From positions 480,001-544,000 of the forward strand of contig CAWCKJ010000003.1 in NCBI GenBank assembly GCA_963796105.1: DNA of 64,000 nt. Reading direction: 5' to 3'. This document shows, one piece after another, positions 1 to 64,000 of this stretch. Origin of the DNA: a candidate division FCPU426 bacterium (GTDB lineage Bacteria > Oederibacteriota > Muellerivitia > Muellerivitales > Muellerivitaceae). The notes beneath the pieces were generated by a model, which ran no database searches, was not told the DNA's origin, and saw nothing but the letters and a program-made list of their open reading frames with translations. The position numbers and the translations under genes are program-made. Numbering within the stretch: the stretch's first letter is position 1; each line of letters opens with the position of its first letter.

Positions 1-327
1 AAGTTCATGACAGCGCGTGTCGCCGTTGCCGCAATTAGCACAGACTCGATTGAAGACTCAGCTGACTTCAACCAAAATTGGCGGTTCCCTTTTCCGCTTC
101 TTTCCGATCCAAATCTCCACTTGATAGACGCTTACGGCCTTCGCCATCCCCACGGGCACGGGATTCACGACATCAGCCATCCATCGATGATCATCATCGA
201 TCCGCAAAAAACAATCCAATTCAAATATGTCGGGAAGAATCCCCAAGACCGCCTTCAAGACGACGAGATACTTTACGTCATCCAACAAATCAGAAACAGA
301 CTCGCGAAAACAACAAATCAAAAATAA
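1..327 (+). CDS. Peroxiredoxin/AhpC-TSA family protein, C-terminal part (5'-truncated by window edge)
   Basis: AISTDS...FPLLSDP...YG...IID...I.F.YVG pattern typical of thioredoxin-fold peroxiredoxins. Confidence 0.75.
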   Translation, partial: KFMTARVAVAAISTDSIEDSADFNQNWRFPFPLLSDPNLHLIDAYGLRHPHGHGIHDISHPSMIIIDPQKTIQFKYVGKNPQDRLQDDEILYVIQQIRNRLAKTTNQK

Positions 328-419
328 AAAACCCCATCAAGAATTTAATTATTCCTGATGAGGTTTTATTATTCGAAATTACTTTTAACAACACTACCTA
401 TGTGAACGTTTAATCCGCG

Positions 420-1430
420 CTACCTTGAACCAGCGGTCGGCTCCTTATAGTTCATCAGGGTTCGGATGTACTGGGCGCGCTCAAAAGCCATGGGGTTTTC
501 ATGCTTTTTTTGGCTCGCGCTTCCCAGCATTTCCTTCACGGACAAGTACTCATTTTCTTTCATCCAAAATTTAATTCCCTGTTCCAGTTCATGGATATGC
601 TTGATACCGTTCTTTAAAAGGGTTGAGCACAACTGAGTGACGCAGGCCCCGGCCAGAATCATTTTGATAACGTCCTCCGAGGTGTGGATTCCAGTGGACG
701 CGGCAAGATCTGTTTTCACTCTCCCGTGGAGGATCGCGATCCAACGCAACGGAAGCCGTCCTTCCTCGGATGAGCTTAGAACCACCGTGTTGTCCACATC
801 TAGGGTTTCAAGGTTCAAATCCGGCTGGTAAAACCTGTTGAAAAGGACAATCCCATTAGCGCCCGCGTCCGCCAATCTGCTAACCGCCGCGGGAAGGGAG
901 GTAAAAAACGGGGAGAGTTTTATGGCCACGGGAATCTTCACCATGCTTTTGACGCCCGAAAGGATTTCCAAGTATTCCTTTTCCAGGTCCTCCCCTCCCA
1001 CTTTCACTTCGGTGGGAACGTTGTAAAAATTCAATTCCAGGGCATCCGCCCCGGCATCGGCCAGTTTTTTCGCGAAACGGGTCCACCCCCCCGGGGTCAC
1101 CCCGTTCAACGAGGCAATAACAGGGATTTTCACGGCCTTTTTCACTTTTAGAAGTTGATCAAGGTATTCCTTCGGCTCTGGCAGGAACTCCTCGTACCGG
1201 GGGAAATAACTGAGAGCCTCGGCGTAACTTTCCGTCCCCTGCGCCAAACCCTTCTCAACCTGGTATTGGTCGCTCAAAATCTGTTCCTCAAAAAGGGATT
1301 TGAGCACGACCGCGGACGCGCCAGCTTCCTCAAGGCGTTTAATGCTTTCCACCTCAACCGTGAGGGGAGAGGCGGCGGCGACCAGGGGCGACCTTAACTT
1401 CAGCCCCATATATGTAGTTGTTATGTCCAT
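420..1430 (-). CDS. Dihydroorotate dehydrogenase-like FMN protein
   Basis: TTYMGLKLRSPLVAAASP, GADALELN, LFNRFYQPD motifs; downstream of PFOR, a common arrangement. Confidence 0.9.
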   Translation of the reverse strand: MDITTTYMGLKLRSPLVAAASPLTVEVESIKRLEEAGASAVVLKSLFEEQILSDQYQVEKGLAQGTESYAEALSYFPRYEEFLPEPKEYLDQLLKVKKAVKIPVIASLNGVTPGGWTRFAKKLADAGADALELNFYNVPTEVKVGGEDLEKEYLEILSGVKSMVKIPVAIKLSPFFTSLPAAVSRLADAGANGIVLFNRFYQPDLNLETLDVDNTVVLSSSEEGRLPLRWIAILHGRVKTDLAASTGIHTSEDVIKMILAGACVTQLCSTLLKNGIKHIHELEQGIKFWMKENEYLSVKEMLGSASQKKHENPMAFERAQYIRTLMNYKEPTAGSR

Positions 1431-1465
1431 ATCATTACCCCCGGATTAAAAATTTTATAATTTTC

Positions 1466-4400
1466 TTAACTTGCGGCAGTTGCAGTCTCCGCCACCGGTC
1501 CCGGCCCGGCCACATCGGCGGAGGCCAGCTTCTTATAGTAGGCGTACTTCTCCCGGACATCCTTTTGCGCCTGTCCAATCAGCCGTTTGGACTCTTCCGG
1601 ATTTGCCTTCATGAGGATCTTAAAGCGGTTTTCCTTGGTGATATATTCCTCCAAGGGCAAGGTCGGCTCGCTAGAATCCAATTGCAAGGGATTCTTGCCC
1701 GCCGCGGCCAAACGGGGATCATACCGGTAGAGGATCCATTGGCCCGACTGGACCGCGGCCTTCTGCTGTTTCAAGCCGTTGACCATGTCGATGCCGTGGG
1801 AGATGCAATGGCTGTAGGCGATGATGAGGGCCGACCCGTCGTAAGATTCGGCTTCGTTAAACGCCTTCAGGGTCTGGGCGTCGTTGGCTCCCATGGCCAC
1901 CCGGGCCACGTAGATGTTGCCGTAGCTCATGGCGATGAGTCCGAAATCCTTCTTCGCCATCAACTTGCCAGCGGCCGCGAATTTCGCGACTGCCCCCCGC
2001 GGGGTGGACTTGGACATCTGCCCCCCCGTGTTGGAATACACTTCCGTGTCCAGGACCAGCACCTTCACGTTGCGGCCGGTAGCCAGCACATGGTCCAAGC
2101 CCCCATAGCCGATATCGTAGGCCCAGCCGTCGCCTCCCATGATCCAGACGCTCTTTCGCACCAAATAGTCGGCGTTCAGGACAAGTTCCTTCGCCTCCGC
2201 CGAGGATTCCTTAACCAATTTTTCCTTTAATTGCTTCACGCGGGCGCGCTGTTGTTCCATCCCCGCGAAAGTCTTTTCCTCGGGGGCCAACAGGGCGCTG
2301 ACCAAGTCGGGCCCAGCGAGGGGCTCCAGTTTTTTCAGAAGATATTGGGCCCTGGCCCGGGTCTGGTCAACGGACAGCCTCATGCCCAGCCCGAATTCAG
2401 CGTTGTTCTCAAAAAGCGAGTTGCTCCAGGTGGGTCCCCGGCCGTTCGCGTCCTTGGACCAGGGCGTGGTCGGCAGGTTTCCCCCATAGATGGAGGAACA
2501 ACCGGTGGCGTTGGCAATCAAGGCATGGTCCCCCACCAACTGGGAAAGGAGTTTCACGTAGGGTGTCTCCCCGCAGCCTCCGCAGGCCCCCGAAAACTCG
2601 AAATAGGGCTGTAATAACTGCTGTTGCATGATCAGGGAAAGGTTCAGGCTCTTGGGGTCCCGGGGCGGCAGGGTCAGGAAGAAATCCCAATTCGCCGACT
2701 CCTGCTTGACCAAGGGGTGCTGGGGCTGGAGATCCAGCGCCTTGTGCTTGTTTTCGGTTTTGCTTTTTCCCGGGCATACGTCCACGCAGAGCCCGCAACC
2801 CGTGCAATCCTCCGGTGCGACCTGGACCGAGTATTTCAAACCCTTCCAATCGCGGTACTTGGCGTCCGCCGACTTGAAGCCGGTTGGCGCTTTTCCCAGT
2901 AAAGACGGCTCATAAACGTTGACCCGGATGGTCCCATGGGGGCAGACGAAGGAGCATTTCGAGCATTGGATGCAGATTTCCGGGTCCCAAACGGGGATAT
3001 CCTGGGCGATATCCCGCTTTTCATATTGGGTGGTTCCGGTAGGGAATGTCCCGTCCACGGGAAACGCCGAGACCGGCAGGTCGTCCCCATGACCCGTGAT
3101 GATCGATCCCATGACCTTCCTCACGAATTCCGGCGCGCTATCCGGGACGGGCTTGCGCATGGTGACCTGGCTCAGGGACTTTCCAGCGTATTGCACCTCG
3201 TGCAGGTTGGCCAGGGTTTGGTCCACCGCCCGAAGGTTGGCCTGCACCACCTCGTCGCCCTTTTTCTTGTAGGTGTTGATGATGGATTTCTTGATCTTAT
3301 CGATGGCTTCATCCTTGGGCAGAACCCCCGAGATGGCGAAAAAGCATACCTGCATGATGGTATTGATCCGACCGCCCATGCCCGTTTCCTTGGCCACCTT
3401 GTAGGCGTCAATCACGTAAAATTTGGCTTTCTTCTTCTGGAGCGACTCCTGGACCGGCCTGGGAAGGGTTTCCCAAACCTTGTCGGCGGGAACTGCGGTG
3501 TTGTAGAGGAATGTCCCTCCATCCACCAGACTGACCAACATGTCGGAACGGTCGATGAATTGGGGTTGGTGGCAAGCGACAAAATTCGCCTTTGAGATGA
3601 GGTAGGAGGAATGAATCGCGTTGGGGCCGAACCGCAAGTGGGAGACAGTCATGCTGCCGGATTTTTTCGAGTCGTAAACGAAATAACCCTGGGCCCAGTT
3701 ATCCGTGTTTTCGCCGATGATTTTGATGGTGTTCTTATTGGCGCCGACAGTCCCATCCGCCCCCAACCCGAAGAAAAGGGACCGGTTGACGGCATCAGGC
3801 TCTGTGTTGAAATGAGGATCGTAGGGTAGGCTCAGGTGGGTCACGTCATCGTTGATGCCGATGGTGAAATGGTTCTTGAGCTTGGCTTCCTTCAAGTGAT
3901 CCAGGACCCCCTTGACCATGGCTGGGGTGAATTCCTTGGAGGACAATCCGTAACGGCCCCCGATGACCCGGGGCTTATTTTTAAGCGAACCCCAGCCGTT
4001 CTCAGCAGATTCGGCGACTGACAACAGGATATCCTGGTACAGAGGTTCCCCGGCCGATCCCGGCTCTTTGGTACGGTCCATGACCGCAATGGACTTGACG
4101 GTGGAGGGCAGGGCCTCCATGAAATGCTTGGGGGAGAAGGGACGGAACAGCCTTACCTTCAAAATGCCTGTTTTCTCGCCCTTGGCGTTCAAGGCGTCCA
4201 CGGCCTCATGGGCCACTTCCGCACCCGAACCCATCATCACCAGCACACGCTCGGCGTCCGGGGCCCCGTGATAGTCGAATAGATGGTACTGGCGTCCCGT
4301 GACCTTGGCGACCCGATCCATGGCTTTTTGGACGATTCCCGGTACCGCCAGGTAAAAGGAGTTGCAGGCTTCCCGGGCCTGGAAAAACACATCTGGGTTC

Positions 4401-5062
4401 TGGGCGGTTCCCCGGATAATGGGCTTGTCGGGCGTCATGGCCCGCGACCGGTGTTCTTCCACCTTTTTCATGTCCACCACCGCCCGGACGTCGTCATCGG
4501 AAATCAGGCTGACCTTGGCCACCTCATGGGAGGTCCGGAAACCATCGAAGAAATGCATGAAGGGCACCCTTGAATCCAGGGTGGAGGCGTGGGCCACCAG
4601 GGCCATGTCCATGGCTTCTTGGACCGAGTTGGAGCAAAGCAGGGCGAAACCCGTGGAGCGGATCGCCATGACGTCCGATTGGTCCCCAAATATGGAAAGG
4701 GCGTGGGTGGCCACGGTTCGGGCCGTGACGTGTAAAACGGTCGGAGTCAGCTCGCCCGCGATCTTGAACATGTCCGGAATCATTAACAGAAGGCCTTGGG
4801 AGGCGGTGAAGGTGGTGGCGAGGGAACCCCCTTGGAGGGCGCCGTGCAGGGCGCCGGCCGCCCCGCTTTCGCTTTGCATTTCCATGATGCTGGGAATGTT
4901 TCCCCAGAGGTTCGTCTTACCCATGGCAGCCCAGTCGTCGGCCCATTCCGCCATAGGGGAGGAAGGTGTGATGGGGTAAATACTGATGACCTCGCTTAAG
5001 CGGTACGCGATCCTGGCGACCGCCTCATTGGCGTCCAGCGTGTAAACTTTAGAATCTCCCAT
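1466..5062 (-). CDS. nifJ: Pyruvate:ferredoxin (flavodoxin) oxidoreductase
   Basis: YPITPSS, EMQSE.GAAG, two 4Fe-4S motifs (CIQCSKCSFVCP, CTGCGLCVDVCP), GGDGWAYDIG TPP motif; ATG 5062 follows AGGAG RBS. Confidence 0.97.
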   Translation of the reverse strand: MGDSKVYTLDANEAVARIAYRLSEVISIYPITPSSPMAEWADDWAAMGKTNLWGNIPSIMEMQSESGAAGALHGALQGGSLATTFTASQGLLLMIPDMFKIAGELTPTVLHVTARTVATHALSIFGDQSDVMAIRSTGFALLCSNSVQEAMDMALVAHASTLDSRVPFMHFFDGFRTSHEVAKVSLISDDDVRAVVDMKKVEEHRSRAMTPDKPIIRGTAQNPDVFFQAREACNSFYLAVPGIVQKAMDRVAKVTGRQYHLFDYHGAPDAERVLVMMGSGAEVAHEAVDALNAKGEKTGILKVRLFRPFSPKHFMEALPSTVKSIAVMDRTKEPGSAGEPLYQDILLSVAESAENGWGSLKNKPRVIGGRYGLSSKEFTPAMVKGVLDHLKEAKLKNHFTIGINDDVTHLSLPYDPHFNTEPDAVNRSLFFGLGADGTVGANKNTIKIIGENTDNWAQGYFVYDSKKSGSMTVSHLRFGPNAIHSSYLISKANFVACHQPQFIDRSDMLVSLVDGGTFLYNTAVPADKVWETLPRPVQESLQKKKAKFYVIDAYKVAKETGMGGRINTIMQVCFFAISGVLPKDEAIDKIKKSIINTYKKKGDEVVQANLRAVDQTLANLHEVQYAGKSLSQVTMRKPVPDSAPEFVRKVMGSIITGHGDDLPVSAFPVDGTFPTGTTQYEKRDIAQDIPVWDPEICIQCSKCSFVCPHGTIRVNVYEPSLLGKAPTGFKSADAKYRDWKGLKYSVQVAPEDCTGCGLCVDVCPGKSKTENKHKALDLQPQHPLVKQESANWDFFLTLPPRDPKSLNLSLIMQQQLLQPYFEFSGACGGCGETPYVKLLSQLVGDHALIANATGCSSIYGGNLPTTPWSKDANGRGPTWSNSLFENNAEFGLGMRLSVDQTRARAQYLLKKLEPLAGPDLVSALLAPEEKTFAGMEQQRARVKQLKEKLVKESSAEAKELVLNADYLVRKSVWIMGGDGWAYDIGYGGLDHVLATGRNVKVLVLDTEVYSNTGGQMSKSTPRGAVAKFAAAGKLMAKKDFGLIAMSYGNIYVARVAMGANDAQTLKAFNEAESYDGSALIIAYSHCISHGIDMVNGLKQQKAAVQSGQWILYRYDPRLAAAGKNPLQLDSSEPTLPLEEYITKENRFKILMKANPEESKRLIGQAQKDVREKYAYYKKLASADVAGPGPVAETATAAS

Positions 5063-5299
5063 GGCAAGGCTCCTTAGATGTTGATTGTCGGGACTCATAT
5101 TAGATTTCAAGAGTCCGCATCAGTATGACACGGCTCATAATTTCTCAGGACAAAAATTAAAATATTTTTTCGCGGGGCGAATTTTCAGTTGAAATCTTCA
5201 TTTGAAGTTTGAAAGGAATGGGATATCAATCGATTGTCGGGATCATTCGGTAGGGGAAAATCAAAAAACCAAAAAAATTCAAACCTATCCAAAATAATA

Positions 5300-5540
5300 C
5301 TTAGCCACGGATACATGGGATTCATGGGATTTAAAGCGCATTTTGATCATGTTCTATGGTCCAGCTGGCGGTCGATGGAAAAATTAATTTTTTCACGGTC
5401 CGCAGACTTGACCATAACGCCCATCGGGCGCAAGAGCATTGCTCTTGTCATGATCTGAGATCTCTTTGAATTGTTCATCGTGCATTTTCCATTTTGTTCA
5501 TTTGTATTCATCCCCTGCATCCCCTGAATCCGTGGCTAAG
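5300..5540. repeat. ~240-bp segment bounded by ~31-bp imperfect inverted repeats (MITE/REP-like)
   Basis: CTTAGCCACGGAT (5300-5312) and ATCCGTGGCTAAG (5528-5540), each extended inward by two 9-mer subrepeats. Confidence 0.55.
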
Positions 5541-5638
5541 GACTTGGTTTTGCTTGAAGCTTTTGGATTTAAGTATTTTTGATTTTTACAATCTTTGTTT
5601 CCTGGATTTTGTTTTATTTGGACAGTTATAAAAAAAAT

Positions 5639-7867
5639 TCACTCAATAGGCATGGTTCCCTTTTCAAGGATTTCATCCGTGATTCCCCTCTGCTTCATGA
5701 CCACGTGAAGTTTATGCCGAAGGATCGGCATGCGTTTGGCGAGTTCCCGGAATTCCCTGCCGGAGATGACCAGAGTCGCGACTTCCGTCTCGGCTTTCGC
5801 GGTGGCGTTCCTCTTGTCGGTATAGCCCAAGGCCACGTTCTCCCCGAAGAAATCACCGGCCCTCAACCCCGTCGAGAAGACGACTTTTCCATTCTCGTTT
5901 TTCTGGAGTATCTCGACCTGTCCCCTTGAGATGACGAAAAAGTCATCGGTCTTCCCCCCCTGGCGGACGATCAATTCCCCCTCGGCAAAAACCTGGCTTC
6001 GAGCCATCAGGGAAATCTCGTGCTTGGCCGTGGGGTCCAGGTCCCTGAAAATCGAGATGGAGGAAATGAGGGGGCGCCTGATCCACATGCTGGAAAAGTT
6101 TTCCTTCAGGTCGTTTTTCTCCACGAACTCCAGGAACAAGTCCCCCGCGAGCTTGAACAGGACCACCGGCGTCTTGGAGACGACCGTGGCATTGGTCTTG
6201 GATTTGTTGAGGATCGACATTTCCCCGAAAAAATCCCCTCCTTCCAGGGTGGCCATCAGGGGTTCCCCGGGGTTTTCCGGGTCCAGGACATCCAGGGTTC
6301 CCGATAGGATGAAATAGAAGGAATCGCCCTCCTGGCCCTTCTTCACCACCTCCGTGGCGGAGGGGAACTCCACGACCTTGCCCCGGGAGAAAATAACGTT
6401 CAGCCAGGCCGGGTCCTTCACGTGAAACAGCTTGAGGGCCTGGACCACCCCGCTGTAAACGGATTGGGGAAATTGCCTCTCTTTCAAATAGGTTTTCCCC
6501 CATCCAGGTTTGGCCACCTGGTACTTCTCCCCCTTCACCTGGGAGGGATTCACGTGGTAGAAAAGAAATTCCGTGTTGGGGAAACGCTCCATCAAGGAAT
6601 CCCAATCAGATGGCTCGCCGTGGATCATCCCCCCGCCCCCGTCGATCATGGCCAGGGCCTCGTCGCCCCGGACCAATCCCCTCATCCGCTCCAAATGCTC
6701 ACCGCTGATGGCGCCTTCCTCCGCCAGCTTTTTCATGGCCTTGAAATGAGCCAGGTCGCTGGAATGCAGGAGGGCCAAGGGAGCGCCATTTTCATCCGGG
6801 ACTGTTACCCTAAATCCAATGGTCGGGATGGAATGGACTGTGTAAAAGAATTCCCAGGATGCCCCGTACATTTGATAGGTCCTGCCTGGAATCACCTCGA
6901 CAAACTCCATCATTTGCTTCACTGTCTCGACCGGTTCCCCAATGACCATGGCCACCTTCATTACAGCCGACTCGTATATTTCCCTGGTGGAAATCAAGGC
7001 GAAGGAATGTTCGGAAAGGATCAGTTCGCTCAAGGAGCAATGGTCGTCATGGACGTGGGTTTGAATGATGGCCGTCAGCCGGTCCTTGGAAACCCCGACT
7101 TGTTTAAGGGTCCTGCCGACCCCCGCTGGAGAGTCGATTAAAAAGCCGTTTCCGTTGATCCATAAAAGCATTCCCGTGGTGGGCCCTCCGGGGTCAAAGC
7201 CGGTATAACAGCCCAGGATTTTCAATCTCAGGGTTTCCGGTTTTTCTTTTTCTTGCGATAAATCCACGAGCGGGGGAAGTTGTTCCCCGCTAAAACTCAA
7301 ATCCAATATGGACAATTTCCCCTGGTCCGAGACCTCGAACCTGTTCCCTCCCAAAGGTTTGATGAGGTATTCGGAAGACCCGGAAAAGATCGGGATTTGG
7401 CCCTGCTCGGCCCCCTCGGGGAAAGGGATAAACTCGAACAGATCCTCGACCTGCAGGATGACCCCGGCTTTTTTAAGCGCCAACCCGTCCGACATCCGGG
7501 CGAGCATTTCGGCTCGGCCTTTGCTCAATCCCCATTTTTTCATTTCCGCGAGGCTGGGGCCCAGCAGGGTGATGCGGAGGATTTCCCGGAGCCTGTCGCA
7601 CATGTCGCGGCTCCCCAGGATCCTGAATTTCTTCCCGTTTTGGTATCCCTGGTCGATGAACAAGAACCAATAACCCAGGAACTCAAAGGCCATTTGGGAC
7701 ACGCCGTTGATATGGGACACATCCGGAAGAATTCCCGCGTGGGGGATTTTTTTCTTTTGCTTGAGGAGGACTTTCAGGATTTCAGGGGGACTTCCCAGCA
7801 AGGCGCTGGTTTGGGGGCCCTCCAAATGGAAACAGCCTGGGACGACGGGGGTGATTCGCATAACCAT
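5639..7867 (-). CDS. MBL-fold metallo-hydrolase with two C-terminal cNMP-binding domains
   Basis: THVHDDH (HxHxDH) motif; two GDFFGE cNMP-binding motifs. Confidence 0.85.
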   Translation of the reverse strand: MVMRITPVVPGCFHLEGPQTSALLGSPPEILKVLLKQKKKIPHAGILPDVSHINGVSQMAFEFLGYWFLFIDQGYQNGKKFRILGSRDMCDRLREILRITLLGPSLAEMKKWGLSKGRAEMLARMSDGLALKKAGVILQVEDLFEFIPFPEGAEQGQIPIFSGSSEYLIKPLGGNRFEVSDQGKLSILDLSFSGEQLPPLVDLSQEKEKPETLRLKILGCYTGFDPGGPTTGMLLWINGNGFLIDSPAGVGRTLKQVGVSKDRLTAIIQTHVHDDHCSLSELILSEHSFALISTREIYESAVMKVAMVIGEPVETVKQMMEFVEVIPGRTYQMYGASWEFFYTVHSIPTIGFRVTVPDENGAPLALLHSSDLAHFKAMKKLAEEGAISGEHLERMRGLVRGDEALAMIDGGGGMIHGEPSDWDSLMERFPNTEFLFYHVNPSQVKGEKYQVAKPGWGKTYLKERQFPQSVYSGVVQALKLFHVKDPAWLNVIFSRGKVVEFPSATEVVKKGQEGDSFYFILSGTLDVLDPENPGEPLMATLEGGDFFGEMSILNKSKTNATVVSKTPVVLFKLAGDLFLEFVEKNDLKENFSSMWIRRPLISSISIFRDLDPTAKHEISLMARSQVFAEGELIVRQGGKTDDFFVISRGQVEILQKNENGKVVFSTGLRAGDFFGENVALGYTDKRNATAKAETEVATLVISGREFRELAKRMPILRHKLHVVMKQRGITDEILEKGTMPIE

Positions 7868-8265
7868 CCTTTCGCTTTCCGTACTTCGCTTGAATCGGCA
7901 ATGCCTCTTCAGGTTTCAGGAAGCCAGCAGGGCTCGGAGGCGGACAGGGGGTTTACTTGAATTTTTCAACCATTTCCCGCTTCCAACAGCACAATTACCT
8001 TAACACAATTTAAGCCGAATATCAGGACCATCCTTTTAAATTACTCAACTTTGGAAAATTCCGGAAGGCATGCATTAGATAGCTATTCCCCCCTTCCCCC
8101 ATGCCTCTCTTTGAAAAACAAAGGCATTGAGCATGGGGACGTCCCCATTTTCCATTTATTATTTTCACATGGATGAAATGGGGGTGAAAGAGGGGGAGAC
8201 ATAGTGTGACCCGCAAATTTGCCCGCGTCAATTTTAGTGAAAACAATTTCACGTCGTTTTTCTGT

Positions 8266-8502
8266 TTAAATCTTGTCCAACAGCTCCAAATATTTTTCCG
8301 GGGTTATTTCAACTTCCCGTAGAATTTCCCGAATCAATGGCCTTGCTATATCTTGTCCCCCGTGATTGGGAACCGTTGTTGTCTTCCCATCAGAAATCCG
8401 CCGGAAAAATACATGGCTTCCCTTTTGCCTTACAGGCTCGAAACCCAAATTCCTAAGCAGTTTATCCATTACACGGAAAGGAATGACGGGCAGTTTGCTC
8501 AA
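8266..8502 (-). CDS. hicA: HicA family toxin
   Basis: GF...RQKGSHV.F...TTVPNH motif. Confidence 0.9.
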   Translation of the reverse strand: MSKLPVIPFRVMDKLLRNLGFEPVRQKGSHVFFRRISDGKTTTVPNHGGQDIARPLIREILREVEITPEKYLELLDKI

Positions 8503-8717
8503 ACCCCCACCTCAACCTGTTGCAGGCCAACGAATTGGGGCAATTCGGCAAGCAGGTCCTTGTTTTCTTCCACGCATAGTTCCAAGACTTCTTTTAGGTT
8601 TTTTTGAAGCTCATCCAGGGTTTTTCCCTGAGTGTGCGCTCCTGGAATTCCCGGAACGATACCCACATACTGTTTTGTTTCCGAATCAAACTCAACGTAA
8701 GCTGTTAATGTCTTCAT
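8499..8717 (-). CDS. hicB: HicB family antitoxin
   Basis: YVGIVPGIPGAHTQGKTLDEL..NLKEVLEL; overlaps hicA start. Confidence 0.9.
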   Translation of the reverse strand: MKTLTAYVEFDSETKQYVGIVPGIPGAHTQGKTLDELQKNLKEVLELCVEENKDLLAELPQFVGLQQVEVGV

Positions 8718-8802
8718 AAATCCTCCCTTTTCCTCAAATAGAATAACCTCTTGGGAAAAAATATAAAAGGGGTGCAAATCACCAGGTTTAGAACATTACT
8801 CA

Positions 8803-9213
8803 TCATAACTGAAGCAGTTCCACCATCCTTCTGGGCGTGACGATCTCGACACCCTCAAAACGCCCCAAGGGTAGAAGGTGTTCTTTGTCCCCCGTAAGCA
8901 GGTATGAGGCGCGGCCGGCTACCGCGCATTCCAAGATATGGTTGTCAGCCTCGCGAGTTTTACTGGCATGGATCGGTCGGGTTGGTCCCACCAGCAGGCA
9001 GTGCAGGATCATATATTTAACGCGTTCTTCCACCATCGGGCCCGGCAGTTCGAGTTTGCCCGATAATGCTTCCTCTACTTCCCTCAAAATGAACTTGGAT
9101 GTGATTAATTCCACGGATTCCCGCTTCCTGGCCCGCGCCACCCTCTCGCAAAAACCCCCGGGCGTTAAAAAAGCCGAGATCCATACGTTTGAATCCAGCG
9201 CCAAGCGGATCAA
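8803..9213 (-). CDS. PIN-domain toxin
   Basis: LDSNVWISA, DNHILECAVAG, LLTGD motifs. Confidence 0.88.
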   Translation of the reverse strand: MIRLALDSNVWISAFLTPGGFCERVARARKRESVELITSKFILREVEEALSGKLELPGPMVEERVKYMILHCLLVGPTRPIHASKTREADNHILECAVAGRASYLLTGDKEHLLPLGRFEGVEIVTPRRMVELLQL

Positions 9214-9214
9214 A

Positions 9215-9469
9215 TCAGGCTTTACCCTTGGGGGATTTGCGGATCTCCCGCACGAGATTTTCCACATCCTGCTCCGTCCGAATGCCCTTGGCTTGGGCGT
9301 AAGGCGCGGCTTCCTCCTGCATACTGTGCCAGCGGTGATCGTCCAAATATTGGAGCACGGCTTCCTTTATGAGCTCACTTCGGGACTGGTGTTTCTCCTT
9401 GGCGATTTTCTCCGCCTCCTTCAGGATTTCCGCCGGAAGGGAAACGGAAGTAATGATTCTATTGGACAT
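9215..9469 (-). CDS. Ribbon-helix-helix (CopG) antitoxin
   Basis: SVSLP.EI...SRSELIKEAV..YL; directly upstream of PIN gene. Confidence 0.85.
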   Translation of the reverse strand: MSNRIITSVSLPAEILKEAEKIAKEKHQSRSELIKEAVLQYLDDHRWHSMQEEAAPYAQAKGIRTEQDVENLVREIRKSPKGKA

Positions 9470-9632
9470 AATGACCTCTTATTAATTGTTAATAATTACT
9501 AATATATATTAGCACAAATTGAATTCAATTTTGGCTCGATTTTCAAAACTGAAATTTTGGTTCGAATTCCGAATCCTGGAAATCTTCAGCCATTATTCAT
9601 TTTTCATTGTTCATTTTAAATTGCCGTTGAAA

Positions 9633-9849
9633 TGCGGGCAGGACACCCGAAACCTGCGGGCAGGACACCCGAAACCTGCTCCTAGGACCCCGGAACTTGC
9701 TCCTAGGTACGGCCGGTTCTGCTACTAGGAACACTAAACCTGCTACTAGGCACCCCGGATCTGCTACTAGGAACGCCAAAACCTGCTACTAGGTACGATC
9801 GGTTCTGCTACTAGGAACACTGAAACCTGCTACTAGGAACCATGGAACC
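9633..9849. repeat. Array A: ten 21-22-bp units with conserved TGCTACTAGG-type core and variable 11-12-nt tail
   Basis: Units start at 9633, 9655, 9677, 9698, 9720, 9741, 9762, 9784, 9806, 9828. Confidence 0.9.
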
Positions 9850-10127
9850 CGGGAATCCCGAAACTCCTGGAACGGGTTCGATAAACTCACCGCTAGCTGG
9901 CCTGGAACCGTCCATGTCTCCGGAAACACCGACCCATGTCGCCGGGAACTTCATAATCCAACGAAAGCGCGCATTCCCTCCAATTAAATCCGCGCACTAA
10001 ATCCAATCCAAAGCGCGCATTTAGAAGGTGTTCGACGCGGGGTTATTCTGGTTTTAAATTCCTTTGACTGATTTATTAATTTCCGATGCTACACGGCCAA
10101 GAACCAATTCTGAAAGAAGAAAATGGT

Positions 10128-10877
10128 TTAGCCGTCAGGGTTGGCCTGGATTTTACGATTTTTCCGCATGGATTCTCCTTTCAAGACGATGGAATGGGAG
10201 TTGTGGATTAGCCGGTCAAGAATGGCGTCAGCTAAAGTCGGGTCTCCGATGATTTCGTGCCAATGGCTTGGCGGGACTTGGGAAGTTACCAAGGTGGATC
10301 GCCGGTCATATCGGTCCTCCAATATCTCAAACAAGTCCTTGCGTTGCTCATCGGTGAGAACCGCCGTTCCCCAATCGTCCAGGATCAAAAGGTCATAGTG
10401 GGAGAAGGAGACGAGGATTTTCCCATATCGTCCATCCGCCTTGGCCAGGGCCAAGTCTTGGAAAAGTTTGGGAACCCTCAAGTAAAGAACGTGGAACCCT
10501 TCACGGCAGCCCTGGTGCCCCAGGGCACAGGCTAGGTAGCTCTTTCCACAGCCCGTGGGCCCTGTAATCAGGCAGTTGTCATGGGATCGAAGCCAAGCGC
10601 AGGATGCCAGTGACAGGATTTTCGCCTTGTCTAGACCGCGGGGCTGTTGGTAATCCACGTCCTCCATCGTTGCCGGAAGACGTAGTTTCGCCCTTTGCAG
10701 CCTGGCGGTGAGGCGGCTGTTGGATCTCATCATCTCCTCCCGGTCCAACAACAAAGCGAACCTTTCCTCGAAACTCAAGGAACTGCATTCAGGATTTTCC
10801 ATCTGCTCTTGCAGGGCCTTGAGCATGCCGGGCAATCTCAGTTGATAAAGCTTGTCCAGGGTAGGGTGTTGAAGCAT
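10128..10877 (-). CDS. istB: IS21 helper ATPase IstB
   Basis: GPTGCGKS Walker A, LILDDWG, LADAILDRLIH. Confidence 0.95.
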   Translation of the reverse strand: MLQHPTLDKLYQLRLPGMLKALQEQMENPECSSLSFEERFALLLDREEMMRSNSRLTARLQRAKLRLPATMEDVDYQQPRGLDKAKILSLASCAWLRSHDNCLITGPTGCGKSYLACALGHQGCREGFHVLYLRVPKLFQDLALAKADGRYGKILVSFSHYDLLILDDWGTAVLTDEQRKDLFEILEDRYDRRSTLVTSQVPPSHWHEIIGDPTLADAILDRLIHNSHSIVLKGESMRKNRKIQANPDG

Positions 10878-10898
10878 ACGTCCTCCTTGTGATTGATT

Positions 10899-12428
10899 TC
10901 AAAGCTGGTAATAGGCCGATCCCCGTACGTTGTCGTGCAGGGGAAGGGGTAAACACACCACTTGGCTTTCCAAGGGACGCTGATCCAGGCCGGTCTTGAG
11001 GATGGACTGGATGCTCCTTCGGGAAACAGCGTTGGAAGCCAAAGCGCGCGAGCAGGCGGCGTTGAGCCTCGCCGCGCCGAACTGCTTGGAAAGTTGGATA
11101 AGTCCCAGACAGGCCCGGTAACCCTGCTGGGGATGAACTTTGGAAGCCAATATCTGTTCCACGCATTTCTCGACTGAATCCCCCAGCGAATGAGCCCAGC
11201 GCAAAAGTCTTTCGGGGCTCCAATCCCCGTAGTCCTTGTGATTCTTGGGCATATGGTCCTTGCAGGTAGTGTGATAGCCTTTCACGAAGGACCGTAAATG
11301 GCTGGCCACCCGCTTGTGTTGGTGGAAACATTCCACGATGGAGGATGTGGTTCGAACCCAAATACTTTGGCCGACCAATTGGTAGGGAATGCTGTAATAG
11401 TGTCGGTCGATTTCGACGTGGTAGTCGATATGCACCCGGGCTTGTTTCCATTGGGCGAAGTCGTAGGGAACCTCAGGAAGAGGCTTCAAAAGGGGCTTTT
11501 CCAGCTCCTCAAAGAGGGACTTTCGGGAACCGGGAATCTTCTGGAAGGGTTTGGCATTGAACTTCACCAAAAGCTCGGCGATGGCCTCGTTGAGGTCGGC
11601 GAGGGAGAAAAATTGCCGGTGGCGAAGAACCGCTAGGATTTGACGCTCGATATCCTGAACGCCTTTTTCTACCTTGGCCTTGTCCCTTGGTTTTCGGACC
11701 CGGGCCGGAAGGATGGCAGTACCGTAATGGTTGGCGAGTTCCTGGTAGGTGGCATTGGGTTGGGGCTCATAGCGGCAAGGACGGGTAATGCCGCTTTTGA
11801 GATTGTCGGGAACTATCAACTCGTGGATACCACCGAAGAATCTGAAAGCCCTTTGGTGGGAGGCGATCCAATCTGGAAGTCCCTGGGTCCAGGTGGCCTC
11901 GGCATAGGCGTAATTACTGGCGCAGGACACGGCCACGAAGATTTGGGCTTCACGAATTTCCCCGGTCAAGCGATCCACAACGGGCATGGTTAGGCCGGCG
12001 TAATCGACCATTAACTTTTCACCGGCCTTGTGGTCCAACCGCATGGAAACATCCAAGGTTTGGGTCCAGTCCCGGTAGAGCCCGAAGAAACGGCTTCGCA
12101 GGTATCCATCGGGATGGATATTCTTGTACTCTTGCCACAAGAGCTCCATGGTAACGCCCTTGCGTTTAAGTTCCTGGTGGATTTGATTCCAGGTGGGCAG
12201 GGGTCTGGATTTATTTCTGGGTTCGATGGGACCCGAGGGGAATAGTCGTGTTTCCAACGTGGCATCGTCCAAATCGGCTGGAAGCGGCCAAACCAACCCG
12301 GCTTTCTGCGCCCTGATGATATATTCCCGAACAGTTGTTTCGCCTAGTCCACAGCCTCGGGCAATATTTCGAAGACTCAGCCCCTTCTCGTACTTCAACC
12401 GCAATACTTCCCTGATTTGACGCATGGA
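10899..12428 (-). pseudogene. istA: IS21 transposase IstA of element A, separated from its first codons (15206-15223) by element B
   Basis: VDYAG, DNLKSG, KAKVE DDE motifs; removing 12429-15205 restores MPRERSSMRQIREVLRL with GGAGG RBS. Confidence 0.9.
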
Positions 12429-12686
12429 TGTCACTGGCCAGCCACTTTAACCCCCCTGGCCGCCTACTTTGCCCCCCCTCTTTTGGGCACTTCGAGGGGT
12501 GCCTGTTTCGGGGACTTCGACCCCTGCCTTGCGGGGCCTCTTTTTTAGATTAATTTAGACCCATCAAACTCCTTTCACAAGATGCGTTTTGCTTCCCCAA
12601 CATTGGATGATACGAAGTCCCGCGCAAATCCCGTAACCAATAGGCGCAAGATTGCACGAATAAGACAGCATCGAACGATGGGTTTC

Positions 12687-13466
12687 TCATAGTTTTGCCT
12701 CTTTTTCCCTGCTGTGTTCTTTTTTCATTTCTTCGCGCATGGAACGGGTCCGAAAGGAAGGGCCCTGAATGACGACGGCAGTGGCATGGTGGACCAGGCG
12801 GTCCATGGCAGCCGAGGCTAGGAGGGCGTCGCCGAAAAGCTCCGGCCACTCCCGCAGACTGCGGTTGGTGGTAAAAATCAAGGAGCCCTTTTCATAACGC
12901 TCACAGATGATGTCGTAAAAATCCTCGGCGACCTTGGTGTCGAAGGGCTTGAGACCCCAGTCGTCCAGGATCAAGAGGTCGGGTTTCAGGAAGGATGCGA
13001 ATCGGTTTTCCCAGGTACCGTCCCCGCGCGAGGCCGCTAATCGTTGGGCCGCATGCGAGGTCTTGATAAAGAGTACCTCATAACCCTTGCGGCAGACTTC
13101 ATGGGCCAAAGCGCAGGCCAAATGGGTTTTGCCCACACCTGAGGGACCGATGAAAAATAGGTTCTCTTTTCGCTCCACGAAAGAACAAGTACCCAAATCC
13201 AGGATTTGTTGCCGGTTGATGGCCGGGTTGAAGGCGAAATCGAACCCCGTTAGAGTCATATGGGTTGAGAAGCCCGCCTTTTTCAGCCTTCTTTGGAGTT
13301 GGCCCACTTGGCGGCGCTCCAGCTCATCCAACAGCAACTGGCCCAGGAAATCCATATAACCGATCTGGGATTCAATGGCCTGCTGGTTTCGGATTTCCAG
13401 CGTCTCCAACATACCTGCGAGTTTTAACCTTCTCAGGTGCGGCTCCAACTGATGTTTATTTTCCAT
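12687..13466 (-). CDS. istB: IS21 helper ATPase IstB
   Basis: GPSGVGKTH, LILDDWG, AAMDRLVHH. Confidence 0.95.
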   Translation of the reverse strand: MENKHQLEPHLRRLKLAGMLETLEIRNQQAIESQIGYMDFLGQLLLDELERRQVGQLQRRLKKAGFSTHMTLTGFDFAFNPAINRQQILDLGTCSFVERKENLFFIGPSGVGKTHLACALAHEVCRKGYEVLFIKTSHAAQRLAASRGDGTWENRFASFLKPDLLILDDWGLKPFDTKVAEDFYDIICERYEKGSLIFTTNRSLREWPELFGDALLASAAMDRLVHHATAVVIQGPSFRTRSMREEMKKEHSREKEAKL

Positions 13467-13479
13467 ATATGCTTCCTCC

Positions 13480-15036
13480 TCAATTTTTATCCAGAGCCAA
13501 GGCACGGAGGAAATCCTCCGCGGGCCGGGCGAAATCGAAAGACGACTGGGGTTTGAGTGAAGGATCCGACGGCGGGTCCAACGGGTTTTGATCGAGGTTC
13601 TTTTGAAGGATGTTTTTGATGGATTGGTACGTGTAGTTTCCGAAATGGAGGGCCCTTAGACAGGCTGCCTCCAGACGGGAAGGCAGGTACTTTTCCCTCA
13701 AGCGCAGAATGCCCTGGGCTTTGCGCAGATGGTCCAGGGGGTGGGAGTGTTCCAGCAGGAGTTGGATTAATTGATGGGTATTAGGTCCAATGGCCTGGGC
13801 CTGTTTGAGGCACCATTGTGGGGTTCGTTCCAAGAAGACCGCTTTTTCAGGGGGATAGTGGCCCGGGTTGGTGCGCCAGGTTCCCTTGCGTGTGGCCTTG
13901 GCGTGGGAAGCCACGCATTCGTGTTTGAGAAATATATCAACGGTGGTGTCGGTTAATTGGGCCAGTAGTTTTTGGCCCCGAAGACGGTAGGGAGCCGAGT
14001 AATAGGAACCTTCCACGACTACGTGGCAATCGGGGTGCAGAGTGGCTTCTTTGAAGAAAGTTGGATGGTAAGCCGCGGTAGGCAGGGGCAAAAGGGCCTT
14101 CTGTTCCACGCTCTGGAAGACGGCCAAGGGTTGAAGCCGGGTGGTGCCATGATCCCGTAAACCTGCCTTGTTCATCACCCAATCGCGGAGTTGATGGTTG
14201 GCATCGGTGCGGCCCTGGAAGGAACGACCCTTGAAGAAGGAATTACGGACATAGGGCACGCCGCGTTCAACTTTACCCTTGTGGCGTGGAGTGGCGACGC
14301 GGCAAGGGGAGATGATGAAGCCGTAATGGTTGGCGCATTCCACGTAGGTACGGTTGGCCAAGGGATCATAGAGGGCCGCCTTGACGATGGCGCTTTTCAG
14401 GTTATCGATTACGATTTTTTTAGGGACTGAATTGAAGAACTCGAAAGCCCGGCGGTGGCAGGCGATCCAGGTTCTCACGTCCTGTGCGAATACAATCTCG
14501 GCGTACATATGCCGGGAATGGGAAAGGGTCATCACGAAAACCCAGGCCTTGGCTTGCTTGCCACGCGTCTCGTCCCACAAGCGGCCCAAAAGCCCGAAAT
14601 CCACTTGGGCCTCCTCGCCGGGCGCAACCTCCAGCCTCACGTAGGCGGGTTTCTCATTGCGAAAAGGCTCCGTATACCTCTTCAGGGTCGAGTAACTCCC
14701 CTTCCACCCGTGCCGCTCTTGAAGCATCTCCTGGATGCGAATCAAGGTGAAATCTTCCTTCAACCATTCTTGGATGATTCCCTTGAGGGCCTCCAAGGCA
14801 TGAGCGGGAACGGGCGTGGATTTTTCGCCGTCTTCCCAAGCCTTCGCCAAATCCTTTTCCAGGGGAAGTTCCCCTTGGAGAAAGCCATGTTCTTTCGCCC
14901 AACGCACGTATTGCTTGACCGTGTGCTTATTGCATCCCAGGGCCCGGGCAGTGGGTTTGAACCCGCCCAAGGCCTGGTAAGTCCTCAAAATCTCACGAAT
15001 AGTCGCCATGTCGCTCTGCCTCCCTTGTCGGGTCAT
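13480..15036 (-). CDS. istA: IS21 transposase IstA
   Basis: PGEEAQVDFG, DNLKSA, KGKVERGV. Confidence 0.95.
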   Translation of the reverse strand: MTRQGRQSDMATIREILRTYQALGGFKPTARALGCNKHTVKQYVRWAKEHGFLQGELPLEKDLAKAWEDGEKSTPVPAHALEALKGIIQEWLKEDFTLIRIQEMLQERHGWKGSYSTLKRYTEPFRNEKPAYVRLEVAPGEEAQVDFGLLGRLWDETRGKQAKAWVFVMTLSHSRHMYAEIVFAQDVRTWIACHRRAFEFFNSVPKKIVIDNLKSAIVKAALYDPLANRTYVECANHYGFIISPCRVATPRHKGKVERGVPYVRNSFFKGRSFQGRTDANHQLRDWVMNKAGLRDHGTTRLQPLAVFQSVEQKALLPLPTAAYHPTFFKEATLHPDCHVVVEGSYYSAPYRLRGQKLLAQLTDTTVDIFLKHECVASHAKATRKGTWRTNPGHYPPEKAVFLERTPQWCLKQAQAIGPNTHQLIQLLLEHSHPLDHLRKAQGILRLREKYLPSRLEAACLRALHFGNYTYQSIKNILQKNLDQNPLDPPSDPSLKPQSSFDFARPAEDFLRALALDKN

Positions 15037-15427
15037 GCCGTTCTCCTCACATGAAGTGAAAAAAGAAAGGAATGACGGTTAGAGAGGCCCTTGGCAAGGG
15101 GGTCAAAGTCGGTGGCCAGACAGGGGGTCAAAGTGACTGGCCAGAGGTGGGGTCAAAGTGCTTGGCCAGCTAGGGGGTTAAAGCTCGCGGCCAATGACAC
15201 ATGGATGAACGCTCCCTTGGCATTCCGACCTCCTTGGTTTTGGAACAACCAAAAAAGGCCAAGAATAACCCTGTTGAAGGTTATCCCGCATCGTTCGCCC
15301 TCCCTTCAAACCCTAGAAATAGCTTTCTAGGGGTGCACGCTTTCGATTGGATTAGGTGCGCGCTTTGGATTGGATTTAGTGCGCGGATTCGATTGGATTG
15401 GGTGCGCGCTTTCAATTGGAATATGCA

Positions 15428-16050
15428 CAATACTGGGTTGAGCCCTCTCATACTGGGTTGTACTGGGTTGAGCCCCCCATACTGGGTTGTACTGGGTTGC
15501 CAGCCTCCAATACTGGGTTGGGCCCTCTCATACTGGGTTGTACTGGGTTGCGAGCCTCCAATACTGGGTTGGGCCCTCTCATACTGGGTTGTACTGGGTT
15601 GCGAGCCTCCAATACTGGGTTGAGCCCTCTCATACTGGGTTGTACTGGGTTGCCAGCCTCCAATACTGGGTTGCGAGCCTCCAATACTGGGTTGGGCCCT
15701 CTCATACTGGGTTGTACTGGGTTGCGAGCCTCCAATACTGGGTTGAGCCCTCACATACTGGGTTGTACTGGGTTGCCAGCCTCCAATACTGGGTTGAGCC
15801 CTCTCATACTGGGTTGTACTGGGTTGCCAGCCTCCAATACTGGGTTGAGCCCTCTCATACTGGGTTGTACTGGGTTGCCAGCCTCCAATACTGGGTTGAG
15901 CCCTCTCATACTGGGTTGTACTGGGTTGAGAACCTCCAATACTGGGTTGGGCCCTCTCATACTGGGTTGTACTGGGTTGAGCCCTCTCATACTGGGTTGT
16001 ACTGGGTTGAGAACCTCCAATACTGGGTTGCTGCCCCAAATACCGGGTTG
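15428..16050. repeat. Array B: 36 perfect and 1 variant copy of TACTGGGTTG, built from 30- and 21-bp modules (51-bp higher-order unit)
   Basis: Direct reading: CAATACTGGGTTG-AGCCCTCT-CATACTGGGTTG-TACTGGGTTG-CCAGCCTC repeated with variants. Confidence 0.97.
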
Positions 16051-16164
16051 TCCGCTTTCAGAATTCAAGCGTGGAATCTGGTAGATATTTTGGAGGAGTA
16101 TTCGTTGTTTGAATACGGCGGCAGTCGCCGTATTCAAACTGCCGGATTTAAATACTATGCGTGT

Positions 16165-16416
16165 ATGTTTGAAAAAGAGGTCGCTGAACTTACGGAAAAA
16201 ACCTTGGGAGATCTATCGCGTCGGATCTCGGAAATGAGGCATGCAAATAATTGGACCCAAGGGAAAGTCGCTGAAATGATTCGCGTTGACGTAAGAACAT
16301 ATCAAAGATGGGAATATGGGGAGATTGCCCATAATGCCATTCCTCATTTATGCAGGCTCGCGATAGTCTTCAAATGTTCTGTGCATGATTTCTTTGATGA
16401 TGCAAGACAACCGTAA
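16165..16416 (+). CDS. XRE-family helix-turn-helix regulator
   Basis: R...NWTQGKVAEMIRVDVRTYQRWEYG HTH; ORF track extends it in-frame upstream through array B. Confidence 0.85.
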   Translation: MFEKEVAELTEKTLGDLSRRISEMRHANNWTQGKVAEMIRVDVRTYQRWEYGEIAHNAIPHLCRLAIVFKCSVHDFFDDARQP

Positions 16417-16585
16417 TTTGGCCGTGGCTGCCCTTATGGTTTTCCTCGAAAGAATTCTATGATGAACCAAAACCTTAATAATAATTTGTGGTCGTCCCAG
16501 GGAAAATAAAAACGGGATTTGATCAGTCAAGCCGAGTGGTTCTTTTGGTCGGCTTTACTATATCTGGCTGAACTTCAGAGGGGAT

Positions 16586-16770
16586 TTACCCACCAATCAA
16601 CCACACCTGCCGTGAGCACACACGGCGAACGGCAAGATTTGGTTGTACCAACTGCCATAAGCAGCTGGTACAAGTTGATTGGTGACGGTTGGTAATGGCT
16701 TGCAAATGGCCTTACGAATAGCTTTCCATAAACCATTTGTGGTGTCGGGCGAATTACCCGACCAATTTAA
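16586..16770. ncRNA. Candidate structured RNA/ssDNA element (multi-stem junction)
   Basis: 11-bp stem 16591-16601/16674-16684 enclosing two hairpins, followed by two more hairpins; no ORF. Confidence 0.35.
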
Positions 16771-16814
16771 AACAATTGGTATCGCGGGATAAAGCAGGAA
16801 TATTTCTCAAGTAC

Positions 16815-17006
16815 CTAAAGTGATGACTGGTCACTGCACCAAGCTAGGGGCTTGGTGCCTGACCCCTGATTTCCTGTATTGGAATTGAATCCGGTTTGGG
16901 AATCATGGCCGAATATCTTCACCGCGGCGATGACCGCGACCGCTATTAAAGCAACTATCAAGAGGTATTCCGCCATCCCTTGGCCTTTTTGATTTAGCTT
17001 TTTCAT
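16815..17006 (-). CDS. Flp/type IVb pilin-like protein (orphan, C-terminus possibly truncated)
   Basis: KGQGMAEYLLIVALIAVAVIAAV prepilin cleavage/Flp motif; GGAGG RBS. Confidence 0.8.
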   Translation of the reverse strand: MKKLNQKGQGMAEYLLIVALIAVAVIAAVKIFGHDSQTGFNSNTGNQGSGTKPLAWCSDQSSL

Positions 17007-17276
17007 GAATAAAACCTCCCAGTCTTTGTGCACTCTAAAACTATTTAGAAGTGTTCCCTAAACCATATTCTTGGTATCTGGCCTATTTTAATATTACCTG
17101 GTTTTTCTTTAAATTGTTGTTTCCACAAAATCCCTCAAAAATTCTGCCCAAAACGGCAAAGCTGGGCTGAAAATTAAAAGAAGTTGGCGGAAGATGAGAA
17201 GTTAGCGCAAAAGCTGATAAAGTGATGAATGATCACTGCCACACGCTGCGGAGCGTGTGGCCTGACCCCTATGTTT

Positions 17277-17434
17277 CATCATGGAGTCAACGTGAAATAT
17301 CTGCCTGGATACTTGAGCGAATATACTTATCGGTTCAATCGTCGCCATGACCCAGATTCCTTATTTCACCGGGCCTTAACCGCTTGCGCTTTGGCAAAAC
17401 CCATTACTGCGCAAGCGTTGTTCGGATAGGCATG
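17277..17434 (+). pseudogene. IS1595 transposase C-terminal remnant with element end
   Basis: HHGV..KYL..YLSEY.YRFNRRHDPDSLFHRALTACALAKPITA, nearly identical to C-terminus of 38798-39706. Confidence 0.85.
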
Positions 17435-18004
17435 GAAAATTGTATTCAAAAGAACGGGACAAACTCGAGAAAGAATTCAAGGGGACATTCGCAAAGAAGA
17501 CCGAGAAGTTTTTTGTCAGTACGCTCTGCCGGTCGTGCTATGAAGATTCGGTTTTCAGTGGTACGCTAAGTTCTTTGAAAGATGATGTTGACATTGAATC
17601 TGCATTTGAACTTATCCAAATCAGGCCGAATTCGGCGAAACGTTGAAAAAATCCAATAATTACAGGCTCCTGCACATGGCTGTCGCAAAAAGGATGGTGT
17701 GCAACGATTTAAGGCCCCACGCCTATAAGAATATCTAAAGAAGGAATCTGGATTTCCAATCAAGACCTCTTCAAACACTTGAAGAAGCTGTAAAAGGGAA
17801 TTACCCCGCAGGATACGACTTCGAGAACCGGAAATTTGATTCCCGCCGATAAGAAAACCGGCGTTTCAAAGCCATATAAAAGGCTATCTGACATTCAGTG
17901 TGTCCCCGCCGGTTGAAAAGTGTGACGGTGGGCGGTCCAAAAGTGTGACACCCCCCGCCTTCCACGAGCCTTACGGTTCATGGTCGTTGGTTTGTCTTTA
18001 GTCT

Positions 18005-18781
18005 TTACCCTTCCTTCTTGTCTTTGTGCCTTAGCCGTTTTTTCGATTCTGTTAATCTATAACTTTGGCCGTTGGCCTCCAGAATATGCACCCGATGGGT
18101 CAAACGGTCAATAAGAGCCCCCGTCATCCTCTCAGAACCCATGATTTCCACCCAGTTTTCGAAGGGCAGGTTGGTCGTTACCAGCAGGCTGGTCCGCTCG
18201 TAGGCCTTGCTGACAACCTCGAAGAGCAACTCGGCCCCCGCCTTGGTGAAAGGCACGTAACCCAGTTCATCCAGGACGATCAGATGGAGCCTGGCTAGCT
18301 GACGGTGGAACTTGGCCAATTGTTTCTCCTCCCGGCGCTCCAGAAGCTCCGTCACTAGGCCGGTGACGGAGAAGAACTTTACCGCTCGGCCCTGGCAACA
18401 GGCCTGGAAGGCTAGGGCCGAGGCCAGATGGGTTTTACCCGTTCCGGAGTTGCCGATCAGCAGGATGTTTTCTTTTTTGTCCATGTACTCGCCCCGCATG
18501 AGTTCCCGGATTAATTCCTGGTTGATCGAGGGCTGGGCCTTGAAATCAAATGTGTCCAAAGTCTTGAGCACGGGAAAACCGGCATCCCGGATGCGCCTCT
18601 CCTTGGCCCGGCGCTCCCGATCCAGAAGCTCTAACTCGGCCAGCTTGAGAAGGTACTGGGGATAGTCGCTGCGCTCAGTGCGGCAGAGCTGGGCCATCTT
18701 GTCGTACTCGCGCTGCATCGTGGGCAGTTTGAGTTTTTTGAGATGATGTTCCAGTAAGAGGGTCTTTTTTGATTCGCTCAT
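18005..18781 (-). CDS. istB: IS21 helper ATPase IstB
   Basis: GNSGTGKTH, LDELGY, ALIDRLTHR. Confidence 0.95.
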   Translation of the reverse strand: MSESKKTLLLEHHLKKLKLPTMQREYDKMAQLCRTERSDYPQYLLKLAELELLDRERRAKERRIRDAGFPVLKTLDTFDFKAQPSINQELIRELMRGEYMDKKENILLIGNSGTGKTHLASALAFQACCQGRAVKFFSVTGLVTELLERREEKQLAKFHRQLARLHLIVLDELGYVPFTKAGAELLFEVVSKAYERTSLLVTTNLPFENWVEIMGSERMTGALIDRLTHRVHILEANGQSYRLTESKKRLRHKDKKEG

Positions 18782-20337
18782 GCTTCACCTCCCACGGGCA
18801 TCAGTTCGCGGTAGGCCGAAAGATCCGTCCGGGCCACCTGAACATGACGCAAGTGCTCACGACCGGCAAGGCTGAAGGTGGTTAGCCTGAAATCTTCCCT
18901 GGAGTAGAGAAGTTGAGCGACAGCGTCTCGGGTATAGATCTCCATCCCCACGGCCTTCTTCACTGCCCGGTGGAGCCTGCCCATGGAATGTTTTTCCAAA
19001 AGCCTCATCGTCTTGATGAATTCCCGTGTTCCCTCGCCGTGGAGCTTTTCCTTGGATTTCATACGGCGGTGCAGAAGGGTGAAACTTTCCGGAAGATTCC
19101 AGTCTTCCAGGGGTCTGGCATGATCAAATGCTCCCGGTTTTCCCTCCAAGATCGCCAAATAATGCACTGGATTGAAGGATATGCCTTCCTTGCACCAAAG
19201 GCGATCATGCTTCGCAATACGTTTGTCCCTGTAGAAAACATCCACCCGGTCGATGTATCCCTTCACCACTACAGGATGGTGTGCCCACTCCGAAGGCACA
19301 GAATAGTCGTTGGTGTCGAAACGCACCAGGGACGAGGACGTTGCCGTTGTGGACTGCTTCAGACAGGCGTCAAAAGATGTGGCCGGCAAAGGCCGGAATT
19401 TGGCCTTATCCTCGTCAAGAAGCTGTTTTTTGGGGAGGAACTTGCCGCGCAATTTTCGTTCGAGATCCTCGCGGCATTTCACTTTCAATTGTTCGTTTAG
19501 TTCTTCTAGGGTTCCCACTTGCGGCACTGGCACCATGAAATTTAGCCGGACATATTTCACCCCGCCTTCCACGACACCTTTTTCATTTCCACGGCGTATC
19601 GTGCAAAAGTGGTGATCAAAGAGATAGTGGCTTTCCAACTGCTGAAAACTCCGTGCCAACACCCGTTTATGCACCCCGATAATTTTCGTCACGAGGGTTT
19701 TGGCGTTGTCGTAACTGATCCGCCAGGGCACTCCACCAAAGTATTCAAAAGCCCGGATGTGGCCTTCCCACACAAACTCCGTACTCTCTCGCTCAAACAT
19801 CTGTACGAAAAAGGCATCCGAATAGGGCAAGGCCATTACAAAAAACGGACGTTTGACCAACACACCGTTGAGCTTCACCAAGGCGTGCCCAAAATCCACC
19901 TGCGCCTCGCCGGGTCGGTGGATCAAAGGTACGAACACCTCGCTATTTCTCTTTTTAATCCCCCGGACCGCTCTTTTTACCTGGGTATAACAGCCGGTGT
20001 ATCCATCTTCGGCTTTCAGGCGTTCAAAAATGCGCTTAGCGCTGTGGCGCTGTTTTTTGTGGACGTGCTTGTCGTCCTCCAGGATTTGCTTGATCCGACC
20101 CAGGAAAGGCCCTACCTTCGGTTGGGGCCTCTCTTGACTCATTTGGTAACCTGGAGGCTCACTATTGGCGAGTATTTTCTTGAGGGTTTCCCAGTGAATG
20201 CCTTCTTCTGCCATCACCTGGCGCTTGGGAACGCCCTCCACCAGGATTTTCTTGCGGATTTTCGTCCATTTGTCCATGTCTTTGTACACTCCTTTTCCTT
20301 CCGGTTTCTGTAGTTCCATTTTCTGGAACCACATCAT
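18778..20337 (-). CDS. istA: IS21 transposase IstA (start uncertain)
   Basis: PGEAQVDFG, YDN, NEKGVVE. Confidence 0.93.
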   Translation of the reverse strand: MMWFQKMELQKPEGKGVYKDMDKWTKIRKKILVEGVPKRQVMAEEGIHWETLKKILANSEPPGYQMSQERPQPKVGPFLGRIKQILEDDKHVHKKQRHSAKRIFERLKAEDGYTGCYTQVKRAVRGIKKRNSEVFVPLIHRPGEAQVDFGHALVKLNGVLVKRPFFVMALPYSDAFFVQMFERESTEFVWEGHIRAFEYFGGVPWRISYDNAKTLVTKIIGVHKRVLARSFQQLESHYLFDHHFCTIRRGNEKGVVEGGVKYVRLNFMVPVPQVGTLEELNEQLKVKCREDLERKLRGKFLPKKQLLDEDKAKFRPLPATSFDACLKQSTTATSSSLVRFDTNDYSVPSEWAHHPVVVKGYIDRVDVFYRDKRIAKHDRLWCKEGISFNPVHYLAILEGKPGAFDHARPLEDWNLPESFTLLHRRMKSKEKLHGEGTREFIKTMRLLEKHSMGRLHRAVKKAVGMEIYTRDAVAQLLYSREDFRLTTFSLAGREHLRHVQVARTDLSAYRELMPVGGEA

Positions 20338-20418
20338 CCCGGAAAATCGGGGAGCGTCACACTTTTCGACCGCCTTTTTTGCCCTCTAGACCGTCACACT
20401 TTTGGAACGGCGTTTACA

Positions 20419-22020
20419 AATAAGGCTACCATCTTTTCTATAACCATTCCAAATTATTACATCGTCACGTTGTAAATTATTGTCACTGTTATCTTGAAGA
20501 GTAAAATATGGATTATTTCCAAATTGCGGAGCTCTGAATAATGGTGTTAAAAAGCAATAACTGATAAATTCAGAACAATCCATTTTAGGTGGTTTAGATT
20601 CAACAGTTATAGTTCCATCCGCAAACCCCCCATATGAAGCCCCGTAGGGAAGGCCTAAAATATCCATACCTCTTTTAATAGGATCAATACGGTTTTCTAA
20701 AATAGGCGCATATAATTTTGCACTATTACAAGTAATATCCGTTAAATTAACTGATATGTTTGCTTCCCCTCCGGAAATCATTTTCCCATTTGGATCATTA
20801 TTGTTTATTCCATCATCCTCCCCAAAAATATACTTGTGTAAACTCATCGGGTCTTCCTGATCACCCTCATAACTATCCATCCCCGTAAATCTACCAATAG
20901 CCGGGTTCATGTAACGGGCCCTCAGGCAATAATTCCCAGTCTCCTTGTCCATCCTTTCTCCGTCATATAAATAATCGTTGTTGGTAGTGCCATTGCTGTA
21001 GAGAAGGTTTCCAAAGGCGTCAAACTGGTACGAATCAGTCACATTGCCGTTGGCATCCGTCAGGTTCCTCACGCTGTTCTGGCCGTCCAAACAGTAGTAG
21101 CTGACAACAAACGAAGAACCATTCGAGGCTTCCTGCGATATCAGCATGTGGCCGAAGGTGAACCTCTTCACAACCTGCCCGTTCTGGATTTCAGCGAGGA
21201 CTTGGCTGTAACCAGTTGGGTTCACCGTATCTACCACGTAATCTGTCCTCACGCCGTTCAGGGTTTTGGCGGTCCTGTTCCCGTCTCCATCATACTCATA
21301 AGTTGCGTTGAGGCTCGTACCTGTTACAGAAACAAGGTGGTTTTCGGCGTCGTAGGTGTAACTGTTGTTACTTGGATCGGTCAGTGTGTCTCCGCCATCA
21401 GAGTAGGTGTACCCCGCCGTCAGCCTATCATTGGTGTCATATGCTCCATTGAAGTTTTGGCTAGATATGACGGTCGTTGCCGCCCCAAGATTGCCATTCA
21501 GGTTCAAGCGGTTCCCCACATTGTCGTAGGCGTAGTTCACCTGTCCGGTGGGGTCGGGGATGTTGAGGGAAGTGATGTTTTCACCGGTAAGTCTCATGAG
21601 GTTGTCGTAGGTCCAGTTGATCTTGCGGCTGGTGGCTTCCACCACGTTGGTCCTCGCTCCCGCTCCATTTAATGTGTATCCATATGAGTTTATGGTCACA
21701 GGCGAGTTAGGTCCTGTCACAGTCAGGCTAGTGAGCCGGTTCCTATTGTCATATCCCCAGGTGTGGGTCACCCCGTTGGTGTAGCCCATGGATTGAAGGT
21801 TGTTGGAGTTGTCGTATCCGTAGGCTGTTGTGCCAAGATGATTATCGTTCACATGGATCAACTTGTTGGCCCTGTCGTAGTCGTAAGTAACAGATGGTCC
21901 ATTTGAATCGTTCGACATCTGGATGCTGTTCACGTTCCCCACTGAGTCGTAGCCATATGAAAGGGCGCAGAGGGTCGAGGAAGAAGAAGTATAGGCCGTC
22001 TTGGTGGAGAGACGGTCACA
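20419..22020 (-). pseudogene. RHS/YD-repeat protein fragment: RHS core plus C-terminal toxin truncated by IS21
   Basis: YxYD repeats, YQFDAFG, ETGNYCLRARYMNPAIGRF, INNNDPNG core end; low-GC C-terminus with DCSEF motif. Confidence 0.88.
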
Positions 22021-22186
22021 ACGGGCGGATTCCAAGGGAATACCGCCCGAATTAGGAATTTTGAATGTTGAATTAGGAATTGAAGAATCGGCGAGAAAAG
22101 AAAAGGGCTGGGAGAAACCCCAGCCTTGAGTGTGTTTAGGCATATCTAGACACCTTCACATGGATGAAACGCCATTCCCTGCTTGT

Positions 22187-22552
22187 TTATTGGAGCGTCT
22201 TGGCGTTGGCGTCGAGGGCCTGGTTAATTTGGCTCTCCTGATCCGGAGTCATTGCTTTCTTCCCGTTGGCCTTCATGAAGTCCAGTTGTTGCTTACGGAT
22301 GGACTTCACCTTGTCCCGCAAGCCCTTGGCCTGGTCTTTCGTAATTTTCCCTGAGTGCTGGGCCTTGGCGATGTCCCGCATTTGCTCCATCATCTTTATA
22401 TTAATATTCTTCAAAGCGGGGTTAGGCGTCACGACCGCTTTGGGAGCAGAAACAGCCTTGGGTCCTGGTGTCGGCGCGGATGTTGCCGCCTGGGCCAGGC
22501 TTACCCCCATCGTGATCGTCGCCGCCACAGCGATTAAAATTAAACGCTTCAT
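22187..22552 (-). CDS. Secreted hypothetical helical protein
   Basis: Signal peptide MKRLILIAVAATITMGVSLAQA; AAGGAGG RBS. Confidence 0.75.
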   Translation of the reverse strand: MKRLILIAVAATITMGVSLAQAATSAPTPGPKAVSAPKAVVTPNPALKNINIKMMEQMRDIAKAQHSGKITKDQAKGLRDKVKSIRKQQLDFMKANGKKAMTPDQESQINQALDANAKTLQ

Positions 22553-22620
22553 AACTGCCTCCTTAAACTATTATTTTCACGACTCAAATTTCTTATTTAT
22601 ATTCCGGACGTTGAACATTA

Positions 22621-23052
22621 CTACTTAAGATATATTTCTTCTCCCTTAAAAAGTTTGTAAAGTTTATTATTTATATACCAGATTTTATATTTATCAGGAT
22701 AATGACCAACAATATAAAGATTTATTGCACCGCCATTTATCAGAACACCTGATTGGGGGCCAAAACCATTCTCTTCGGATGGATATCTGTTAATAACATT
22801 CCGAATGTATTTGTTGAAAATAAACTCATAATTTTTTCTGAATTGTTTTTTGTTTTTTATATAAACCGTTTTTCCGGCAACATATGTTTTCAAGGGAAAC
22901 CTTATCATTTCGTCAATACTCGCTATATCATTATTAGTAATTGCCAATTTTAAATTTTTCATAAATGAATTTATTGAAACCTCGTTATACTCGGGATCAT
23001 TTGGCACGTAATGCTTTTTCACCCCCCTTGAACATGAAAAAGAAAAATACAT
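22621..23052 (-). CDS. Low-GC hypothetical protein, possible orphan immunity (lipo)protein, 5' end possibly truncated
   Basis: AT-rich 143-aa ORF beside RHS fragment; abuts truncated integrase. Confidence 0.5.
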   Translation of the reverse strand: MYFSFSCSRGVKKHYVPNDPEYNEVSINSFMKNLKLAITNNDIASIDEMIRFPLKTYVAGKTVYIKNKKQFRKNYEFIFNKYIRNVINRYPSEENGFGPQSGVLINGGAINLYIVGHYPDKYKIWYINNKLYKLFKGEEIYLK

Positions 23053-23402
23053 TAAGAACGGTATTCCCGCTTGGGTTCCGGGAGCTTGTCCGCCGGGTTG
23101 AATAGGATTTGCTGGGAGGATTCAAGCCACTCAAAAAACCGCTTCAAGGCCCGTATCTTCAAAGCCCCGGTGGAATGGCTGTAGGGCTTCCCGTCCTGCC
23201 TCTTGTCCTGGAAAACGTGTAGCTGGTAAGCCTTGAGGGTTTCCCGGCCTACCCGTTTGATCTCACCAATCCCCTGCTCCCGTAGGAAGTCAAAAAACTC
23301 CCCCAGCCTCACCCGGTAAATGCCCAACGTTGTTGGGGCATAATTCTTGGCCTTCGCATGGGCCAAGAACCCCTCCAACACTTCCGAAAAGTTGTCCTTC
23401 AT
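23052..23402 (-). pseudogene. Tyrosine recombinase N-terminal (SAM-like) fragment
   Basis: FL.H.....YAPTTL..Y...L..FF.FL ... I.ALKRFFEWL......NPA; catalytic domain missing. Confidence 0.8.
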
Positions 23403-24070
23403 GTGTGCCACCTCCAATAGGCTTCCCGCGCCAACCCGCCAAGTACCCCCGCCCTTGGACGCAAACTCCCGGAACCACCGATGGTTTAGCCGTTCGCTTC
23501 TACGCCTCCAAGTACCCACCAACCACCCTTCAAGTCCACCTTGTTACCCTGCCCCCCGTGCCTGCGTCTGTGCTTCACCCAACCCTACCGCACCACAAAA
23601 ACTGATACAGAGGGGGTGGGGGCTGGCGTCGCTCGTTTCATTTGGTGCAGGAAAATCCTAGAAAAAATCCATGTTCGAGCCTTAATCAGATTCAACTTCC
23701 GTGTAAAGCCGTTTTACCTCTCGCTTTACCTTGCGCGTGTCACTGACACTGATACGGATGGGGCCTGGTCGGGCGTCGCTCAATTCACAAAAACCAGATA
23801 ACACAATAACTTTAGGCCCAAAACCAGTTCACCTTGACTGTCCTACCTCCTTCACCTTTCTTTCACCTCCGGTCTGTATAACCACAGGAAAAAATAAGGG
23901 TTTCTTGATACCTCTCACCTCTAACTACTTGATGCAGATCAAGGGGGGTTCGCCATAGCTTTTTCCAGAAACCGGCCATCCACCCCGGCAAAAGGCCCCT
24001 TTTCATGTCCTACTGTAGGACATTTCATTTCCATGGCGCGGAAATGCCATTTCCATGGGACGCAACGCAA

Positions 24071-24225
24071 TCACCCCGCTTCAGGCAGGGCCAACCCATC
24101 CAAAAAGGGCTTCCCGTCCTCTCCGCCCTCCGGGGACACCAGCTCGTAGACGTACTCCTTGCCCTTCTTGCCCGTCACCGAGTACAGGTATTCCAGGTTC
24201 TCCAACTCCCCGATATGGGTCTTTA
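24071..24225 (-). pseudogene. C-terminal remnant of a large primase-like protein, truncated by IS21
   Basis: KTHIGELENLEYL...GKKGKEYVYEL resembles the C-terminus of CHC2/toprim primase proteins found upstream of tyrosine recombinases in RHS-linked elements (recognition from memory). Confidence 0.5.
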
Positions 24226-24306
24226 TGTAAACGCCGTTCCAAAAGTGTGACGGTCTAGAGGGCAAAAAAGGCGGTCGAAAAGTGTGACGCTCCCCGATTT
24301 TCCGGG

Positions 24307-25866
24307 ATGATGTGGTTCCAGAAAATGGAACTACAGAAACCGGAAGGAAAAGGAGTGTACAAAGACATGGACAAATGGACGAAAATCCGCAAGAAAATCC
24401 TGGTGGAGGGCGTTCCCAAGCGCCAGGTGATGGCAGAAGAAGGCATTCACTGGGAAACCCTCAAGAAAATACTCGCCAATAGTGAGCCTCCAGGTTACCA
24501 AATGAGTCAAGAGAGGCCCCAACCGAAGGTAGGGCCTTTCCTGGGTCGGATCAAGCAAATCCTGGAGGACGACAAGCACGTCCACAAAAAACAGCGCCAC
24601 AGCGCTAAGCGCATTTTTGAACGCCTGAAAGCCGAAGATGGATACACCGGCTGTTATACCCAGGTAAAAAGAGCGGTCCGGGGGATTAAAAAGAGAAATA
24701 GCGAGGTGTTCGTACCTTTGATCCACCGACCCGGCGAGGCGCAGGTGGATTTTGGGCACGCCTTGGTGAAGCTCAACGGTGTGTTGGTCAAACGTCCGTT
24801 TTTTGTAATGGCCTTGCCCTATTCGGATGCCTTTTTCGTACAGATGTTTGAGCGAGAGAGTACGGAGTTTGTGTGGGAAGGCCACATCCGGGCTTTTGAA
24901 TACTTTGGTGGAGTGCCCTGGCGGATCAGTTACGACAACGCCAAAACCCTCGTGACGAAAATTATCGGGGTGCATAAACGGGTGTTGGCACGGAGTTTTC
25001 AGCAGTTGGAAAGCCACTATCTCTTTGATCACCACTTTTGCACGATACGCCGTGGAAATGAAAAAGGTGTCGTGGAAGGCGGGGTGAAATATGTCCGGCT
25101 AAATTTCATGGTGCCAGTGCCGCAAGTGGGAACCCTAGAAGAACTAAACGAACAATTGAAAGTGAAATGCCGCGAGGATCTCGAACGAAAATTGCGCGGC
25201 AAGTTCCTCCCCAAAAAACAGCTTCTTGACGAGGATAAGGCCAAATTCCGGCCTTTGCCGGCCACATCTTTTGACGCCTGTCTGAAGCAGTCCACAACGG
25301 CAACGTCCTCGTCCCTGGTGCGTTTCGACACCAACGACTATTCTGTGCCTTCGGAGTGGGCACACCATCCTGTAGTGGTGAAGGGATACATCGACCGGGT
25401 GGATGTTTTCTACAGGGACAAACGTATTGCGAAGCATGATCGCCTTTGGTGCAAGGAAGGCATATCCTTCAATCCAGTGCATTATTTGGCGATCTTGGAG
25501 GGAAAACCGGGAGCATTTGATCATGCCAGACCCCTGGAAGACTGGAATCTTCCGGAAAGTTTCACCCTTCTGCACCGCCGTATGAAATCCAAGGAAAAGC
25601 TCCACGGCGAGGGAACACGGGAATTCATCAAGACGATGAGGCTTTTGGAAAAACATTCCATGGGCAGGCTCCACCGGGCAGTGAAGAAGGCCGTGGGGAT
25701 GGAAATCTATACCCGAGACGCTGTCGCTCAACTTCTCTACTCCAGGGAAGATTTCAGGCTAACCACCTTCAGCCTTGCCGGTCGTGAGCACTTGCGTCAT
25801 GTTCAGGTGGCCCGGACGGATCTTTCGGCCTACCGCGAACTGATGCCCGTGGGAGGTGAAGCATGA
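24307..25866 (+). CDS. istA: IS21 transposase IstA (start uncertain)
   Basis: Identical protein to 18778-20337. Confidence 0.93.
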   Translation: MMWFQKMELQKPEGKGVYKDMDKWTKIRKKILVEGVPKRQVMAEEGIHWETLKKILANSEPPGYQMSQERPQPKVGPFLGRIKQILEDDKHVHKKQRHSAKRIFERLKAEDGYTGCYTQVKRAVRGIKKRNSEVFVPLIHRPGEAQVDFGHALVKLNGVLVKRPFFVMALPYSDAFFVQMFERESTEFVWEGHIRAFEYFGGVPWRISYDNAKTLVTKIIGVHKRVLARSFQQLESHYLFDHHFCTIRRGNEKGVVEGGVKYVRLNFMVPVPQVGTLEELNEQLKVKCREDLERKLRGKFLPKKQLLDEDKAKFRPLPATSFDACLKQSTTATSSSLVRFDTNDYSVPSEWAHHPVVVKGYIDRVDVFYRDKRIAKHDRLWCKEGISFNPVHYLAILEGKPGAFDHARPLEDWNLPESFTLLHRRMKSKEKLHGEGTREFIKTMRLLEKHSMGRLHRAVKKAVGMEIYTRDAVAQLLYSREDFRLTTFSLAGREHLRHVQVARTDLSAYRELMPVGGEA

Positions 25867-26639
25867 GCGAATCAAAAAAGACCCTCTTACTGGAACATCA
25901 TCTCAAAAAACTCAAACTGCCCACGATGCAGCGCGAGTACGACAAGATGGCCCAGCTCTGCCGCACTGAGCGCAGCGACTATCCCCAGTACCTTCTCAAG
26001 CTGGCCGAGTTAGAGCTTCTGGATCGGGAGCGCCGGGCCAAGGAGAGGCGCATCCGGGATGCCGGTTTTCCCGTGCTCAAGACTTTGGACACATTTGATT
26101 TCAAGGCCCAGCCCTCGATCAACCAGGAATTAATCCGGGAACTCATGCGGGGCGAGTACATGGACAAAAAAGAAAACATCCTGCTGATCGGCAACTCCGG
26201 AACGGGTAAAACCCATCTGGCCTCGGCCCTAGCCTTCCAGGCCTGTTGCCAGGGCCGAGCGGTAAAGTTCTTCTCCGTCACCGGCCTAGTGACGGAGCTT
26301 CTGGAGCGCCGGGAGGAGAAACAATTGGCCAAGTTCCACCGTCAGCTAGCCAGGCTCCATCTGATCGTCCTGGATGAACTGGGTTACGTGCCTTTCACCA
26401 AGGCGGGGGCCGAGTTGCTCTTCGAGGTTGTCAGCAAGGCCTACGAGCGGACCAGCCTGCTGGTAACGACCAACCTGCCCTTCGAAAACTGGGTGGAAAT
26501 CATGGGTTCTGAGAGGATGACGGGGGCTCTTATTGACCGTTTGACCCATCGGGTGCATATTCTGGAGGCCAACGGCCAAAGTTATAGATTAACAGAATCG
26601 AAAAAACGGCTAAGGCACAAAGACAAGAAGGAAGGGTAA
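25863..26639 (+). CDS. istB: IS21 helper ATPase IstB
   Basis: Identical protein to 18005-18781. Confidence 0.95.
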   Translation: MSESKKTLLLEHHLKKLKLPTMQREYDKMAQLCRTERSDYPQYLLKLAELELLDRERRAKERRIRDAGFPVLKTLDTFDFKAQPSINQELIRELMRGEYMDKKENILLIGNSGTGKTHLASALAFQACCQGRAVKFFSVTGLVTELLERREEKQLAKFHRQLARLHLIVLDELGYVPFTKAGAELLFEVVSKAYERTSLLVTTNLPFENWVEIMGSERMTGALIDRLTHRVHILEANGQSYRLTESKKRLRHKDKKEG

Positions 26640-26743
26640 AGACTAAAGACAAACCAACGACCATGAACCGTAAGGCTCGTGGAAGGCGGGGGGTGTCACA
26701 CTTTTGGACCGCCCACCGTCACACTTTTCAACCGGCGGGGACA

Positions 26744-26841
26744 GTATCGCCATCAGCCACATATACCTGGGTTTGAGCGTCAACAGCAACTCCCCTTGGG
26801 CTTGAGTGTAGGGTGTAACAAAAGTCTTTCCATATTTTTTA
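26744..26841 (-). pseudogene. NHL-repeat coding fragment trapped between two mobile elements
   Basis: Minus strand reads SPRGVAVDAQTQVYVADGD. Confidence 0.65.
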
Positions 26842-26903
26842 TGTAGCAGCGATGGTAATTCCGCCTCTCAAGCCGGGAAATAAGCCCCGGCAGGAGGGGT
26901 AAA

Positions 26904-28742
26904 ATGGACGAAAACCAGCAGCAATTAGATCAAGCAGAAGCAGTTCCTTCACCTAGCACACCCATTCAAAACAATTCGCAGGACCCAACTTTGACGCCTA
27001 CACGGGTAAAAAAACCTGTGGACAGCCTTGAAAAACGTCTGTTTTGGGTCAAGGAATACTTGAAAAACGGGGGTTCCCAGAGATCTTTTTGTAACACTCA
27101 TGGAATAAATAGTACGACCTTCCATTGCTGGCTAAAGGAGTATCGGACCGAGGGTGAGGAGCAGATGCGCAAGCGGCACAACCAATACCTCGCATCAGGA
27201 CACCACGATGGGCCGTTCAAGCCCGAGGAACGTCGCCAGGCTGTGGAAATGTATATAAAATCCGGGTCGTCAATCCGTGAATTCGCAAAGGTATGGGGCG
27301 TAAGCGAAAACACATTAGAAAGTTGGCATCTGAAGTACCGCACAGGAGGGCCTAAAGCCCTTGAAGGCAGGAAACCTGGTGGCCGACCCCGGCGAAAAGG
27401 AGTGCGGGAACTCATTGAGAAGGTAAAACAGGAAAACCCGGATTTCGGTTTGAGGAAAGTGAAAAATTTTCTAGGCCGAATCGCCGGCGTCAGGGTAAGT
27501 ACCAGCAGTGTCCGTAACGCTCTCAAAGGCAAAGGGTTTCCAAGCGGGAGGATGAAGAGAAGGCGGGAAAAGTCACAACTACCTCGGCGTTTTGAGCGGT
27601 CTCGCGCGGGGGACTTGTGGCAAAGCGACATCACGAGTTTCGTCCTCCCCCGTTACGGGCAACGGGTTTACTTGACTGTGTTCCTGGACGACTACAGTCG
27701 GTACATTGTTTCTTGGAGGCTGGCCTTTCAACAAAAACAAGAAATCGTGGTAGACGCGCTGCTTGCGGGTATAGACCGGTTTGGGCAACCCAAGGAAGTC
27801 CTCACAGACCAAGGGCGGCAGTATTTCGCTTGGCGGGGGAAAGGCGATTTCCAACGGCTCTTGCGTAAAAAAGGTATCCAACATGTGGTTGCGCGTACCC
27901 ATCATCCACAGACAGTTGGAAAGACAGAGCGTTTCTGGGCAACGGTCATGGAAGAATTCTGGGGACGATATCAGCCACAGGATTTAGCCGAGGCAAAAGA
28001 ACGATTAGGACATTTCATCAACCACTACAATCATTTTCGGCCACATCAGGGAATCGATGGAATGGTGCCAGCGGACCGGTTTTTCGGGGTGGAAAATGAG
28101 GTCAGAAAAGCGCTGGAAGCGGCCATGCAAAAGAACGAATTGCGTTTGGCTGTAGGTGAAGAACCAAGGAAGCCGGTATATTTGGTGGGTCAAATTGGGG
28201 ACCAACAAGTGTCCATGCATGGGGAGAAAGGGAAAGTAGTTATCCAGACGCCGGATGGGCGTGTACAAGAACTAGGGTTGAACGGTTTGGGCGTGAAAAT
28301 CCAGGAGGATACCAATGGAAGAGGCCGAGAAGAGCGAAAAGAAGCGGATTTCCAAGGGCCGCATGAAGAGAAAATTCAAGTTTCAAATGAATGTGGCATT
28401 GCCAATGAAGGCCTTGTGGGAAACGGCAAGTCTGGAGGAGAAGGAGAAAGCACACCAAACGGCGGCGGTGATGTTGGAATATTGGATGGGTCGCGTCACG
28501 AAGGAGGAAGCGGCGCAGAAACTGGAAATACCACCGTTGAGAGTGTGGCAATTGTCCCAACAAGCGTTGGCGGGCCTGGCGGCGGGGTTGGTGAAGCAAC
28601 CCAAGGCAGGCAAGAAAAAGATGAGGGAGGCCTTGCCGCCGGAGGAGGACCCGAAGCAACTGAACAAAAAAATCCAGAACCTGGAAAGGGACCTCGATCT
28701 AATGAAAGACCTGGTGAAGCTATTGAGGGAGCTGCCGGGTAA
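26904..28742 (+). CDS. Transposase with tandem HTH and rve DDE domain
   Basis: LWQSDIT, FLDDYSR, LTDQGRQY, HPQTVGKTERF, YNHFRPHQG. Confidence 0.88.
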   Translation: MDENQQQLDQAEAVPSPSTPIQNNSQDPTLTPTRVKKPVDSLEKRLFWVKEYLKNGGSQRSFCNTHGINSTTFHCWLKEYRTEGEEQMRKRHNQYLASGHHDGPFKPEERRQAVEMYIKSGSSIREFAKVWGVSENTLESWHLKYRTGGPKALEGRKPGGRPRRKGVRELIEKVKQENPDFGLRKVKNFLGRIAGVRVSTSSVRNALKGKGFPSGRMKRRREKSQLPRRFERSRAGDLWQSDITSFVLPRYGQRVYLTVFLDDYSRYIVSWRLAFQQKQEIVVDALLAGIDRFGQPKEVLTDQGRQYFAWRGKGDFQRLLRKKGIQHVVARTHHPQTVGKTERFWATVMEEFWGRYQPQDLAEAKERLGHFINHYNHFRPHQGIDGMVPADRFFGVENEVRKALEAAMQKNELRLAVGEEPRKPVYLVGQIGDQQVSMHGEKGKVVIQTPDGRVQELGLNGLGVKIQEDTNGRGREERKEADFQGPHEEKIQVSNECGIANEGLVGNGKSGGEGESTPNGGGDVGILDGSRHEGGSGAETGNTTVESVAIVPTSVGGPGGGVGEATQGRQEKDEGGLAAGGGPEATEQKNPEPGKGPRSNERPGEAIEGAAG

Positions 28743-28887
28743 TCGGGAAGTGTTAAAAAAAGCGGAGGAGTTGGGAGGGAAAAAAAAGAAGCCCAAGGTG
28801 GTTCGCCCGGCAAGTGGGAACGTTGTTGGAGATGAGAAATTGCCGGGGCCAACGGAGTCTTCTATCCAGCCAACTTCAAGTGAGTGA
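28315..28887 (+). CDS. Basic HTH/coiled-coil protein overlapping both transposase ORFs
   Basis: TKEEAAQKLEIPPLRVWQL HTH-like segment; AGGAGG RBS before ATG 28315. Confidence 0.6.
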   Translation: MEEAEKSEKKRISKGRMKRKFKFQMNVALPMKALWETASLEEKEKAHQTAAVMLEYWMGRVTKEEAAQKLEIPPLRVWQLSQQALAGLAAGLVKQPKAGKKKMREALPPEEDPKQLNKKIQNLERDLDLMKDLVKLLRELPGNREVLKKAEELGGKKKKPKVVRPASGNVVGDEKLPGPTESSIQPTSSE

Positions 28888-29830
28888 GAGGACGCTGAAT
28901 AATTGGATTCGCGGGGCGCGTAATCAAAAAAGAACGCAGGGACGCCCCGCGTATTCCGCAAGTGCAAGGTATCGGGCCAAGTTGGCAGTGAGGCGTCAAG
29001 TGAGGGATTTCGGTTGGACTACGGGATGGAGATCTATTGCGGACATCCTTCGCGGCAAAGTATCGACGAGGTTGGTGCAGGAAAGTCTGTCCCAAATAAA
29101 GGCTAGACACCGGAAAAAGTTGAGGGAGTTGGCCGAGAAAAACCGGGTGAGCGTAGAGGTGTTGGCAAAAGATGTGATCTGGGCGCAGGACGCGGCCCAC
29201 ATCGGGCGTATTGGAAAAGTAGTGCTACAGGCAGAAGTAATCAAAGATCGAGCGACTTTGGGTTTTAAAGGGCTGACAGTCGGACCCGCCGCTAAAGCGG
29301 AAAATATATTGACCATGTTGGAGCTGCAAAAAAAGAAAACGGGACTGCCTTTGGTTTGGGCGACCGACAATGGTTCGGCCTACAAGAACGAAAAACTGAC
29401 AAACTACCTACAGCGAGAAAAAGTGATTCATCTGCTTTCTCGGCCCCGGACACCGCAAGACAATGGGGCCGCTGAGCGAGGAATCGGCGAATTAAAGGCG
29501 GAATCCGGGCTAGAAAAAGGGGTTGGATTTCGTGCTGTGCGGGAAGTTGTATCGTGCTTAGCGAAAACGTGGCACCTGCTAGATGGCCGACCTAGGGCCA
29601 GCAAAGGCTATCAGAGCGCCCTGCAGCTTGAAAACAGCCTTGTGAAAGGCCCTTCGTTGGTTGATCGGGAGGCTTTCTACCTGGAAGCTTGCAGGAATAT
29701 TAAAAAAGCGGTACAAGGAGGTGGAACACCCAGAGAAAAACGAAAAGCGGAGCGTTTAGCTATTTACGAAACACTAGAGAAAAATCACTTAATTAACATT
29801 CTGAGGGGCGGAAAAAATTGTCGTGCTTAA
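28814..29830 (+). CDS. Second transposase-like protein with rve DDE domain
   Basis: VSERTL.NW HTH; IWAQD, TDNGSAY, TPQDNGAAER. Confidence 0.8.
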   Translation: MGTLLEMRNCRGQRSLLSSQLQVSERTLNNWIRGARNQKRTQGRPAYSASARYRAKLAVRRQVRDFGWTTGWRSIADILRGKVSTRLVQESLSQIKARHRKKLRELAEKNRVSVEVLAKDVIWAQDAAHIGRIGKVVLQAEVIKDRATLGFKGLTVGPAAKAENILTMLELQKKKTGLPLVWATDNGSAYKNEKLTNYLQREKVIHLLSRPRTPQDNGAAERGIGELKAESGLEKGVGFRAVREVVSCLAKTWHLLDGRPRASKGYQSALQLENSLVKGPSLVDREAFYLEACRNIKKAVQGGGTPREKRKAERLAIYETLEKNHLINILRGGKNCRA

Positions 29831-29865
29831 CAGGAAATTCAGGAAGATATTTTGTGAACACTACA

Positions 29866-32637
29866 AGTAAAGGTATCCGTCGAAGTGTTGGTTGGGGTAT
29901 TTGTGGGGGTGTTCGTCGGCGTATAAGAAGGAGTATTTGTCGGAGTGAAAGAGGGGGTATCGGTAAAAGTGAGAGTGTAGGTATTAGTGTAAGTGCTTGT
30001 AAAAGTATTTGTCGGTGTATTGGTAAAAGTGTCCGTGTAAGTTGAAGTCCATGTATTTGTGTTGGTCGGGGTGTCTGTTGGGGTATCCGTCGAAGTAAAC
30101 GTTGGGGTATCCGTGGGTGTATTAGTGGGAGTATTTGTTGGAGTAAAAGAAGGAGTGTCCGTAAAAGTGGAGGTGTAGGTATTCGTATAGGTGTAAGTGA
30201 AGGTGTTGGTGGGTGTATTAGTAGGGGTGTTTGTGGGAGTGAAGGAAGGGGTATCTGTGAATGTGGGAGTGTAGGTGTTAGTAACGGTATCAGTGGGAGT
30301 ATTCGTGAATGAAGGCGTATAGGTGTTAGTCCAGGTAAAAGTATTGGTGGAAGTGTCGGTCGGAGTATTTGTTGGGGTAAAAGAAGGGGTATCGGTTGGA
30401 GTGTTTGTGGGTGTCCAGGTATTCGTATTGGTAGAGGTAAAGGTGTCCGTGAAGGTATAGGTCCATGTATTAGTGTTAGTCGGAGTGTTGGTGGGTGTAT
30501 TTGTTGGAGTGAAAGAAGGTGTATCAGTGAAAGTGGGGGTATAGGAATTGGTGTAAGTGTTCGTAAAAGTATTTGTCGGTGTATCGGTTGGAGTGTTAGT
30601 TGGTGTCCAGGTATTCGTGTTGGTGGGGGTAAAGGTATCGGTAAAAGTATAGGTCCAGGTATTGGTGTTAGTGGGAGTATTTGTGGGGGTAAAAGAAGGG
30701 GTCTCGGTCGAAGTGTACGTGTAGGTGTAAGTGGGTGTCGGTGTGGCGGTCCAAGTAAAGGTATTAGTCGGTGTATTGGTAGGGGTATTTGTGTAGGTAT
30801 AGGTAAAAGTGGGTGTCGGAGTAGAAGTCCAAGTAAAAGAATTAGTCAGTGTGTTGGTGAAAGTCTTAGTAAATGTATTGGTAGGTGTATTGGTTGGGGT
30901 GTTCGAGGGTGTGTAGCTATAGGTATAAGTGTATGTATAGGTTTTTGTGAAGGTATTAGTTGGAGTAATAGTAGGGGTATTAGTGACTGTGGGTGTTTTG
31001 GTCAGGGTTTTGGTGAAGGTAGGTGTTATGGTGGGTGTATAAGTTTTTGTAGTTGTAAATGTTGTTGTTGGAGTGCAGGTTCCGCCTCCAGGAGGAACAC
31101 CTGATTCAGGGTCCAGGTTCCCACCGGTTTTTACTTCCTGCAATAGAACTCCGTTGGAATAGAGCGCGAAGTGGTGGTCGTCGAAATATGGACCGGATTG
31201 GTTTCCATTACAGGATGTTTGGGTAGAAGGTAGGCTTGAATAATCATCCGTGAAGCTGTCCCAATTGCCGCTTACGTTTCCACATTGGGAAGACGACGTG
31301 GCGATGATGGCGAAACCCTGCATCCATCCGCCGGCAGGAATGACAGACACCCCGCTTTGGTAAGTGAGGGTGACAGAACCGGATTGGTTGGAGATGTGGC
31401 TGGAATTTTCAGTGTATGTGGGAAGGGATGTATCGATGGAATAGGCGCTACCCGCCAACACCATCGGGCCAACTTGAACACCGGAGGAGTTGTAAACTAT
31501 CCCGTTGTTCCCTACCAAAGACGTGCAACGAAGCTGGCTCTCATAAACCCAAATTCTCATGGACAAATTAGTGGCGCTTAAGGTAAGCGGCGATGAGCCG
31601 TTGTTAACGATCAGGAAAGTCCAGCGACGGTCCTGGAGACCCTGTTCACTGCAATTGACCATCAAGTCAAGTTTGAGGCTGGTCGAGGCGCCGCAAACCG
31701 GGAATCCGGATGTCAAAGGAGAAAAACCACTTCCAGGACCGTTAGACCAATAAGGCTGCATGGTAGCGGTTTGAGTCATGGTCGGAGTATTAGTGGGTGT
31801 AGTAGCTTTACTGTCCTTGGACTTTAGGTCAGGAGTCGGGGAAATCGTGGGTGTGATGGTGGGTGTTGGTATTAGGGTTGGCGAGAATGTCGGGGTAAGT
31901 GTTGGAGTTGGAGGAGATTTTAACTCTACACAATTTTCATTCGAGGGTTCACTTTCACCAATTGGATTCATGATGAAAGCTGTCACCTCGTAACACCAAT
32001 TCCCCGGCCAAGTGTAATCCTTGAACATCGCAAAAGAATTACGACCATTTCCTTCATCCGCCAAAATGGTTCCGATCATTTGGAAGGAGTCGGCAGGACC
32101 AGTTGAACGGTATATGTGGTAACCCACAGGATAATTGAATGTCCCGGCACGTGGGGAACGCCAGGACAAAACCACCGCGCCAGCCTCAATAGTGGCTGAG
32201 AAATCCCAAGGTCTTTTCAAGTCCTCAAGAGTGCGGTTTGGGGTGGCTGACGGAGTAATGGCCGGGCTTTGAGTGCCGGTTGGAGTGTGGGTAAGAGTAC
32301 CTGTTATTTCTGGCGTCTTAGTTGCAGTCGGGTTATTTCTCAAACCCCAAATAACTGCATGGGTGGGTTTAGGTAAGGGTTGTCGTTTATTTCCACCGAA
32401 CCATGGGTTGTGTCCAGGGTGGAGATTATGAGTATTTACTTTTTGATCTTGGGAATAGACAGGAGTAAGAGTCGGAGTGACAATTAAACGAGGATTATCA
32501 CTATTGGAAAAATGGCCGGTACTCCAAGGAATGTCCCAAGCGGAAGAAGGGGCAGGAAGAAATACAAAAAGAATAGCGATAAGAAATAGGAAGAAATTTG
32601 CACAAAAGAGAGAAGGCAAATATTTTTTTTGGCTCAT
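29866..32637 (-). pseudogene. Secreted Thr/Pro-rich repeat protein with FN3-like and CBM-like segments, 3'-truncated by mobile element
   Basis: Signal peptide; LSW...GYHIYRS...Y.V.A...GES.PSN FN3 pattern; ~400 aa of TPTNT repeats ending at the element terminus. Confidence 0.85.
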
Positions 32638-33025
32638 ATGCTCTCCGGCCTTTGGCCTTAGAGGAAAAAAATCTATTGGTTTTGAAAACGTTTTAAAAAA
32701 ATTGCCAGAAAATTTATGAGAATACTTTAAATTTGCCGAGTTAAACGGTCAACGAAATTGCAGTTAAAATTACTAAATTTATTTTTATCCACATCCATTA
32801 GTGCATTATGTATTAAATCCTTACAGCGGGATTAAAATGGAAAAATTAAAAACTATAAAAAGATTAATATTTGTTAGTTAGTTTTTTATTACGCATGCAG
32901 TTTAACTGTGAAAAATAAGGGAGAAATACATAAAAGAGAGAACGAGGGTCGTGAAATGTGCAATTTTTTCAAAAATACTGTATATAAAGGAACTGAAAGA
33001 GGTTTTTTATTTAGGCGGCAATTCA

Positions 33026-33259
33026 TTGGCTAAAAGTAAAAATGATCAGCAAGTCATCCTGAAATTCGGAGAGAACATCCGGAAAATTCGTAAACAGCAC
33101 GGGTGGTCACAAGGAATATTAGGTAAAAATGCCGGAATGGACGCCAATTTCATCGGCTTCGCGGAACGCGGGGAGAGAAGCATTACTCTAAAGAATATTA
33201 TCAAGATTCAAAAAGCGTTACGTTGTCCCATCGGCGAATTGTTCGAGGGTATAAAATAA
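33026..33259 (+). CDS. XRE-family helix-turn-helix regulator
   Basis: FGENIRKIRKQHGWSQ...IGFAERGERSITL. Confidence 0.88.
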   Translation: MAKSKNDQQVILKFGENIRKIRKQHGWSQGILGKNAGMDANFIGFAERGERSITLKNIIKIQKALRCPIGELFEGIK

Positions 33260-33314
33260 TGTCGTTCAAAGTTCCCTGTAACGCTTCCGCAAATGCGTGA
33301 CCGGCCTAATTTGT

Positions 33315-36014
33315 TTATTTTCCATTTAAGTATTGGACTGTCATTTTCAGTTTCTTTCTCGGCGCGTTCTCGTCCCCGCCGGGCAGGATAAATAAAACGT
33401 GCTTCCCTGGAGTAAGGTTTTTCAATTCCTTCTCCAATTCGCCGGTTTCCCGCTGGGAGCCGTCGGCTTTATCGACGTTCCAGATCACGTCCCCCAGTTT
33501 TAATCCGGTTTTATAAACGGGACTGCCGGTCCATAACACAGCCGCCACGCTCTTATCTACGAATAGCACCCCTTGGTGAAGATAAGGCAGTCCCGATACC
33601 GGGATGGCCTTGCCCCCCAGGACCCCTTTGGCCCAATATTCCATAGCTGAAACCAGGTTCCCCAATTCCCTCTTTGACCGGCATTCGAACGTGATGGCCT
33701 TTTTCAAATGAGGGATGACCAACCCGCATTGGTAAATCGTCTGGCTTTGATATTTACCGGAATAGACCAGGAGTTTATCGCTATGGATGGTTTTCAATTC
33801 CGTCCAATCAAACCCCACTCTCCACCCCTCATCTCCCGGAAGTTTGAAATGGAGAATAAGGCCGGTCCGGGATGGAAGGGCGGAGGTGACCTTGACCTTG
33901 TCGTTCCCAAACCACATGGAATATTTTTCACCGTCCTGGAGGGCTGCTAAATAAGAGCCGGCGGTATCCTCATCCAGTCGTGAATCGAGCCCCGGATTGA
34001 AGCTTTGGATCACGCAATATTCGGGAACAGGGTATATCTCATTCACTAAGCAGTTATAGTCCACATCCTCGGCACTCCAGGGCTTTGCGGGCTTGCTTGA
34101 GGAAGCGGAATGAACGGATTCGACTCCCTTCGTTCGCTCACCGCCATGTAATGGGGAATGGACAATTTCTTGATTTGCATTGGACTTATCCGAATGGCTT
34201 ATCCCAGTCTCTTTTTTAACATTTCCTATTTGCGTATTTTTGTTTCCGTTGGCAACTCCTAATTCCTCACTCCTAATTTCTAATTGTTTTTTGAGTTCTG
34301 GTTTTTCCAATCCGCATATTGTTCTCCAATTCGAGAAACTGGGCGCCTGGGCCTTCGGCAGGTATCCCTCCCATAGGCTTCGGGTAAACCAGGCCATGAC
34401 CAACAGAAAACCTATGATGGAAAGCTTCCCAATTCCCGGATTGAGGACCTCCTTTACCACTAGAAGCGAAATAACCGCGAGACCCAGGGCCAGTTTCGGG
34501 CTGTGGGGAATTTGGGATACGACATACAGCGGGAATTGGATAAAAGCGATATTCCAAATGACCCCGGAGACGGCATCGAATCTATCGCCCCAGGACGGGA
34601 CAAAATAACCGATTACCAGCTCGACGATTCCGAAGAATATGCCATAAGCCAATGGAACCATCAGAAGAAAGAGCCCCCAGTGCGCCAGCAGTCTGGAAAG
34701 GCTATTCCCTCCCCGTGAATGGCCGGAATGGGACCCGCTATGGGACTGGGGCGCTAGTTTATTGGCCAGGTAAATACTGGCGCGCAGGGGGAATTTGATG
34801 AATTTGAAAAGGTATTTGAAAATGGCCCTCGCCGCAAGCCAAGCATGATGCCCCAGGAATTTCAGATAGGCTTCCAACGATTTGCCTGCCCTGAGTCCGT
34901 CGAATGGGCTGGGATTCAGGGGATGCGGGGGATGGGCCTGCGCCGAGCTTGGTTGAGGGGCTGGGATGGCTTCGTTAGGAACATCAGGACTATTGGGAGC
35001 ATTGACCTTATCTTGATCGGATATTGATTTTGGCCGTAAACTAGCCAATCCCAGGGCAAGCTTTTCCCAAAGGGTCAGGGCTTTGCCGCCGGACGTTGCC
35101 TCCTCCAACCGCCCGTTCAGGTTTTTCCGGGCTATTTCACTTTTTTCATTAACTCCCAATTCCTCACTTCTACCTTCTAACTCCTGAGGGTCCTTTTGAA
35201 TGTTGCCCGCAGGCTTGGATCTTGGTTTTCGGGCCTTCTTTTCCGCCTCAAACTGGTCCAAATCCTTGCCTGAGACAGCGTGCGCCACAAATTCCTGAGT
35301 TTGTGGGCCGTTTAATTGCTTTTCTAATAGGATTGGTAAGATTTTATCCGCTAATAATCGGGCATCATCAAGTTTCCGATTATCTAAAAGCCGGATCAAT
35401 CGACAGGCGGCCTTCTCGGTCAAACACCATATTTTCACATTATTTGAATCATTATCATTTTCAACTTCGGAAAAGTTAGACAGTCTAACTCCTTGCCGCG
35501 CTGTTTGTAATATCAACTGCCTAGTCGCAGGGCTTAAGAGTTCCATCAAGCTAAATGCGCAACTAATCCTGTATGAAGACCACCCAGTCTTAGCCGCCAA
35601 TTCCTTCTGTTTTAAGCCAGTTAAGTTCCTAAGGTTTTCCAGGGCCATGAACTCCCCTAACCAATAGGGTTTATTGTCCCGGTTGGAGGTGAGGGCCCGG
35701 AACATGGCGTCTTCCAGGCTGATATCCAGGATCTCGGCCTCTATATGGGTCCGCCCCAAGCGTTTAAAGGCCTCTGCCCGCCTTTGGCCGGAAACAATGG
35801 CCCAAGGCGCCTGGCGGTTCCCTTTCCAGACCGTGATCCGGTCAAGGGTCCCCCCGTTTTTCAGGTAGTCCACCAGCATTTGCATCTCATCCTCTTCCAG
35901 GAAGGGCCGGGGATTCCATGACGGGACAGCCAGATCCACGATGGGAATCATGACGATCTCCGGGGGTTTGATTTGGGATTGGGCCTGGTCGGCGGGTTTG
36001 GGAACATTTTCCAT
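33315..36014 (-). CDS. ParB N-terminal domain + HTH + transmembrane segments + C-terminal PDZ-like domain
   Basis: NPR, IVSGQRRAEA, QKELAAKTGWS; hydrophobic helices in mid-protein; GSPVYKTGLKLGDVIWNVD. Confidence 0.8.
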   Translation of the reverse strand: MENVPKPADQAQSQIKPPEIVMIPIVDLAVPSWNPRPFLEEDEMQMLVDYLKNGGTLDRITVWKGNRQAPWAIVSGQRRAEAFKRLGRTHIEAEILDISLEDAMFRALTSNRDNKPYWLGEFMALENLRNLTGLKQKELAAKTGWSSYRISCAFSLMELLSPATRQLILQTARQGVRLSNFSEVENDNDSNNVKIWCLTEKAACRLIRLLDNRKLDDARLLADKILPILLEKQLNGPQTQEFVAHAVSGKDLDQFEAEKKARKPRSKPAGNIQKDPQELEGRSEELGVNEKSEIARKNLNGRLEEATSGGKALTLWEKLALGLASLRPKSISDQDKVNAPNSPDVPNEAIPAPQPSSAQAHPPHPLNPSPFDGLRAGKSLEAYLKFLGHHAWLAARAIFKYLFKFIKFPLRASIYLANKLAPQSHSGSHSGHSRGGNSLSRLLAHWGLFLLMVPLAYGIFFGIVELVIGYFVPSWGDRFDAVSGVIWNIAFIQFPLYVVSQIPHSPKLALGLAVISLLVVKEVLNPGIGKLSIIGFLLVMAWFTRSLWEGYLPKAQAPSFSNWRTICGLEKPELKKQLEIRSEELGVANGNKNTQIGNVKKETGISHSDKSNANQEIVHSPLHGGERTKGVESVHSASSSKPAKPWSAEDVDYNCLVNEIYPVPEYCVIQSFNPGLDSRLDEDTAGSYLAALQDGEKYSMWFGNDKVKVTSALPSRTGLILHFKLPGDEGWRVGFDWTELKTIHSDKLLVYSGKYQSQTIYQCGLVIPHLKKAITFECRSKRELGNLVSAMEYWAKGVLGGKAIPVSGLPYLHQGVLFVDKSVAAVLWTGSPVYKTGLKLGDVIWNVDKADGSQRETGELEKELKNLTPGKHVLFILPGGDENAPRKKLKMTVQYLNGK

Positions 36015-36213
36015 AGACAACCTCCTTATAGTTAAAAAAGCCATTATTCGCGGCCAATAACTGATTTTCTTACAATACTTTCAGTGTGTTATTATTTTCA
36101 ATAAAATTCAAAACGGATTTAGGAAAATCTTTTCCCGCCTGGAAATATTGGGTAATTAAAACAGACGGGGTTATAGAAGGCGAAAAGACGGACTGCCACC
36201 CGGGTTTAAGATA

Positions 36214-38163
36214 ATGCTATCCTGCTATAATCCATCCATGATCCAAAGCCCCTCTCCCGGCCTAGCCGCCACCCAAAGTTCCACCATGCCCCTATACCGT
36301 GATCCCTGGTTTTACGCGCTTCTGGCCGGGTTTCTCCTGCTGGTTCTGTTTTGCGCCCGCCTAAACAACGATTACGATTTCGGTTTCCACCTGAAGGGCG
36401 GCCAATGGATCCTGGAAAACCACGCTTTTCCCACCAAGGACACCTACACCTATACGGTCAACAACCATGATTACCTGGATATCCACTGGCTTTACCAGGT
36501 CACGCTCTACTCGCTTTACCGCCTCGGCGGCTATTCCCTTATATCCATCGCCAACATCGCCTTAATCCTCCTCATATTCATTATCCTCATGAAACGTCTG
36601 GGGCTCACCAGAGCCCCCTTTTGGCTTCTTGTACTCCTTTTCGGCATCGCGGTCCTGGGATGCGAACTGCGTTTCAGGGTCCGGCCCGAGTACCTCAGCT
36701 GGCTTTTCATGAGCCTCGACCTTTGGATCTTAGAAAAATGGAATCAACATCGAAAAGGCCCGATCTTTCTTCTGCCATTGATCCAATTGGCCTGGGTCAA
36801 CATCGAGGGCCTTTTCGGTATAGGCTGCGGCCTCACCGGCTTCTACCTGCTTTCTGGCCTGATCCACTCCCGCCGGTTGGACAAAAAGCTCCTGAGGTAT
36901 TTCATCCTCACCCTGGCCGCCTGCCTGGTGAACCCCCACTTCATCCGCGGGGCGTTATATCCCCTCCAGCACCTGGCCATGCTGGGGTCCCCCAATGTCT
37001 TCAAGGAAACCATCAACGAGCTCCAATCGCCCTGGACCCTGGCTGGCCGTTTCTCCTTCCTGCCGGAATGGACCCTTTACACCTACAAACTTTTTTGCCT
37101 TCTGCTACTGGTCTTATTCGCCGCGGCCTGGAAAAAAAGGAGGGCCGTCGATTATCTCCTGGCCGGTTGCTTTTTCATCTTCTCAGCCTCAGCCCAAAGG
37201 AACATCCCCCTCTTCATGCTGGTTAGTGTTCCCCTCGCGGCGTCCTGCTGGAAGGATTTGGCGTGGAAATGGCCCAAGAAAATCCATATGGCTTTCACGT
37301 CCAGGCCCTGGGCAGGCTGGGCTTTCACGGTTTTCCTTTTGGGAATCGGCATGAGGGTATTTACCAACGCCTATTACGTCTCAGAACGGCGCGCCGACCG
37401 CTTCGGCCTGGGATTGGATGAGGCCAAACTTCCGGTAAGGGCGGCAAGGTTCCTGGTGGAAAACCGCCTGGACGGGAGGATATTGAACCAAATGAACCTC
37501 GGCGGTTGGCTGGACTGGCAAGCCCCTCAAAAGGTCTTCTTGGACGGGCGCCTGGAAGTCATGGGGGAGGAACTATTCTCGGATTACTTCTCAAGCATGA
37601 AACCCGGCGGGCTGGAGCCCCTCACGGAAAAGTACGGGGTGGAAATCATGTTTTTCAATCCCGACACGGCCTTTCAATGGCTGTTGGAGCTTAAAAACAT
37701 GCCGGATTGGCGGGCGGTTTACCTGGATGACTCCACCGTGATTTACCTGAAAAAAGGTTACGCCCCAAAAGTGCCGGACCTGGACGACGGACAAGTATTC
37801 ACGAAGTGGGGCATTTCCCCCTCGATCCTGAAAGACGCGCCAACACTGCTCCAGGCGCCCCGCCCTTCGTCACGGGAATGTTTTTGGGAGGATTTCTACA
37901 GGCCTACGGATTACCCCATGGGCCTGCACCCCATCGACGCCTATTATTCCTACACAGGCCGTTTCGATCTGGCGGAGGCGGTCCACTTGGAAAACATCCG
38001 GCGGAGCCGGGGGCGATATTATGACTTGTTCTTCAACCTGGGGTCCATGTACTTTCACGCCGGAAAGTACGAACAAGCCAAGATTTGCATGGGCAGGGTC
38101 CTGGGCGAGGTTCCCGGCCTGCCGGCGGCCCAAAAGATATTGGATAGCCTTCCGACTCCATAA
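36214..38163 (+). CDS. Polytopic membrane protein (GT-C glycosyltransferase-like) with C-terminal TPR
   Basis: D.GFHL..GQWI, RP, WVN..G.F, GGWL.W, FLDGR motifs; many TM helices; FNLGSMYF.AGKYEQA. Confidence 0.7.
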   Translation: MLSCYNPSMIQSPSPGLAATQSSTMPLYRDPWFYALLAGFLLLVLFCARLNNDYDFGFHLKGGQWILENHAFPTKDTYTYTVNNHDYLDIHWLYQVTLYSLYRLGGYSLISIANIALILLIFIILMKRLGLTRAPFWLLVLLFGIAVLGCELRFRVRPEYLSWLFMSLDLWILEKWNQHRKGPIFLLPLIQLAWVNIEGLFGIGCGLTGFYLLSGLIHSRRLDKKLLRYFILTLAACLVNPHFIRGALYPLQHLAMLGSPNVFKETINELQSPWTLAGRFSFLPEWTLYTYKLFCLLLLVLFAAAWKKRRAVDYLLAGCFFIFSASAQRNIPLFMLVSVPLAASCWKDLAWKWPKKIHMAFTSRPWAGWAFTVFLLGIGMRVFTNAYYVSERRADRFGLGLDEAKLPVRAARFLVENRLDGRILNQMNLGGWLDWQAPQKVFLDGRLEVMGEELFSDYFSSMKPGGLEPLTEKYGVEIMFFNPDTAFQWLLELKNMPDWRAVYLDDSTVIYLKKGYAPKVPDLDDGQVFTKWGISPSILKDAPTLLQAPRPSSRECFWEDFYRPTDYPMGLHPIDAYYSYTGRFDLAEAVHLENIRRSRGRYYDLFFNLGSMYFHAGKYEQAKICMGRVLGEVPGLPAAQKILDSLPTP

Positions 38164-38203
38164 ATTTCCATGGCTTTACCTTACCCTGGAAATGGGTCAC
38201 TTA

Positions 38204-38542
38204 TTAATCACCGATGATTTCTTCCAGACCTTCCACGATTTGGGAAAGTTCCTCGGGAGTCGCGCGGCCTAATTTCTGCCCCAATCTCTCCACGGATAAG
38301 GTCCTGATTTGACTGATTTTAACCCAGGATTTTTTAGGCAGTTTACTACCGGCAAGCTCAAGTGTGAGGGGATAACCAGCCTTGGGTTCCTGGCTGGTGA
38401 GGGCCACGGCGATAACCGTACCGGATCTTTCATTGAAAACATCATGGCTTAATATCAAAACAGGCCTAGAACCGGACTGTTTATGACCCTTGGCTGGATT
38501 TAAATCAGCCCAAAGAATATCTCCCCTTAATATTTTGGCCAA
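38204..38542 (-). CDS. mazF: MazF/PemK family toxin
   Basis: RGDILWADLNP.KGH.Q.G.RPVLILS; SQIRTLS..RL. Confidence 0.92.
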   Translation of the reverse strand: MAKILRGDILWADLNPAKGHKQSGSRPVLILSHDVFNERSGTVIAVALTSQEPKAGYPLTLELAGSKLPKKSWVKISQIRTLSVERLGQKLGRATPEELSQIVEGLEEIIGD

Positions 38543-38769
38543 TTTTTCAACTCGCCGGCCAACCCCTCGTCAGCGAGGGCTTGCTCGGATCTCTTGTCCA
38601 ATTTAGCGCATTCCCTGGCGAGACGGCCTCGTCCCAGGCGCGCGATCTTGTCCCTGAGCGCGTCCGTGATGGCCCTGCTTCGGTTGGGGTAAATTTTCTT
38701 TTCCACCAGCAGGTCCACGGATTTAAGGATTTCCTGGTCGAGTGTGATGGCTATTTTAGCCGCGGCCAG
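38527..38769 (-). CDS. Ribbon-helix-helix antitoxin (CTG at expected start)
   Basis: AKIAITLD...YPNRSRAI..A; GGAGG RBS 5 nt upstream of CTG 38769. Confidence 0.8.
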   Translation of the reverse strand: MAAAKIAITLDQEILKSVDLLVEKKIYPNRSRAITDALRDKIARLGRGRLARECAKLDKRSEQALADEGLAGELKNWPKY

Positions 38770-38792
38770 GATAACCTCCGGTATGATGTTTT

Positions 38793-39778
38793 TATGCTTA
38801 TGCACAAAGTGACCGTGCTGTAATGGGTTTTGCTAAGGCACATGCGGTTAAGGCACGGTGAAATAAGGAATCGGGATCATGACGACGGTTGAACCGATAG
38901 GCATATTCACTTAGATACCGGCCTAAATACTTAGCATCAACGCCATGATGAGTTCCAATGATCCAGGCCTTGGCGTTGGAAATGAACCGGTGTACCCAGG
39001 GCAACCAACTTTCCAACTCTTTCGGGTCATTGGCCATCACCCGGTAGTCTGCCTCCACTCCTTTGAGTTCACGCAAGGCTGGCGAAGCATCTGTGTTGAG
39101 GAAAGAGCCTTTTTCCATAGTCTGATTCACGAATTCCTGGCTCTCCCACTTGGTTTCCATAGCTACCTTCACCTTGGCAAAACCCGCTTTTTCCTTCTTG
39201 CAACCATTCTCATCCACCCATTCCTTGCTTTCCACCGCCACCAAGACTTCCACTTGGTTTTCCTTGGCCTTTTTCCCAAAAACCGCCCCATCCAACTCAA
39301 TGACGCCCTTTAGAGTATAGCTTTCGTCCTTTTGCCTAAGACCTTCCCGGATCTTATGCAATAGAAGCCATGCCGAATGATCCGAAAGATTTAAATGCCG
39401 CTTCAGTTCCAGGGCCGAAATACCCCGTTTGCCCTGCATCATCAAACTGATGGCCCTGACCCAGGTTAAAAGAGGCAGCTTGGAGCTTTCAAAAATCGTC
39501 CCGGCGCGAAGCCGAAGACGTTTCCGGCAATAGTCACATTCCCTCACTTCAGGCTTGGCCTGGTGTTGCCAGAAGCTTTCGCCCTCACATTGGGGACAAA
39601 CAAAGTCTTTCCCGCCGAAACGGCATCTCCACACCCATTGGCGGGCTTCTTCTTCCGTGTGGATTTTCCTCAGAATTTTAATGCTTTTCATCCGCTGGTA
39701 GCTCATGTACCACCTCCCGTAGCGGACAGTATACCTATGTATTCCTTTATTTCAAGGGTCACTTAATACAGAAGCATG
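38793..39778 (-). mobile_element. IS1595-family element
   Basis: 21-bp imperfect IRs ATGCTT.TG.A..AAGTGACC; 8-bp TSD GATGTTTT at 38785-38792 and 39779-39786. Confidence 0.9.
38798..39706 (-). CDS. IS1595 transposase
   Basis: CPQC...CDYC Zn ribbon, GTIFE.SKLPL, ELD, TD, YL.EY.YRFNRR. Confidence 0.93.
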   Translation of the reverse strand: MSYQRMKSIKILRKIHTEEEARQWVWRCRFGGKDFVCPQCEGESFWQHQAKPEVRECDYCRKRLRLRAGTIFESSKLPLLTWVRAISLMMQGKRGISALELKRHLNLSDHSAWLLLHKIREGLRQKDESYTLKGVIELDGAVFGKKAKENQVEVLVAVESKEWVDENGCKKEKAGFAKVKVAMETKWESQEFVNQTMEKGSFLNTDASPALRELKGVEADYRVMANDPKELESWLPWVHRFISNAKAWIIGTHHGVDAKYLGRYLSEYAYRFNRRHDPDSLFHRALTACALAKPITARSLCA

Positions 39779-39850
39779 GATGTTTTATCATACTTTTAAT
39801 TTACCCCCCCTGTGAAACCCGGAGTCAAGGGTGTCCCCAACCATCCCCTT

Positions 39851-40801
39851 TTATTTTGTGCATTCCTTGTAAAAGTCGTAGCAGTTGTCCTTGTTCACCT
39901 TGTCATCCCGCCATTTCATGGCGTCGCGCGGGTGCTGGTTGAGAAGCCCCGAAATGCCGTAGATATCGTTGAACCCCCACTCCATCTTCTCCCGGAGCGG
40001 GACGAAATGCTCCTGGATGACCTTGTAGACGGGCCGGACGTCGAATTTCGGGTTTTGCAGGAACCCCAAAAGGAGCTCCAGGGGGCAGTTGCCCGCTCCC
40101 CGGCCCATGCCGTTGATGGTGGCGTCCAGCATGTTCACTCCCTCGATGATGCACTGCTGGGTGTTGGCGTAAGCCAGCTGGATGTTGTTGTGGCCGTGGA
40201 AACCCAGTTTCTCAATGGGGACATACTTCTTGTAGAGGTTCAGGTAATAGGTGATCTGCTCGGAGTAAAAGGCCCCGTAGGTGTCCACCAGGTACAGGCA
40301 GTCCACCTCCGGCGTCTTGGAAACGTCCTCCAGAGCCTCGTTGAGCTCCGTCTCGATGGCCGCCGACACCGCCATGATGTTAAGGGAGGTGTCGTAACCC
40401 TTGTCCTTGGAGCGCTTGACCGCGTCCAGGGCCTTGTCGATCTGGGGCACGTAGCAGGCCGTGCGGATCATGTCCACGGGGCTGTCCTTTTTTTCGTTGA
40501 GCCCGTTAAGGTCGATGCGGCCGATGTCGAACATGACCGCAAGCTTGGGATGATAGGACCCCTTGTAGCTCCCCACCACCCGCTTCAAGAGCTCCTCGTC
40601 GCAAAAATTCCAAGGGCCGAACTTGGAGCGCGGGTATTCGTCGCTCTCCACGAGCTTCTTGCCCAGCTCGATGATGTCCACCCCCGCGCCGGAGACGGCG
40701 GCGTAAACCGCCTTCACGAAATCCTCGGTGAACTGGTAATTGTTGATCAACCCCCCGTCGCGGATGGTGCAATCCAAGACCTTGAGCTCTTTTCGAAACA
40801 T
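39851..40801 (-). CDS. HMGL-like/DRE-TIM aldolase (4-hydroxy-2-oxovalerate aldolase-like)
   Basis: LDCTIRDGG, GFHGHNN, GMGRGAGN. Confidence 0.88.
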   Translation of the reverse strand: MFRKELKVLDCTIRDGGLINNYQFTEDFVKAVYAAVSGAGVDIIELGKKLVESDEYPRSKFGPWNFCDEELLKRVVGSYKGSYHPKLAVMFDIGRIDLNGLNEKKDSPVDMIRTACYVPQIDKALDAVKRSKDKGYDTSLNIMAVSAAIETELNEALEDVSKTPEVDCLYLVDTYGAFYSEQITYYLNLYKKYVPIEKLGFHGHNNIQLAYANTQQCIIEGVNMLDATINGMGRGAGNCPLELLLGFLQNPKFDVRPVYKVIQEHFVPLREKMEWGFNDIYGISGLLNQHPRDAMKWRDDKVNKDNCYDFYKECTK

Positions 40802-40959
40802 GGGATGTCCTTTTTGAGAATTGGGATTTCAACAGCAAATCAGGGCCGGTTTTTCCGCCAGACCCCTTAAAACACCGACACATCCTAAACCCGCTGGCTT
40901 TGGCCGTAAATCTGAATATTTGTTGTTGCTTGCTTTATAGAAAGACCTTTTCAGTGATT

Positions 40960-41367
40960 TCAGCGGATCCCCTGCTGGTTGAGGAAAGGGCCGTATTCCT
41001 TGTCGATCACCTTGATGTGCTGGGTCAGCCATTCCTTGAGGTAATTCATCACCTTTTGGGAGATGAGATACTCCCCGGCGTCGTATTGGGAGCGAAATTT
41101 TTGGATTTGGCGGACGAACACTTTGTGTTCAAGACGGTGCAGGTCCATGTCGGGATAGTTGAATTTTTCCAAAAGTCCTTCCTCATAGGAAAAGTGCTTC
41201 TGGATATATGCAGACAGGCCCTTGAATGTGGCTTCCATCTCGTTCCATCCATGGCCCTCGGTCATGGCCTGGTGCAGGTCATTGACCAGGTCGATCAGGT
41301 TTCGGTGCTGGTCGTCGATTTCCGCGACCCCCACCGAAAAATCACTGGTCCAGGCGATAAAAGGCAT
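40960..41367 (-). CDS. Bacteriohemerythrin
   Basis: W...FSVGV.EIDDQH, HF..EE, H..EH, WL..HI...D. Confidence 0.93.
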   Translation of the reverse strand: MPFIAWTSDFSVGVAEIDDQHRNLIDLVNDLHQAMTEGHGWNEMEATFKGLSAYIQKHFSYEEGLLEKFNYPDMDLHRLEHKVFVRQIQKFRSQYDAGEYLISQKVMNYLKEWLTQHIKVIDKEYGPFLNQQGIR

Positions 41368-41548
41368 GTATTCCAATCCTCAAGAGGTCAACGAAATTGG
41401 CATGGGACCCAGCCATCAGTAGATTATAAGGCGTATTTCGGAAGCCGGAGTTGAAAATGAGACAATGGATGATAGAAACCTCGAGACATGCTTAGGGCGG
41501 ATTAAGAATGAGGAATCAAAAACCGGGATCGGTAAAACACTAGGGGAA

Positions 41549-41827
41549 TTATTTAATTTTCGCGGACCATCGAGTCAGGTAGTTTTTCAACAAGTCCGTG
41601 TCCTCTTCCTTGATGGCCTCGAAGTGCAGGCCCTCCCCGTTCTCCGTGGCCCAAACCACTTCGCCGAACGCCGAAAGGATATGGGAAGTCTCGGGAAGGT
41701 TTATCTCAAGGCGGACTATATTTCCTACGCTCAAACCCGAATCCCCCGCCAGGCAAAGGCCGCCCAGGCTCACATTGACGGTATGGCTGACTCGCTCTCC
41801 GCTTTTGCGGTCAAAAATCGACTTCAT
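41549..41827 (-). CDS. PilZ-domain protein (start uncertain)
   Basis: NVSLGG, GEVVW, GLHF. Confidence 0.75.
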   Translation of the reverse strand: MKSIFDRKSGERVSHTVNVSLGGLCLAGDSGLSVGNIVRLEINLPETSHILSAFGEVVWATENGEGLHFEAIKEEDTDLLKNYLTRWSAKIK

Positions 41828-42343
41828 TTCCTTCTACTATCCAGAACCCGGTGCTTGACGGGAATACTAAGCGGGACCCTGGGATGGATTCTTTTTTCGG
41901 TGAACCTATTCACGTCGGGCATATAGGGCTTCCTTAAATTCGGTATTTATTTGAGCCGACCAATCTGATGGCGCAATTGATAAATCCGGCTCCATAAACA
42001 CTTTCAGGATACTGAGGCTTAAGGGGGAAATCCTCATTAAACGGGAGAAAATGCGTTAAACGGTTTATCTCAAAAATGTCAGGCTTATCCGGCTTGAATT
42101 TCCCTATCCCCTTTTAAATCACGGGTTAATTCCATTTTCGAAGCCGGATATTGAGCGATTTGGGACTCAATGGCGGATTTGTTTATCGATGAAGGCATTT
42201 TCGTTACAGTGAAAATCCGGGAATCAAAAGCTAAACTAGGACCCTCGAATGCCTTAATTCCGACGGATCATGAAATTGACTGAGTGGAACGGATTTAGAT
42301 AAACAATATTTCAAGGGTTTGAAAAGAATAAAACGAGGAAAAA

Positions 42344-42388
42344 TGGTGCCGAGGGCCAGAATCGAACTGGCGACACGCGGATTTTCAG
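42344..42388 (-). other. 3' half of tRNA-Phe(GAA): attachment site of an integrated element
   Basis: Minus strand CTGAAAATCCGCGTGTCGCCAGTTCGATTCTGGCCCTCGGCACCA: anticodon loop, T-arm and CCA; 5' half absent; beside integrase. Confidence 0.88.
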
Positions 42389-42534
42389 CGCTCGGTTCCA
42401 TCATTGGGTTCGTCTCAAAAAATGTTCTAAAACCATTTACTGAGGCCGCTTTTACGACGCGTCAACAAACGGTCTAAACTTCAACTACCCTCAAATGTCT
42501 TATACGCGTCTTTCACACTCGACTTTCGAGTGTC

Positions 42535-43587
42535 TTATTCCTTTCCTTCAACCCCAACTTCTCCAAGGCCAAGTGGCGGTCGTCCGGCCCACCGTGTCAT
42601 AGCGCCTGAACATGGCATGCGTTTTATGCCCGCTGATGCTCATGATGACGTTGTCCGGGACACCCGCTTTTCTCAGGTTCGTGACCGACAACGCCTAAGA
42701 TCATGAAAGCGAAAATCCTTGATTCCCGCCCTCTCACAAGCCCTGTGGAACGCCTTTCGGATATTCCCGATGAATTTGCCCTTGAAGGTGAATACAAACC
42801 CGTGTCCCAAGGAAGCGGAATCCCGTGAAGTATTTCCAAAAGCTCTTCATTCAGGGGAATTTCTCGTTTTTCCTGATTTTTAGTGGATTCCGCTTCCAAA
42901 ACTATGACCTTGTTTTGAAAATCCACTTGGTCCCACCTAAGCCGCAAAATCTCCCCCTTCCTCATCGCCGTAACATAGGCCAACTGAACGATTGGCTTCA
43001 GGTGGCCGGAGCATTGAGAGAGGAGTCGCAATATTCATCCGGCGTCAGGGTCCTTGATCGCGGATTCTCCTTGAAAAGTTTTAAGCCCTCAAGGGGATTC
43101 CTATCAAGTTGCCTGTTCAAGACAGACCGGCGAATAATGGTCTTCAAACAGGCGATTTCCCGGTTAAGGGTTGCGCCCTTTAATTCCAAACCCGCCTGCT
43201 GTCTTTGACTTCGGCGAAAAACGACGTATTTTGCAATTTGGTCCAACGTCAGGCTTTCTAATAAACGATCCCCGAAAAAACCCTTGAGATGACCGACAAT
43301 CTGTTCATCCCGGTGAAAACTTTTCTTCATGGATTGCGAATAAGCCAAAAACGCATCTGCGGCCTCACTGAATATCAGCTTCGGCGTTTCCGAGGCCAAA
43401 AACCGATTATCAACAATTGCCTGCATGTGTTGGGCCAATACCTTTTTTGCTTGCGCCAAAGGAATTTGTCCCAATCGGACCCTTTTTCTTCTCGTGACTC
43501 CTTCCTCCTGGACTATGTAGTCCAGGAATATGCCCCATCATCCCTTCTTAGATGCTGGGGTAAGCCGTGAACATTAGGTTTACTCAT
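42535..43587 (-). pseudogene. Tyrosine integrase with multiple frameshifts
   Basis: Pieces in different frames: TLNREIA.LK, TAMRKGEI..LRW, FHDLR, SGHKT..MF.RYD. Confidence 0.88.
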
Positions 43588-43859
43588 TGTCCTCTCCTAA
43601 TGTCCCTTGCAGTTGTTATTTTATCAGGATTGGTTTTAAATTCCAACGCACCATTCAACGGAGGTTTGTGGAACGTCCTTTGGAAATCCGAAAGCCATAT
43701 CCTGGGATGTCGTCCGACTTTCACAAAAGGCAAAGTGCCGGAATTCCGCCAGAATCGGACGGTTCGTACCGGCACCTTCGCCATGTGGGATACCTCATCG
43801 TCCGTCATGAGGTCATCCTTATCATTTTCCCGTCTTTTGACTGTTCTTCTTTCATTCAT
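43584..43859 (-). CDS. Excisionase-like HTH DNA-binding protein
   Basis: LMT.DEV.....VPVRTV.FWRNSG.LP..KVGR; ATGA overlap with integrase. Confidence 0.8.
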   Translation of the reverse strand: MNERRTVKRRENDKDDLMTDDEVSHMAKVPVRTVRFWRNSGTLPFVKVGRHPRIWLSDFQRTFHKPPLNGALEFKTNPDKITTARDIRRGQ

Positions 43860-44001
43860 TGGTCCATCTCCGCAATCGTTACTATTTTTTCGATTTCATT
43901 CTTTGTTTTCTTGCTTTGATTCCAATTCACAATCTTTTGGTTTTAAATAAAACGCCCATTGATAGACGTTTTTTAAAAGCTACCAAATTTCAATAATAGG
44001 A

Positions 44002-44172
44002 AACAGGTCCATAAATGGTCCTCTTATCACATTCAGGTTTATTTAAACCTATCAAAAAGCGGAACCGCCCAACAGGTCTTTAAAGTCCGCTTATCACATT
44101 TAGCGTTTATTTAAATCTATCAAAAATCGGAACCACTCAACAGGACCTGGGAAGTCCCCTATTTCATTTAAC
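44002..44172. repeat. Degenerate 68-69-bp tandem repeat (~2.5 copies)
   Basis: AACAGG...GTCC.CTTATCACATT...TTTATTTAAA.CTATCAAAAA.CGGAACC units at 44002, 44071, 44139. Confidence 0.75.
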
Positions 44173-45078
44173 TTTTTCCAAATATTTTCCTCAGCCATTA
44201 ACTTCAATTCTCCCATTTTCAGCCGAAAATAAAAACGAAAGGGGATTTCGTGTTAATTATTACCTGGCATTAACCCACCCCAATCAAAAGTTCAGCCATT
44301 CCTCCTCAAAAGCGTTTTTTTTGGTCCTTTGAATTCCATTCTCGTTTGTTTATCAATAAATAAAACATCCGTTCCCGGACGTTTTTAATGAAATCCCCAA
44401 ATTTTATTCTCGTATTATTAATCGTTAATTAAAACGATCATAACCGTCGTATTTCTTTTTCAGGCTACTAAGAAATTTTTCAAGAAACACCTATACAAAT
44501 CTGGGTGTTTAATAAATATTCAAAAACAAGAATTGGAGAATTTCAAAAATACTTATCCCTGGTTTGTTAAACCCTACCAAATCCCTGACGTGAAAAACAC
44601 GGCCGCTAACGCCGTGTTAAAAATCAGACAAGCCAACCATTCTTTGAGTGGTTGAAAAACCTACCAAATATGGTCATAAAGAAAAACCTCCCTTCGGGCG
44701 GTATTTTCAAACTATAACTGAGAGAATAAAACGTAGAAAAAACTACATATTATTTTGAATAGCAAATATCAATCCAAGTCATAAAAAAACCGGAATTATT
44801 ACGATATTTTCCAACTTCCGCCGGAAGGAATATACACGGTTGTAACCGTTTACGATTTGTAATGGCTTTCTCTGTAGTAATTGGGGAATTCCAATTGATT
44901 TTTCGGTAGGGGTACGTCTAGATGAGACGACATCGAATTCCAGCTTCTAAATTCATATTTACAACTTGGTAAAACAGAATGGGGTTTGACCTGCCCTCAG
45001 GCTTTTGCCTCAAGAGGAATGATCGATTAATTGTTAATAGGGTGAGATTGAATCCGTTGGATCTTCAAAAAAATACCT

Positions 45079-46140
45079 TTAAATCTTCTTATATCTCGTT
45101 GTCCGGCCCAAACCGATTCGCTCAACCTTCTTCAGGCGCATAAGCTTATCCAACACCTGGTTCACCGTCGGCCTAGCGACCTTTGCTTTTTTGGCAATCT
45201 CACCTGGGGTGGCTTCCTCTACCGTCTGGAGGTATTCCCAAACGGACAATTGCTTGGGTGAGAGGATTTTCCCGATATCCTCATGCGTCAAAAGCTTAAC
45301 CGCAGCCCTGGCCTGGCTCAAAATCATTGTCAAAAAGAACTCCAACCAAACGCTGATATCCTCGCGTTTCGTCGTGAGGGTCCTTTGACTCTTGCGCAGG
45401 GCCATGTAATAGTCGGGCTTGTTGTCCTCAACCAGTTTCTCATGGGATACATAGGGCATGAATAAATAACCCGCCTGGAGAAGTAGGAAGTTGGTCAGGA
45501 CACGGGATATCCTGCCGTTCCCATCCTCGAAAGGATGGATTTTCAGGAATTCCACGATGAAATTGCCAATGACCAGCAGGGGATGAAAATTTTTCTTCCC
45601 CAGTGCCTCTTGCGTCCATTCCACGAGTTCCTGCATTTCCTTGGCGGTCAGGTAGGCGGGAGTGGTGTCAAAAAGGATGCCGGCCGACTTCCCCGCCGCG
45701 TCGATCATGTGAACCTTGTTTTCCTTCTTCTTGTATTGCCCTCGGTGTAGCTTGTCCTTGTCAACGTACTTGAGCATTTCCTGGTGCAGATGCTTGATGG
45801 TCCCTTCGGTTAAACGGAGGGTCTCCCATGCGTCGAAGACGTTTTGAAGGAGCTCGAAGTAGCCCTTCACCTCCTGCTTGTCCCTGTCGGCGAATTTCTG
45901 GATGGAAATACCCCGCATCAGTTTCTCTATATCCTCGTCCGAGAGCAGGGCTCCCTCAATGCGGGTGGAGGCCCCAGTGGAAGTAACCAACACCGATCTC
46001 TTGAGGCGTCCCAGAATTTGGGGGCTGAGCTTGGCACCCGCCGTCCACTGGCCCTTCAATTCGTCGATCTGGGCGACCTTTGCCCATATCTCGCCTGAAA
46101 GCTGCTGGATTCTCTTTTCAAATTTCCCCTCAACGGCCAT
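45079..46140 (-). CDS. Fic-domain protein with C-terminal HTH
   Basis: HPFEDGNGRISR; STRIEG inhibitory motif. Confidence 0.93.
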   Translation of the reverse strand: MAVEGKFEKRIQQLSGEIWAKVAQIDELKGQWTAGAKLSPQILGRLKRSVLVTSTGASTRIEGALLSDEDIEKLMRGISIQKFADRDKQEVKGYFELLQNVFDAWETLRLTEGTIKHLHQEMLKYVDKDKLHRGQYKKKENKVHMIDAAGKSAGILFDTTPAYLTAKEMQELVEWTQEALGKKNFHPLLVIGNFIVEFLKIHPFEDGNGRISRVLTNFLLLQAGYLFMPYVSHEKLVEDNKPDYYMALRKSQRTLTTKREDISVWLEFFLTMILSQARAAVKLLTHEDIGKILSPKQLSVWEYLQTVEEATPGEIAKKAKVARPTVNQVLDKLMRLKKVERIGLGRTTRYKKI

Positions 46141-48080
46141 TTTTCAATCTCCTATTCAGTTCATATTCGAATGTATAAGATTATATAAGATTACCACATC
46201 CAATGAAAGAGGCCATTGCGCAAGAGGTATGACGACAATGACTCTCCGGTTTCGGAGGTAGGGTCCTGTCATCCTTGAACATGTGCGGTTTATGTTCTCG
46301 AAGCTTGATATTCCAAACACAAACCGATCTTGAATCCATAGGAAACACCATCTTTCTTTCCAACAAATCCGCGCCGCCAACGGGGTCACGACGGCACACC
46401 GGCCCGGTGGCTGTCGTTTCCCTCCACCGAGTTTCATATCGAGGCCTCTTAATCATCATGTAATTTTTTTGCGGCTTTCCGAAACGAAATTTGGGCAAAC
46501 ATTCCCCAAGTCTTACCAGACAAAACCCTGTAAGACCTTTTGCAGGGCGATTTCGATTTCCTCGTCCGGAACCTTCCAGCCTAGGGCCTCCGGCTTCTGT
46601 CCTTCCGCCTTCTGCGGTTCCTTCTCCTGCGTGTTCTTTTCGTCCATGCCCATCACCCCCTTTTTTCTTTGTTTTTTTTGTTGGCTATTCGCCTTTAAAA
46701 AACCGCCTTCCACCTCCCCCCTCAAAAACCCGAGGGGGGAGGGGAAGGCAAATGCGGGAGTTTTGGGAGTTCGTGCGGAAAAACGTCCTGAAAATAAGGA
46801 AGGGGAAAACAAAGTAAGGCCACCCTTTACTTTTGTGACAGCCGCACATTCCGGCTGGCGCAAAAGTTGCCTTGCAAGGGGGCCGTGTTAGGTAAGAAAA
46901 CTGCCATTGGGCCTCGGGACGAACTACCGAAACTATCTCTCGTCCTAAGACCTCAACTACCGGACTTCTTTGTCTTGTTTATGGGTTTGCTGCTGAACTA
47001 CAGGAGGGACTAACAACTAAGTTCCACAAGGAAGGAAAAACCACTTCACCACCCACCACCGTCGAAGTCGGGCCCAGTTCTTTTTCGGAATCCCCGCTAC
47101 CCGAAGCGCCGGTTCCCCGTCAGGGGAACTGCCAACGGCATTTCAAAAATGGGAAACCGAGTGGGTATCACTTTTGTTACCACGAAATTTTCCATTTTTG
47201 AAACGGCCATGAGGCCTCAAAGTCCCCTTTCATTTATCGGCGGCGTGCCGGGATGGCATTTTTCGTTCATCCAGGCGTGCCGCCGCCGCAGGGGAAGTGC
47301 CAATCGGATAAACCGAAATGAAGCCTTTCACCTTCCCACGGAGTGCTAATTAAAAAGGCGTAATGAGGTTTTCCGCTTGGCGGGGTCCCCGGCGGGAAAT
47401 GAAAGGGAGTTTACGGCTACCACCTCGCTCTCCCGCCACCGGTTCAAGGGATTCCAAAGGGTATTTTCCCTTTGGCAAGGGGCTTGGGGGCAGACGCCAC
47501 CAAGGGAAAGGGGTGCGGGAGAGATCGGGCCGCGTTGTTCCTTTGGCGGCCCAGCTCGACCCAGGGGGAAGGCCCAGTGCTAAGGAGCCGTAGGCTCCTT
47601 AGCGCGTTCCCCCCCTTAAAAAGCCTAAAGTTTTCCTTAGGGGGTTCCTATCAAATCTATTTAATCTTCTAAATCCCGGATATCCAATAAGATATAAAAA
47701 CAACCTTCTATCGCGTATTTAGCCCGGCTTCCTGGGGGGTTCCAAGGAAGCCGGGCTATCTTTGGAATTGTCATAGTTCCTTTTGACTTTTACCTGCTCT
47801 CATTCCAGCTTCTAGCACCCCTTTAATAACACCACCAACCCCTAAACCGTTACCCCCGCCGACCTTCATCTAACACTTACTCACTACCATTCACCTTGCT
47901 GTTACCAACCTTTGACACCCACCTACCACTGCTACCATTTTCTACGGTCTTCTTTACCTGCACCACCTTTGACTCCTGCTACCACTTCCCTCACGTACTC
48001 CCACTTCTGTTCTCTTTCTTCTTTGTCTTTCTCAATTACTCTTTTATCTACGCATCAATTCAAGTTTTACAATTTATTAA

Positions 48081-48176
48081 GGTTTTCTCAGCGAAGAGGG
48101 CGAACCCCCCTATCGTTTCTAGCATCATTACTTGATGCGTAGATAGGGGGGTTCGCCATCAGAGCATGAGAAAACC
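48081..48176. repeat. Long interrupted inverted repeat (cruciform)
   Basis: GGTTTTCTCA/TGAGAAAACC; perfect 16-bp GGCGAACCCCCCTATC/GATAGGGGGGTTCGCC; inner GCATCA/TGATGC. Confidence 0.85.
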
Positions 48177-48470
48177 CGCCTTAAACAATCTCCAAACCCA
48201 CTTTTTGCTTTCAAATGGTTTGAAAGCCTTTCAACCGCGACTAAAGTCGCCACCAACCGCCCATGCCACCCCCTCCCATCCGGTCTTTTCCCGGTTTAGG
48301 TCATCCTGGCGATGGGCAAGCCCCTGAGCCGGGTCGTGTAGTGCGGGGGCTGTTACAAAAGCAAAACCCCGTAAAAGCCTCATTCTGCTTATGCGGGGTT
48401 CCTGTTTTTCTAAATTGTTAAGGTGATCTTTTTTTGCTGGTTTTTCCCGGTCCGTTATAGGTGCAACCGT

Positions 48471-48656
48471 TTATCGTTTCCTGGCCAACTTCTCCTGCCG
48501 GGCTTTTTCACTACTAGCTATTAAATCGCCGGATTTTTCCTGGCATTTCTTGTGGAATCCTTCCCACCCGAGTCTGTCAATTTCCCTGGGCACTTTACGT
48601 TTCCAAGCCCTTACTTCCAAAAGGCTTTTCGGTTCCGTGTATTTAATCTTTTTCAT
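48471..48656 (-). CDS. Small hypothetical protein (PIN partner)
   Basis: Overlaps PIN remnant; L.EVRAWKRK motif. Confidence 0.5.
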   Translation of the reverse strand: MKKIKYTEPKSLLEVRAWKRKVPREIDRLGWEGFHKKCQEKSGDLIASSEKARQEKLARKR

Positions 48657-48846
48657 CGCCCAAAACCTCCAACGGCGTTACCAACTGGATGGGAAAAGTA
48701 TATCCCTTTTCAAGGTTCAAAACCATTACCCGTTTTCGACGGTTTACATTGGCCAAATGCCTAAAATTCCAACTCACCAAGGCATCCATTTCATAAACTG
48801 TCGAATAAGCCACATGCAAAGCATCAACACGGTTTCTTTTCGGCAA
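48643..48846 (-). pseudogene. PIN-domain protein C-terminal remnant
   Basis: DALHVA...DALVSWNFRHLAN...TPLEV; N-terminal half missing. Confidence 0.75.
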
Positions 48847-49030
48847 TACCCCACTTTTCGACCGGCGCGGACAGTCGGAAGCATTGAAGGAAAAATCCGG
48901 AATAAAACATGGTTGGGGAGCCTATTGAACTTCTATTACCGTTACGGAAATCAACAAATTACCAATGAAAACCCCAAGGAAAACGTCTCATGAATATTTT
49001 TACCCAAAGGGGTAGATCGAGAATCGAAAA

Positions 49031-51055
49031 TTAAAAACCTTTATAAGAAGACTTAAAAGGGATGATTTTCCGGTGAAGAAGTTCGAAGGCCAACCAATAA
49101 CTAACAAGGAGATGCCCCTCCGTCGTGAAATGATCCTTTTCACTGATTTCCGAAAAAGGGTAGAAACTGATACGGTAAGAATTCATTTCAGGACTCAAAT
49201 CGATGTAATCGACTTGAGCTTTCTCGACCACGTTTCTAAAAAAGGCCGTGCCCATTTGCGGTTGCGACACTCCAGCCGCAGGCAACAAAGCTTCCACAAG
49301 CCGAATCGGCTTACCTTGGCTAGTCTTCATTTCATTAAGCTTTTTCTTAAAAAGCGCTATGGGTTCCGAGAACATTTGAGCGGCACAATCCAGGAATTCA
49401 GGATCGGTTGGAAAAGGTTGGTAGACCCATTGAATTTTGTTTTCTGGGTTAATAGTACAGATCTTTTTGGCAAGGCCGAGGTCCAAAAGTTTCTTCGGGG
49501 TGCCGTTTCGAATTCTTTCCTGGATAGGTTTCAGAATAAATTCGGGGTCAAATTTATCGGCGGGAATTCCCTGGTCGGTCAGGGGCTTGTCAAAATAAGA
49601 TTCCAAATCAAAGTTGGGGGTAAAAACACCCAAAACCATATCCACATCATACGTCTGGGCTAATTCGGGTAAAGCGTAATAAGACCAAATATTGAAGTTT
49701 TCATATGAGACCTTCCAGTAATGCAAAACCTCGAAACGTGTCGGCACATCCAATAGTGAAGCCATCATGTTGAGAGCCGTCTCCAACCGCTTGCTCATGA
49801 TGACGCTACGGTCCCCATAGACCCCATCCGGCGAGGAATGAGGGTCGTCGTGAATGTTAGTCGCTGTCCGCGAATCCCCAAATAAAAGAATTCGAAAAGT
49901 TCGGGGCGGCTTTCGCCGAGGGTATTCGTAGTCATAAAGACCTCCGCTGCTTACCGTATTCGTTTTTTGAAAGTCGACCATGGATAAATCCCTATAGGAT
50001 GTCACGATATTCAAAACGGAATGGGATAGGTAGAGTTTTCGATCCGATTGAGGGTCTGGAACCAAGGCCATTTTATAGGTGTCTCCATTTACTTCGCTAA
50101 AAAATGCGCATAAAGAAGGTTCCTGTATTGTTTTACCCCATATCGAAATGAAAGTGACGGGTTGATAGGCGGGAGTCAGGCGGGCCAGCGGAGCAGTCGT
50201 CACTCTTTGAATCGCGTAAAGAATCTTCCCGGACCAGGCCAGACTTTCAATCTTTTCGCCTTGGGCGAAAGGACTCCAGGTGAATGTGGTTCCCTGTCCG
50301 GCGATACTGATGGGAAGCCCTTCAAAAACCTGTTGACCACTTTGGTCCACCATATAAAGTTTATTGTCGTACCCGCAAAGTGCCGTCGGTCGAGGAATTT
50401 CAGACTTCCCTCTAATCACCGTTGTGACTTGGAGCGTCTTTATATCCAAAGCCCGCAAAGCACCGTAGTCCGGCTGGGTAAAATAAAGTTTCCCTTGGGA
50501 AGCCAAATAAACCATGTTATAAATGTCTCCCGCCTGGGCCTTTCTTCCTTCCCCATCGCTAACGCCGTTCTGTCCATTCCCGACTATGGTGGTCACGTTT
50601 TTCGACTTCAGGTTGATTAAACGAATACAAAAATCGCCTTCATCACTAACGGCGATTTGTTCATCCGGGAGATATGCCATTTCATTGGGTTGGCTGAAAG
50701 TGGCGTCGGTAAGGGATCCGTCCTTATTTCCGACCGCACCGGTCCCAGCAAGGGTGGTAACCTGGTTGGAATGCTCCAAGTCCACCATTCGGATGCAATG
50801 GTTTCCCCTATCGGCAATGTAAAGCCTGGTTCCTTCCGGATTGATAGTCATTCCGCAAGGACTATTAAAACGCGATGTATAAAAAGTTCCGTTAATCAAT
50901 CCCGCATGTAAATCGCCCGCTACCAGATCTTGGAAGCTGCTCATGGGTCCCAGGGCAAGGGAAGGGAGGGGAAACATAAGCGGGAATAACAGCGACCACA
51001 GGAAACGTTTCACCACCAAAAGTGCTGTTTCCTGAAGAACCGGCTTTCGATTCAT
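49031..51055 (-). CDS. Secreted NHL-repeat protein with C-terminal SGNH-hydrolase-like domain
   Basis: FNSP.G, LYIAD.GNH.IR, TTLAGTG; ILLFGDS and DHFT.EGH motifs. Confidence 0.8.
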   Translation of the reverse strand: MNRKPVLQETALLVVKRFLWSLLFPLMFPLPSLALGPMSSFQDLVAGDLHAGLINGTFYTSRFNSPCGMTINPEGTRLYIADRGNHCIRMVDLEHSNQVTTLAGTGAVGNKDGSLTDATFSQPNEMAYLPDEQIAVSDEGDFCIRLINLKSKNVTTIVGNGQNGVSDGEGRKAQAGDIYNMVYLASQGKLYFTQPDYGALRALDIKTLQVTTVIRGKSEIPRPTALCGYDNKLYMVDQSGQQVFEGLPISIAGQGTTFTWSPFAQGEKIESLAWSGKILYAIQRVTTAPLARLTPAYQPVTFISIWGKTIQEPSLCAFFSEVNGDTYKMALVPDPQSDRKLYLSHSVLNIVTSYRDLSMVDFQKTNTVSSGGLYDYEYPRRKPPRTFRILLFGDSRTATNIHDDPHSSPDGVYGDRSVIMSKRLETALNMMASLLDVPTRFEVLHYWKVSYENFNIWSYYALPELAQTYDVDMVLGVFTPNFDLESYFDKPLTDQGIPADKFDPEFILKPIQERIRNGTPKKLLDLGLAKKICTINPENKIQWVYQPFPTDPEFLDCAAQMFSEPIALFKKKLNEMKTSQGKPIRLVEALLPAAGVSQPQMGTAFFRNVVEKAQVDYIDLSPEMNSYRISFYPFSEISEKDHFTTEGHLLVSYWLAFELLHRKIIPFKSSYKGF

Positions 51056-51203
51056 ATTTGCCTCCGGACCTTGACGGCGATCCGAAAATGCGTCAAGGGC
51101 AACCCTTCGGGTCACCACTTGGGCGGGCATGGAACCCCGCCCAAGTACACGGCTAGGCTCCTGGGCAAGCCCGGAGCTTTTGGAGCCGGTCATTGGGCTA
51201 AAT
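51024..51203 (-). promoter_or_regulatory. Structured leader, copy 1 (includes first ~11 codons)
   Basis: 180-bp near-duplicate of 52925-53104 with three hairpins. Confidence 0.6.
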
Positions 51204-51276
51204 AATTCGTTAGCTATATCAGTTTGATATTTTTATGGAATATTTCCATGTGCCGGCCATCTGGGACAACTAAAAC

Positions 51277-52956
51277 TTATTGAATTTCCCGGATCAGATT
51301 GTTGTAAGTATCTGCGACATAAATAGTTTCGGAAGAATCAACTGCGATTCCTATGGGTTCATAGAAAGATGCGGTGGTCCCCGTTCCGTTTGTAGATCCA
51401 GGAACACCAGCCGACCCAGCCAAGGTCGTCACCACACCACCAGGAGAAATTTTCCGGATCAGTTGGTTGCCGGTATCTGCAACGTAAACATTTCCACAAG
51501 AATCGACCACAACTCCACCAGGACCACCAAACGATGCAGCGGTCCCCGTTCCATTGGCGGACCCCCAAGCCCCAGACCCCGCCAGGGTCGTCACCACTCC
51601 ACCTGGGCTGATTTTCCGGATCAGATTGTTGCCACTATCCGCAACGTAAACATTCCCTGAGGAATCAACCGCGACTCCAGCGGGACTACTGAACGATGCG
51701 GCTGTACCCGTTCCGTTGGCGGACCCAGCAACCCCGATTTGGCCCGCTAGGGTTGAAACCACTCCCCCAGGGGTAATTTTATTGATCGCGTCACCATTGC
51801 TTTCCGAGACGTAAACATTTCCGGAGGAATCGACCGCGATTCCAAAGGGTAAATTGTAAACTTGGGCAAAGGTCGTCACCATACCCCCAGGAGAGATTTC
51901 TCGGATCAGTTGGTTGCCACTATCCGTTACGTAAACGTTTCCAGAGGAATCGACCGCGACTCCCCAGGGCTGATTGAACGATGCGGCTGGTCCTGTTCCG
52001 TCAGCATACCCAGTTACTCCTGCCGACCCCGCCAGGGTCGTTACCACACCGCCGGAAGTAATTTTCCGTATAATATTGTTGTTGAAATCAGCAACGTAAA
52101 CGTTACCGGAGGAATCGACCGCTATTCCAGTAGGATTATTGAACCAAGCGGCAGTCCCTGTTCCATTGATAGCTCCAGCATAACCAGATCCTGCCAAGGT
52201 CGTCACTACGGCACCATTGGCAGGGCAAAGAGTAGACGTAATAGTGGCAGTTGGCGTGAGCGTCGACGTTCCAATCGAGGTAGTGGTCGAAGTCGGTGTA
52301 TCTGTCGGCGTCATCGTGTATGTCCAAGTTGGTGTTTCGGTTGGGGTGGACGTGAAAGTAAAAGTAGTCGTAGGAATCATAGTTGTTGAGGTCGTCGTCG
52401 GAGTTGGCGTATTTATCGGCGTATTTGTTGGCGTCATTGTGGGCGTCCAAGTTTGTGTATCGGTTGGGGTGTATGAAAAAGTAAAAGTGGTGGTAGGATT
52501 CATGGATGTTGAAGTTATCGTTGGAGTCGGCGTATTCGTGGATGTCTCTGTCGAAGTCATCGTTGGCGTCCAAGTTGGTGTATCGGTTGGGGTGGATGTG
52601 AAGGTAAAAGTAGCCGTTGGAATCATGAATGTTGAGGTTGTCGTTGGAGTCGGCGTATTCGTTGGTGTATCTGTGGGCGTTTCGGTTGTGGTGGATGTGA
52701 AGGAAAAAGTTATAGTAGGATCTATGGGCGTTAAGGTCGCCGTCAAGGTGGGTGTACCAGTCGCCGTACCGGTGAATGTATTTGTGGGAATAAATCCTGT
52801 TGCTGTGGGGGTATTCGTCGGTGTGAAAGCCGGGGTATTGGTCGCGAGCGGTATTGGCATAGAAGGTGTACTAAAATTTTTGGAGCACCCGGTCATGAGG
52901 GCAAAAATTAATATCACCAAAACGGCTGTTTCCTGAAGTAGCGGCTTTCGTTTCAT
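51277..52956 (-). CDS. Lipoprotein with Thr/Pro linker and NHL beta-propeller
   Basis: ALMTGC lipobox; TPT repeats; six [13 protein letters not shown]-type repeats. Confidence 0.9.
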
Positions 52957-53104
52957 ATTTGTCTCCGGACCTGGACGACAATCCGAAAATGCGTCAGGGG
53001 CAACCCTTCGGATCGCCACTTGGGCGGGCATGGAACCCCGCCCCAGTACACGTCTAGGCTCCTGGTCAAGCCCGGAGCCTTGGCAGCCGGTCATTGGGCT
53101 AAAT
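52925..53104 (-). promoter_or_regulatory. Structured leader, copy 2
   Basis: 180-bp near-duplicate of 51024-51203. Confidence 0.6.
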
Positions 53105-53166
53105 TATACTGATCACATCTTCTACCCTATAGACGGCTTAAAGTTGTTTTATTGCATATATATTTT

Positions 53167-54579
53167 CACTCTTGTCCTAAATAAAGGCCTAAAAAAAGAC
53201 GCCTCCGATTGAAGTAGAATTGGATTTGATGACAGCCCAAAGCAACGGTTACCAGCCGTCGCTACTTCAAACATACGGAGGCGCTTTTTTATGGTACCAC
53301 CAACCAGTCTATTTGCCCAAGTGTTGAAACTCGTAGACCGAACCGCTTTTGAGCGAATCGTGCGAGAGATTGAAGCCGAAAAGCACTCCAAGGGATTCAG
53401 TTGCTGGGATCAGTTTGTTTCCATGCTTTTCTGCCAGATGGGAGCAGCCCATTCCTTGAGGGAAATCTGTGGCGGCCTCAGTACGGCCCTTGGGAAATTG
53501 ACCCACTTGGGTCTTTGCAAAGCTCCCACTAAATCCACCTTGGCCTATGCCAACGCCAAGCGTTCTTGGCGGGTTCAACAAAAGCTTTTTTACCATTTAT
53601 TATCGAAGTGCCAGTTGTTGGCGGCCACCTCAAAAAGAAAATTCAGGTTTAAAAATCCTCTTTATAGCCTGGATTCCAGCACCATCGACCTTTGTTTGTC
53701 AGTGTTCGACTGGGCGAAATTCCGTAGAACCAAAGGGGCCATCAAACTCCATCTTCTGCTGGACCATCAGGGGTACTTGCCCTGCTGGGGACTCGTAACG
53801 GAGGGAGGCACGCATGACGTGAAGGTGGCCCAAAAGCTCGATTTTCCAGTGGATTCAATCGTGGTGATGGATCGGGGGTATGTGGATTTCTTTCTTCTGG
53901 CCCGATGGACATTCCAAGGCGTGTGGTGGGTGACCCGGGCCAAGATCAACATGGCCTACGAGGTGGTGAAAAGCCTGACGGTTCCGAAAACGGGCAACGT
54001 CCTGAAGGACCAGGTGATACGGTTGACGACGTTTCGGTCACATGAAGCCTACCCTAAAGAGATGCGACGGGTGGTGGTATGGGACGAAGACCAGAAGCGG
54101 GAGTTGGTGTTCCTGACCAACCACATGGGTTTTGCCGCCTCGACGGTGGGTGCCATTTACAAGGAACGTTGGCAGATCGAGTTGTTTTTCAAGGCTCTCA
54201 AGCAGAACCTCCGGGTAAAAACTTTTGTGGGTACCACTGAGAATGCCGTTCAGACGCAGATTTGGACAGCATTGATTGCCATGCTACTGTTGAAGTTCCT
54301 TCAATTGAAGAGCCGGATCGCCTGGAGTTTATCCCACTTGGCTGCCATGCTACGGATGAACCTGTTGACCTATCGTGATTTGTGGGCCTGGTTGGATGCA
54401 CCGTTCCTAGTGGCGAGACTGGAACCTTTGGAAAAGCAGATGGAATTAATACATTCTTAATTTGGACAGCATCAGGACGAAAGAGGGGGGGCTTATCCCA
54501 GAAAATTCACGAGCCTGTCCTAAATCGCTTGTTTTCCTGGGAGGTTCAAAGACAAATAGGTTTATCTAGGACAGCAGTG
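53167..54579 (+). mobile_element. IS4-family element
   Basis: IR CACTCTTGTCCTAAATAAA / TTTATCTAGGACAGCAGTG; 9-bp TSD ATATATTTT at 53158-53166 and 54580-54588. Confidence 0.92.
53291..54460 (+). CDS. IS4 transposase
   Basis: LDSSTIDL, MDRGY, YKERWQIELFFK (YREK motif). Confidence 0.95.
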   Translation: MVPPTSLFAQVLKLVDRTAFERIVREIEAEKHSKGFSCWDQFVSMLFCQMGAAHSLREICGGLSTALGKLTHLGLCKAPTKSTLAYANAKRSWRVQQKLFYHLLSKCQLLAATSKRKFRFKNPLYSLDSSTIDLCLSVFDWAKFRRTKGAIKLHLLLDHQGYLPCWGLVTEGGTHDVKVAQKLDFPVDSIVVMDRGYVDFFLLARWTFQGVWWVTRAKINMAYEVVKSLTVPKTGNVLKDQVIRLTTFRSHEAYPKEMRRVVVWDEDQKRELVFLTNHMGFAASTVGAIYKERWQIELFFKALKQNLRVKTFVGTTENAVQTQIWTALIAMLLLKFLQLKSRIAWSLSHLAAMLRMNLLTYRDLWAWLDAPFLVARLEPLEKQMELIHS

Positions 54580-54921
54580 ATATATTTTAACAAATAAATA
54601 AAAACTTTGGTAATTTAAGTGTTTTAAACTCCTTACTTGTTAAACTTTACCGCACTTTTTTTCCATTAAACGCAATTCCTTGATTATTGGGAATTGGCGT
54701 TCGTAGAACAATTTTCGCGTGAAATGTTAATTATATTTGTGCGGGTTAAAGCGGGTCACGAATTAGGCAATTTCGGTAAAACGAGGCTTAAAAGGTCATA
54801 TTTACAAAAAAGCCAAAGGTATAAGGATATTTGCGGGGTAAGCCCGCAGAGGGGTTTATTTGGAATTAGAATTCTCGTCCAACACCTTATCCAACCGGCT
54901 TTTTTGGTCGTCCGTGATTTC

Positions 54922-55020
54922 TGTAGTGTTCACAAAATATCTTCCGGTTCTGGCGTTACCAGCTTGAGAGGTTTTCCGCCTCGGGTTCTTTTGACAAGTT
55001 GAAAATTTTCCAACGTCTCG
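54922..55020 (-). pseudogene. Right-end remnant of a relative of the 26842-29865 element
   Basis: Identical terminal GGAAGATATTTTGTGAACACTACA; encodes ETLE...RGGK...EDIL*. Confidence 0.8.
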
Positions 55021-55026
55021 TGAAAG

Positions 55027-55215
55027 AAACAAAGGGGTCAGGCCATCATTCAACACTTTATAAAAAATAGAAACAAAGGGGTCAGGCCATCATTCAACAC
55101 TTTACGAGCCACATCTCGCTGCATCTCGCGTCGGGCATCCAAAAGCTCACCACGTCGAAAGACATGGGGTCGAGTCTTGTGAACAAGGGGTCAGACTCCA
55201 CGCTCCGCAGCGTGT
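55027..55215. repeat. Cluster of GGGGTCAG REP/STIR-like motifs including a 34-bp direct repeat
   Basis: GAAACAAAGGGGTCAGGCCATCATTCAACACTTT at 55027 and 55071; further GGGGTC motifs at 55166 and 55187. Confidence 0.75.
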
Positions 55216-55297
55216 AGTAGGGTACATATTACACTTTAAACCCAACCACCGGACCCATCCTAAACCCATCTAACGTTTTACCCAACCATGCTAAACA

Positions 55298-55603
55298 TTA
55301 CTTTTTAGATCGATAATGCGCTTTACCAATTTCTTTTTTTGAAATTGGCACACCCAAAGCTTGCGCCTCGGCTTGTAGCCTCGGCACAGGGGTTTTTTCG
55401 CGGACGACCGGGACTTTCTCATCCACATTTACATATACAGCTTTGCCGTTGCGCATGACGGCAATGGGAAGACCTAAACGCCTATGTTCCTCGATGACGC
55501 CATCCACAGCCAACTGAAGGGCTTTCTCGGCCCTCAGCCCCTCCGGAGTCGGTCGATTAGAAACGCGTTGTTTCTTCAATGCGGTTTTTTTAAAAGCTTT
55601 CAT
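55298..55603 (-). CDS. Small hypothetical protein coupled to the ATPase (putative antitoxin)
   Basis: ATGA overlap with ATPase; duplicated at 57042-57278. Confidence 0.7.
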   Translation of the reverse strand: MKAFKKTALKKQRVSNRPTPEGLRAEKALQLAVDGVIEEHRRLGLPIAVMRNGKAVYVNVDEKVPVVREKTPVPRLQAEAQALGVPISKKEIGKAHYRSKK

Positions 55604-56187
55604 CTAACCCTCTTCAACATTTCAACAATTCTACCGTAAATTTCGGGCAGTATAATGCTATCTTTCCCCGGGGACCGCTCAAATACCAGCCGGGGCGTGG
55701 ATGAGGAATTGTCGAATATCGCGCAATAATCAACCAAGTACATATAAATATCAAAGAGATTTCGCAATCCTTTGTCATAACGACGGCGCGCAACTTCCGC
55801 CGGAATATTATGCCCTCCTAAACGCACCCTGTCGGCAATCCGCTTGAGAGCCAAAGGAATCCCAGGTATCCAAAGGAAATAAAGCCTGATCTCATACCCC
55901 TTGTGGCGCAGTTCCTTAAACAGACGAATATATCCCATACCGAAAAGCGTTGTTTCAAAGCCAAACCCGGTCCCACGCCGGACTTGTTCCCGGATGCTTC
56001 CCATGAAAAGCCTGCCGGCTTGAATGGCCGCGGCGTCAACATTGAACGGTGACAATCCCTTCGCGATCAAGTCGGCGTTGATGAAATTGCGGCAGTCGGC
56101 GATCTTGGGCAGGTACTGGGTCGCGAAAGTAGTTTTACCCGAGCCGTTCGGCCCGGCGATCACGTAAACAACCGGTTTTGTTTTCAC
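55600..56187 (-). CDS. Zeta-toxin-like/AAA P-loop ATPase
   Basis: IAGPNGSGKTT, FINAD.IA, FETTL, RV..GGH.IP, FDNS. Confidence 0.88.
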   Translation of the reverse strand: MKTKPVVYVIAGPNGSGKTTFATQYLPKIADCRNFINADLIAKGLSPFNVDAAAIQAGRLFMGSIREQVRRGTGFGFETTLFGMGYIRLFKELRHKGYEIRLYFLWIPGIPLALKRIADRVRLGGHNIPAEVARRRYDKGLRNLFDIYMYLVDYCAIFDNSSSTPRLVFERSPGKDSIILPEIYGRIVEMLKRVR

Positions 56188-56388
56188 ACAACACCTTCTT
56201 TGAACATTGGGACTTTTACTTTGAGCTGTTGGAGGGTGCTCATTGTATTCATGGAAGTATTCTAGAGAAAATAGTTAGGAGTGAGGAGTTAGCCCCAACT
56301 GTTTTTTAACAGTTGGTACAACCAAATCTCGTCATTCGCCTTGTAGGCTCACGACAGGTGAAGTTAGGAATTGGTCATTAACCACTGA

Positions 56389-56914
56389 TTAACGAACCCG
56401 ATAAAGCGACTTTTTTTCCTCGAGATACCCGATCCGCCGTTTGGGTTTCTCCGGCACTTTCATCAGATCCCTTAAAGCATCGAAAACAGCCTGGATTTTC
56501 GCGTCTTGGGAACCAACTTTTTTCTCCAAGGCTTCCAATTTTCGAGCTAAATCCTTATGAACCGCCAAAGCTTCCCTAAGGCGTATAAACGCTCGTACGA
56601 CGAAAACACTCATTCTCACAGCTTGTTTGCTATTGAGGACGTTTGCCACCATCATTGCCCCGTGCTCGGTAAAGACATATGGCGGAAAACGGGGGTCACG
56701 ATGCTTCTGGGAACCGGTCGCAAATTGCGACCGGTTCAAATCCTCCACCTCAGGCCCAGAAAGGCGAAACATGAAATCATCAGGGAAACGGTCTTTATTA
56801 CGTCTAACCTGTTCGTTCAAGCGTTTCCGTCTGGACTCCATAAATACGCGCTAAATCGGCATCCAAAATAATGAGAATCAATCCCTCGACAACAGCCGGA
56901 ACCTTATATTCACC
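56389..56914 (-). pseudogene. ORF6N/KilA-N-like DNA-binding protein, frameshifted near N-terminus
   Basis: LNEQVRRN..RFP.DFMF.L, PYVFTEHG.MM.A.VLNS; ILDADLARIYGV lies in another frame. Confidence 0.85.
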
Positions 56915-57041
56915 TTGTTCTTCCGTCATATACACCTCCAAGCCTTAATCTTGATATCGCAAATTGCGATATCAAACCGGTCGCAATTTGCAACCGCATC
57001 AAACAACCGGATTATTTTAAAACCCCTAAAAAACTCTGAAA

Positions 57042-57278
57042 TTATCGTTTTGCCCGATAGCGCGCTTTGGGCTCGTTCACGGCCGGGACTATCTCAGCCA
57101 CATTTACATATACAGCTTTGCCGTTGCGCATGACGGCAATGGGAAGACCTAAACGCCTATGTTCCTCGATGACGCCATCCACAGCCAACTGAAGGGCTTT
57201 CTCGGCCCTCCGTCCTTCGGGAGTCGGTCGATTAGAAACTCGTTGTTTCTTCGATGCGGTTTTTTTAAATGCTTTCAT
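57042..57278 (-). CDS. Duplicate of 55298-55603, preceded by the last ~45 bp of the ATPase gene
   Basis: ~55423-55651 nearly identical to ~57098-57326. Confidence 0.75.
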   Translation of the reverse strand: MKAFKKTASKKQRVSNRPTPEGRRAEKALQLAVDGVIEEHRRLGLPIAVMRNGKAVYVNVAEIVPAVNEPKARYRAKR

Positions 57279-57363
57279 CTAACCCCCTTCAACATTTCAA
57301 CAATTCTACCGTATATTTCGGGCAGTGAGCGCAATAGGATCACGTCATTCTTTTGTGATACCA

Positions 57364-58422
57364 TTAATGGCGCGTGGACTCGATTCTCTCCCATAGGGCA
57401 TCCCGGCCCTTACCCAGGCACCTGATGAGACCTTTGCCCTTCAAATCCGACAAAGCCCTTTTTAAAGTCGGATAACTGACCCCGGGACAAGCCTTTTGCA
57501 AATCGCCGAATTTGAACTGTTGGGACAGGCGCGTGACAGCGTTCTGGACCATTTCACGTTTGGCGCCCTTCGCGCTGGTGATGGACCCCATCCGAGCCTC
57601 GAAATCATCGTAAGCGGCTGTCAACATGCCCAGGAAATATTCCCACCATGGCCTCGTGTCATGGCGGGCCGCATGCCAATCCTTGGAACTCTTCAGAAGA
57701 GTTTCATAGTATGACTCTTTGCTTTGCTCCACCACCCGTTCCAAGCTGATATAACGACCCACCTCAAAACCCTGCTGATAAAGAAGTAAAAGCGTCAAGA
57801 GGCGGCCCAACCTGCCATTGCCGTCCATGAAGGGATGAATGCATTCAAAGTCCAGGATGAAGGAGGCCACCAGAAGAAGGGCGTCCACTTTTTCCTCATC
57901 CAAAGACTTTTGATAATATTCCAGCAATTTTTCCATGAACTCGGGCGCCGCCAAAGCGGAAACCGGTTTGAACCGGACAGCCGCTTGCCCGCCAGGCTTT
58001 ATTTCCAGGATGGCGTTATCCTTGCTCTTCCAATGGCCGCCATTTTCGGGAGTGTATCGATACATGCGACGATGCCAGTCCAGGATCAGACCGGTTGTCA
58101 ATTTCATGCGAGAGTGGTTGGTGTGGATATCAGCCAGAACATCCCTGTAACCGGATACTTCCTGCTCGGAACGGTCCTGTGGTTTGGTCTTTCCAGTCAC
58201 CAAGGGGGCCAGACGGTTGGGAGAGACAATGATACCCTCGATACGATTGGAGGATTCAGCGCTTTGGATCATCGCCACTTGGCGCAGGGTTTCAAGAATT
58301 TCCGGGGACTGGTCAGTGTGCATATCTTGCCGGCCCCGATACTCGCCCAACACCCTAAGAGACTTGCCCAGTGAATGGCCCAAGGGAGTATCCAACAAAT
58401 AGCCATGTTCGAAAGATTTCAT
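57364..58422 (-). CDS. Fic-domain protein with C-terminal HTH
   Basis: HPFMDGNGRLGR; SNRIEG. Confidence 0.93.
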   Translation of the reverse strand: MKSFEHGYLLDTPLGHSLGKSLRVLGEYRGRQDMHTDQSPEILETLRQVAMIQSAESSNRIEGIIVSPNRLAPLVTGKTKPQDRSEQEVSGYRDVLADIHTNHSRMKLTTGLILDWHRRMYRYTPENGGHWKSKDNAILEIKPGGQAAVRFKPVSALAAPEFMEKLLEYYQKSLDEEKVDALLLVASFILDFECIHPFMDGNGRLGRLLTLLLLYQQGFEVGRYISLERVVEQSKESYYETLLKSSKDWHAARHDTRPWWEYFLGMLTAAYDDFEARMGSITSAKGAKREMVQNAVTRLSQQFKFGDLQKACPGVSYPTLKRALSDLKGKGLIRCLGKGRDALWERIESTRH

Positions 58423-58985
58423 GTCATTTCCTTTATAAAAACACTTAGGGCGGGGCGGCCTATTAATAGTATCACGAAATAGATTCTTGATACCATTATT
58501 TTCAGGGATCGTTTTTATGAAAAGACAACGGGGTCAAGTCTTCATTTTATATTCAGAAAACCTTTTCACGATACCCTGATCCCCCACCAAGCCCTTCCTT
58601 TGCACCGTGCACCGATACCCAGTCCCATTCTTCCCAAAACTTTTAGTCCTTGGCCTTCGACTTAAGCAGATCGTTATTTGGGTTCATTTTTCTCTTGGAT
58701 ATTTTATGTAGCGTACTGATTCTCATTACCCCTTCTTCTTTTTGCCTTTTCCCTTCTTCGTATCCTCGCCCATTTCATCCCCCAATTATTTTTCCAATTC
58801 CTCGATGGTGGGTAATCCGGTTTTTCGAATACAAGCAGGGGTATTTTCTTACGCGAAGGCAATTGTGCAAGGGGTCATTGCACAATTGACCGTTCCGGCC
58901 ATGCCGCCGCAAGGGTTTTTAAGAGAATCAATGATTTCCGTATCAGGCATGGCCATAAAAGCCCCCTAACAATTATATTTTCGAT

Positions 58986-59228
58986 TTATTCCCCTACCAT
59001 TTGGTCCGCCAAGATGTTTCCGGTGGTTTGATCTATCACAATCACTCTTCCCCCGCCCAGATGAGGCGTGCCAGAGGGGCAAAAAACGCACCAAACATCA
59101 TCGCCGGATAAGTCCGACGCTCCATAAAGGTTTAGGTCCTTCGGAATCCCATGGACGATTTTGAAATCGCCCATCGTACCCGCCACCTTGTTTTTCGCGA
59201 TCTCAAGCGCATTATTTTGATCTATCAT
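58986..59228 (-). CDS. Small hypothetical protein (possible immunity/PepSY-like)
   Basis: A.EIA...W.V....IVID..TG.I pattern; GGGAG RBS. Confidence 0.5.
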   Translation of the reverse strand: MIDQNNALEIAKNKVAGTMGDFKIVHGIPKDLNLYGASDLSGDDVWCVFCPSGTPHLGGGRVIVIDQTTGNILADQMVGE

Positions 59229-60150
59229 AATTTGAATTCTCCCTTACTTCTTATTCCCCACGAAGTTCATGGCTGAATTTAAAGCCGAATAACTCGAAAG
59301 TTTCTTTACGGGTAAAAAAGACACCGTCCGTTACACGCAAGAAGCCGGATTCTTCCATCCCCACCCGGAAATTGCCGTCTTTCTGGGCCCCTTTCAGGGC
59401 GTCATAATGCTCCATCCCTGTGTAAATTTTCCCCGAGATCGGGTCCTTGATAGCGGCCGTGAAAATCAGATTTGTTAAAGGGTTCAGTCATAAAAACCTA
59501 TTTTTTGGGTTTGTGATATTTAAAAGGTTTATCGCATTCAGTGCAAAGCAAATCCTTGCCTTCGGCGCCATCCATCCCACATCCGCCCAAAACCAGCTTA
59601 CCCTCGCTCATCAATTTCTCCATGCCCTCGCTCATATAGGGCCATTCCCCAAAGAATAACTGCCACTTTCTCGGACGAGCAATAGGAGCATTTTTGCCCC
59701 TTCAGGGTCCGTTTGGTTTCCCGAATCATTCTCAGGTCTTCTTCATCTATTTTCATTCGCAATCACCTCATGACTTTGTTTGATCTACAAGAATAGATTA
59801 CACCAGGGTACGGACAATCCTAAAAACGACCCAAATAAATGAAATTAGGGGCCCCTTCGACGAGCTCAGGGCCCTGAGCCCCGTCGAAGGGTTAGAAGTT
59901 AGCCCCAACTGTTTTTTGACAGTTGGGACAACCACCCCTTGGGCTTTCGCCCAAGGGCGATAAAAATCATCGAATCTCGTCATTCGCCTTGGACCAACTT
60001 TCTTTAAGTTGGCATTATCAAGATCTGCCCTTCACCTAGTGGGTGAAGAGCAGATAAATAGGCTCACGACAGGTGGAATTATGAATTAGGAGTTGACTGA
60101 AAAACAATGAAAAATTGTAGAAGAACCCTTAAGACATTATATCGTTGTAT

Positions 60151-60456
60151 CTAAGCGGAATGCGCGTGGATGCGGGTTTCGATCCGGGTCCATCCGGCGC
60201 GTTGCGCGAGCCGAAGGTCATAATCCGTTTGCAGGTTGAGCCAGGTTTCAGGTGTCACGCCAAAATACTTCCCAAGCCTTAACGCCGTGTCCGCCGTGAT
60301 TGACCGCCCGCTGTTGACGATCCCGCTGATACGGTTTGGGGGAACCATGATCTCCCTGGCCAAACGGTTAATGCTGATACCCATCGGCTTCATGAATTCC
60401 TCCAAAAGCACCTCCCCCGGATGGATGGGGACTAATTTCTTGGTTTTCGCCGTCAT
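60151..60456 (-). CDS. higA: HigA antitoxin
   Basis: PIHPGEVL.EEF, ITADTALRL..YFG...WLNLQ..YDL. Confidence 0.93.
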   Translation of the reverse strand: MTAKTKKLVPIHPGEVLLEEFMKPMGISINRLAREIMVPPNRISGIVNSGRSITADTALRLGKYFGVTPETWLNLQTDYDLRLAQRAGWTRIETRIHAHSA

Positions 60457-60464
60457 CGCTCACC

Positions 60465-60743
60465 TCAATGATAATCAATAATTTCCACGTCGATCGCTTC
60501 CCCATCGCGCCATCGAAAACAAATCCGCCATTGTTTATTGACGCGGATACTGTGCTGGCCTTCCCGGTCCCCCTTTAAGGCCTCCAACTGGTTCCCGGGT
60601 GGGACCCGCAAATCCTCAAGTTTCTTCGCCGCGTTCAAGTAAAGAAGCTTACGCCTGGCGACACGCTCAATATTCGCGAAACACGCGACCACGTTATCAT
60701 GGAATAGCGACTCGGCGTCTTTATCCCGGAACGATCGAATCAT
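60465..60743 (-). CDS. higB: HigB (RelE/ParE) toxin
   Basis: MIRSF, DLRVPPGN.LEALKGDR.GQHSIRVN.QWRICF, EIIDYH. Confidence 0.95.
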   Translation of the reverse strand: MIRSFRDKDAESLFHDNVVACFANIERVARRKLLYLNAAKKLEDLRVPPGNQLEALKGDREGQHSIRVNKQWRICFRWRDGEAIDVEIIDYH

Positions 60744-60928
60744 GAGTAAGGGTATTACGCCTCTCGTAATATGTCAAGGGGACCAAGGGGCCACCCACTC
60801 GCACCGCGGTTCAGAGAACTCCTCCGGGCTGGCGGTTCGGAATAAACTTTGATAACAATGAAAACCAAGAAACATTAAATACGCAGTTATTTAAAGATCC
60901 GGGATTTGTGCGATTTTTTAGATTTGGA

Positions 60929-61168
60929 TTATTTATGAAATTCAGGCCGGTTGGCCCCTGGAACGTCCTTGTATTCAGCCTTCAGTTTTTGCATTCTCAC
61001 CGCGTACATTTTCCGGAGAATCCCCGCCTGTTCCCCATCAATTCCCGGAACCGGATTCAGCATGTCGATTTGCCTTTGGAATTTAGCGAGCTCTTCCCCG
61101 GCCAATTTAAGAAGCAAGGGTGTTTTCGCGTTCTGGATCTCATCCCGCCAATATGGAAAGTCTTTCAT
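60929..61168 (-). CDS. Hypothetical protein
   Basis: 79-aa ORF with ATG filling the intergenic space. Confidence 0.4.
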   Translation of the reverse strand: MKDFPYWRDEIQNAKTPLLLKLAGEELAKFQRQIDMLNPVPGIDGEQAGILRKMYAVRMQKLKAEYKDVPGANRPEFHK

Positions 61169-61358
61169 GGTTTATATTTTAACCTATGCATCAGTTAAAG
61201 CCCGCCAATGTAATTACATTAACAAAACCCTCTTTCACGATCGTGAGGAGACCATTGCGCCACTTAGCAGTTTTGGGACAAACATGGCTCAAAATATCTT
61301 TGCGTGAAAGCCAATAATCCATCAAAATGGGCGCATAGCTAAAAAATATTTCAAAGGC

Positions 61359-61805
61359 TTGATCTTGTTATCCACACAATCCATTTTCAGCCATCTCCGC
61401 CGGGTCCTCCAGAAAGCCTATTTCCTGCAATACCTGAACACGAACGAGTTTGGCCAACTGGTGGGTGCTCTTCGGGCGATAAGGGTCTTTAAAGGCTACG
61501 AAATCATCCGCCAGGGCGACCCGGGCGACGCCTTCTACCTCATCGCCACGGGCAAAGTATCCGTTTGGGTGGATAAAGGCCCCAGCCGGGAGAAGGTGGC
61601 CGAGCTTCGGGCCGATGATTATTTCGGGGAAATGTCCCTGATTTCCAACGAGCCCCGCAACGCCACGGTTGCCGCGGAAGGGGTTACGGAACTTTTCATC
61701 CTGGAAAAGGTCAATTTCGACAAGATTCTCATGAAAAACCCCGCCATCGCCGATAAGCTCCGCAAAGCCTACGTCGCCCGCATGGCCATGAACCAGCCGG
61801 ATTAA
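61359..61805 (+). CDS. Stand-alone cNMP-binding domain protein
   Basis: IIRQGDPGDAFYLIA.G, YFGEMSL...PRNATV. Confidence 0.88.
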   Translation: MILLSTQSIFSHLRRVLQKAYFLQYLNTNEFGQLVGALRAIRVFKGYEIIRQGDPGDAFYLIATGKVSVWVDKGPSREKVAELRADDYFGEMSLISNEPRNATVAAEGVTELFILEKVNFDKILMKNPAIADKLRKAYVARMAMNQPD

Positions 61806-62080
61806 ATTCTAAATTTTGAATTTAAAGTTTTAAATTAATGAAATTTATTTTTTCGCACTCTTCTTGTCCTTTATCCCCCGTTTTTTCCGTAATCCCCAAA
61901 AATTAACCGCACATAAATAGGCACCGACCCCAAGAAAACAAATTTAACTTTTCCCCAGGGCGCTTCGGGGCTACCCTAATCGCCGTGCGGTTGAGGGCCA
62001 AAGCCCGCCCTTTTAATCCGGCGGGTCCGAATTCACACGCCTCGCACGCGGTTACAAAAACCAAAAGGGGGTATCGATCC

Positions 62081-63721
62081 ATGAGAATTTCTAAAAGCAA
62101 CGGCCCATTGAACGTCCAGGCGATTTCGGGAACATACGTGGTACTGCTGGGGATGAATATGAGCGCGGAGTCCTCCAAAGGCCTCCTGGGTTTCTCCATC
62201 TGCCGGACGGACCACACTGAAAACGAGAAATACTGGCTGAAAAGCTTCAAGACTTTCAAGGAAACGGACCCCAACCCCGCGCCGGGATCGCTCGTTTCCA
62301 CCCAGGAAAACCCGATCCAGGGTTTTCACTGGGGCGACTATACCGCCAAGCCGAACCACCAATACAGTTACGAGGTGGTCCCGGTGTACGGCATTCCCAA
62401 GAACCTGAAACCGGGGCCTTCAGTCCTATTGGATGTTTCCACCCAGAACGAGGACCAGGGACGGCACGCGGTTTATTTCAACCGGGGCGTGGCGGGAAGC
62501 CAGGCCTTCGCCCGGAAATTCCCGAACGCGGACCTGACGAAAAGCCCGGACCCTGACGCCCTGGCCTGGCTTTCCCGCGGATTGGTAGAGGCCATGCTGG
62601 CCTACATCGGCCGGGCCAAGGGGAAAAAATTCTCCCTGCGGGCCGCCGTGTACGAGTTCAACTACCTCCCCGTCCTCCAGGCCTTCGGCGCGGCGGCCAA
62701 GACCGGCGCGGACGTGAAGATCGTCTATGACGCGCGCAAGGGAAAGGGCAAGCCCGTCGCCGCGAGCCAAGCAGCCATCAAGGCCGCCAAGATCCAGGAA
62801 CTGGTGATCCCCCGCACCGCGAACCCCTCCTATATCGCCCACAATAAATTCATCGTGCTCCTCGTGGACGGGAAACCCACCGAGGTCTGGACCGGCTCCA
62901 CGAACTTCACCGCCGGGGGCATCTTCGGCCATTCCAACGTGGGGCATATCGTCCGCGACGAAAATACCGCCCAGGCCTACCTGGATTACTGGGACAGGCT
63001 TTCCCAGGACCCCCTCGTGAAGGACCTGGCCCCGGAGAACCTGTCCGCGACGCCCACCCCCCAGGGAACCCTGGCCGGCGGGGCCCTGGAAGCGGCTTTC
63101 AGCCCCAGGCCGGACCTGGGAATCCTGGAATGGTACGCCGCCCAGATGGACAAGCAGAAGAACGCCTGCTTTACGGCCGCCTTCGGGGTCAATGAACTCC
63201 TGGCAAAAGTATTGGCCAAGCAGAGGGATTACCTGCGCTATATCCTCCTGGACCAGCCGGGAAAGACCTATTCGGAGTTCAGCAGGGTCAAGAACAACGA
63301 GATCGCCGTGGGGGCGGTCCTGGACGCCACGGACGATTTCCAGCGCTGGTTGAGCGAGCACTTGACCGGCTTGAACGCGCACGTGCCCTACCTGCACACC
63401 AAGTACCTGTTGCTGGACCCCCTGGGGGATAATCCCACCGTCATCAGCGGGTCGGCGAATTTCAGCGACGCTTCCACCCTGAAAAACGACGAGAACATGG
63501 TCCTCATCCAGGGCAACAAGGACGTGGCGGATATTTACTTGGGGGAATTCATGAGGCTTTTCGACCATTATTTCTTCAGGGACTACGCCAATCAGGCGGC
63601 GAAGGGCGGGAAAAAACCAACTTACGATCCAGCCCACCTCGCTTCGGACGATTCCTGGGCCAAGCCTTATTTCATCAGCGGATCGGCGAAGGAATTGATC
63701 AGGAATTTCTTTTGCCCATAA
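62081..63721 (+). CDS. Phospholipase D superfamily protein (two HKD-type motifs)
   Basis: HNKFIVL...WTGSTNF and HTKYLLLD...SGSANFS..NDEN. Confidence 0.88.
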   Translation: MRISKSNGPLNVQAISGTYVVLLGMNMSAESSKGLLGFSICRTDHTENEKYWLKSFKTFKETDPNPAPGSLVSTQENPIQGFHWGDYTAKPNHQYSYEVVPVYGIPKNLKPGPSVLLDVSTQNEDQGRHAVYFNRGVAGSQAFARKFPNADLTKSPDPDALAWLSRGLVEAMLAYIGRAKGKKFSLRAAVYEFNYLPVLQAFGAAAKTGADVKIVYDARKGKGKPVAASQAAIKAAKIQELVIPRTANPSYIAHNKFIVLLVDGKPTEVWTGSTNFTAGGIFGHSNVGHIVRDENTAQAYLDYWDRLSQDPLVKDLAPENLSATPTPQGTLAGGALEAAFSPRPDLGILEWYAAQMDKQKNACFTAAFGVNELLAKVLAKQRDYLRYILLDQPGKTYSEFSRVKNNEIAVGAVLDATDDFQRWLSEHLTGLNAHVPYLHTKYLLLDPLGDNPTVISGSANFSDASTLKNDENMVLIQGNKDVADIYLGEFMRLFDHYFFRDYANQAAKGGKKPTYDPAHLASDDSWAKPYFISGSAKELIRNFFCP

Positions 63722-63740
63722 GGGCGGTAAGTTCAGGGGA

Positions 63741-63989
63741 TTATTTGGCGGGAGTGAATCTTGAAAGATAGGTTTTAAACAGATTCATATCTTCCTCTTT
63801 CATGGCGAGAAAACGGATTCCGCCTCCCCTTTCATTCGTCCAAACCACCTCGGTCATGGCTTTCAATTTTTCCGCCAGATCGGGGATCGAAATAGTGAGG
63901 CTCAAGATGCTTTTGTTCTTGAGCGCCTCGGCCGACGCGATGAACAGGCCTCCCAGGCTGATATTCAAGGTGTGCGCTTGTTTCTCCAT
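63741..63989 (-). CDS. PilZ-domain protein (may extend beyond window)
   Basis: NISLGG, EVVW, GIRF; paralog of 41549-41827. Confidence 0.75.
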   Translation of the reverse strand: MEKQAHTLNISLGGLFIASAEALKNKSILSLTISIPDLAEKLKAMTEVVWTNERGGGIRFLAMKEEDMNLFKTYLSRFTPAK

Positions 63990-64000
63990 TTTATTGCGCT

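What the first reader, a model, noticed from the sequence alone, without database searches (positions are those of the whole stretch)
15428..16050. 623-bp modular array of 37 TACTGGGTTG boxes, helically phased and in-frame with an XRE regulator
Seen: the boxes are spaced only 10, 20 or 21 bp apart, about 1 or 2 helical turns. They form 30-bp and 21-bp modules that mostly alternate as a 51-bp unit and are shuffled in places, with a small set of variant linkers (AGCCCTCTCA, GGCCCTCTCA, CCAGCCTCCAA, CGAGCCTCCAA, AGAACCTCCAA). Both modules are multiples of 3, long ORFs cross the array on both strands, and one (15487-16416) runs straight into the HTH gene. Inference: either a phased protein-binding array (iteron, centromere or operator sponge) or a length-variable N-terminal extension of the regulator.
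Basis: partly seen in the sequence, partly recalled or inferred. Interest (0 to 1): 0.7.

Follow-up and report, generated by a model that had tools for sequence, protein, structure and literature searches.

The report
Dispersed helically spaced bacterial satellite array
The repeat block is real but is one of dozens of non-coding repeat arrays scattered through this bacterium and its sister species; they keep a short core motif and near-whole-turn spacing, attract certain jumping genes, and likely serve as docking rows for an unidentified DNA-binding protein rather than as part of the neighbouring regulator gene.

Summary
Observation confirmed with small corrections: 36 exact boxes plus one mismatched; one spacing is 19 bp; the array phases at 10.2 bp, not 10.5. 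It is not a one-off. 188 of 192 genomic boxes sit in 8 loci, part of about 46 mosaic intergenic arrays built from about nine box types with periods of 21-22, 42-44 and 51-53 bp. They were found in 2 of 41 genomes searched (this genus). Between the two species the core ACTGGGTT and the 21-bp spacing persist while linkers diverge. The array is the right half of a locus split by nested IS21 elements; all 5 copies of that IS21 lie in arrays, against 1 of 55 IS1595 copies. All 8 TACTGGGTTG loci face the same way relative to replication. The XRE link looks incidental: the gene has its own ribosome site and start after the array, 7 homologues lack an extension, and XRE genes are not enriched near arrays. 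Closest known: Subirana-Messeguer constant-length (20-23 and 52 nt) bacterial tandem repeats. Best reading: protein-binding scaffold, binder unidentified. The scan noted this family before at two other loci of this genome.

The parts
15428..16050 (+). TACTGGGTTG block of a composite non-coding array: 37 boxes, 30-bp and 21-bp modules, mostly a 51-bp unit
9633..9949 (+). Left part of the same array locus: 22-bp units with TGCGGGCAGG / TGCTACTAGG boxes, then GGAAC-type units, in the same orientation as the TACTGGGTTG block
9950..15427 (-). IS21-family element A (istA 10899-12425, istB 10128-10877; 23-bp subterminal repeats at 9955-10019 and 15332-15420) inserted in the array locus; flanks GGGAAC and CAATAC give no target duplication, unlike its 4 other copies
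12429..15199 (-). IS21-family element B (istA 13480-15036, istB 12687-13505) nested in element A just upstream of the istA start, 6-bp duplication CATGGA
16092..16098 (+). Shine-Dalgarno-like GGAGGAG, 6 nt before an in-frame TTG: likely ribosome site of the XRE gene, downstream of the array
   Evidence: sequence
16105..16416 (+). Small XRE (HTH_3) gene, 103 aa from TTG 16105 or 83 aa from ATG 16165; neighbour, probably not part of the array
16579..16867 (+). About 290-bp repeated non-coding element ending in a TIRYT-type terminal repeat (TAAAGTGATG...CCTGACCCC); 6 copies in the genome, each within about 1.1 kb of an array
   Evidence: no Rfam match
17168..17276 (+). Remnant 3' end and terminal inverted repeat of a TIRYT (Y1 HUH transposase) element

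Best explanation
The block is one locus of a genus-wide family of dispersed, non-coding, mosaic tandem-repeat arrays that likely act as rows of binding sites for an unidentified host DNA-binding protein, and its frame continuity with the XRE gene is likely incidental. Shown: about 46 loci, about nine box types, periods near whole helical turns, a conserved ACTGGGTT core with free linkers, one orientation relative to replication, and repeated insertion of particular IS21 elements. Inferred: modules multiply locally by slippage or unequal exchange, blocks move between loci by recombination among arrays, selection keeps core and spacing because a protein polymerises along them, and the periodic DNA is favoured by the IstB target-bending complex. 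At this locus IS21-A inserted into the array and a later deletion or recombination at its end likely removed the target duplication and put the TACTGGGTTG block flush against it.
For: Family: 188 of 192 exact boxes lie in 11 clusters at 8 loci; 73 vocabulary clusters (23.6 kb) merge to 46 loci, reversed-vocabulary control 0; 68 of 73 clusters lie outside called genes. Period: dominant period 21-22 in 9, 42-44 (42 or 43) in 27, 51-53 in 21 and 84-86 in 4 of the 72 clusters with a recurrence; the spectrum peaks at 10.6 bp. Constraint: in G001, 41 of 45 units are 21-22 bp with 36 distinct linkers; core positions ACTGGGTT are 0.93-1.0 conserved and linker positions 0.38-0.82. Range: 2 of 41 and 2 of 31 genomes, both this genus. 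Polarity: box strand is the lagging strand in 8 of 8 TACTGGGTTG loci (p=0.008) and 30 of 40 oriented loci (p=0.002; dnaA at C4:859 kb); antiparallel to co-directional flanking genes in 22 of 27 (p=0.0015) and 10 of 12 in G001 (p=0.04). Position: 5 of 5 two-sided syntenic intervals hold an array in both species, with a different dominant box; one G001 array has flanks mapping beside two G000 arrays 473 kb apart. Insertions: IS21-A 5 of 5, with four different target duplications; IS21-B 6 of 11; IS1595-type 1 of 55; 1655-bp family 0 of 20; IS4-type 0 of 9. IstB bends target DNA with dimer spacing that follows DNA periodicity (PMC11208146, passages).
Against: No binding protein was identified: neighbours are heterogeneous (90 of 123 candidate flanking ORFs scanned), no histone-fold gene in G000 or G001. 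Box conservation is partly built in, because units were picked by likeness to the box. This array drifts out of 10.5-bp phase. Position conservation is partial: only 5 of 17 one-sided flank mappings had a G000 array within 1.5 kb, and 3 of 22 G001 loci had no mappable flank. The GGAAC family shows no clear polarity (10 vs 7). Two other IS21 families avoid arrays (0 of 6, 0 of 3). Loci of one box family are not independent, so the p-values overstate.
Confidence: 0.55

Rival explanations
1. Function-free satellite. The arrays grow by slippage and spread by recombination or by single-strand HUH (TIRYT) activity; period and polarity come from the copying mechanism, not from a binding protein.
For: Mosaic content and rearrangement breakpoints in arrays. 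Several arrays start directly at a TIRYT terminal repeat (3 of 7 full copies). [quoted passage not shown]
Against: Linker length is fixed while linker sequence is free in G001, which plain homogenisation does not predict. TIRYT relatives occur in 23 of 41 genomes but the boxes in 2 of 41. Most of the 46 loci have no TIRYT, and TIRYT ends fall mid-unit, as insertions would. No reverse transcriptase found in G000.
Confidence: 0.2
2. The arrays work as RNA: read-through transcripts carry the C-rich strand (CAACCCAGTA) as unstructured protein-sponge or Rho-loading tracts.
For: Antiparallel bias means the sense strand of flanking genes usually reads the C-rich complement (22 of 27). 52-nt repeats of B. 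coagulans are reported as transcribed (PMC8161180, Discussion).
Against: No unusual structure in the 51-bp unit on either strand (z -0.29 and -1.15); no Rfam family. Periods matching the DNA helix are not expected for an unstructured RNA. The data cannot separate transcription from replication polarity.
Confidence: 0.1
3. A local operator or decoy array for the adjacent XRE protein.
For: The array ends 42 bp before the XRE ribosome site. A second array at C2:368444 also lies 357 bp from an XRE gene.
Against: 2 of 49 HTH_3 genes within 700 bp, as background predicts (p=0.47). The other 7 TACTGGGTTG loci have no HTH_3 gene within 2.5 kb. The C2 array has another box and the opposite orientation. 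The boxes are direct repeats, not palindromes.
Confidence: 0.07
4. A length-variable N-terminal extension of the XRE protein (ORF 15487-16416).
For: Both modules are multiples of 3 and the frame is open into the HTH.
Against: No ribosome site at 15487, a good one at 16092-16105. The same box is read in two frames with no synonymous change, and a 19-bp unit shifts the frame. Sister arrays use 53-bp units; 8 of 11 clusters have a stop-free frame. 7 homologues have open frames of 80-144 aa.
Confidence: 0.04
5. Assembly artefact.
For: No available run bridges the array, so its length is unchecked.
Against: Non-periodic order of variant linkers; the same family in an independently assembled sister species; sister arrays carry clean IS target duplications.
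Confidence: 0.03

Closest known systems
Constant-length non-coding bacterial tandem repeats of Subirana and Messeguer (20-23 nt and 52 +/- 1 nt classes; PMC8161180, parts 1-3 of 5 read)
   Same: Non-coding, dispersed, several families per genome, short characteristic motifs, lengths 21-22 and 51-53, lineage-specific sequence, partial conservation of position between relatives, function unknown; the authors propose protein polymerisation on the nucleoid.
   Different: Here the 51-53-bp unit is visibly built from 10-bp boxes in 30+21 or 30+23 modules, a 42-44-bp class dominates, different box families are stacked in one locus, orientation is polar, and IS21 elements target them. The paper does not contain 'transposase' or 'insertion' and says the 52-nt class is found only in Firmicutes. 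The 2020 J Bacteriol paper was not held.
Plasmid iterons and parC/parS centromeres (recalled)
   Same: Direct repeats of about 21-22 bp with a conserved core on locally one helix face.
   Different: About 46 chromosomal loci, no Rep or Par gene attached, not clustered at dnaA or parB, linkers and module order shuffled.
REP/BIME elements and TIRtrons with TIRYT (TnpA-Y1 subclass 2.1; PMC3733652 and PMC6006769, passages)
   Same: Dispersed intergenic mosaics that attract particular IS families (recalled for REPs). The genome has Y1_Tnp + Bac_DnaA_C genes with GGGGTCAG terminal repeats, some abutting arrays.
   Different: Units are direct repeats with no significant hairpin; TIRYT elements look like passengers, not the source.
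IS21 subterminal repeats
   Same: About 23-bp repeats next to an IS21 end.
   Different: The real subterminal repeats are at 15332-15420, inside the element; the array lies outside the end at 15427 and differs between IS copies.

Membership tests
Subirana-Messeguer constant-length tandem repeats | Non-coding, intergenic | tested here: met
   68 of 73 clusters outside called genes; units of 22, 43, 52, 53 bp are not multiples of 3
Subirana-Messeguer constant-length tandem repeats | Repeat length 20-23 or 51-53 nt with variable sequence | tested here: met
   51 bp here; 21-22 in 9 and 51-53 in 21 of 72 clusters, plus a 42-43 class in 27
Subirana-Messeguer constant-length tandem repeats | Several families per genome sharing short characteristic motifs | tested here: met
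   about nine box types across 46 loci
Subirana-Messeguer constant-length tandem repeats | Sequence specific to a species or close relatives | tested here: met
   2 of 41 and 2 of 31 genomes, same genus; many relatives are fragmented assemblies
Subirana-Messeguer constant-length tandem repeats | 52-nt class restricted to Firmicutes | not testable with these tools
Subirana-Messeguer constant-length tandem repeats | Transcribed (reported for B. coagulans) | not testable with these tools
   no RNA holder listed
Plasmid iterons | Adjacent Rep initiator gene; one or few sites per replicon | tested here: not met
   no Rep family among 31 window proteins; 46 loci
parS/parC centromere | Linked to parAB or clustered near the origin | tested here: not met
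   loci spread over 8 contigs; dnaA C4:859 kb, parB C4:1580 kb
CRISPR array | Constant repeat separated by unique spacers | tested here: not met
   linkers are 8-13 bp and recur; separate CRISPR-like arrays with 61- and 71-72-bp periods lie on C16 and C2
REP/BIME | Palindromic stem-loop unit | tested here: not met
   z -0.29 to -1.35 for 51- and 102-bp units, both strands
TIRtron (TIRYT) terminal repeat | GGGGWSAS inverted repeat flanking a Y1 transposase | tested here: not met
   such ends are separate sequences (window 16858, 17261); the array has none
IS21 subterminal repeats | Inside the element ends and identical among copies | tested here: not met
   homology among 5 copies stops at 15427
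Coding tandem repeat (VNTR in a gene) | Translated in frame, extension seen in homologues, synonymous variation | tested here: not met
   translation itself not testable
Protein-bound DNA scaffold | A protein binds with core and spacing dependence | not testable with these tools
   needs pull-down or EMSA

The most novel reading that the evidence does not exclude
A replication-polarised chromosome scaffold: one genus has built about 50 helically spaced docking arrays whose sites are old but whose box sequences are exchangeable between loci and species. They organise the nucleoid through a dedicated protein, serve as rearrangement breakpoints, and are read by some IS21 IstB complexes as preferred targets, which would give the unexplained 21/52-nt bacterial repeats both a structural role and a direct assay.
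Probability: 0.25. Interest if true: 0.7.

Novelty: new variant of a known kind. Interest (0 to 1): 0.42.

Why it matters
Bacterial tandem repeats of constant 21 and 52 nt length are described but unexplained. This family adds testable properties: a defined 8-bp core kept across species, modules that sum to whole helical turns, strand polarity, old sites with replaced contents, and strong family-specific IS21 targeting. If a binder or an IstB preference is shown, it would explain the length constraint and supply a natural IS21 target. As a local XRE feature, as first proposed, it matters little.

Tried and rejected
Sequencing runs: no RNA holder listed. Run X1 has contigs matching IS pieces and 165 bp of the XRE gene, none over the array; X2 and X3 gave only short weak pieces: uninformative. 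Protein search with the XRE found no candidate among 46-149-aa proteins. Exact 51-bp-type pattern in metagenome contigs: 0. A looser three-box pattern gave 11 genome and 60 metagenome loci; none carried TGCGGGCAGG-, ATGCCGGTAG- or ATGTGGGC-type boxes, a few carried GGAAC-like words, and the 11 I read were unrelated arrays, so they are treated as look-alikes. Histone-fold binder: 0 in G000 and G001. Reverse-transcriptase origin: no RVT_1 in G000. Palindromic-operator reading of the box: left context does not match. Promoter/terminator scan at chance level. Rfam: two weak snoRNA hits, E about 0.4, outside the array. IS21-A relative in G001: not found with this query, so targeting could not be replicated there. 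The window's left flank in G001 continues into other genes. Replication versus transcription polarity could not be separated. The DNA upstream of the 7 XRE homologue loci was not inspected directly; that they lack this box rests on genome-wide counts. Literature: 7 searches found no description of these boxes or of IS21 targeting such arrays; subscription papers and supplements were not seen.

Full report
Observation. The array is at the stated place. There are 36 exact TACTGGGTTG boxes and one mismatched copy at 16041, all on the + strand; 39 window matches at up to 1 mismatch against 3.2 expected. Spacings are 10 (x12), 20 (x12), 21 (x11) and 19 (x1). The module string is a.d.Cg.Gg.Ga.CGg.Gt.Ca.Ca.Ca.Ng.a.N. 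ORF 15487-16416 is open and ends in an HTH_3 domain. Phasing in this array is at 10.2 bp (vector strength 0.95; 0.08 at 10.5), so neighbours share a helix face but the whole row drifts.

Local anatomy. The array starts at the base after the end of an IS21 element (9950-15427) that itself holds a second IS21 (12429-15199, duplication CATGGA). On the other side of the element lies a further array, 9633-9949, with 22-bp TGCGGGCAGG/TGCTACTAGG units and GGAAC units in the same orientation. The four other copies of IS21-A have target duplications (TTGTAC, GTTGT, GCAAC, CTCTGGA); this one has GGGAAC and CAATAC, with no reciprocal partner among the five. I infer a later deletion or recombination at the element's end.

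A genome-wide family. The box occurs 192 times in G000; 188 lie in 11 clusters at 8 loci. These are blocks within longer mosaics that also use TGCGGGCAGG, GGAAC, ATGCCGGTAG, ATGTGGGCGG, CACCAGGTTATCC, CCGGGAACAG and other boxes. A motif vocabulary that I chose from these loci finds 73 clusters (23.6 kb), none with the reversed vocabulary, merging to 46 loci; 68 of 73 are outside genes called by a simple hexamer model. Dominant periods are 21-22, 42-43, 51-53 and 84-86 bp, and the recurrence spectrum peaks at 10.6 bp. Clusters of one family are not independent. Box doublets or triplets were found in 2 of 41 relatives-set genomes and 2 of 31 family genomes, G000 and its congener G001; many others are fragmented, so this is 'not found', not 'absent'.

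Constraint. In G001, 41 of 45 units are 21-22 bp, with 36 distinct linkers; the core ACTGGGTT is 0.93-1.0 conserved per position, linkers 0.38-0.82. Units were picked by likeness to the box, so the stronger point is fixed linker length with free sequence. Of 22 G001 loci mapped to G000, 1 had no cluster, 3 had no mappable flank, 5 mapped on both sides; all 5 intervals hold an array in G000 with a different dominant box (four by vocabulary, one a 21-bp array seen); the chance per interval is 3-12%. Against this, only 5 of 17 one-sided mappings had a G000 array within 1.5 kb. One G001 array (L160) has flanks that land beside two G000 arrays 473 kb apart, which fits recombination between arrays.

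Polarity. Box families are mostly co-oriented within a locus. The box strand is antiparallel to co-directional flanking genes in 22 of 27 loci (p=0.0015) and in 10 of 12 in G001 (p=0.04). With replichores set by eye from gene strand and codon skew (dnaA at C4:859 kb), it is the lagging strand in 30 of 40 oriented loci and 8 of 8 TACTGGGTTG loci, but only 10 of 17 for the GGAAC family. Six of 46 loci had no defined orientation and were left out. Moving the C4 boundary from 720 to 860 kb swaps two loci and leaves the totals unchanged. Transcription and replication could not be separated.

Insertion targets. IS21-A lies in arrays in 5 of 5 copies, IS21-B in 6 of 11, a 1304-bp element in 3 of 9, full TIRYT elements in 3 of 7; two IS1595-type families in 1 of 55, a 1655-bp family in 0 of 20, an IS4-type family in 0 of 9, and two other IS21 families in 0 of 6 and 0 of 3. 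Arrays are 2-6% of non-coding DNA, so 5 of 5 has p of 1e-6 or less. The contrast argues for targeting rather than safe-haven retention. IstB bends target DNA with dimer spacing that follows DNA periodicity (PMC11208146, passages); that it prefers these arrays for their shape is my inference.

The XRE link. A GGAGGAG at 16092-16098 precedes an in-frame TTG at 16105, 42-55 bp after the last box; the TTG at 15487 has no such site. Seven homologues have open frames of 80-144 aa against 314 here; five of their genomes have no box doublet, and the G001 and G000 homologues are on contigs without one. The box is read in two frames without a synonymous change and a 19-bp unit shifts the frame. Three sister loci use a 53-bp unit, and 8 of 11 clusters have a stop-free frame. 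Two of 49 HTH_3 genes lie within 700 bp of an array, as background predicts. Flanking genes show no common partner (90 of 123 candidates scanned), apart from ORF6N genes, 3 of 7 within 500 bp (p=0.001, not corrected for the several families tried).

Other readings. The unit has no unusual RNA fold and no Rfam match. No reverse transcriptase or histone-fold gene was found. TIRYT genes (Y1_Tnp + Bac_DnaA_C; PMC3733652 and PMC6006769, passages) abut some arrays but occur in 23 of 41 genomes. No read set bridges the array.

Comparison. The closest description is Subirana and Messeguer's non-coding bacterial repeats of 20-23 and 52 +/- 1 nt, with short characteristic motifs, lineage-specific sequence and a proposed nucleoid-protein role (PMC8161180, parts 1-3 of 5; also PMC6749651, passages). 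Four testable features are met. New relative to what I read are the stacked box families, the 42-43-bp class, polarity, replaced contents at old sites and IS21 targeting; the 2020 companion paper and supplements were not seen. Seven searches found no description of these boxes. Earlier scan notes described this family at two other loci of this genome; I had reached the family reading before that look-up.

Verdict. Real, non-coding, one locus of a genus-level satellite family; probably a protein-docking scaffold (0.55), binder unknown; XRE connection probably incidental. New variant of a known kind; interest 0.42.

Noticed in passing
window 16579-16867; also C3:734636, C3:745163, C4:1265756, C12:177319, C2:367683: About 290-bp conserved non-coding element ending in a TIRYT-type terminal repeat; all 6 copies lie within about 1.1 kb of an array; no Rfam match. 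A partial relative follows an ORF6N gene at C3:536310.
   Followed up: partly
G000 C4:429000, C12:11987, C12:176778: Three of 7 ORF6N-domain genes (70-79% alike) end 326-476 bp from an array, always with the array downstream and antiparallel; a candidate binder or shared passenger.
   Followed up: partly
window 16815-17006 (-): Flp/Fap pilin-like ORF whose 3' part runs into a TIRYT terminal repeat; a 96% similar copy of 16874-17276 lies at C4:1323747.
   Followed up: no
window 17277-17440: About 160-bp end of a multi-copy IS1595-type element (25 full copies), cut off at a TIRYT terminal repeat.
   Followed up: no
window 8266-9469 (-): Two toxin-antitoxin pairs (RHH + PIN_3; HicB + HicA) directly left of the array locus.
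   Followed up: no
window 12429-15199: IS21-B inserted between the ribosome site and the start codon of IS21-A istA, probably silencing that copy.
   Followed up: partly
L160 (G001:C33) versus G000 C4:723733 and C4:1196470: Rearrangement breakpoint between the two species falls in repeat arrays on both sides.
   Followed up: partly
window 33315-36044 (-): 909-aa ORF with an N-terminal ParB_N domain (E 2.6e-5, below the curated cut-off) and nothing else recognised.
   Followed up: no
window 44002-44170: 68-bp tandem repeat, about 2.3 copies, unrelated to the box family.
   Followed up: no
L039, L046, L062, L080, L094, L098: Other genomes and metagenome contigs carry ACTGGGTT-containing arrays with 10-, 21-, 22- or 23-bp spacing but none of this family's other main boxes; possible convergent or distantly related arrays.
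   Followed up: partly
G000 C12:89599-90415: A nearly perfect 22-bp repeat, 37 copies at 99% identity, of the CCGCCATCCGG type: a very recent expansion.
   Followed up: no

What the first reader, a model, noticed from the sequence alone, without database searches (positions are those of the whole stretch)
33315..36014. Membrane-anchored ParB-family protein with a C-terminal PDZ-like domain
Seen: a 900-aa ORF with a ParB/Srx N-terminal domain (NPR and GxRR motifs), an HTH, a low-complexity linker, 3-4 hydrophobic helices, and a C-terminal GSP...GLKLGDVI..VD PDZ-like motif. No parA lies nearby, and the gene converges on an XRE regulator beside a giant secreted Thr/Pro gene. Known: ParB/Noc proteins are CTP-dependent DNA clamps, normally soluble or membrane-bound through an amphipathic helix. 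Inference: this may tether DNA to the membrane, or couple envelope peptide sensing to a DNA clamp. I do not recognise the architecture.
Basis: partly seen in the sequence, partly recalled or inferred. Interest (0 to 1): 0.75.

Follow-up and report, generated by a model that had tools for sequence, protein, structure and literature searches.

The report
Membrane-embedded ParB/Noc protein with PH-PDZ tail
This gene encodes a membrane-spanning relative of the chromosome-partition protein ParB whose far end carries a PH-like and a PDZ domain; it likely holds DNA against the cell membrane while its tail, predicted to sit outside the membrane, would read or grip something in the cell envelope, an arrangement not found in the ParB papers searched.

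Summary
Window 33315-36014 (-) is one intact 899-aa gene. It has a ParB/Noc-type nucleotide-switch domain plus an HTH DNA-binding domain (profile vs Noc 7NG0 E 3e-21; Foldseek 7NFU E 1.5e-10). A disordered linker and an amphipathic helix follow, then four hydrophobic helices.

The fusion is not an artefact: 24 of 151 representative homologues carry both ends. The C-module was found only in the organism's own taxonomic family (8 of 99 phylum genomes), at up to 16 copies per genome.

A sister subfamily lacks the ParB N-domain. 19 of 20 of its genes lie directly behind a phased 21-22/42-44-bp repeat array. None of 17 ParB-N-type genes does, and neither does this one.

Best reading (inferred): a membrane-fixed, CTP-gated DNA clamp or tether whose extracytoplasmic PH-PDZ module senses or docks to the envelope. 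The binding site, CTP use and the topology of this protein are untested. No parA lies in the window, and a canonical parAB exists elsewhere in the genome.

I rate it a new variant of a known kind. Earlier notes of this scan described the arrays elsewhere in this genome without a binding protein.

The parts
33315..36014 (-). Whole coding sequence: 899 codons plus stop
   Evidence: Open frame; translation; full-length homologues of 844-939 aa
36021..36027 (-). Shine-Dalgarno-like AAGGAGG, 6 nt before the ATG at 36014
   Evidence: Read directly from the sequence
35679..35960 (-). ParB-CTPase-fold N-terminal domain (residues 19-112), with WNPR (33-36), GQRR (76-79) and SN (110-111)
   Evidence: Pfam ParB_N 24.6 bits; family profile vs Noc/ParB structures E 3e-21; Foldseek 7NFU E 1.5e-10; G76, R79, N111 and W118 invariant in 52 sequences
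35265..35663 (-). ParB/Noc-type helix-turn-helix DNA-binding domain and following helices (residues 118-250)
   Evidence: NCBIfam nucleoid_noc covers residues 20-165; second matched stretch, profile positions 194-249, to the Noc helical region; pLDDT above 90; homologous to the N-domain of the HTH-only paralogues, whose family profile hits the Noc DNA-binding domain 6Y93 at E 3e-4
34881..35264 (-). K/R-rich stretch (KKARKPRSK, residues 259-267) and disordered linker (residues 251-378)
   Evidence: pLDDT below 50 for residues 264-293 and 306-378; sequence
34755..34877 (-). Long amphipathic Lys/Trp/Phe-rich helix (residues 380-420), predicted to lie on the cytoplasmic face of the membrane
   Evidence: AF2 helix 380-420, pLDDT 80-91; similar K/W-rich stretches precede the membrane helix in single-pass relatives
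34716..34745 (-). His/Ser/Gly-rich motif SHSGSHSGHS (residues 424-433) just before the first membrane helix
   Evidence: Sequence; similar motifs in the multi-helix relatives
34371..34700 (-). Membrane domain: four helices (residues 439-471, 473-501, 506-524, 528-548). The second is only moderately hydrophobic and carries charges in relatives
   Evidence: Kyte-Doolittle scan; AF2; comparison with relatives
34059..34370 (-). Disordered linker (residues 549-652) holding an EIVHS motif (616-620)
   Evidence: pLDDT below 50 for residues 551-637; the motif is shared with paralogues L002 and L003
33609..34058 (-). PH-like beta-sandwich with C-terminal helix (residues 653-802; core 678-802)
   Evidence: AF2 with a 78-sequence alignment, pLDDT 93.9; VIA Z 9.9, rmsd 3.6 over 108 residues to PH domain 6F24; all 50 listed rows are of the PH/PTB/FERM-F3 class by my reading of their titles
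33333..33608 (-). PDZ domain (residues 803-894), with GLPYLHQG (808-815) and GSPVYKTGLKLGDVIWNVD (830-848)
   Evidence: Foldseek hits to HtrA-family proteins MucD, AlgW and DegS, E 2e-6 to 1e-3; DegP PDZ1 stretch E 0.034; PDZ_2/PDZ_6 in 6 of 78 family members at E<=0.01; language-model neighbours all PDZ, score 0.87

Best explanation
The gene encodes an integral membrane protein that joins a ParB/Noc-type nucleotide-switch domain and HTH DNA-binding domain to a C-terminal PH-like plus PDZ module. It likely acts as a membrane-fixed, CTP-gated DNA clamp that holds specific DNA at the inner face of the cytoplasmic membrane. The PH-PDZ module, predicted to lie outside the membrane, would bind an envelope peptide or protein that positions or switches the clamp.

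Shown here:
- the domain composition and folds;
- conservation of the fusion;
- a lineage-restricted, multi-copy, modular family;
- near-universal pairing of the HTH-only sister subfamily with phased repeat arrays, and absence of such arrays at ParB-N-type genes.

Inferred:
- DNA binding at defined sites;
- CTP binding;
- dimerisation through the membrane domain in place of the missing ParB C-terminal dimerisation domain;
- the N-in/C-out topology of this protein;
- ligand binding by the PDZ domain.

Suggested logic, also inferred. HTH-only members gather many copies on arrays whose 21-22-bp phasing puts every site on one face of the helix, the face turned to the membrane. Members with the ParB N-domain need no array, because a clamp could load at one site and spread.
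For: N-terminal module.
- The family profile hits Noc 7NG0 at E 3e-21 and ParB 7BNK at 8.5e-21.
- Foldseek on the full-length model: Noc 7NFU E 1.5e-10 (TM on target 0.57), ParB-parS 6T1F (0.59), KorB 8QA9 (0.61).
- G76, R79 and N111 are invariant in 52 family sequences. They align with the G and second R of GERR and the N of ENLQR in Noc and in this genome's own ParB.
- In Noc, R89A abolishes and N121S weakens CTP binding, and both block spreading and membrane recruitment (passages of PMC8429893). That those two residues sit in these motifs is recalled.

Membrane part.
- Four helices are predicted at 439-548, after an amphipathic helix.

C-terminal module.
- pLDDT 93.9; PH-like fold Z 9.9; PDZ by HtrA-family Foldseek hits.

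C-out topology, argued from the family.
- 61 of 98 C-domain proteins have exactly one hydrophobic segment before the C-domain. K+R is higher on the N-side in 41, lower in 10 and equal in 10.
- One member (P0144) has a signal-peptide-like start directly followed by the C-domain.

The fusion is conserved.
- 24 of 151 representatives carry both ends. Relatives' genomes hold 10 ParB-N + HTH + C genes.

Arrays.
- 19 of 20 HTH-only genes in relatives have a non-coding array within -700..+250 of the start. 0 of 17 ParB-N-type genes do. Only 3 other arrays lie in about 304 kb of flanks.
- In G000, 6 of 6 HTH-only genes have an array.
- Array heads recur at 2-14 loci per family in G000.

Not the housekeeping ParB.
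- A canonical parA-parB pair exists elsewhere in the genome.
Against: - No cognate DNA site was found. There is no array and no multi-copy palindrome within about 1 kb of the gene.
- Box III is altered: SN in place of EN, and the Arg of ENLQR is missing. CTP hydrolysis, and perhaps CTP binding, may therefore differ. The 2025 survey of this fold reports members that bind ATP or GTP instead (passages of 10.1101/2025.10.10.680097).
- The ParB C-terminal dimerisation domain is absent. A closed clamp therefore needs another dimer interface, which I could not test.
- For this protein AF2 draws four helices. If all four span the membrane, the PH-PDZ module is cytoplasmic. In the family, 22 of 98 proteins have two hydrophobic segments and 4 have four.
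- At sequence level the PDZ is below every curated threshold for this protein. The Foldseek TM-scores are low (0.23-0.26) because only part of the model aligns.
- The array pairing concerns the sister subfamily only. It could also reflect co-duplication of gene and array rather than binding.
Confidence: 0.42

Rival explanations
1. ToxR/CadC-like transmembrane one-component transcription regulator. The outside PH-PDZ module senses an envelope signal, and the cytoplasmic ParB-type DNA-binding module switches a promoter, much as KorB and VirB use the ParB fold to control transcription. Tethering of DNA would be a by-product, not the purpose.
For: - The layout (DNA-binding domain, membrane helix, outside domain) is the bitopic regulator layout. 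61 of 98 family proteins are single-pass.
- In the HTH-only subfamily most arrays end only about 14-100 bp before the start codon; two lie 178 and 319 bp away and one overlaps the called start (coordinates). The promoter must then lie in or at the array, as for an autoregulated operator.
- Up to 16 paralogues per genome, each with its own array head motif, resemble an expanded signalling family.
- KorB (8QA9) is among the best structural matches.
- Tandem heptad repeats in the ctxAB promoter recruit its activators (abstract of 10.1101/2021.05.14.444153).
Against: - Arrays of up to 37 phased copies are far more than an operator needs.
- The same heads recur at up to 14 loci beside unrelated genes.
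- This ParB-N-type gene has no array.
- No neighbouring gene is conserved that could be its target.
Confidence: 0.27
2. Accessory function of a mobile element or defence island. Examples: ParA-independent maintenance of an integrated element through membrane attachment, or surveillance or exclusion of incoming DNA at the membrane.
For: - Distribution is patchy and multi-copy, and confined to one taxonomic family: 8 of 99 genomes, 0 of 68 outside it.
- Neighbours differ from locus to locus and are island-like: ORF6N, XRE, HNH, RHS, RadC, PIN, DUF5131, HsdM, GmrSD, NERD.
- The window itself holds IS21, IS1595 and IS4-type transposases, RHS, Fic and zeta-toxin genes.
- PHROGs ParB-like partition families match at E 7e-11.
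- The C-domain tree shows repeated reshuffling of N- and C-modules.
Against: - No PADLOC model matches.
- No conserved partner gene, integrase or replication gene travels with it.
- No nuclease or other effector domain was detected.
Confidence: 0.13
3. In this multi-helix member all four helices span the membrane, so the PH-PDZ module is cytoplasmic. The protein would then be a membrane scaffold that brings a cytoplasmic partner, bound by PH-PDZ, next to membrane-held DNA.
For: - AF2 draws four helices of 19-33 residues.
- The Kyte-Doolittle scan finds four hydrophobic stretches.
- 4 of 98 family proteins score four segments and 22 score two.
Against: - The second helix carries conserved Arg and Asp in relatives (W.EWPFRF..R..LD.PAW), which suits an interfacial helix.
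- The same C-domain lies after a single membrane helix in 61 of 98 relatives.
- It follows a signal-peptide-like start in P0144.
- The linker before it is Pro/Ser/Thr-rich.
Confidence: 0.1

Closest known systems
Noc, the nucleoid occlusion protein of Bacillus/Geobacillus (PDB 7NFU, 7NG0, 7OL9, 6Y93)
   Same: - Best sequence and structure match for the N-module: profile E 3e-21 and Foldseek E 1.5e-10, 24% identity over 244 columns.
- A ParB paralogue without ParA that brings DNA to the membrane, controlled by CTP (PMC8429893: abstract and passages).
- The family keeps the Gly and Arg of Box II and the Asn of Box III.
   Different: - Noc binds the membrane reversibly through a 10-residue N-terminal amphipathic peptide. 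This protein has hydrophobic membrane helices in mid-chain and no such N-terminus.
- It lacks the ParB/Noc C-terminal dimerisation domain.
- It adds a PH-like plus PDZ module.
- Box III reads SN, not EN..R.
- Its NCBIfam nucleoid_noc score is 44.5 bits against a cut-off of 315, so it is not a Noc orthologue.
Canonical chromosomal ParB/Spo0J of the ParABS system
   Same: ParB-CTPase fold plus HTH. It shares 26% identity (E 6e-10) with this genome's own ParB over residues 16-159, with WNPR/FQPR and GQRR/GERR aligned.
   Different: - No parA in the window.
- No LG-R/K-GL ParA-binding motif in residues 1-20 (sequence; motif as given in 10.1101/2025.10.10.680097).
- No C-terminal dimerisation domain, and no parS found.
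- The genome has a separate canonical parA-parB pair.
KorB (RK2) and VirB (Shigella): ParB-fold CTP-dependent transcription regulators
   Same: The ParB fold is used for a purpose other than segregation. KorB 8QA9 matches the model with TM 0.61 on the target.
   Different: Both are soluble proteins, and no membrane or PDZ parts are described in the passages read. This protein is membrane-embedded.
ToxR/CadC-type bitopic membrane one-component regulators
   Same: It would work like them: a cytoplasmic N-terminal DNA-binding domain, a membrane helix and an outside sensor domain. ToxR-regulated ctxAB carries tandem repeats in its promoter (abstract). The layout of ToxR and CadC is recalled textbook knowledge.
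   Different: The DNA-binding domain here is ParB/Noc-type, not an OmpR-type winged helix. The outside domain is PH-like plus PDZ. It is not a member of that family.
PDZ sensors of the envelope-stress pathway (DegS, RseP; HtrA family)
   Same: The PDZ fold and the GSP..AGL..GD motif. The best Foldseek hits are MucD, AlgW and DegS, including peptide-bound forms.
   Different: No protease domain. The PDZ here is joined to a PH-like domain and, across the membrane, to a DNA-binding module.
F-plasmid SopB with sopC (twelve 43-bp direct repeats): centromere arrays bound by a ParB-family protein (recalled, from no call)
   Same: A ParB-family DNA-binding domain paired with a neighbouring array of direct repeats, with a period near 43 bp. 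The HTH-only sister subfamily shows periods of 42-44 bp.
   Different: Here the arrays go with members that lack the ParB N-domain. The proteins are membrane-anchored, there is no SopA/ParA partner, and arrays with the same head are dispersed over the chromosome.

Membership tests
ParB/Noc-type CTP-dependent DNA clamps | N-terminal ParB-CTPase fold | tested here: met
   Family profile E 3e-21 to Noc and 8.5e-21 to ParB; Foldseek 7NFU E 1.5e-10 and sulfiredoxin 6KY4 TM 0.80 on the target. Pfam ParB_N for the single sequence is 24.6 bits, under the 26.3 cut-off.
ParB/Noc-type CTP-dependent DNA clamps | Nucleotide-binding boxes: Box II GxxR (GERR) and Box III ENLQR | tested here: inconclusive
   Box II is GQRR, with G76 and R79 invariant. 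Box III is SN, with N111 invariant, but the Glu is replaced by Ser and the Arg is absent. Nucleotide binding itself was not tested.
ParB/Noc-type CTP-dependent DNA clamps | Central HTH DNA-binding domain | tested here: met
   NCBIfam nucleoid_noc match over residues 20-165; profile match through position 152 plus 194-249; HTH_ParB in 2 of 78 family members.
ParB/Noc-type CTP-dependent DNA clamps | C-terminal dimerisation domain that closes the clamp | tested here: not met
   Pfam finds nothing beyond ParB_N. The sequence after residue 250 is a linker, membrane helices and PH-PDZ. Whether the membrane domain dimerises could not be tested (complex prediction unavailable).
ParB/Noc-type CTP-dependent DNA clamps | CTP binding and hydrolysis; loading at a specific site and sliding | not testable with these tools
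   This needs biochemistry (DRaCALA/ITC, crosslinking, BLI).
ParABS partition system | Adjacent parA, ParA-binding motif and parS sites | tested here: not met
   No AAA_31 ATPase in the window. No LG-R/K-GL motif at the N-terminus. No repeated palindrome near the gene. A canonical parAB pair lies at another locus.
Noc (nucleoid occlusion protein) | N-terminal amphipathic membrane-targeting peptide; equivalog-level similarity | tested here: not met
   44.5 bits against a cut-off of 315. The N-terminus MENVPKPADQAQSQIKPPE is polar. Membrane attachment is through mid-chain hydrophobic helices.
PDZ domain | PDZ fold with a peptide-binding groove | tested here: met
   - Confident model, pLDDT above 90.
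- Foldseek probability 1.00 to HtrA-family chains and 0.90 to the RseP-homologue PDZ tandem 6ICC.
- Sequence level is weak: no Pfam hit for the query, 6 of 78 members at E<=0.01, PDB profile hits E 0.15-1.
- Groove occupancy was not examined.
PH-like superfold | Seven-stranded beta-sandwich capped by a C-terminal helix | tested here: met
   VIA Z 9.9 (rmsd 3.6, 108 aligned) to 6F24 and Z 9.6 to 5C6R. All 50 listed rows are of the PH/PTB/FERM-F3/EVH1 class by my reading of their titles. Z is only modestly above the tool's stated background of 7-8.
ToxR/CadC-type bitopic regulators | OmpR-type winged-helix DNA-binding domain at the N-terminus | tested here: not met
   The DNA-binding domain is ParB/Noc-type. 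No Trans_reg_C hit.

The most novel reading that the evidence does not exclude
This lineage carries a family of mutually orthogonal, membrane-embedded ParB/Noc-type proteins that physically pin defined chromosomal DNA to the cell envelope. HTH-only members sit on phased 21-22-bp site arrays scattered over the chromosome. Members with the CTP-switch domain, such as this one, load without an array and spread as clamps. The outside PH-PDZ module hooks each tether to an envelope structure. That would be a ParA-independent, trans-envelope DNA anchoring and organising system in the spirit of the old membrane-attachment model of segregation. It would also name the long-sought binding proteins of the orphan repeat arrays of these bacteria.
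Probability: 0.2. Interest if true: 0.9.

Novelty: new variant of a known kind. Interest (0 to 1): 0.72.

Why it matters
ParB-fold CTP switches are an active field. The known way such a protein meets the membrane is Noc's reversible amphipathic peptide.

A ParB/Noc module built permanently into the membrane and wired to an outside PH-PDZ domain would be a new way to couple DNA to the envelope. It would also offer a natural test of what the CTP-clamp domain is for. Within one family, genes with the domain have no site array, while genes without it nearly always have one (0 of 17 against 19 of 20).

The family also supplies candidate binding proteins for the phased 21-22-bp arrays that earlier notes of this scan flagged as unexplained protein-binding-site arrays.

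The 2025 survey of ParB-CTPase fold fusions has no occurrence of 'transmembrane' or 'PDZ' in its main text. Its supplements could not be read.

Tried and rejected
Rejected readings.
- Assembly artefact or chance fusion: rejected. It is a single open frame with an RBS, and full-length homologues exist in other assemblies.
- The chromosome's own ParB: rejected, because a canonical parA-parB pair lies elsewhere.
- A known defence protein: no PADLOC match.

Searches that gave little or nothing.
- Cognate site near the gene. TRF finds nothing between 30956 and 44002. No multi-copy palindrome. No short repeats in the two flanking intergenic regions. A k-mer scan of 29 upstream regions gave only a shared TAATCCGTTTT in 6 of them.
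- Conserved neighbours: none across 14 metagenome loci.
- The search for related loci returned nothing with A2 (no conserved stretch), with A1 in genome contigs and with the single protein in metagenome contigs. A1 in metagenome contigs then gave 15 loci.
- VIA second look for the PDZ: both VIA lists were filled by the PH-like domain, so they add nothing on the PDZ.
- Complex prediction, for a homodimer of the membrane domain (residues 375-555, two copies): never available. Dimerisation is therefore untested.
- Earlier findings by sequence, by words and near this place: nothing.

Literature.
- Searches were read at listing level. No listed title or abstract describes a membrane-spanning ParB or a ParB-PDZ fusion.

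Incomplete.
- The careful tree did not finish. The quick IQ-TREE was used.


Full report
OBSERVATION

Window 33315-36044 (-) is one open frame. The ATG at 36014 follows AAGGAGG by 6 nt. The product has 899 residues.

- WNPR, residues 33-36.
- GQRR, residues 76-79.
- An HTH stretch, residues 137-156.
- KKARKPRSK, residues 259-267.
- GSPVYKTGLKLGDVIWNVD, residues 830-848.

A Kyte-Doolittle scan finds hydrophobic stretches at about 441-470, 481-500, 505-520 and 528-548.

The gene converges on an XRE HTH gene (32951-33259, +; HTH_3 E 1.4e-10). Beyond that lies a 932-aa Thr/Pro-repeat protein with a hydrophobic N-terminus. No ParA-type ATPase lies in the window.

N-TERMINAL MODULE

Alone, the sequence scores just under Pfam's ParB_N cut-off (24.6 against 26.3 bits). 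NCBIfam nucleoid_noc gives E 1.2e-11 over residues 20-165, far below its equivalog cut-off.

A profile of 52 family N-modules (A3) matches solved structures:
- Noc: 7NG0 E 3e-21, 7NFU E 4e-21.
- ParB: 7BNK E 8.5e-21.
- Spo0J: 1VZ0 E 2e-18.
- A second stretch covers the helices after the HTH.

The full-length AlphaFold2 model has pLDDT above 90 over residues 19-260. It matches Noc 7NFU (E 1.5e-10, 24% identity, TM 0.57 on the target), Caulobacter ParB-parS 6T1F (0.59) and KorB 8QA9 (0.61).

G76, R79, N111 and W118 are invariant in the 52 sequences. In the alignments to Noc and to this genome's own ParB:
- WNPR lies on FQPR.
- GQRRAEA lies on GERRFRA.
- TSN--RDN lies on VENLQRTD.

So the Box II Gly and Arg and the Box III Asn are kept. 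The Box III Glu is Ser and its Arg is missing.

In Noc, R89A abolishes and N121S weakens CTP binding, and both block spreading and membrane recruitment (passages of PMC8429893). That these two residues sit in Box II and Box III is recalled, not shown by a call. The pocket therefore looks largely intact. Hydrolysis, and even nucleotide preference, may differ: a 2025 survey reports ParB-fold proteins that prefer ATP or GTP (passages of 10.1101/2025.10.10.680097).

MIDDLE PART

- Residues 264-378 are disordered.
- A long amphipathic helix spans 380-420.
- A His/Ser/Gly-rich motif follows (424-433).
- Four helices follow: 439-471, 473-501, 506-524 and 528-548.
- A second disordered linker spans 551-637.
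- The ParB C-terminal dimerisation domain is absent.

C-TERMINAL MODULE

Residues 630-899 were folded with a 78-sequence alignment (A2). The result has mean pLDDT 93.9 and pTM 0.89.

- Model residues 49-173 (protein 678-802) form a PH-like sandwich with a C-terminal helix. VIA gives Z 9.9 (rmsd 3.6, 108 aligned) to 6F24 and Z 9.6 to 5C6R. All 50 rows listed are of the PH/PTB/FERM-F3 class by my reading of their titles. The Z value is only a little above the tool's stated background of 7-8.
- The last 90 residues or so form a PDZ domain. Foldseek's best hits are HtrA-family proteins (MucD 8K2Y E 2e-6, then AlgW, DegS, DegQ) and the RseP-homologue PDZ tandem 6ICC. TM-scores are low (0.23-0.26), which I attribute to the alignment covering mainly the PDZ part; the tool does not print the aligned ranges.
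- Sequence-level support for the PDZ is weak but consistent. The DegP PDZ1 stretch gives E 0.034. PDZ_2/PDZ_6 match 6 of 78 members at E<=0.01 and do not match the query. PDB profile hits at E 0.15-1 are mostly PDZ-bearing proteins. The language-model neighbours are all PDZ, at score 0.87, which the tool rates as a lead only.

FAMILY

An exhaustive HMMER search found 612 representatives at E<=1e-3 and 147 at E<=1e-10. Of the 151 listed:
- 24 match both the N-module and the C-module;
- 55 match the N-module without the C-module;
- 70 match the C-module without the N-module;
- 2 match the membrane region alone.

The fusion is therefore conserved.

This genome has two more genes with the C-module: L002 (677 aa, 53-56% identical) and L003 (557 aa, 42-43%). 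Their N-terminal domain has no ParB N-domain but is homologous to residues 126-280 of the window protein. The family profile of that domain hits the Noc DNA-binding domain 6Y93 (E 3e-4).

In a sample of 99 genomes of the phylum, the C-module was found in 8, all in the organism's own family. That is 7 of 30 other genomes plus this one, and 0 of 68 genomes in 22 other families. Per-genome match counts, which the tool notes are not strict copy numbers, were 16, 9, 7, 6, 4, 3, 3 (this genome) and 1.

A quick maximum-likelihood tree of 93 C-domains interleaves ParB-N-type and HTH-only proteins. Well-supported branches force at least 10 changes of type. The window protein's C-domain groups with its same-genome HTH-only paralogue L002. 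Its N-module is closest to P0003-P0005 (50-53%), and the C-domain of P0003 is only 35% identical. The family is modular, and its modules have been reshuffled or homogenised within genomes.

ARRAYS

In this genome a profile search over all ORFs finds seven members of the shared DNA-binding domain, plus one distant ParB-like gene. Six of the seven, all HTH-only, lie directly behind a non-coding tandem array with a period of 21, 43 or 52 bp. The window gene is the exception.

I took 40 loci from seven related genomes. Two loci gave no family hit at all (L034, L055). L069 gave none either; its ORF is probably cut by the contig end. I also set aside three short fragments (L032_3919, L039_122 and L057_4030).

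Among the rest:
- 19 of 20 HTH-only genes have such an array within -700..+250 of the start (L040 has none).
- 0 of 17 ParB-N-type genes have one.
- Only 3 further arrays lie in about 304 kb outside those windows.
- None of the 14 ParB-N-type genes on metagenome contigs has a long array. L022 has 2.7 copies of a 22-mer.

Each paralogue has its own conserved core, or head, repeated every 21-22 bp. In this genome the 63 arrays fall into seven multi-locus head families of 14, 14, 7, 7, 6, 6 and 2 loci. Four of these include a gene-adjacent array. Other arrays lie beside unrelated genes.

The two head families seen in this window (15332-16051 and 9640-9841) have no adjacent family gene in this genome.

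Two earlier notes of this scan (e1-1536305, e1-7659158) described these arrays as probable protein-binding-site arrays of unknown function and as preferred insertion sites of mobile elements. I also saw nine arrays next to IS21 IstA genes. What is new here is the link to a specific protein family.

TOPOLOGY

The N-module must be cytoplasmic to meet DNA.
- Of 98 family proteins with the C-domain, 61 have exactly one hydrophobic segment before it. Another 22 have two, 8 have three, 4 have four and 3 have none.
- In the 61 single-segment proteins, Lys+Arg is higher on the N-side in 41, lower in 10 and equal in 10.
- One member (P0144) starts with a signal-peptide-like segment directly followed by the C-domain.

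So the C-module is most likely extracytoplasmic in the family. For the window protein this requires an odd number of spans. Its second helix is the least hydrophobic, and in relatives it carries conserved Arg and Asp, so it may lie at the interface. This is not shown, and a four-span topology with a cytoplasmic PH-PDZ module remains a rival.

CONTEXT

Neighbours are not conserved. They are typical of variable islands: ORF6N, XRE, HNH, RHS, RadC, PIN, DUF5131, HsdM, GmrSD and NERD. In the window they are IS21, IS1595 and DDE transposases, RHS, Fic, zeta toxin and ORF6N. PADLOC has no match. PHROGs gives ParB-like partition families. The genome has a normal parA-parB pair elsewhere.

MECHANISM

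I commit to a membrane-fixed ParB/Noc-like clamp or tether (confidence 0.42). The N-module would bind specific DNA and close on it with CTP. The membrane domain would replace the lost dimerisation domain as the second gate. The outside PH-PDZ module would bind an envelope peptide or protein that positions or switches the protein.

The array dichotomy suggests a logic. Without the clamp domain, many phased sites on one face of the helix collect many membrane-bound copies. With it, one loading site would do. All of this is inference.

Rivals:
- A ToxR/KorB-like transcription regulator (0.27), favoured by the short distance between most arrays and the start codons.
- A mobile-element or defence function (0.13).
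- A four-span topology with a cytoplasmic PH-PDZ module (0.10).

COMPARISON AND NOVELTY

The protein works most like Noc. It fails the membership tests for Noc, ParABS ParB and ToxR-type regulators (see the table).

Searches for a membrane-spanning or PDZ-fused ParB gave no such listing among titles and abstracts. The main text of the 2025 fusion survey has no occurrence of 'transmembrane' or 'PDZ'. Its supplements are closed and may list such architectures.

I rate it a new variant of a known kind.

LIMITS

- No binding site was found.
- No biochemistry was done.
- The PDZ was not folded alone.
- The tree is the quick one.
- Array counts rest on my own TRF thresholds (score>=80; period not a multiple of 3, or 21/42/63).

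Noticed in passing
window 9640-9841 and 15332-16051: Two phased non-coding arrays, with heads CTGCTACTAGG and TACTGGGTTG at spacings of 20-31 bp, flank an IS21 copy with a second IS21 nested inside it. The IS21 ends are 23-bp repeats at 9955-10019 and 15332-15420, which are reverse complements of each other. Both arrays belong to 7-locus head families that have no adjacent family gene in this genome.
   Followed up: partly
window 16160-16416 (+): A small XRE-type HTH ORF lies directly behind array B. It is the 3' part of ORF 15487-16416, whose front part is only translated repeat.
   Followed up: no
G000 genome-wide (C7:99775-100728, C3:193610-194548, C4:1266446-1267228): Y1 (IS200-like) transposase genes with a DnaA_C-like HTH tail sit next to arrays, one of which has 35 copies. 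Nine arrays abut IS21 istA genes.
   Followed up: partly
window 36110-36120 (- strand): The motif AAATCCGTTTT lies about 100 bp upstream of the start. TAATCCGTTTT occurs 100-220 bp upstream in 6 of 29 ParB-N-type genes examined. In four of them it is part of a longer conserved stretch that ends in TTGACA.
   Followed up: partly
window 34716-34745 (residues 424-433): A His/Ser/Gly-rich motif (SHSGSHSGHS) lies just before the first membrane helix and is conserved in the multi-helix family members. It may be a metal-binding loop.
   Followed up: no
window 34155-34169 (residues 616-620); L002, L003: The motif (E)IVHS / SIIHS occurs once to four times in the linker before the PH-like domain in this genome's paralogues and in P0034. 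It may be an internal ligand or a processing site.
   Followed up: no
window 29839-32637 (-): A 932-aa protein with a signal-like N-terminus, a central Cys-containing domain and about 400 residues of Thr-Pro/Thr-X repeats. It has no Pfam or NCBIfam hit.
   Followed up: no
window 36214-38163 (+): A divergently transcribed 649-aa polytopic membrane protein with a weak C-terminal TPR hit and a faint STT3-like hit (E 0.054). It may be a GT-C-type glycosyltransferase.
   Followed up: no
window 18005-20337 (-) and 24307-26639 (+): Two inverted IS21 copies (istA 519 aa, istB 258 aa) bracket an RHS-repeat gene fragment and an integrase fragment. This may be a composite element.
   Followed up: no
L082 (G000 C3:264432-265748): A third, distant ParB-like gene of 438 aa in this genome (parB_part E 1.3e-9). 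A 42-bp-period array lies inside its called ORF.
   Followed up: no
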